Assembly (NCBI RefSeq): GCF_001194135.2
Contig: NC_068985.1
Coordinates: 15,423,161 to 15,464,626, forward strand
DNA: 41,466 nucleotides
Source: Octopus bimaculoides
Taxonomy: Eukaryota
Reading direction: 5' to 3'
A program made the translations under genes and the position numbers. Under the pieces are notes generated by a model. The model saw nothing but the letters and a program-made list of their open reading frames with translations. It ran no database searches and was not told the origin of the DNA. Below are positions 1-41,466 of this stretch, in pieces; within the stretch, counting starts at the first letter, position 1; each line of letters begins with the position of its first letter.

Positions 1-117
1 TTTTTTGTTTGTTATAACATATATGACTTAGGAAAGTTCATCATATATATTTTTGTTATAACATTTGAAACTTTGAAAAGCTGGTCACATCTTTTGTTAT
101 TAAATTTGTGGCTTTAA

Positions 118-225
118 AAAGGCAGCAAGCTGCCAGAAACGTTAGCACGCTGGGCGAAATGCTCAGAAGTATTACATTCTGAGTTCAAATTTTGCTGAGG
201 TTGATTTTGCCTTTTATCCTTTCAC
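118..225 (+). mobile_element. SINE fragment, family F (aaggcagcaagctgccagaaacgttagcac...)
   Basis: Homologous by eye to the reverse-oriented copies at 2555-2740, 6335-6500 and 11775-11910 (shared ctgagttcaaatt..ctgagg..ttgcc core). Confidence 0.6.
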
Positions 226-846
226 ATCGAAATCAAGCCAAATTTGATGACTCCCGTGCCAACCTTTCCTTCATTGGACACTAAACTCTGCTTGCGAAGA
301 CCTGTTGGGGCAAGTGAAATCAAAATCATAATTGAATCAAAATTTGATGACTTTTATTCATTTAGTTTTGATTATTATTTTTTTTTTTCATTCAGCTAGA
401 GTGTAGTTAGGACTTCATTATCCAATATGTCAATATGTTGTTCCTTTTATTTATGGTTCTAGGGAGTGGTTTGAGAGAGATTTAGCTTCTATTTCATGCA
501 GGTCGGTCAGAGTGCCATGTAGAGAAACCCTCATTGGTAGGTGGTACATTGTTGTGTGTCGGAGGGTCAGGCAAAGAGTTAGTAACAGTCATGATGAGAG
601 GTTGATCTCTCTCTCACACACAAACAGAACAGCAGATATTTTCATCAAAGTCAGCTCCCTAAAGACTTAAATTCTGGTTCCTCTGATGAGTGTGATCGAT
701 CTCATCCTGAATCTTGTCTTATTTTTTGATAATATATCAAGGTTTCAGTTTCCCTATCAATATATATATTTGTATGTCATGGTCTTGATAAATACACATC
801 ACATAGTCAGGGAGATTACATTTTGCCTCTCTGCATCTTCATTTAA

Positions 847-1074
847 CCCTTTAACATTTAAACCAGCCATATCAAGCCAAAATATTTTCCCATTTTTGTA
901 TTCAAACCAGCCAGATCTGGCCTCTCACACCTACTTTACAATGTCATTCTGACAATATACAACCACATCATGGAAAGTCATCGAAACCTGAAAGCTACAA
1001 GATAATGCATCAGTAATTCAAAACAACGAATAAATAAGCATTACATTTGACAAAGTAATCTGAATGCTAAAGGG
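847..1074 (+). mobile_element. piggyBac-type MITE, 228 bp, intact
   Basis: TTAA at 843-846 and 1075-1078. Termini CCCTTTAACATT / AATGCTAAAGGG form a TIR with one mismatch. Confidence 0.85.
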
Positions 1075-2042
1075 TTAATGTCCACTTTTTCATGCTTGCA
1101 TGGGGTCACACGAAATTTGTTGAGGCAGATTTGCTACAGCTGGGTGCCGTTCCTATCAACAGCCCTCACCTGTTTCCAAACAAGGTAATATTTTTCTCGT
1201 GGCCTGACATGTTTTTTCACGGAACACTGGAAACAAACCACTTTGCTTTGTATGACAGCAATGCTCTTTTACAAATCTCACGTAACATCTAAAACAAGGG
1301 TATACACACACACACACACACAGAGGCTCCTTTCAGTTTCCATCTAACAAATCCACTCACTTTTTTGCCTTTCATCTTTTTCGGTGATCGATAAAATAAG
1401 TTCTGGGCACTTGCTCGAATCACATCAGTTGATTGTTTCATCCATCACACTTCTTTTCCAAGCACATAGTCTAGATTCAATGTGAGATCACCATCACCAT
1501 CATCATCATCATCATCATCATCCTTATTTCTTTTCTTTAAATATAACTCTATTTTTGAAAGGTTCCTTGATATAATGCACCAATGTTCTCTAAATCCTGA
1601 ATTTGAGATGACTCCAAGTGCTAGTGCAGTGAGTAATGTTTAACTGATACTCACATTAACACCACCACTCCAACCTCTTTTATTCATGTGTCAATCCCTT
1701 AATACTTGTGTCCCTTATTTTCCGTTTGCCACCAGCTAATTACTTCCCTTGTTCTCTACCCCTTATTTATCACCATTTCCATCCTTTCACACACAGAGAT
1801 CTTCTGCATTTGCTCGTATTTCTCCTTCTGTTTTCTGAAAACTCAGCTTCGTACAAGAATGGAACCCCTATGCGGCTGTCCAAACTGCTAGAAATAGCAA
1901 CGAAATCTCTTTCGTTTCACAGCTTCCAGTCTTCGAAAAGAAAGACTCACTGGATATTGTAATACTGGGGGTTGCACTATGCCAGAGAAAAGATGAGATG
2001 AAAACAAAGACAACTTCGGCTGCATTTAAGCTCTGAATATGT

Positions 2043-2434
2043 TGTTGTTGTTGTTGGCACTCCGTTGCTTACGACGTCGAGGGTTCCAGTTGATCCGATC
2101 AACGGAACAGCCTGCTCATGAAATTAACGTGCAAGTGGCTGAACACTCCACAGACACGTGTACCCTTAATGTAGTTCTCGGGGATATTCGGCGTGACACA
2201 GTGTGACAAGGCTGGCCCTTTGAAATACAGGTGCAACAGAAACAGGAAGTAAGAGTGAGAGAAAGTTGTGGTGAAAGAGTACAGCAGGGTTCGCCACCAT
2301 CCCCTGCCGGAGCCTCGTGGAGCTTTATGTGTTTTTGCTCAATAAACACTCACAACGCCCAGTCTGGGAATCGAAACCGCGATCCTATGACCACGAGTCC
2401 ACTGCCCTAACCACTGGGCCATTGTGCCTCCCCC
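2043..2434 (-). mobile_element. Full-length tRNA-derived SINE with (CAA)n tail and 12-bp target-site duplication
   Basis: Minus strand A box TGGCCCAGTGG and B-box-like GGTTTCGATTCC. Tail is gttgtt on plus at 2041-2056. TSD CTCTGAATATGT at 2031-2042 and 2435-2446. Confidence 0.9.
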
Positions 2435-2554
2435 CTCTGAATATGTAAAGCTGGGGAAAATGCTACAGAACTACAAAATGCTTTGTAGCATTTTGCCCCC
2501 TGTGTTAACAATTCTGCCAGCTCGCTGCCTTCCGGAAAAACAATAATTGATAAA

Positions 2555-2990
2555 ATCATTGCCTTTGGATTTCGACACAAAGCCAACAGTTTTCAAAGGA
2601 AGGAGTTAGTTCACACCATCAACCTCCAATACTTAACTGGTATTTTATTCTATTGAACCTGAAAAGATGAAAGGCAAAATTGACCTGTGGGATTTGAACT
2701 CACTGCGTAAATAGATTTAACTATACTTGACTGCATTTTGTCATCACTCACTGTAAATTGTGCAAGGACCCAACCCTATTAACGATAGTGATAATGATTC
2801 TAATTTCTCCACAAGGGCACAAGGTTGATTATATTGATTATATTGATCTCTTTGTTTGATTAGTACCAATATTCTATTGATCCAGAACTCATAAAAGGCA
2901 AGTTTGACTTTCACAGGATTTGAAACCAACACAGAAAGCTACAAAGCTAAACGCTAACTCAAAGGCATTTTATCAATTCTCCCAGCTGCA
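2555..2990 (-). mobile_element. Two degraded family-F SINE copies
   Basis: Shared cttaactggta...aaaggcaa...gatttgaa core, as in the copies at 6335 and 11775. Confidence 0.5.
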
Positions 2991-3179
2991 GGCCTAAATA
3001 ACAATTCTTTTATTTGCCACAAGGGTTTAGATCAAATGCAAAGACTACAAAGGGGTTTTATTTTAATTCATTGTTTTTTTTTATGTTTTTCACAGCTTAG
3101 CAGCATGGGTGGGACAGGCTTTGCTGGAGTAATTGTCTTCAACAGTTGCTTGTCCTGCCTTCTTATTGCTAACTACTCA

Positions 3180-3600
3180 ACCATAAGACATGGGTGAAAC
3201 CTGACTGTGATCGTAACACATGTGTCCACTCCCACTCCTGATGAGCAGATCTCTCCTCCAACGATCTATAATACCTTATATTATCTATTTAAATTTAAAC
3301 CGATTAAAATGATCTTATATTTGGGACAGCTTAACATCAAATGATTAAACTGCTTCCGTCTCTTTCTGTCAGGCGTCATTGGAACCACTCATCAATCTAT
3401 TACACCTTATTGTAAACATTCCTATCTCTTCTTTACCCCAACTACTCCCATCCTACGACTACCATTCTCTCTCTCTCTCTCTCACATACTCCCCCTCTTT
3501 GCTCCAACTAGTTTGTTTCTCTGTTTAACCATTTTCTCTCTACCAATCCTCTGCTATTCTAACCACAGCTACCAATGACACTGCTGTGAGAATCTGTCGA
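3180..3600 (-). mobile_element. Highly decayed LINE (RTE-like) fossil
   Basis: Minus translation fragments such as MSGSNDA*QKETEAV resemble the RTE C-terminal MLxGSETWALxKED region. Weak, by eye. Confidence 0.35.
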
Positions 3601-3646
3601 TTCATTAATAACGCTTGTGTTCTTTCTGTATTTCATCTCTTTCCAG

Positions 3647-3780
3647 GTGAAGTTTTTATCGTAGAGAAAGTCTTAAAGAAACGTGTGCAAAAAGGTCATC
3701 AAGAGGTTTTGGTCAAATGGAAAGGTTACAGCAATCGTTACAACTCATGGGAACCAGTGGACAACATTTTCACCATGTAA
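3647..3780 (+). CDS. Terminal exon of an unidentified gene encoding a C-terminal chromodomain (EVFIVEKVLKKRVQKGHQEVLVKWKGYSNRYNSWEPVDNIFTM*)
   Basis: Strong acceptor (tttctgtatttcatctctttccag, AG at 3645-3646), phase 1. Chromodomain pattern F-x-VE...LVKWKGY...NSWEP. TAA at 3778-3780, AATAAA at 3816-3821 and 4817-4822. Confidence 0.8.
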
Positions 3781-4916
3781 ACCTCTCAGTTTCTGGGGAG
3801 GAGGGGTAAAAGTAAAATAAATAAGTAAAAAATAATACTTTAAATGAAAAAAAAAAAAATTATCACAATGAAGTAGAAATCATTTCAGCTTGTAGAACAG
3901 ATTTTCACTAGATTGTTGGTTCTGCCAACATCTAATCACATGACTATTTGCACTACATTTCTTTTTTTTTTTTAAATAATAATTATAATTATAATTAATA
4001 ATAATTATAAAGTTTGGAGAGCAAAGGATCTCAGGGCTAGAACACATGGAAATTTCTCTCTCTATCTCTTGTTTTCCCCTTTCCCCTCCCTCCCCCCATG
4101 CAAACACATATACATGCACAACATACAGAAAGAAAAGAACTCTAAGGTTACCTTCATAAAAATTCCCCTAAGAAAATCTTTGAAAATTCCAAAATATTCA
4201 GATTTAGATTAAAATATGGAAAAGAAAAAATATAATATATATATATATATATATATAAATAAGAAACTTAACAAGAAATGATACTTGAATTTTTTTGTTT
4301 AACCACCTACCACCAAGGCCAATAATTTTTCTGAAAAGGATTTTTGTCAAAATGAAAATGCATCTTGAATCTTGTTTTAGTCTACTTAGCATTAGGGAGA
4401 GACAGCATTAAGTTTTTTTTTGTCTTTTCCTTCTTTCTTACTTCCCTCTTTTTAACTCTTCTTTCTCAAATTTAATTTCTTCACAATGAATTATTGCACA
4501 GAATTTGTCTACATGCTAGTAAATACTGGTAGAATGCCCGATTTGTATGTAGGAAACTAACAGATTAAAAAATTCCCGAAACGTATGTCTGCTTTTGTAC
4601 TAAGCAAGGGGAGACTTTTATACATGTTTCTATAAGTGTGCATCGTGCATGCACATGCATGCATTATGTGTGATACTAAGGCAGTGTTAACATCTTAATA
4701 TGTGTTTGTGTGTGTATATGTGCCTTAATGTTACTGGGTTTTGAGTGGGGCAGGACTGGATTTGGTCGACACTATTATGTCGATTACAACCTAACTAATA
4801 GGAATAATTAAGAAAGAATAAATTCTATTGGAATTTCATTTTCTAGCATTGGTTAAGTGAAACAATAGTTTAAATTTTGCGTATGTATAATATATATATA
4901 CATATATATATGTATG

Positions 4917-5045
4917 TAGAAGAGCATAGGCTCGAAACGTCAAAGACTCTTCCATTTTTCCTGAGCGTCAAATTAATACACCTTGTTCGTTGTTCCCTCA
5001 TCTGTCTGTGTCTAGTTTTCCGTACAATTTTGAACCACCATGCGT
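4917..5045 (+). mobile_element. Probable Penelope-like element terminal remnant
   Basis: GAAGA-gcataggctc-GAAACGTC resembles Penelope-like termini; flanked by (TA)/(TATG) microsatellites. Confidence 0.4.
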
Positions 5046-6334
5046 ATAGTGTGTGTATGTATGTATGTATGTATATATATATATATATATATATATAATG
5101 TATGTATGTAGATATTTGATTAATGAGAGAGATAGATGGGAAATATGAGAATGTTTAGTAATCACTACAATTTTTTCAACTCATCTAACATTGATCCCTC
5201 ACAGGTGGGATACTGAACAACTGGTTTAGAAGTAGTTGTCGGTGTAGATGTGTCTCTTCAGGTGATTACAAGACATATCTCCTTGAAAAGCAGCAAGTCG
5301 GTGTGTGTGTGTATGCATGCATACACGCTCAGAAGTTCTGGTGATTCACAGAATTTCTCACAATGAAATGAATCCCCTGCTTCTTCCATATGAATAAACA
5401 CACAATTAAGGAGTTGGGAGTAATTTCAAAATAGAAAAACAAGTTTTCTAACATATTTATCAGATTTTCAAAGTTTTATTTGAGTAAGTTCAGTTCTTTA
5501 TTTCATCTTCTCCCTTTGTAGTGTAAACTAGAATATGTACGTTATATAAGAAACAAAAAAAAACATAATCTAAAGACAAAAAGGAAATGATTGAGTTATT
5601 ATTACCAGCATATATCTCATCAATTCATAGCAACAACCCCATTGTCATTTTTAATCAACAACTATAATATTTTTAAAAGCATTTTATTCCCCGTCACCAT
5701 GTCCATACAAAACCCAGAACATTTAGAAAGCTTGAAAATTTATCAAACATTTCTGCTAAAAATAATATCTTGATCAACCCCCTGAAAGTCACTATTGTCA
5801 TCTCCTGTGTAGATTTTTCAAGAAGGTTCTATTTGTTTTTTTGGGTTTTTTAAAAGAAAAAAAAATTTTTTTTTTAACAATTCTATCTCCAAACTTGTTC
5901 TGGCAAAAATCTTTTAAGAAGCAGATCCATTAAATAAAAAAAAAAAAAAAGAAGCGGGAGAGAAAATACATCTCCTAAACAGTAGCAATATGAACAAATA
6001 CCTAAAATTTTTTTTTTCTCTCATGGAATGAATAAAAGAAAGAAAGAAAAATAATCTAAAAAAAGAAAAAAAACAAAGAAATGAAAATACTGTTCTTTTG
6101 TCATTTTTGTTTGTTCTTAACTGTTTTCTTTTATGCATTGTCTGTTAACCCTTTGAGTGGATTGGATCAGTTGCCTATGTTCAGTACACGGCAGGAGGAA
6201 GGCATCAGCATGTTCTCCTTAACCACAGTCCAATGTGGAAGCTCGAGATCATACTGGTTTGATGAGTCTACCCTGCCACACTGGTTCAATATGGCTTGGC
6301 AGAAGGGGACAGTTTTTATATCCTTACCCAGGAA

Positions 6335-6500
6335 TAGTTAAGTCAATTATATCAACCCCTATACTCAACTGGTACTTATTTTATCTGAAAGGAAGGCAAA
6401 GTCAACCTCAGCAGAATTTGAGCTCCGAATATAAGCATGGGTGAAATACCACTAAGCATTTCGTCTGGCATGCTAATGATTCTGCTAGCTCAGCACCTTT
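6335..6500 (-). mobile_element. Family-F SINE copy
   Basis: ctcaactggtacttattttatc...aaggcaaagtcaacctcagcagaatttgagctc core shared with 11775-11910. Confidence 0.65.
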
Positions 6501-6507
6501 AACCCTT

Positions 6508-7080
6508 CATCATTATCGTTTAACGTCCATTTTCCATGCTGGCATGGGTTGGACGGTTTGACTGGGGACCAGCAAGCCAGGAGGCCACACCAGGTTCCAA
6601 CCTGATCTGGCAATGTTTCTACAGCTGAATGCCCTTCCTAACGCCAACCACTCTGAGAGTGTAATGGGTGCTTTTTACGTGCCATTGGCATGGGAGCCAG
6701 TCAGGAGGCACTGGCATCAGCTATGTTTGGAGGGTGCTTTTTACGTGCCACCAGCACAGGAGCCAGTCGGGGCAATGGGGGCTGGCATTGACCATGTTCG
6801 GATGTTGCTTTTTACATTCCACCGGCACAGGGAGCCAGTCAGGTGACCCACGCATGAATGGTGCTTATTGCGTGCCACAACTACAATTTCCATTTGATTT
6901 GATTTGATTTTGATTTACTTGACTTAAGCATGGAATGTCACCTGATGATTTCAAAGGTACTTTTTAAGTACAAAGGGCTGGTTATGTGCTTATGCGACAC
7001 TGGTGTAGGCTATGGCTGTGATCTCACTTTCCTTGCTGAGTCTTCTCAATCACAGCATATCTCCAGAGGTCTCGATCTTT
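6508..7080 (-). mobile_element. RTE LINE 3' end (ORF tail plus 3' UTR tandem units and (GAT)n tail)
   Basis: Reverse complement of 39990-40597; begins catcattatcgtttaacgtcc. Confidence 0.85.
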
Positions 7081-7154
7081 CATCAAAAATATGCAAATAC
7101 GTGAGTAATATTTAAGACCACAAATAATTACTAACTGTTTGCATATGAATAGAT

Positions 7155-7502
7155 GGGCACAGATGTGGCTATGTACTTAAGAAGCTTGCTTCCTAAATAT
7201 GTGGTTTTAGGTTCAGTCCCACAGTGCAGCACTTTGAGCAAGTGTCTTCTACTACAGCTTTGAGCTGACCAAAGGCTTGTAATTGAATTTGCTAGACAGA
7301 AACTGAAAGAATCTTATGTGTGTATCTGTACCCTTGTCTAGGCATCGTGATAATTGTAAACATTGAAGTTGTTTGTTTCCAGTCTCCCATGAAAACCATG
7401 CTTGGCCCTGGGAAACAGGTGGCGGTTGGTGACAGGAAGGGCATTCAGCTGTACAAAATGTGTGTCAGCTTATTACATCCAACCCATGCAAGCATGGGAA
7501 AG
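7155..7502 (+). mobile_element. Family-A-headed SINE variant ending in an RTE-type 3' tail
   Basis: Head homologous to 10587-10740; tail ggaagggcattcagctgt...ccaacccatgcaagcatgg homologous to the LINE end at 40455-40565. Confidence 0.7.
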
Positions 7503-7508
7503 TATTGC

Positions 7509-8125
7509 AGGCACAGGAGTGGCTGTGTGGTAAGTAGCTTGCTTACCAACAACATGGTTCCAGGTTCAGTCCTACTACATGGCACCTTGTGCAAGTGTCT
7601 TCTACTATAGCGTCAGGCCAACCAAAGCCTTGTGTGTGGATTTGGTAGATGGAAACTGAAAGAAGCTTGTCGTGAATCCGACGACTGGCACCCATGCCAA
7701 CCTCTCCTTCATTGGACACTAAACTCTGCTTGCGAAGACCTGCTGGGGCAAGTGAAATCGTAATTGAACCATACTCGATGACTGGTCACCACGCCAGTGG
7801 AGCACTAACAGCACTGTCGAGCATGTTCATTGCCAGAGCAGCTGTCTGGCTTCCGTGTTAGTGGCTCGTAAATAGCACCATTTGAGCGTAATCATTACCA
7901 GCGTTGCCTTCTAGCACTTGTGCTGGTGGCACATTAGAAAATCATTCGAGCGAGGTCGTTGCCAGTGCCGCTGGACTGGCTCCCATGCAGGTGGCACATA
8001 AAAAACACCAAAGACCGCTAAAATAAATACTAGGCTTACAAAGAATAAGTCCTGGGGTTGATTTGTTTGACTAAAGATGGTGCTCCAGCATGGCTGCAAT
8101 CAAATGACAAACAAGTAAAAGAGAT
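7509..8125 (+). mobile_element. Chimeric family-A SINE interrupted by an RTE 3' UTR segment (about 7674-8008)
   Basis: SINE head 7509-7672 and SINE 3' part about 8009-8125. The middle matches 40086-40330. Confidence 0.8.
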
Positions 8126-8659
8126 TAAAACGATGACGAGGAGAAGCAGGAGGATATCTTTCAGGCTGATATGAAAGCTGCTCATCTAATGAGAATAATT
8201 TTCAAATTCAACTTTACGATGAAAGTAAACAAAGTTTGTTTTTAGAAGCGTTGAGATGTATTGTAAGATATAGAAATAAATTTATTTCTCAAACGCGTGG
8301 TAATGCTATAAATAGTGTGATCAGGATAAATTATCCATATATTGCAGAAAAATATGTTACTGGTATTGCTTAGAAATGCACGTGTCCTTCATTTCCTTAA
8401 TTAGGAACAGAAAAAAAAAAAAGTAAAGTGAAACAATGTTGACCAAATGCATGAGAGTATACTCTGGAATGAAAGCAAACTGTGGATGTTGACTTTAAAA
8501 CAATTTTAACACTAGATTTCCAACTGAAAGGATTCAGAGGTGGGGGTCAGTTGTCTTTGGTCACACTTCCATTGGGTTTATTGTATTATGCCTCCTCACC
8601 CATTCTCCTTCTCTAACCATCCTTCATTTCCCCATATACTCTTGCCATTTCTAACTACC

Positions 8660-8895
8660 CTTGCTCTTGGCTCAGTGTTTAGAGTGTTGGGTTCACAATG
8701 ATGAGGTAGTGAGTTCAATTCCGAGACCAGGCTGTGTGTTGTGTTCTTGAGCAAGACACTTTATTTCACGTTGCTCCAGTTCATTCATCTGTGGAAATCA
8801 GTTGCGACATCACTGGTGCCAAGCTGTATCGGCCTTTGCCTTTCCCTTGGATAACATCGGTGGCATGGAGAAGGAAGGCTGGTATGCATGGGTAC
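8660..8895 (+). mobile_element. tRNA-derived SINE (family D)
   Basis: A-box-like TGGCTCAGTGT at 8668-8678 and B-box-like GAGTTCAATTCC at 8711-8722, followed by cttgagcaagacactt body. Confidence 0.7.
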
Positions 8896-8897
8896 TA

Positions 8898-9047
8898 ATC
8901 ATGCATTATCTCATAGCTTTAAGATTTCAAAGATGTGATTGTTTATTTTTAGAAGGACATTGTAGGGTAGGTGTGAGAGACCAGTTTTGACATAAAGCAG
9001 CTACAATATTTGGGCTGGAAATGGCCAATTTAAATGTTAAAAGGTTG
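8898..9047 (-). mobile_element. Partial piggyBac-type MITE (same family as 847-1074)
   Basis: Reverse complement of tgcattatc...gtgtgagag...tttaaatgttaaa core. Confidence 0.65.
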
Positions 9048-9310
9048 ATGGTCACCTGACTGACTAAAAATAGTAGCCAAATATGCTGTTGCTTTTGGAA
9101 AGAAAAAGACTGAGAAAAGAAAAAAAAACTGAATGAATCACAAGTTAGAATGCTTTTGGAAATATTTCTAACAAGATAAAGTAAATTGTAAACAACAAAA
9201 CAACCCAAGGAGTTAAATGACTAAACACATTGACATTCACTAAAAAATATATCAAAAGTTAACCAAACCCAAGTTAACAGCTTTGTTGTCACTTTATATA
9301 TGTACTTGTG

Positions 9311-9446
9311 TTAGGAAGGGCATCCAGCCGTAGAAACTCTGCCAAATTTAGATTGGAGCCTGGTGTTGCCATCCGGTTTCACCAGTCCTCAGTCAAATCG
9401 TCCAACCCATGCTAGCATGGAAAGCGGACGTTAAACGATGATGATG
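9311..9446 (+). mobile_element. 5'-truncated RTE 3' end with (GAT)n tail
   Basis: Close match to 37555-37692 and 40455-40597. Confidence 0.88.
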
Positions 9447-9849
9447 TGTGTTGGGTGAAATGTGGCTTTCCCAAACAGCAGTAAAAGCAACCTATTCAGC
9501 TCAACAACTCAAACGCTGATACAATCTAGAGTATAGTTCAATTGTCAGACTTATCCAGTGGAAGCAGGGGAGGGGAACATAATAAAATCTACCTGGTACA
9601 TGTTGTAAAGTGGTTTGCAGGAAGAAGGGCACATCCAGCTGTAAAACCACCTCACAAAACATAGATCTAATGAAAATCCCAAACAGCTAATGGTTATGTT
9701 AATGCTGCACATGATAGTGGAGTAGGTGGGGACATTTGTCCCCACATGAGTCATCAAATGATCTCACCAACTTTTTCAGATGCAAAAAAAATAGACACCA
9801 AATAATCTACCCATCACTGGAAATTCCTCTTTCTATCAGGTAAAATACT

Positions 9850-10450
9850 TCAGAGCTCACACTAATGTTGGCACAATGAAAAGTAGATCTGGAAAGGTTG
9901 TGAGAACAGAAACATAAATATGAGTTGTGAACAAGATGTAAGATGAAGGGGAGCCTTTACTAGATTCCTCACAGGTACAAAATGTTGAGTGGAGAAATGG
10001 CTGAAATAACTGAAGTCAATGTATTTAACAATGTTGTTTATGACCAGCTGAGGCTAGTCATAAGCAACTTCTGAACAATACCTACCTTGGTAATGGAAAA
10101 CGGCAGGCTCATTATGTTGAATGAGACTGTAATGGTAAATATGATGTAAATAAAGACTATGAGACATGCAATGAAGAAAAGGCTCTTGTAGTTTTGTGAC
10201 CTAACTTTAGGAAACCGGCTGGCAACCTGTTTGCTTACCAATCAGGTGAACAAACAAATCAGATTTCATATTCAACAGTAAAACAGGACAGATACTTAGT
10301 ACTATTGAGTCGTCTTCACTGAAAAGATTTCCACTCACCATAAAGTAGTGATTAGTAACACCAAAATAAGAGCCAGACAGGCCCAGAAACAAAAGACAAT
10401 ATAGAGAAGGAAGGTATGGAAGCTGAAAGATATCTGACAGATTCAAAAAA
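9850..10450 (+). mobile_element. Decayed RTE LINE endonuclease region
   Basis: Broken frames give TNVGTMKSRSGKVV, GAFTRFLTG, HKVVISN and RRKVWKLKD, resembling RTE APE domains (by eye). Confidence 0.55.
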
Positions 10451-10586
10451 AGGTTCCTAGATTAGAAATAGGGGCCTATAATATAGGCAACTGGGAGTTT
10501 GAGACAACCCATGATCCACAGACCAGATACTGTATTTTCTAGCAGCATACAAGTCAAATTTTTTAGACCAAAATGTACAGCAAGAT

Positions 10587-10960
10587 AGGCACAAGAGTGG
10601 CTGTGTGGTAAGTAGCTTGCTTACCAACCACATGGTTCCGGGTTCAGTCCCAATGTGTGGCATCTTGGGCAAGTGTCTTCTACTATAGCTTCGGGCCTTC
10701 CAAAGCCTTGTTAGTGGATTTGGTAGATGGAAACTGAAAGAAGCCTGTCATATATATGTATATGTGTTTGTCCCCCTAGCATTGCTTGACAACCAATGCT
10801 GGTGTGTTTATGTCCCCGTAACTTAACAGTTCGGCAAAAGAGACCGACAGAATAAGTACTGAGCTTACAAAGAATAAGTCCCTGGGTTGATTTGCTCAAC
10901 TAAAGGCGGTGCTCCAGCATGGCCACAGTCAAATGACTGAAACAAGTAAAAGAGTAAAGA
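10587..10960 (+). mobile_element. Full-length family-A SINE
   Basis: tRNA-like head (gtggctgtgtggtaag...ggttcagtccc), central (TA)/(TG) microsatellite, ggtgctccagcatggcc 3' domain, (gtaaaaga)-type tail. Colinear with 12826, 29528 and 41255. Confidence 0.9.
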
Positions 10961-11774
10961 GAGAGAGCAAAAGAAAACGGAGTGAGGTAGGTTAACTTAT
11001 AATATACCAAGATGACTTAGGAGGACCAGAAATTCCTTGTGGATGAAATGTAGCAGGATTTAGAAAGGAAGCAACAATATACTCTCTTGACTTGGTTGCC
11101 AGGAGTTATGGTAGACCAAGTCTCCAGCCAAATGGAATAATAGTATAGACAAAGCTACAAAGACAGCCTGCAGAAAATGAAATGGTGGGGAGACAAAGAA
11201 CAGTAGTAAGTAGCTAGATGTCAATTAGGGTAGGAAATTTGGGCCCAGCGGCCTTGGGAAGTAGATAACTCCAAGAATAATTCCTTCTAGTATGTGAAGA
11301 GAGGAAGGTTAAAGGAATCAATCACAACAGTAAATTGGCTTGGAAAATACTCAGGCCTCATCAGAAGAGGTTGAAGACAAATGGACATCCTAGAACTCCC
11401 ACCCTCATCTCCAGCCATGAGGATAAAAATTCATAGACAACTATACAACAAGGACAGAAAATGTGTTTGCTAGTTTTCTGCAATGTATTTGAGGTATTCT
11501 GGACTGCAAAACATTTGGTATGAATTGAGACATTATTAATGAAAAGTTTGTTTACAAAAGCAATACATCTGCTTTCACTGCAGTTAAAAAAAGGAAAAGC
11601 TAGTAAAATTTTCAGTCCAAGAATTTTGGGAACAAAGAGGAAGAGTAGTGAACCCAACTGCAGGCACAGTTCTACAATCAAAAATGGCCAAACCATCAGG
11701 GATAGAGATGCTGGAAACAGCCAGCAAAATGGGTTATACATAAGTGACTCGGATAACCAATATTCTTTTCTACT

Positions 11775-11910
11775 CTAGGCACAAGGGGAGGGGGGGCAGT
11801 CGATTAGACCAACCCCAGTACATAACTGGTACTTAATTTATCAACCCTGAAAGGCAAAGTCGGCCTCAGTGGAATTTGAACTCAGAATATAAAGACATGA
11901 AATGCTACTA
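11775..11910 (-). mobile_element. Family-F SINE copy
   Basis: accccagtacataactggtacttaatttatcaaccctgaaaggcaaagtcggcctcagtggaatttgaactcag. Confidence 0.65.
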
Positions 11911-12308
11911 ACATTTCTGCCATCTCACCACTTTTGGATAATCAATGTTACAAGAGGGGGGGGGGCGTCAGTCTTAATGAGTAGCTCAATAGTTTCATCA
12001 GTAACCAAAGAGATAAAGATGCTCAGGAAAGAAGTAGAGACGTCAGATAAACAATGTTTGAAAGTAACAAATGATTACAGCATCACCATTTTATCATGCT
12101 TGCACGAGTCAGGAATTCTTTGAGGCAAAATTTTCTACTGTCAGATGCCCTTCTCAAGTCTATCGAACAAAATACCCAAGACTAAGATCATGCAACATGT
12201 AAAGAAGCCCTGACATACAGGACAGTAAGCATGACACCACCTATATTTAATAACAAGGCTGTTTTGTTTACAGAAGCTAAACACAAAGACCAGGTAAAAT
12301 CAAACATA

Positions 12309-12523
12309 CAAAGGGGGTGCTGAAAAGTTCCTGGCTTTGGGTAAAAGAAAATACAAGACAATCAATTATGATTTTATTCAACATATTCCCCTCTCAGACT
12401 TATTGCACTAGTCATACAGTTTTTCGAAGCCCCGGAAAAGAACTCAGTAGGTTGGGCCTCCAACCAGGTCTTTTACAATACCCCCTCCACTCAATGCCAG
12501 GAACTTTTCAGTACCCCACCTCA
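12309..12523. mobile_element. Mariner-type MITE with TA target duplication
   Basis: TIR GGGGTGCTGAAAAGTTCCTGGC (12314-12335) versus GCCAGGAACTTTTCAGTACCCC (12496-12517), 21/22 match. TA at 12307-12308 and 12524-12525. Confidence 0.85.
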
Positions 12524-12825
12524 TATGCACACATTTACCACAGGTTTCAGTTTCTATCAGCTAGTTTTACCGAAGGGGTTATTGCTAGATCCACAGCTAT
12601 CATATAGAAAGTTAACGAACAATTTTTCACACAATGAACTGGACCCCACGAGCAATTTGTGAAGTGGTGCTTCTGTCACAAAATTAAACTTTCCATCAAC
12701 CCAGCTTATTTTCATAAACTGTAGGCATGGTTGTGGTTCTGAAGCAAACCTTCACCATACAGCCATGCCAACAATCTATAAAAATTAGCTGGGTTGATAG
12801 AATGTGTACAAAAATGTTGCACAAC

Positions 12826-13187
12826 AGGTGCAGGAGTGGCTGTGTGGTAAGTAGCTAGCTTACCAACCGCATGGTTCTGGGTTCAATACCATTGCATGGC
12901 ACCTTGGGCAAGTGACTTCTATAGCCTCAGGCCAACCAAAGCCTCGAGTGAATTTGAGACGGAAACTGAAAGAAGCCCGTCGGGTATTTATATGTGTGTG
13001 TCTGCCTCCCCAACATCGCTTGACAACTGATGCTGGTGTGTTCATGTCTCCATAACTTAATTCGGCAAAAGAGAACGATAGAATACGTACTAGGCTTACA
13101 AAGAATAAGTTCTGGGGGTCGATTTGTTCGACTAAAGGCGGTGCTCCAGCATGGCTGCAGTCATTTGACTGCAGCAAGTAAAAGAGT
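12826..13187 (+). mobile_element. Full-length family-A SINE
   Basis: Colinear with 10587-10960. Confidence 0.9.
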
Positions 13188-13640
13188 ATGTAAGCGATGA
13201 TGCATATGGGCGAGAGTAAAGACGGCTAGGTATCCCAAGAAACCCACAAGACAGGAAGTCATGAGAAGGAATAAGCTGAACCTAAGATGACACAGTTGAA
13301 ATACTTCTGCTAACACCATACAAACATGGAAAAATTTGGAGCCAACCCTGGTCAAATTATTAACTCAAAGTTATCACATCAAACCCTCAAGCAAGGTGCA
13401 ACAGTGAGATCCCTGAATTACAGAGTTACCAACTACTGATCCATGATGTGCTTGTACCCAACCACAATACTTTGATATCTAACAGTTAATTGTAATTAAC
13501 ATCTTACAATTATGCATCAAGTTAGGTGACAAAACTCAGACCTCCTCCATCAACCTTGCCTAAAGAAAAACTACAGGTTTCTATTAATAACTATGGGAGG
13601 GGGAACATACGAAAAAAACCTAGGATTAAATCAGATCAGT

Positions 13641-14103
13641 AACCCCCTTTAGCATTTAAACTAGTCATATCCAGCCTAAATATTCTACTGGTTTTATGTT
13701 CAAACTGGTCAGATCTGGCCTCACACCTACCTTACAAATGTCACTGAAAAAAAAAAAAGAAAAAAAATTGCATTGAAATAACGCTAAGAGTCAATAGCAT
13801 GATTATGCCAGCCCCCACTCCCCATATGGCTCCTGTACCAGTAGCACTTAAAAAGCACCACCGAAATTTGGCCAATTCCAGTGCTACCTGACAGTAGTGC
13901 CACATAAAAGCACCCACTACACAGAGTTGTCGGCTTTCGGAAGGGAATCAAGCTGTAGAAACATTGCCAGATCAGATTGGAGCCTGGTTCAGCCACCTGG
14001 CTTGCCAGTCCCCAGTCAAACCCATGCCAGCATGGAAAAAACAGGAATTGGAAACAATTTGAATAAGCATTACATTTGATTAATCTGAACACTAAAGGGT
14101 TAA
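13641..14103 (+). mobile_element. piggyBac-type MITE with nested RTE 3' fragment (about 13805-14040)
   Basis: Left end cccctttagcattt, right end actaaagggTTAA. The interior matches the RTE 3' end. Confidence 0.75.
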
Positions 14104-15195
14104 TCTACCAATCAGCTTTCTGTTAATGGCTTCATGTGTAGAAAAGGTCATCAAAATGAAATTATTTTACTGATCTATACCAAAGTAAGTTAAATGGAAG
14201 AGAAGTCATTGCAATTGGTCATTTTTATACAGGTTTTAGATTTGTTTGAAGTCTTTACATGAATAGAGATACAACACATCTTTAGTTAACGACTTAAAGA
14301 TGTCAGAATTTGGTAAACAAGTCACTGAACCTACCATAACCAGTAAATATTGTTAGGTTCAAACTTTACACCTATCCTACAATGTCAATCAAAAGGAATT
14401 ATTTTTAAATTTCAAAAGGTGCAAGAAATTGATTTTTTAAAAATCTCGAAAGGTGCAAAAGATTATTTTAAAATCAAGATGAAGCATCACGCTCAGTAAT
14501 CTGAATGCCTGTCTTTCACTTTACTGCTCTGAAACTGAACAGTTTACTTCAAGCTGATGAAGTAATACCTTTGCACAGGTACATCACATGCTAGATAGCT
14601 TAATTAGCTACTCAAAATCACATCCTAACATCTTTTGGAAAGGATGTATTGAAAAAATGTATTTGTAAAGAGGTTTCTAATTTGTCTGTATTTTTACAGA
14701 ACTACATGTGTATGTAAGATCAATACAGATTAGGTCTGCATCTTGCAGACTATAGAGAGCTTCCATAAAAAGGATGAAGAGCAATTTCTGAAATGACTGA
14801 GTAACCTAATCAACTTGAAGAAACATATTTATGATTAGAGGTAAGCTACACAGAGCAGTGTTTCTGCTAGGGTGACTAATGCAAAATTAGCATTTTGCTC
14901 TTCACTTAGTGTTAAATAAATGTCCAATGTTTAACTGTATTTTACCAATTCCAACTATCAGGAGGAAAAAAAAAAGATTTAGTGTCTGCCCATTACGTTT
15001 AAAGAAACACTTTCACACGATGAAAGGGTAGGAGTAGAGTAGAGTCAAGATTTTTCAACTCATTTCTTCCCATGGTGGTAGGAAGAAAAAAATCTGTAAT
15101 TAAAAATAAAAAAAAATAAAAAGTTGAACTAAAAGATATAGGAGTCTGAAAACAAAGGCAAAGGAGCAGCATCAACTGTTAAAACTAGAAAGAAT

Positions 15196-15381
15196 NNNNN
15201 NNNNNNNNNNNNNNNNNNNNNNNNNNNNNNNNNNNNNNNNNNNNNNNNNNNNNNNNNNNNNNNNNNNNNNNNNNNNNNNNNNNNNNNNNNNNNNNNNNNN
15301 NNNNNNNNNNNNNNNNNNNNNNNNNNNNNNNNNNNNNNNNNNNNNNNNNNNNNNNNNNNNNNNNNNNNNNNNNNNNNNNNN
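15196..15381. other. Assembly gap (186 N)
   Basis: Run of N. Confidence 1.
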
Positions 15382-18300
15382 GGACAAGACAATTTCTGAG
15401 GCAGGATTTTTTAAATTTTTATTGCTGAGAACAAAATTATTTTAATGAAGGTCTTTGGTATTTTATCCAGTGTTGCTTGAAGCCTTGATAAGAAAGAATT
15501 TTAGTTTAGTTTCAGATCTAAATTAACTAAGAAAATAAAACTGCCCTAATTAATCACTAATACAAAATGTTATTTTGTCACAACCAAATAAAGGTAGAAA
15601 AAAAAAAAAAAAAAAAAATTAATTTTTGTTTCTAGAAATGAATTACAATGTCTTGATATGCCAAGGTCAGTTGGCATTGCAAGACTCAATATGTATGAAG
15701 AGGAGGTGGTGATAAATAGAAAAAAACCTGCTTAAAATAGACACGGTTTATCATTTTGAAGCAGTTCACCCCTCCAAAAGAATAGGCACAAAAGGCAAAC
15801 ACTTATACGAGAGTCAATATTTCTTGGGAGGTCTTACAGAAAACCTGCTTTAAATGTTTGTGGTTCTATTTTTCGCATTAAAGTTTGTAATATTGGTCTA
15901 GTCTTGGTTGGTTGGTTAAAGGAAAGCAGATCCCAAACAGAAATATTAAGCTCTTATTCGAGATCTAAAAAGTCATAGAGTAAACTATATCGAATGTCCA
16001 AACTTCAGAATTAAAATACTTTAAAAACAATTCAGGACAGCCTAACCTTGGGTTACAGCTTAGAAGATTTAGGAGTAAGTTGCATGGAGCTATGACATTT
16101 TTAGGCCAAATAAGATTTGTAGTTTCAGTTATAGATTGACAAGTTTACATTTGCTTATCTTTACATCCAATAAAAACAGCCAATGTCCATTTGCCAAATC
16201 CTAGAAACTTAAAGCACTTCATTAAAGCCAGCTTTAGGTTCTCATTAGAGCTTGTAGGGGGGGAGGAAAAAAAAAAAACACCATTACCATAAATTAACCA
16301 AATAGCTTAATCTAAACAAATGGGGAAAAATTAATAGTATTACAAAAGCTAAAGACCCCTTGTTACAACCTGCCTCTCAAGGGTAACAATTGGGTTCAAA
16401 TGAAATTAAGACTGATATATTTACTGGGGACTAAATTAAAAATTAACAGTATCTTAAAAAAAAAATTAAGTTAACAGGGAGGAGCCTGAATGCTATTTTT
16501 ATGGGTCAACACAAAATCACTCATCTGAAATTTAGATGAATCTGTAAGTGATAAACTTTATGGTAATGGCATTAAAAGCTGTTTAAAAAAAAAACGGCAT
16601 TGAATGGAATTCATTCCTATTGTGTGGAAGCTGCTGAGAAATCTTGGAGCTATCTACATTTTTATTTTGCAAATAGAAAAAATTTATCTTACCTACGACT
16701 AAATCCTTGTCAAATATCAATTAACTTATTAGAATTAAAGGGGTTTTATGAAACATCCTTTTAAAACCTACAGAAGTAAAGATTTTTTCATTAAAAACCT
16801 TAAACACTTAAGGTTCTAAGATTCTACAGCAGCCTCCATAATACAACAGTAAACCACCATTGTTCAATTTGGTCCCGAAGAGTTGATCAGTTTCAAAAAT
16901 GTTTAAGCAAGTCAGAGGTCGTTATCATTAAAGGCAAGTCTGGAGATCAAATTCAAAGATGCAAATGAAATTTAGCCTTTTTACCTTTAGTTTTTAGCTG
17001 TAAAGTTGCTACTAAATGAGTAGAAAGTATCACAGTCATGATTAATTGGCTAAAAGTGAAGAAATCAGGATTGCATTGAGGTTTTGAAGCCTTCACAAAT
17101 AATTCCTCTTCACCCTTCCAAAAAATGGAAATTTTGAAAGTCTATACCCAACTTTAAATTCTGAAAAAGTTGCCAGCACATAAGGCTGTTTATCAAGGAA
17201 CCATGTCTAATTCCAGGCAAGTCGTACATAGTTCTGTTGATGAGAGCAAGCTGAGGAAGGAAGAGTGAAGGGGAATACATCAAGGCTTGTTTAGAAGAGG
17301 AAAGAATTCAAGGCACTGGAAAGCTAACCAGCAGTTCTGTGCCATTCTTTTTATAATTATAGCTAAAATATTTAAATTTCAAATGACTTTCTAAAACTAT
17401 TGTAAGCAGTGAGGCTCTTATAAGTTGCATCTTTAAAAAGGATCGGAGGAAAAAAAAAAAAAAAAAAAAAAAAAAAAGTGTTCACTCATGTTTAGTTGAA
17501 AGTCTGAATGATGGAAATTTAACTCAACTGTAGCAAAATTCAAAATAACTCCAATTAAAGCAGATATGGAAGATATCCAAAATTGAAGATCCTCAGCAAT
17601 GGAGTGAACATTCATTGCTGGAGCAAACATTTTAGTTTTCTGGATTTTACCACTGCAAAAGGTAACAGAAAATTTAAAAAAAAAAAAAAGATTTAAATAA
17701 AAAGCGATCACATAGCATTTTTTTCAGTGATCATAATCAAGGAGCAAGTCGTCACAAAGACTTATGAATTCAATCTCATTGAATTGTTGTCAATTATGAA
17801 GCTATGAGAAATGTTGCAGCTTTAAAATTTTTTTTTCTTTTTTTAACATTTTGTCTCTGAACTAATCACATCAAAAGTGATATGTTTTGTCTATATCTAG
17901 CTGAACTTGCATTGCTTTTAATTTGGTAAGAATCCATGAAAACCCAATATAGCTAAAGTTTGGTAAGAGGTTCAGTTCAGTTATTTTTACTAGCTTGTGA
18001 CGACCAGAAAGGAATTTCTCAAAATAAAAAAATATGGCAGAGTGGGTTCAGGACTTCTTCAAGACATCCAATGAGCATTTTTAGGAGGTGGAAGGAAAAA
18101 AAAAATTGCAGTTTTGTCAACAGCATTTCAAATTTTCAAGTCATTGGGTTATTGCCTATATCCCAAGCCCCACTCAGAAGATTGCAGTTGAATAGCAAAT
18201 GTCTTTACAGTACCTGTATTTTTATTTAGCAAGTGTCAACAGCAGTAGCTGCACATAAGACTCACCCAGCAGAATTGAGTCAATCCAAAGCATTAGAAAA

Positions 18301-19692
18301 AAAACATTCTGCCAGTGCTGACAGAGTATGCACAACATTTTTTCTGAGTGGGATGGTCATTATTTACATTGTATATACAGTTATGTTGAGCACGTGCTGC
18401 ACAAGGTATAGAAGACGAGATCTTGGCGACAGTTAAAAAAAGGAACCACTGTTCAGTCGCCAGCTGTGCTATTCAACAGCTGTGAGCACGATACAAAAAT
18501 ATAGAAATTTACAAAATACACAAGCTCTGCCGGTAATGTATGCACATTAGGCAAGCAGTGTAAAAGGTAATGTTAGGATTCTTTTGCGTTCAGCACCTTG
18601 CACAAACCCAACTAGCAGAATGTGCACTTCACATTTACCTTTAAGGCTGATATTTACAAGGTCAAAACTTAAGCCATTTTTTTTTTCTTAAATAAATGCT
18701 TATGCATGTAGATTTCCATTTTGACAGTTTTATAACATTTTATCTGAGTAACTGTGGAGAAGGAAGAGGGATAGAAAAGATGAAGTTGTTCATGGAAGTT
18801 TTGTAGCTGCTGGGGAGAATCAGATGTTTTGAGAAACAGTGTAGCTTTGAAATTAAATATTTGGTTTGAAGAAGTTCAACTTGCATATAACATTTAACTC
18901 CTAGAGTGCACGTCAGAATCTTGATTACCAACTATTAGTTTGTTAAGCAAGCTTAGTAAATTTGTTAGCTTGACGTGTTTTCTATTTTAAAACCATGTGT
19001 AAACTAGACTGTGCGTAGAACTTCACAACTTCAGTTGCATTTTACTGGTTGGAGTTGAAGGAAAGCAGCTGTTTGAAGAATATCTCCCCAAGTCAAACTA
19101 CATAACCTAACCCAGTTACACTGATATTTACTTTTAAACCAGGATGTGGAAGAGAAAATATAAAGTTTTTAGATGAATGATATGATGAGGACTAAAACAA
19201 GCAATTTTCCAGATAAAATGTGAAGTTTAGTCCCACTGAAGTGTTTAAATGGTGTTCATGAAAAAAGTTTTTGTTTTGGCAATTAGAGCAGAGAAATATA
19301 TATTCTTTTAAATTAAAAAAAAAACAAAAACTTCCAGTTTGAGAAGGAAAAAAAAATGGTGGGGGAAGATTGGACTTGCAGAACTTTGAGACATGTAGCC
19401 AAATGTGGAGGTACTTACAGCAACCTGGAAGAACTTAACACAGGTCGTATAATGGCATTGGGTGTTAGTTTCTTATCTAGCACCAGGTAGAATCTGTGTC
19501 CTGCATGTCATATGCAAAGATTATCAAGGTTAATACAAATAAATTCAAAGTAAATTCAACAGGAACATATCCCCCTCCCAACCCAAACTTACTGGTGCTT
19601 TTCTTTGCCAGACACAGCCTGGGCCCAGCAAATAAGTCTGTAGAAACTATGTATATATTTCTCTCCTCAAGACGCCAATGCTGCCCTTATTT
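15382..19692 (-). other. DDX6: Probable long 3' UTR of DDX6
   Basis: More than 4 kb without recognisable transposons next to the stop codon, with many U-runs on the sense strand. AATAAA candidates at 18221-18226, 16661-16666 and 15418-15423 (minus strand). Confidence 0.6.
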
Positions 19693-19849
19693 TTATTTTG
19701 ACACTTGGCCAGTCTGTTTGCAGCCATCTTCAGGACCATCTTCTGGTTTTTCCATGTGGTATTCAGCAACGTACAATGCTTTATCAATCATCTTCGGGAT
19801 TGGTTTGATTTCAGTACCTAGCTCTTCTTCCACTTTGAAGAGATTGAAT
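19693..19849 (-). CDS. DDX6: DDX6 coding exon 10 ([52 protein letters not shown])
   Basis: 157 nt to TAA at 19693-19695, tgtttcag acceptor. Conserved GTEIKPIP and LYVAEY. Confidence 0.95.
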
Positions 19850-20589
19850 CTGAAACATAAAAAAAATTTCCAGTGTCTCTAATACACAAAACGAAGTATT
19901 ATCTGAAATGGTTAAATAAGGTTTACAATTTCAGTATGTCTTTTCAAAAATGTAAATAATTTAATAGAAAATCTAAAACAACTCCAGATTTGTCCCGCAA
20001 CATAACATTACTAAATAATTGTATATGTGGAACTGCAGACGACTAACCATTTGTAATGAAACTCGCATGGAGGTAGTTTTATAGGCTGGGACGCGTTTCT
20101 ATCCTGCTAGGCCTGTATTTGTTGCTACCCCTTACTTTTATCCTCCATCCCTTACACCCCACAAGTGCTGCCTGTAAGCATTCCCACTAATATTCACACC
20201 ATCTCCCACTTCACCCCATCGCCTGCAATGCTCCAACAACCACCTTACCCTGCTATGTGTACGAGACTGTAACAAACTACATTACACCTTGCTATCTAAC
20301 ACTCATCTGGATAGTTTTACTTGTCCCACTACCTAGTCCTACTATGCCCAACCCTGCTGTTCATTATGTATACTTTAACAGTGTGCTGTTCTTACTCCTT
20401 CCCCCATCCTAGCTTACTGTCAATCACATTAACCAAGTGAAAGCACAAGGCTGGTTAGAGTACCCTCTAGACTTACTTCACCCTTGTTAGGTAAATGTAA
20501 TTAGGAAAGACCCCCACCCCTTCCATCCTCTAAAGTGATTGGTGACTGAGCAAGAGTAAAGTGGCCTCATGAGGTCCCTATGGTCTTGT

Positions 20590-20770
20590 CTCGGTGTTGG
20601 TGCCATTAGAAAACGGTTGGCAACAAGGGGATCCAGCTGTAGAAACCAAGCCAAAGAGACAAGACTTCTAGCGTCTAAACCTATTTATTGGGAACAGCAG
20701 TTTCCAATAAAGACTTGGACCATGAACTGTTCAACCCATGCCAGCATAAAAAGCCAGACAAAATGGTGAG
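20590..20770 (+). mobile_element. Degraded RTE 3' end in DDX6 intron
   Basis: atccagctgtagaaac...caacccatgccagcat anchors. Confidence 0.6.
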
Positions 20771-20844
20771 TAGCAGACCAATATGTTTCTATGTGATTCA
20801 CAATATACTCAAATTTGGGTAGTTGGAATATACAGACCATCTCA

Positions 20845-21870
20845 ATCCATTAGCATTCAATATTATTGTCTAATGCAATGCTTATTCACCATTTTGTAAT
20901 TAATCATTTATTATCTCAGCTTCAAGATTTGATTATTTTTACAATGCCATTGCAGATAGGTGATATGTCAGATCCAGTTGGTTTGACTAAACCAGAATAT
21001 TCAAGCCAGATTAAATGCTAAATGGCTACATATTAAAACTAAAACCTAACATCAACTGGCAATATTACATTTCACATAAAAAATCAGATTCAATGCTGAG
21101 AAGTGAAATTCCTCATCACATCTAAAAATATTAGCACCTTAACAGTTGAATTAATTTGCAACAGCCACAACAAAATCACAATTTTGGCCATTACTTCAGC
21201 ATTCATATGTCAAATGTATTAATTTTTTTTTAATTGATCATGCATTATCCTGTAGCTTCAAGAGACTTCATTTTTAGGTCAGATTTGGCTAGTTGAAATG
21301 CTAAATGGTTAAAATAATTTCTGTAAGCCAAAAGGTCTCAGTGTACAAAAAGATCAAAATTTGAATGTAAGATAGCATTAATATGCACCTAACATTAACA
21401 GATTACTCACCTGTCTTCATATGTAATTAGGTTGATTGCAATACCTAGATGGCCATATCTACCAGATCTACCAATTCTGTGTAAATAAGTCTCTGAATAT
21501 TTTGGAAAATCAAAGTTTATTACTACATTCACAGCCTGGATGTCAATGCCTCTAGTGAACAAATCTGAAAGAAAGAAATTAAATCCATTTTAAATCACAT
21601 CCAAGTTTGTAAACTGACATCCCAACAATTCAGAGATTCAAAATAATTGCACCATTTTAGCAAATTAACTTTCTATACACAAACATTCAGAATAATTTGT
21701 CAAATGGAAAGCTTATTCACATCATTCTGAATTAAATATCTGATAGTTTAGAGATTGAGTTTATTTTTAGAATGATATTGTAGGGTAAGAGTGAGGTTGG
21801 ATCTGGCCTGTTTGAATATGAAATAGGAATACTTGGGCCAAGTACAGCTGGTTTAAATGTTAAAGGGTTC
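20845..21870 (-). mobile_element. Three degraded piggyBac-type MITE copies flanking DDX6 coding exon 9 (about 20845-21030, 21225-21310, 21685-21870)
   Basis: gcttattcac, tgcattatc and aaatgctaaa(t/g)ggttaa family anchors. Confidence 0.55.
21411..21564 (-). CDS. DDX6: DDX6 coding exon 9 ([10 protein letters not shown]...[13 protein letters not shown]...TYED)
   Basis: 154 nt, tctttcag acceptor, CAG|GTGAGT donor. Contains motifs V and VI. Confidence 0.97.
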
Positions 21871-22654
21871 AAACCAGTTAGTGAGCTATAATGCAATAAA
21901 TGAGATGGATGAAGCTATGAAGAGATTGGATAGAACAATGCAAGATATCCTGCAGCATAAGTACTGCTTAAATTGTGAAGTTTCAGCACCACGACTCACT
22001 CCAAAGCCCAACTGACTTAGTCAAGGTGCCAAATCACAACATCAACAAACTACCTACGAAAAAGGAGTCAAAATTTCACATCTTAAAATTGGTTTATTTA
22101 TAATTTAATATATTAAATGAATATTTGTGAGGCTTTGAACAAAACAAAAAAAAAAAAAAGCAAAAAGCTAAGCTACACCCCATATAGTCAAAGAGATGTT
22201 CTATTTTCCCCACCTATTCAATATAGTTGGTGAAACTGCTATAGACCAGATCCTTTGCCATCAAAGTTTACAGACAATTTACGATCAAATTAAGACAACT
22301 TGAATTCTCTCATACAGATGTAAAAGTGATTTAATCACCTATGACAGGTAAACTAGATAATTAAGAAATATAAATTAGTAAATGTGATTAGCAAATTTAA
22401 TAAAATCCTGGAATTTTAGGAACTGGTGTGAGTGATAACTTGTTAGATTAAATTTAAAGTCAAAGGTCTAAACCAATACAAAAAGTTACAGGCTCACAAA
22501 CAGGAGTAACCACTAATCTTGTTTACCAGGTGAGTACCATTAGAACTTGCTTTGACAAAACTGGTAGTTACACCAACTTGGTATAGCAGGAGTAGTGTCT
22601 AATTTGATTTGAGGTAGTTAACATCAAATAACCCATTTTTCTGCTGTGTAGGAC

Positions 22655-22965
22655 ATCTGAGTTTGACCAAAGTGGCATGGGCTCATTTGACCAGAGCTGG
22701 TAAGTTGAGGGGCTGCACCAGACTCAAGTCCAATTTGGCACAGTTTCTATGGCTGGATGCCCTTCCTAATGCCAACCACTCCAAGAAAGTAATGGGTGCT
22801 TTTGCATAACACCAGTATCTACCACGACTACAATTTCACTTGGCTTGATGGGTTTTCTCAAGTACAGCATATTGTCAAAAGGTCTGTCATTTGTTATTGC
22901 CTCTGTGAGGCTCAAAAGATGCTTTTTACGTGCCTCCAACAAATGGCCACAACTACGATTTCACT
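22655..22965 (-). mobile_element. RTE 3' end in DDX6 intron
   Basis: gtttctatggctggatgcccttcctaatgccaaccactcc is the reverse complement of the family core. Confidence 0.75.
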
Positions 22966-24118
22966 TTTGAGAATTAATCAGGTTTTATCTTGTACCTTCA
23001 AGATGTGTATTTTAAAAATGAATGAAAAGTGAAAGACCCCAATCCAGCTGGCTTGAACAGGTAGGATATTTTGGCAGGATTTAGCCAGTTTAGATGCTAA
23101 AGGGTAATTCTCATGACCTAGTTAGATCGAATATCTGTAGGCCATGGATTGCATAAAGCAGAAGAATCCCCAGAAGTTCTGGGGAGTAAAGAATCAGAAG
23201 GTGACAATTGTAGGGATAACAGAGTAAGCAATTCAGGAGCAGTAGAAAGAAACTTAGCTAGTCTATGCTTTGCATGTAGGCAGAAGCAGCATTCCAGTGC
23301 AAGGTTTGAGCTTTTGCCAAGGGCTAGCAGTTAAAGCTATTTCACAACTGTAAACGAGAACTACCACTGCAGTTTTGGTAATTTGGAGTCTGTGGGACAA
23401 GAAATTAACAGCATATGTAGCAACTAAGGCTTTTACTGCCATGCTGATGACTAGACAGTGAGGTACAAGCATTTCCTTCAGATTTGCAATTTCATCTGAT
23501 AAAGCAGATGTCAGTATAAGATTATTTTTGAAGTGTTTAGGTTGCAACCCGACAGTATTAAAGAGAGTGAAAGATGGTTTTTATCTATATAGAGCAATTA
23601 GATAAGTTTAGGAGAGATTGATTTTATTATTGTCTAAAAAGACGAACAGAGGGGACAGCACAATATGATAGGGGGGGGGGTCATATACAATGAATGAGTT
23701 CATTAAAAATGTTAAAACAGGATAACATTGAATGGGGCACAAAAGACATTATACAATGAGGACAAAATGAGGTTAAAAGACAGATTTGCTCCGACCCCAC
23801 GAGCCCTGCAATTTTAACCGACACCCTGCATTTCCGTTATAACATGCTCACGCAGGGCCTTTCACTCCAAACAGGAGTGCAACACATGTCCATTGCTTTT
23901 GAAACAAGTTTAGGAGAGATTGCCAAACCAATTACAAGCATATTTGATAACTTTGTAGTTTGGAAAAAAAAATTTCAGGGAATACAATATACATTAGAAT
24001 GACAAACATATTGAACTCATTAAGATTCCTGTTAGCTGATTGGAAAAATGGAAGAAATAGGATTCAAGCAAATTGGTAATGAAAAAGCCCAAGGCAATAT
24101 TTTTATGAAATTACTTAC

Positions 24119-24299
24119 CTGAGCAGACAAGATTCCTGCAAAGGCCCTGACGAAAATCATGAAAAACTCTGTTTCTGTGTTGTTGATTCATTTTTGAATG
24201 AATATAGAAACAAGAATAACCAAGTTCTGTAATCTTTTTGGCTAACAATTCTACTCTTTGAGCCGTATTACAAAATATAATGGACTGGTTTATCTGTAA
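24119..24299 (-). CDS. DDX6: DDX6 coding exon 8 ([11 protein letters not shown]...RNLVCS)
   Basis: 181 nt, aatcag acceptor, CAG|GTAAGT donor. Contains motif IV. Confidence 0.97.
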
Positions 24300-24429
24300 C
24301 TGATTACATAAAAATAAAAATGGATAAATTTCTGAAGAATGAAAACAGCCATTTGGTAACATGTAATATTCACTACACATACATCAAATAATATACTGTA
24401 ACCCTTTCATGACAATATCCAAGTGGATA

Positions 24430-25290
24430 TTGTCATGTATTTTAAGGCCATTTTCCTTGTTATAAGAGGCCCACCTTGCAAGCTTCACAAGTTCTTAATT
24501 TCACCCCTATTCTTTACACTAATTCTCATTTCCTCCGACACTTGTGACCATATCTTGAGTCTTCAACTTCTACATTCACTTTCATATTTCCTCAGCCTAC
24601 TCCCCAGTCATCTCAGATTCCTCTTCACAACATCCATCACTGTCTCTTGCTATCATTCTTTGGAACTCCATGTCTTCTCAGGAAGGCTCTGCTTATTTAC
24701 TGAAACATTCTCATTACCATTCTACCCAGCCTTTCATGTTGCTCCACCCATCTAAATCGCAGCACACATAAACACCTTTTCAGTAGCACTTCCCTTCCTC
24801 ATTAGTATTCCACTCAGCTCTAACTTCCACATGCATCTCACTGTTGCCAAGAACGATCCACCAGGGATGCATTTTCACACCATTTCCAAGATCTAGCCCA
24901 GCATTATACTTCAGTACAATTAATCCCCTCACACCACTTCATTCTCAGTGACCACACTTGGCACATCGCACATTTAAGAGTGCATTCCAACACTATAGTC
25001 ACATCAGCTCCGACTATATTTAAGCACTCATTCCCTTTTCCACCTGCATTTTACCTCCATACATTGTTGCCTATCCAAACCAATAACACCAGAAATCACC
25101 ATGGTAAACCCTATATGCTTTGAACCAGTACCTCCATCACGTGGTAGGCCTAGTAGACACCTGGTGTATTCCAATCTGCCCATCAACCTGTTAACTGTGC
25201 ACAAACTAACATTACTAACCATTCCATTGACCCTAACAAAATGGCCAGGTCATCACTTACATGGAACCCCAAACACTTTCTCCTATCATC
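24430..25290 (-). mobile_element. Old RTE RT/C-terminal fossil in DDX6 intron
   Basis: Minus frames give FHVSDDLAIL (resembles LYADDLAL) and KNDSKRQ*WM (resembles RNEASMLRWM). Many stops. Confidence 0.45.
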
Positions 25291-25340
25291 AGAAAGCTCT
25301 CATTGTCTCTGTATTTCTATAACTAAAATTAGCCATCCCT

Positions 25341-25630
25341 CATCGTTTAACATCAGTTTTCTATGCTGGAATGGATTGGACGGCTTGGGTCTCGAAAGCC
25401 AGTAGCTGCACCAGGCTCCAATCTGTTCTGGCAATGTTTCTACAGCTGGATGCCTTTCCTTACTCCAACCACTCCAAGAGTGTAGTGGGTGAGTTTTTGT
25501 GCCACCAGCACAGGAGCTAGTCAGACAAGCCTGGCATCAATCACGTTTGGATAGTGCTTTTTATGTTTCGCTGGCATGGGAGCCAGTCAGGGGCCACATT
25601 TGGACGGTGGTTTTTATGTGCCACCAACAC
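25341..25630 (-). mobile_element. RTE 3' end in DDX6 intron
   Basis: catcgtttaacatc...gtttctacagctggatgcc...gtgccaccag units. Confidence 0.85.
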
Positions 25631-27179
25631 CGAGCAAAAATTAAAACTACAACTTAGTCTCCAATTATCCCCTAACACTAATTTTATCTCCCTCTATATG
25701 CTTTCTTCCATGTAATTCCCAATCACCAAATCTCTTTCGTCAAACATTCAATTGCCTTTAATACATTATGCAACTAACCCTCTAGCTTTCCCCAAACTTC
25801 ATTACTCTCACCACTGAAATTCTTTTTCTAGCTATGCTAGTCCCAGAAATAGATTGCCCTATGATGCAATCCCATTCTCAACCTACCCCTGTTATCTTAT
25901 CTAAAATTCAACTCCACAATTGTTCCCAGGTTATCCATCAAAAAGGCAAACCCTGTCACATCCCACCTCAGATTAAAAAACTCCTGAAACCACGATCCAC
26001 CCATGTCTGTAGCTTTTTAACCATGATTTTTCATGTGCTTATCTGTTCAGTTTGTTATGATTCTTACAAAATCCCCATCATCCCAACATTGTTAATTAAC
26101 ACTGGTGCTCTTGTCAAAGATTAAAAATTAATGGAACAAATTCCAACCAGTTTCACATTCAATTGAAACAAGGTAATGCAATCAATGAAACGGTTTTAAA
26201 CCATCTAGCTTCATATATTGGTACATAGGAGAATGGTTTCAGATGTACAACACCAAGATTTAGATAGAAATTTTAGCTTAAGAGAGGCAGTCTCAGGAAA
26301 AATTCATACTAAATTAGGATATAGCAAGTTAGAGAAATTACTTTGCCTGCTATAAAATACTCTTAAACTTGTATGGAAAGAGCAAAGCATCAACCAGAAA
26401 TTTCTACAAGCTTTGTAGACACCACATTCAATTAGATGTCTAATGGCAAGTTTATCGATGTAGAATTAAAATCTTTGCTATGCATAAAAGCTTTATTTTT
26501 GGTAAAGGTACAGTTTGAATGAAGGATGGTATGAGCAAGAAGAAAGTGTCAAATGGCTTAATACAGCATATTAAGCAATCTAAGACCATTTCATGATCTG
26601 AATGGGCCAGTTTCCTATGGATAGGTATGCAGTAAGTTTAGTGACTTGAAACTGTGCCCACCCTATAGAGAATATACTTCTGGAAGAATACAGATGAGCA
26701 TTTAAACATTTGTGCTATCCATTTAAGCTTAAGCCTAAACTAAAATTTCCTGAGGTATATTCAACTTAGCTTTAAGTAGAGGAGCAATCCTATCAAAAAC
26801 CATGGTTCTAAGTAAATGCCTCTGCGATCATACTCCAAAGCCTATATAATCTAAGGATAGGCAGTACATTTTCATTTTCTAAAACTTATCCCTTTTAATG
26901 TCAAACTATTGGATAAAGCCTAAGGGAAAAATTTTGATCATCAAGTTTGAGAACATGAGAAACATTTTAAAAGGTAATTGCTTCCATAAGATGTACCGAA
27001 TTTAAGATATGGTCACATAAGTGGTGCACATGTACAATTAACACTAAAACTACAGAAAATAGACCAAATGCCAGGGAGGAAAACTAGTTAACTTCTATTA
27101 CCTAGGTGACCAAGTCAGTAGCAAAGGTAGAAGACTCCAAGGAAATAGCTGCAAGAATGAGAATAGGCTGGGCAAAGTT

Positions 27180-28000
27180 CAGAGAGCTTCCACTTGTTGG
27201 TAATGGCTCTCCCTCTAAGTGAAAGGCACATTGTACGATGCCAAATGCCAACAATCATGCTGCACGGCAGTGAAACAAGAGCTGTGGCCATCAAGGACAT
27301 GTGAAGGCTTAAAAGAAATGAAGCTAGGCTTTTTTGGATGCACAATGTCTGTGTGTCTCAAGAGAAAAATTGGGCATAAGAGGCATCAGATGTGGTGCAC
27401 AAGAGATGACTGCACTGGTATGGTCATGTAATGTTTGGATGAGGACAGCTGTGCGAGGTGCCAATCTCTGTGGAAGGAACATGTGGAAGAGGTAGACTCA
27501 GGAAGACATGGCATGAGATGATGAAGCATGACCTTTGAATGTTGGACCTCATTGACAGAAACCTCTGGTAATATGCTGTGCTTAAGACCCATCAAGCCAA
27601 CGGCAATGCCAGTGTCATAAGTGGCACTCATGCCAGTGACACACAAAAAACACCTTCAAATGTTGGGCAATATGCTGTATGCCAGTGTCGTAAATATGGC
27701 ACCAGTGTCAATAGCATGTAAAAAGAACCCTTCAAACTTTGGGCCTCACAGAGGCAGTAACAAGTGAGAGCTTTGGCAACACAGAGCTTAAGACCTGTCA
27801 AGCCAAGCAAGACCATAATCAGGGCCAATGCCAGTGGTGCATAGAAAGCACCCACTACACTCTTGGAGTGGTTAGTGTTACGAAGGAAATCTAGCGGTAG
27901 AAACCGTGCCAAATCAGATGAACCTAGTGCAGCTCCCCAGCTTACCAGTCAAACTGGTCCAACCTATGCCAGGATGGAAAAACAGACATTAATGATGCCA
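27180..28000 (+). mobile_element. RTE LINE 3' portion in DDX6 intron
   Basis: Colinear with 39720-40590 (gcatcagatgtggtg...ctgcactggtatggtcatgt...ggaagaggtagac). Confidence 0.85.
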
Positions 28001-29000
28001 AATCATGAATATTCTACATTGAGCAAGAAATGAACTTGAACAGAAGTTAAGGGAAAGGTAGGTACATTTTACATATTTTAAGTTTCACTGCAACCATTGA
28101 AAAACCTTTGCAATTACAAAAGTTGCCTATCCTTGATAGGCCAAACCAACATTGGTCAAGCAAGCTTATTAAATGAATTTCAACTGACCATCCTGACCTT
28201 TTTGACATTACAATGCTGGCCAACAAGCCATTTTCTTTTTAAGACCAAACCTAATTTAAGATTTCATCAAGTCAAAAATCTTTACAAGTAAAGTTTAAAT
28301 TTCATTCCAATCAATGAGAAATGCCAGAACTTGAACAATTATGATTAAAATTATTTGCAACATGAAAGCATTTTCCATGAAGTTACATATTAGTATTATG
28401 AGAAATAATTAGCAAAGAGCTAAAAGCTTCTAAATTTACAGAATTTAAGCTACAGCAAACTGTACCAAGTACACTTTAAAACCCTGTAGATGCTAACATA
28501 CGAAGAGAAAGAATAATTGTCAAGAGAATTTACAAAGATATCTTGTCCTACCAACAAGAATGAGTTACAATCTAATCCATCTCCCCAACTCTGCTGCATT
28601 GGTATTTTTCAAAAATTTACAGATCATTAGTTTTAGCAACTGAAGAGGGATGACATTTGGAAATTCCATCTCAGCAGGCTGAATTTGAAACATTTACTAT
28701 AAAGTCATCCAGTCAGTATTCTGCAACCCTGTGTATGGATAGACTCATCTGTTCATTGCTTTTGGAAGTTGCACATACAATTATGACCTTTAGCTTTCAG
28801 ATTATTGTTAAATGTAATGCTTATTTCAGGTTAATTCAAACTGAAAAAGCTAACTTGGAGAGAAGCAGAAATTCAAGATCATTTTTTTCCTCTTTTACCA
28901 AGGAATAAAGCAATTAATCCTAAGTAAATTTTATGCTTATAGACTGATACAATACAGAATTTTTTTCTAAGTTTTAAATACATAAAACAATTGTACTTAC

Positions 29001-29129
29001 CTTTGAGAATAGTGTATTTAAACAATGAACCTTCTGTTTTTCTCTTACATAGGCATAATACTGAGTCACACCCTTTAAGGTAAGTTCCTCCATTAGATTT
29101 ATTTCGTATGGATTATTCAAATGTTTTCG
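29001..29129 (-). CDS. DDX6: DDX6 coding exon 7 ([43 protein letters not shown])
   Basis: 129 nt, ttttaacag acceptor, AAG|GTAAGT donor. Not in the ORF track. Confidence 0.97.
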
Positions 29130-29527
29130 CTGTTAAAAATTAAAAGTCAATATTTATTGCATAGACTCAACATATTTGTAACCATTTCGCAAATAGCTTT
29201 AATTCATCAGCAACCAGTTTGACTATAAAACAAAACATATTGCCCAGAACTTAATTCTCATTGAAACTATTATAATTCAGTCATGCTAACCACATGCAAG
29301 CTGCATAAAATCTGAGTGGGATTAAACCTTTCTTCAGTGCATCTTTATCTCATTCCAAACTGATACATGACATCAATTATTAAAAGACTAAACCCAACTT
29401 CATATAATTTCTATATTCAAACATTTACAAATGCAAACTTTTGGCCACCTTACATGTGCTCACAAATAGGGTTTAGCTCATGTCCAGTTGTTACTGCAGC
29501 ACATTAAAAATATTTTGCACTGAACAT

Positions 29528-29900
29528 AGGCGCAGGAGTGGCTGTGTGGCAAGTAGCTTGCTTACCAACCACATGGTTCCGGGTTCAGTCCCACTGTGTG
29601 GCAAGTGTCTTCTACTATAACCTCGGGCAGACCAAAGCCTTGTGAGTGGATTTGGTAGACGGAAACTGAAAGAAGCCCATCGTATACATGTACATATATG
29701 TGTGTTTGTCCCCCCAACATCGCTTGACAACTGATGCTGGTGTGTTTACGTCCCTGTAACTTAGCGGTTCGGCAAAAAAGACCGATAGAATAAGTGCTAG
29801 GCTTAGAAAGAATAAGTCCTGGGTCGATTTGCTCGAATAAAGGCGGTGCTCCAGCATGGCAGAATTCGAATAACCGAAATAAGTAAGAGAGAAAGAAAAA
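29528..29900 (+). mobile_element. Family-A SINE, antisense inside the DDX6 intron 29130-29911
   Basis: Colinear with 10587-10960. The tail ends about 10 nt from the splice donor at 29911. Confidence 0.9.
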
Positions 29901-29911
29901 AAGCTACATAC

Positions 29912-30034
29912 CATAAAATGCTGCACAGAAACTGGGAAAGTTGCTGAATAAAGCAAGACTTGTCTGTCTCCTGGCAAATGGTTTATTATAGAGTCTAACA
30001 TGTCTTTGAAATCTTGAGATAATAGTTTGTCTCC
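29912..30034 (-). CDS. DDX6: DDX6 coding exon 6 (GDKLLSQDF...[15 protein letters not shown])
   Basis: 123 nt, ttcttacag acceptor, ATG|GTATGT donor. Second half of motif II and motif III. Confidence 0.96.
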
Positions 30035-30121
30035 CTGTAAGAAAAATTAAAATTAGTATAATTATAATATATTGATAAATGTATAAATTTATCAGGGTAA
30101 AAAAAATGAAAAAAAACTTAC

Positions 30122-30216
30122 TTCATCCAGTACAAGCATACTACATTTACTGCTTTTGACTACATTTTTATTCAGTAAATCGAGAATTCTCCCAGGTGTG
30201 GCCACTATGACATGGA
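30122..30216 (-). CDS. DDX6: DDX6 coding exon 5 (VHVIVATPGRILDLLNKNVVKSSKCSMLVLDE)
   Basis: 95 nt, not in the ORF track. ttttcag acceptor, GAA|GTAAGT donor. Contains motif Ib and the first half of motif II. Confidence 0.96.
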
Positions 30217-30418
30217 CTGAAAATATAAAAGATAGCTTGTAAGTACAATCATTTAAAAAAAATATAAGATTATTACTTTTCTGCTGGAATGCACTAAATG
30301 CAAATGAATTTACTAAAATGTGGCATTAAGCTAATTTAGAGAATGAATCCAGATGAAATTGATGGAAAGTTTTTAAACTAGATCACTAAACAAAGTCTGG
30401 CAGTGAAAGGTTTCTTAC

Positions 30419-30562
30419 CCTGATCATAAAGTCTCATAATATCATCCTTGAGATTTGTACCACCCGTTGTAACCATGACTTGGCAGCCAATATGCTTACT
30501 GAGTTCACGACAAATTTGACTAGTTTGCAGTGCAAGTTCCCTGGTTGGAACAATGACCAAAG
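30419..30562 (-). CDS. DDX6: DDX6 coding exon 4 ([13 protein letters not shown]...IMRLYDQ)
   Basis: 144 nt, tttcag acceptor, G|GTAAGA donor. Contains motif Ia and the GG doublet. Confidence 0.97.
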
Positions 30563-30801
30563 CTGAAATTAAGATTTTCGAAACAGAACCAAAATTCAAG
30601 TTAAGATCAGAAAATATAAATTCGTATGAAAATTTCAAAAGTTAGAAATTACAAGCTTTTAAAATGCACGAAATTTAAGATTTAAATTAAACTTCGAAAG
30701 TGCATTTCTACATCCAATTTAAAATTGGAATTGTCAACAAGTAATTAGACTGAAAGTTTAATTCTATATATAATCTAAATTGTACAAGTGAAACAATTTA
30801 C

Positions 30802-31036
30802 CTTGTACTTCGTCTCTGCCAGGATCACATCTTTCCAAAATGGGAATAGCATAAGCTCCCGTTTTACCCGTTCCGTTTTTTGCTCTGGCAACAATGTCTC
30901 TTCCAGTTAGAGCAATAGGGATGCTAGCTTCCTGAATTGGTGAGGGTTTTTCCCATCCTTTTTCAAAAATTCCCATTAATAATTCTCTTTTCAAGCAGAA
31001 GTCATCAAATTCATTTCCTTTTGTGTTCGTTACATC
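30802..31036 (-). CDS. DDX6: DDX6 coding exon 3 ([10 protein letters not shown]...Q motif, motif I...DEVQ)
   Basis: 235 nt, ttcttctag acceptor, AG|GTAAAT donor. Encodes GWEKPSPIQ and [11 protein letters not shown]. Confidence 0.97.
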
Positions 31037-31409
31037 CTAGAAGAAAAATCAGAAATTAAGCTTAAATACACAAAAACCTCTTTCATCCTACCTAAAAAGC
31101 AATTAGAACATGGTTAGGATAGTTGTTAATTTAAAATAACTTGTGTTCTGCTCAAAATAAGACAGGCATGCTAAATTCAACATTATAAACATTGGTACTA
31201 AGGATTACCCACTTCCAAAATCCTATTGGTTTCAGAGACTTTAATACTGACTTGCATTCAAACTACCACATTTAGCCTGACAAGCTATGAGATGGTGCAT
31301 CAGAGGATATCTTACAAAACTTTGGGTTTAAAAATGTAAATTTTAGAGAAGTAAAAATGAAAGAATACATTTTAGCAGCATCTAACCTGTGTTCCAATTC
31401 CCACACCAT

Positions 31410-32195
31410 GAATGGACAAAGTTCCCAGACTAGTTCTGTAGCATGCCAACAAATGGCACACGGATACACAGTGAGAGCTAGCAGTGACCTTCATGAGGCA
31501 GTGTGCCAAGTGATGTTGCTGTGTTTACATGATCATGTGTATGCTGGAGTCTGCAACTTCTTTTTTTTTCAAGGACAGAAAGTTGGAACAAAGAGCCAAT
31601 ATGACATTTTGCATTAAATTTGGCAAGTCTGCTACAGAGATGTTGAGCATGTTTTGGCAATGGGTTATATGGAAAGTTTCAAGTGGTACAAGCACTTCAA
31701 AAGGCAGAACATCCCTGGAGGATGAGTAATCTGGAAGACCTGCCACGAGCATCACCCATGGAAATGTGGAGGAAATTCAGTTGGTGCATGAAGGTAGATG
31801 TTTGGAAGCATTTGAGGGAGGACATTCGGTGAAAACAACTGGATATGTAGAGCACAAAGAATTGGATTATTCATGACAATACACTGTCATTGAGCTCTTT
31901 TCACTGATGATTGTCTCACCTAAAGCAGTATCACTTCCACACCCTTTTCACCAAGTTTAACACCTGTGGACTTCCATCCTTTTCCCCAAGATGAAAATGC
32001 AGTTCAAAGGGCACTTCTTAAAAAAAAGGTTGAGATCCAGAGCAAATCACAGAAGGTCCCTGACCTGCTTATGGAAAATGACTTCTGGGCCAGATTCCAA
32101 AAGTGGCAGGAATACTGGAACCAGTGAATTGTTGTGTAAGGAGACTATTTCGAAGTAGCTGTTAAAGCTTAATTTAACTAGTCCTGGAATTGATA
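31410..32195 (+). mobile_element. Internally deleted mariner transposon fossil
   Basis: Fragments LEQRANMTFCIKFGKSATEML, RTSLEDE, HDN, SPSLTPVDFHPFPKMK and FQKWQEYW...GDYFE. Residual TIR AGTTCCCAGACTAGTT / AACTAGTCCTGGAATT. Confidence 0.88.
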
Positions 32196-32793
32196 CCTCA
32201 TTTTATATACTCTATTCAAAACAAATTTTAATAAAAACTTTGGCAAATTGAATTCACTTGTTACATCTCCACCTTGAGACACTGATCTCACAGAAACTGC
32301 AACAAGTCTACAGATATAGACAATTGCTAAGTTTCAGTAAAGGTCAAAATATTCAAAAACATTTTAAACTGGAATAATGGAGAAATATATTGAAATGTTC
32401 AGATCTATCAGACTAGCTTAGCAGTTCAATAATTCATTAATTGAAGACTAATGGATACTGTACCCAGCAGAGGACTATAGCTATAAATTTCACTGATAGC
32501 TAGACTAAGGGTACAATAATAAAGATATCAAGTCTTAAAAACAAAGACAATTCACTCTACACCAGGGTTCACTTAATGACCTTGTACCAACAAGTGGTCC
32601 AAACAACCATTACAACTCGAAACTAATACCACAACTAAGATTTCAATGCACCTTCTGATGAACCAACTGCTAAATTATGGGTTTAAAATATCACCACCTT
32701 TACGCAATTATCAACTTATAATACCCGACTTTCAGTCACATACAAGAAACAATTTTAATTAAAACTGAACTGTAATACAATTCCCCATTCCAT

Positions 32794-32827
<34 letters not shown>

Positions 32828-32904
32828 TGTATACAAACTTTGGAGGGAATGCAATTTCGGTTAAAAAAAGAAAAAAAAAAAATTAAGTTTATAAAATCAC
32901 TTAC

Positions 32905-32965
32905 TGAAGTTCTAACTCTGTGATCTCTTTCAGGTATATTTAATTTTGCTTTCCAACCGGAATCA
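32905..32965 (-). CDS. DDX6: DDX6 coding exon 2 (N-DSGWKAKLNIPERDHRVRTS)
   Basis: 61 nt, ttttttcag acceptor, GTAAGT donor. Matches the WKxxLxxPxxDxRxxT segment of Me31B/DDX6. Confidence 0.93.
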
Positions 32966-33158
32966 CTGAAAAAAAATTCAGATACATATTTCACACTGGA
33001 ACTGAAGAGTTAGAACATATAGATAATTACACTTATAAGGACCTAGTTAGATAAAACTTTCAGTATTTTAAGATAGCACGGGGCTAATGCACAATATTTA
33101 TGTTAATTTCGTTTTAATTTCTTCGTCGAAGTCCTTATAATAAGAGTATTATACTCAC

Positions 33159-33262
33159 TTTGCATTTTGTGCTCCTGAGTTCTGTTCAATACTAGCGAGT
33201 AATGACTGATTGACATTACCAATGTTTCCGATACTAAGGTTCTGGTCATCAACCGAATCCAT
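33159..33262 (-). CDS. DDX6: DDX6 coding exon 1 (MDSVDDQNLSIGNIGNVNQSLLASIEQNSGAQNA); whole exon 33159-33329 includes 5' UTR
   Basis: ATG in strong context (AAA ATG G) at 33262. Donor AA|GTGAGT at 33158, acceptor ttttttcag at 33330. Phase 2 matches the next exon. Confidence 0.85.
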
Positions 33263-33399
33263 TTTAAAGCTAATGTGTCATCCACCAACAAAAAAAATGT
33301 TTTTTTGAGCCTGATACAGGCAACAGCAACTGAAAAAAAGAAAATACCGAAAATAACTTCCAAGCAGAATTTTACCAAGTTCCTCAATTCTCACGTGCC

Positions 33400-41466: not shown

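Follow-up and report, generated by a model that had tools for sequence, protein, structure and literature searches.

DDX6 is among the most conserved of the DEAD-box proteins. It is known as DDX6 or Rck/p54 in humans, Me31B in Drosophila, CGH-1 in C. elegans and Dhh1 in yeast. The ATPase cycle of the protein sets the time for which mRNA is repressed and the turnover of P-bodies. DDX6 and Dhh1 have intrinsically low ATPase activity and work largely by binding. In DEAD-box motif II, the first aspartate and the glutamate participate in Mg-ATP binding and hydrolysis. The last aspartate couples to motif III.

Natural variants of the third motif II residue, such as the DECD of UAP56, belong to active helicases. 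UAP56/DDX39B is a member of another subfamily, with cysteine rather than glycine at this position, and a structure exists for UAP56 in which DECD was changed to DEAD (1xtk). Together with other third-position variants (Cys, Val, Ile), UAP56 indicates that working helicases tolerate variation of the third DExD residue. In yeast, Dbp7 naturally carries DEGD and is known as a 'DEGD-box' protein. Its ATPase activity in vitro depends on RNA and is lost when the E of DEGD is changed to Q (PMC8536713, PMC9960301). Hence, DEGD is compatible with catalysis. Dbp7, which acts in 60S ribosome assembly in S. cerevisiae, has the same D-E-G-D tetrad as the coleoid protein described here. However, it falls in another DEAD-box subfamily, is nucleolar, acts on snR190 and pre-rRNA, is not an orthologue and acquired DEGD independently.

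Here, we examine a stretch of 41,466 nucleotides from the Octopus bimaculoides genome (hereafter the window). The window contains a gene, assigned to DDX6 by sequence, in which motif II reads DEGD. We describe the distribution of this motif in the DDX6 family and consider what the glycine may do.

Results

Identity of the gene

Coding exons were found by tblastn with a human DDX6 sequence, used for locating only. Splice sites were then read directly. The resulting gene model is described in Table 1. GT-AG is present at all 10 coding exon borders and the joined coding sequence of 1383 nt has no internal stop codon. The spliced protein is residue-for-residue identical to P0121 (XP_014770983 / XP_029636013), annotated in RefSeq as 'ATP-dependent RNA helicase cgh-1' of O. 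bimaculoides and O. sinensis.

Pfam detects a DEAD domain (PF00270, E 1.6e-43, residues 87-251) and a Helicase_C domain (PF00271, E 1.7e-31, residues 287-395). The two RecA-like domains that define DEAD-box proteins of superfamily SF2 are therefore present. The closest solved structure is human DDX6 (4CT4/4CT5/5ANR; E 5.8e-202, ~78% identity), followed by yeast Dhh1, C. elegans CGH-1 and Drosophila Me31B fragments. In alignment to these solved relatives, RecA2 is highly conserved; in the DDX6 group, this domain binds the MIF4G domain of CNOT1 and FDF-type partners (EDC3, LSM14, PATL1, 4E-T). The top database matches are mollusc me31b, cgh-1 and DDX6 proteins (79-85% identity), as is the case for a member of the DDX6 group, and the subfamily signature DKLLSQDF follows motif II. 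An AlphaFold model of a coleoid protein that is 98% identical (P0001) again ranks DDX6 first by fold, at ~78% identity, and also recovers Dhh1 and eIF4A. We conclude from these sequence comparisons that the gene is an orthologue of DDX6 (Me31B/CGH-1/Dhh1). This agrees with the identity proposed in a preliminary description of the locus, which is borne out by the Pfam domains, the match to human DDX6 and the mollusc orthologues.

The octopus protein has the same two RecA domains as human DDX6, Me31B, CGH-1 and Dhh1, with the same motifs Q, I, Ia, Ib and III-VI, and K-L-L-S-Q-D-F after motif II is also present in the human core. It differs from these proteins in having glycine for alanine at the third position of motif II, and in the substitutions E66D, L104V and I415V. 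All other helicase motifs are canonical: Q (GWEKPSPIQ, 82-90), I (AKNGTGKT, 107-114), Ia (PTRELA, 139-144), Ib (TTGG, 165-168), III (SAT, 243-245), IV (IIFCN, 304-308), V (TRGID, 361-365) and VI (HRIGRSGR, 386-393).

Two Octopus vulgaris models (P0007 and P0008; 421 and 412 aa) match the window protein as far as ...GRSGRY and then continue into unrelated tails. One of the tails holds a stretch resembling an out-of-frame reading across the exon-10 acceptor region (window 19693-21564, exons 9-10). Neither tail has a verbatim match in the window. These short models look like mis-spliced annotation isoforms and not like real C-termini. The 460-aa form is the version conserved across coleoids.

Table 1. 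Features of the octopus gene and the DEGD sites of microbial eukaryotes. Positions refer to the window unless a contig is named.
Feature	Position	Strand	Basis or remark
Gene assigned as DDX6/Me31B/CGH-1 orthologue, start to stop codon	19693..33262	(-)	10 coding exons, product 460 aa
Coding exons 1-5 (high to low)	33262-33159, 32965-32905, 31036-30802, 30562-30419, 30216-30122	(-)	tblastn map and splice-site reading
Coding exons 6-10 (high to low)	30034-29912, 29129-29001, 24299-24119, 21564-21411, 19849-19693	(-)	tblastn map and splice-site reading
V104 (GTT), strand into P-loop; coleoid-specific L-to-V	30890..30892	(-)	
Motif I (Walker A) AKNGTGKT, residues 107-114, intact	30860..30883	(-)	
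Motif II first half, GAT GAA = D212 E213	30122..30127 (D212 30127-30125; E213 30124-30122)	(-)	last two codons of exon 5
Phase-0 intron splitting motif II between E213 and G214, 87 nt, gtaagt...ttacag	30035..30121	(-)	splice-site reading
Motif II second half, GGA GAC = G214 D215	30029..30034 (G214 30034-30032; D215 30031-30029)	(-)	first two codons of exon 6
V239, strand before motif III; coleoid-typical I-to-V	29957-29959	(-)	
Motif III SAT, residues 243-245, intact	29939..29947	(-)	
Microbial-eukaryote DEGD sites, M-D-E-G-D-K-L-L-S	L023:3495-3512; L026:7012-7029; L027:1442-1459		

Motif II is split by an intron and reads DEGD

On the minus strand, exon 5 ends ...CTT GTA CTG GAT GAA, followed by gtaagt. 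Exon 6 opens GGA GAC AAA CTA TTA after the intron end ttcttacag. Once spliced, motif II is L-D-E|G-D-K-L-L. Residues 212-215 are thus D-E-G-D; this departs from the literal D-E-A-D and conforms to the broader DExD definition. Dbp7 (DEGD) and UAP56 (DECD), both accepted as DEAD-box proteins, deviate in a comparable manner. D212 and E213, the catalytic residues, are intact and so is D215. The preliminary description had placed the motif at 30029-30127, an interval that brackets D-E-[intron]-G-D exactly. Its exon numbering, its reading of DEGD and its choice of position 30033 as the critical base were all reproduced by our ten-exon assembly and splice-site reading.

Position 30033, which is C on the plus strand, corresponds to the middle base of the G214 codon. 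A single C-to-G change at this second codon base converts alanine to glycine. As previously argued, A-to-I editing could not restore alanine: only the third base of GGA is an A, and GGG still encodes glycine. Nor is there an alternative in-frame GT donor or AG acceptor in or beside the 87-nt intron, and by tblastn the window has no duplicate of exon 6 that could encode alanine. With no such sites or second exon 6 in the window, alternative splicing that restores alanine was ruled out.

The intron occupies the same position in Argonauta (L012), Acanthosepion (L013) and the oyster Crassostrea virginica (L025). The oyster gene reads GAG|GCT across the same phase-0 intron (L025:1715-1729 and 3143-3160), and in Lottia gigantea GAA GCT is uninterrupted (L024:2562-2594). 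Hence, these sequences indicate that the intron is older than the cephalopods and was lost in Lottia. The third base of the glycine codon is fourfold-degenerate. It is nonetheless the same (GGA) in all coleoids sampled (window 30032-30034; L001-L022), despite saturated synonymous sites. GGA opens exon 6, so a splicing constraint on this base is possible; alternatively, its uniformity may be chance.

DEGD is present throughout the sampled coleoids

We inspected motif II in the best 120 database hits. Six have DEGD and every one is from a coleoid cephalopod; DEAD is present in all non-coleoid hits (114/114). The DEGD set consists of two Octopus vulgaris models, P0001, Argonauta hians, P0004 and the cuttlefish Acanthosepion pharaonis. 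P0001 derives from run SRR3401912, called an octopus meta-transcriptome in a paper. P0004 (cluster member P0122) is from a decapodiform known from read assemblies only.

The codons GAT GAA GGA GAC occur in the window, in the genomes of Argonauta hians and Acanthosepion pharaonis, and in 20 intronless transcript contigs. The contigs comprise one from the octopus meta-transcriptome, with 10 and nine from separate runs of two decapodiform species. DEGD is also found in the Octopus vulgaris annotation. Support across species therefore consists of three other cephalopod genomes or annotations and the 20 separately assembled contigs, representing at least four further coleoid species. The transcripts are from related species; for O. 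bimaculoides, the identical RefSeq model stands in.

The codons next to motif II vary synonymously by lineage, both before it (CTT GTA CTG, CTA GTG TTG or CTA GTA TTG) and after it (AAA CTA, AAA TTA or AAA TTG). The intronless contigs of related species run unbroken through GATGAAGGAGAC. Transcripts that span this sequence without an intron confirm the junction between exons 5 and 6. Furthermore, since the same codon is found in independent genomes and transcripts, an assembly error in a single genome cannot explain DEGD. We conclude that DEGD in octopus DDX6 is real. The earlier suggestion of a lineage-specific change, as opposed to an assembly error, is upheld by the coleoid-wide occurrence of DEGD in genomes and transcripts. 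From its distribution, A214G appears to have been fixed before octopods and decapodiforms split, and to have been kept in every coleoid sampled.

The coding sequences also show constraint. In all pairs of four coleoid DDX6 sequences dN/dS is 0.03-0.05 (~0.04). Between octopods and decapodiforms dS is 1.3-1.5 and is saturated. Coleoid DDX6 is under strong purifying selection and is expressed. No DEAD-bearing cephalopod paralogue was present among the best 120 hits of the protein database, which includes RefSeq Octopus proteins. From the intact ORF, the constraint, the expression and this protein search, the DEGD gene appears to be the working DDX6 of these animals.

Alanine is otherwise invariant at position 214

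DDX6-type sequences were aligned across animals, plants, fungi and many protists (234 in total). Outside two lineages with DEGD, position 214 is alanine in 225/225. With the 114/114 non-coleoid database hits, this substantiates the statement that orthologues elsewhere carry DEADKLL. This argues against free variation at the position, and glycine could carry a genuine kinetic penalty or advantage. The comparison of motif II across cephalopods, other molluscs and outgroups, which had been proposed as a check, shows that DEGD is not widespread among the DDX6 orthologues sampled.

A similar picture emerged from representatives of 50%-identity clusters. Among those with the DDX6-type K-L-L tail, 65 have DEAD and one (P0151) has DEGD. 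The same library contains single representatives with DEID, DEVD and DEAN; DEID and DEVD precede K-L-L. Two more distant DEAD-box proteins (P0205, P0259) have DEGD-R-L. The rarity of DEGD was assessed over ~390 sampled sequences, namely the best 120 hits, 150 cluster representatives and 117 relatives of P0151.

Two models from plants, P0002 and P0006, both named 'DEAD-box helicase 6', score near the cephalopod orthologues, and in both the helicase core is tandemly part-duplicated. We considered P0002 ('Artemisia annua', 1029 bits) as a possible contaminant. This was rejected: the entry is a gene model that contains a partial tandem duplication, with DEAD in each copy. Of these two plant models, motif II was read in P0002.

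A second DEGD lineage

P0151, which is Dhh1-like and has a Q-rich N-terminus, is encoded by the compact genome of a microbial eukaryote. P0273 is 73% identical to P0151, was recovered from two additional samples, one an ENA metagenome and the other a Logan run, and also reads M-D-E-G-D-K-L-L-S (Table 1). Like coleoid DDX6, these are DDX6-type proteins (63% identity to the octopus protein) in which DEGD has been kept, here in two species and three samples. Unlike coleoid DDX6, they have Q/N-rich N-termini and use GGT for the glycine, where coleoids use GGA. Both microbial genes have GGT despite the strong difference in GC between their genomes (0.52 for P0151, 0.34 for P0273). The next relative, P0274, has DEAD. 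Hence, the microbial DEGD would have arisen independently of the coleoid DEGD. The sequences thus point to at least two origins of DEGD in the DDX6 family, with retention both times. The claim of a lineage-specific novelty therefore holds in part. DEGD is coleoid-wide and absent from the 225 other sequences, but it is not confined to cephalopods.

The 234-sequence alignment revealed no compensating co-substitution common to both lineages; position 214 is the only change that they share. On one of the microbial contigs, the Dhh1-like gene is preceded at a distance of ~1.7 kb, and in the same orientation, by a gene for a 622-aa protein that has a CAF1 ribonuclease domain (PF04857; L026:2462-4330). 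Both genes belong to the mRNA deadenylation and decay machinery.

Other coleoid-specific changes and their structural setting

Coleoid proteins depart from the family at 4/197 near-invariant core columns (E66D, L104V, A214G and I415V), and all four changes are conservative. Position 104, for instance, is leucine in 224/225 other sequences. Departures are at least as frequent in 50/225 of the other sequences. Against this pan-eukaryote background, coleoid DDX6 would not be considered aberrant.

A comparison with 111 other, mostly lophotrochozoan, sequences identified 18 residues that are invariant in coleoids yet rare (<=5%) elsewhere. On a neighbour-joining tree, the stem of the coleoids measures 0.083 against a median of 0.0076 for internal branches, a roughly tenfold difference. 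This pattern indicates that changes accumulated in a burst before octopods and decapodiforms separated, and that the protein was strongly conserved afterwards. Given the long stem, an episode of functional change may have occurred. We also looked for Nautilus or other non-coleoid cephalopods among unlabelled sequences. None has more than 2/18 of the coleoid-specific residues and none stood out by distance or by position in the neighbour-joining tree. The tails of P0018 (samples SRR34486200/01/04) are somewhat cephalopod-like and its motif II is DEAD.

In the P0001 model, V104 is within the strand that leads into the P-loop (103-106), the Walker B strand spans 208-212 and V239 is in the strand leading into SAT (238-243). 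A short helix (214-217) starts with G214, and pLDDT is ~90 throughout this region. L104V, A214G and I239V each remove one carbon; they fall within the strands of motifs I, II and III or immediately after them. In RecA-like ASCE NTPases, the P-loop and Walker B strands flank the SAT strand. Residues 104, 214 and 239 could thus be neighbours, and their substitution could reflect coordinated repacking of the core. L104 and I239 are retained in P0151 and P0273. Hence, glycine at 214 needs no such partners.

Remainder of the window

Scans of the window for Rfam families, ORFs and repeats found nothing bearing on DEGD. Three N-runs are present (15196-15381, 36573-36613 and 39103-39456), none near the DDX6 exons. 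The last has (TA)n (38914-39041) and CA/TA-rich simple sequence as its flanks. Upstream of DDX6, at 37314-37521, a 67-nt unit is repeated 3.2 times (74% matches). It looks like part of a dispersed repeat and has no Rfam match. The 4.7-kb intron between coding exons 7 and 8 contains a stretch that is strongly C-rich on the plus strand (24400-26000), with GC skew reaching -0.6 in 200-nt windows. It does not consist of a simple repeat; it may be an interspersed element of some age.

Discussion

The interpretation that we favour, and consider likely on the sequence comparisons, is that A214G is an ancient, fixed and conservative substitution in an active DDX6 helicase, with glycine modulating rates at most modestly. 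Coleoid DEGD is probably a mild natural variant and not a broken gene. Judging from sequence and from the analogy with Dbp7, the coleoid protein would still hydrolyse ATP in an RNA-dependent manner and function as other DDX6 proteins do. Briefly, mRNA would be clamped in the ATP state and freed on hydrolysis, in the service of translational repression, decay and P-body turnover. The third position of motif II would supply no catalytic group. G214 is predicted by the model to open the short helical turn after the Walker B strand, with one methyl lost. The loss is expected to alter local packing or flexibility, and hence the rates of hydrolysis and product release, only modestly. Because the catalytic residues are intact and Dbp7 offers a precedent, we infer RNA-stimulated ATPase activity for coleoid DDX6. 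Dbp7 is a precedent by analogy rather than proof, being of another subfamily with other partners.

A considerably less likely alternative is adaptive retuning. A214G, perhaps together with L104V and I239V, would have been selected in the coleoid ancestor for an altered rate of ATP hydrolysis or release. This would change mRNP and P-body dynamics, or another role of DDX6 such as its reported influence on A-to-I editing. Retention of glycine in all coleoids, at a position that is alanine in every other family member, speaks for selection. So do the long coleoid stem, the 18 coleoid-invariant residues and the fact that the three changes around motifs I, II and III all reduce side-chain size. P-body turnover is also known to depend on this step, as the ATPase rate of Dhh1 controls RNA release and P-body turnover (PMC5096884). 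Conversely, the microbial DEGD lineage has none of the further coleoid substitutions, and the overall departure of coleoid DDX6 from family invariants is ordinary. The four conservative changes, and the lack of compensation common to the other DEGD lineage, would fit a near-neutral, retained change at least as well as an adaptive one. The evidence assembled here thus gives no support to the preliminary idea that the glycine tunes ATPase/RNA coupling or P-body dynamics.

Massive A-to-I recoding is part of a post-transcriptional reorganisation specific to coleoids. A more elaborate proposal is that, within this reorganisation, the coleoid ancestor repacked the ATP-site core of DDX6 via L104V, A214G and I239V, so changing ATP turnover and the lifetime of the DDX6-mRNA clamp. 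We regard this as improbable. DDX6 has been reported to regulate A-to-I editing in human cells (PMC9965400), which lends retuning some support; however, the connection to RNA editing is a mere coincidence of clades.

Still harder to sustain is a loss of catalysis, whereby DEGD would weaken or abolish ATP hydrolysis and leave coleoid DDX6 mainly as a long-lived, ATP-dependent RNA clamp or scaffold. The low intrinsic ATPase activity of DDX6 and Dhh1, their mostly binding role and the otherwise invariant third position of motif II would all accord with such a change. However, D, E and the final D of motif II are intact, as are motifs I, III and VI, and constraint on the catalytic motifs is unchanged. 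In addition, the DEGD protein Dbp7 hydrolyses ATP, and third-position variants such as the DECD of UAP56 are found in active helicases, in line with the preliminary view that this position tolerates change in some other helicases. We therefore consider a loss of catalysis very unlikely. That the glycine is an artefact, or marks a pseudogene or divergent paralogue decaying beside a canonical DEAD copy, can be dismissed with near certainty given the same codon in independent genomes and in 20 transcript contigs of other species, an intact ORF with GT-AG introns, dN/dS of ~0.04, a protein identical to the RefSeq entries of two Octopus species and no DEAD-bearing cephalopod match among the best 120 hits.

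A full-text literature search for DEGD in coleoid DDX6, or for its microbial-eukaryote twin, found no description and returned papers on Dbp7 and unrelated work only. As far as searched, the coleoid-wide DEGD of DDX6 and its convergent counterpart are thus undescribed; the protein sequences themselves are public and annotated.

The finding has practical consequences. DEGD in coleoid DDX6 is no fault of annotation or assembly and needs no 'correction'. A bona fide DDX6 would also escape motif-based classifiers that require DEAD to the letter. If the effect of the glycine is negligible, DEGD is merely a conservative marker of the clade. A whole major animal clade with glycine at an otherwise invariant position is also a natural experiment on the 'A' of DEAD, and the independent second DEGD lineage strengthens that experiment.
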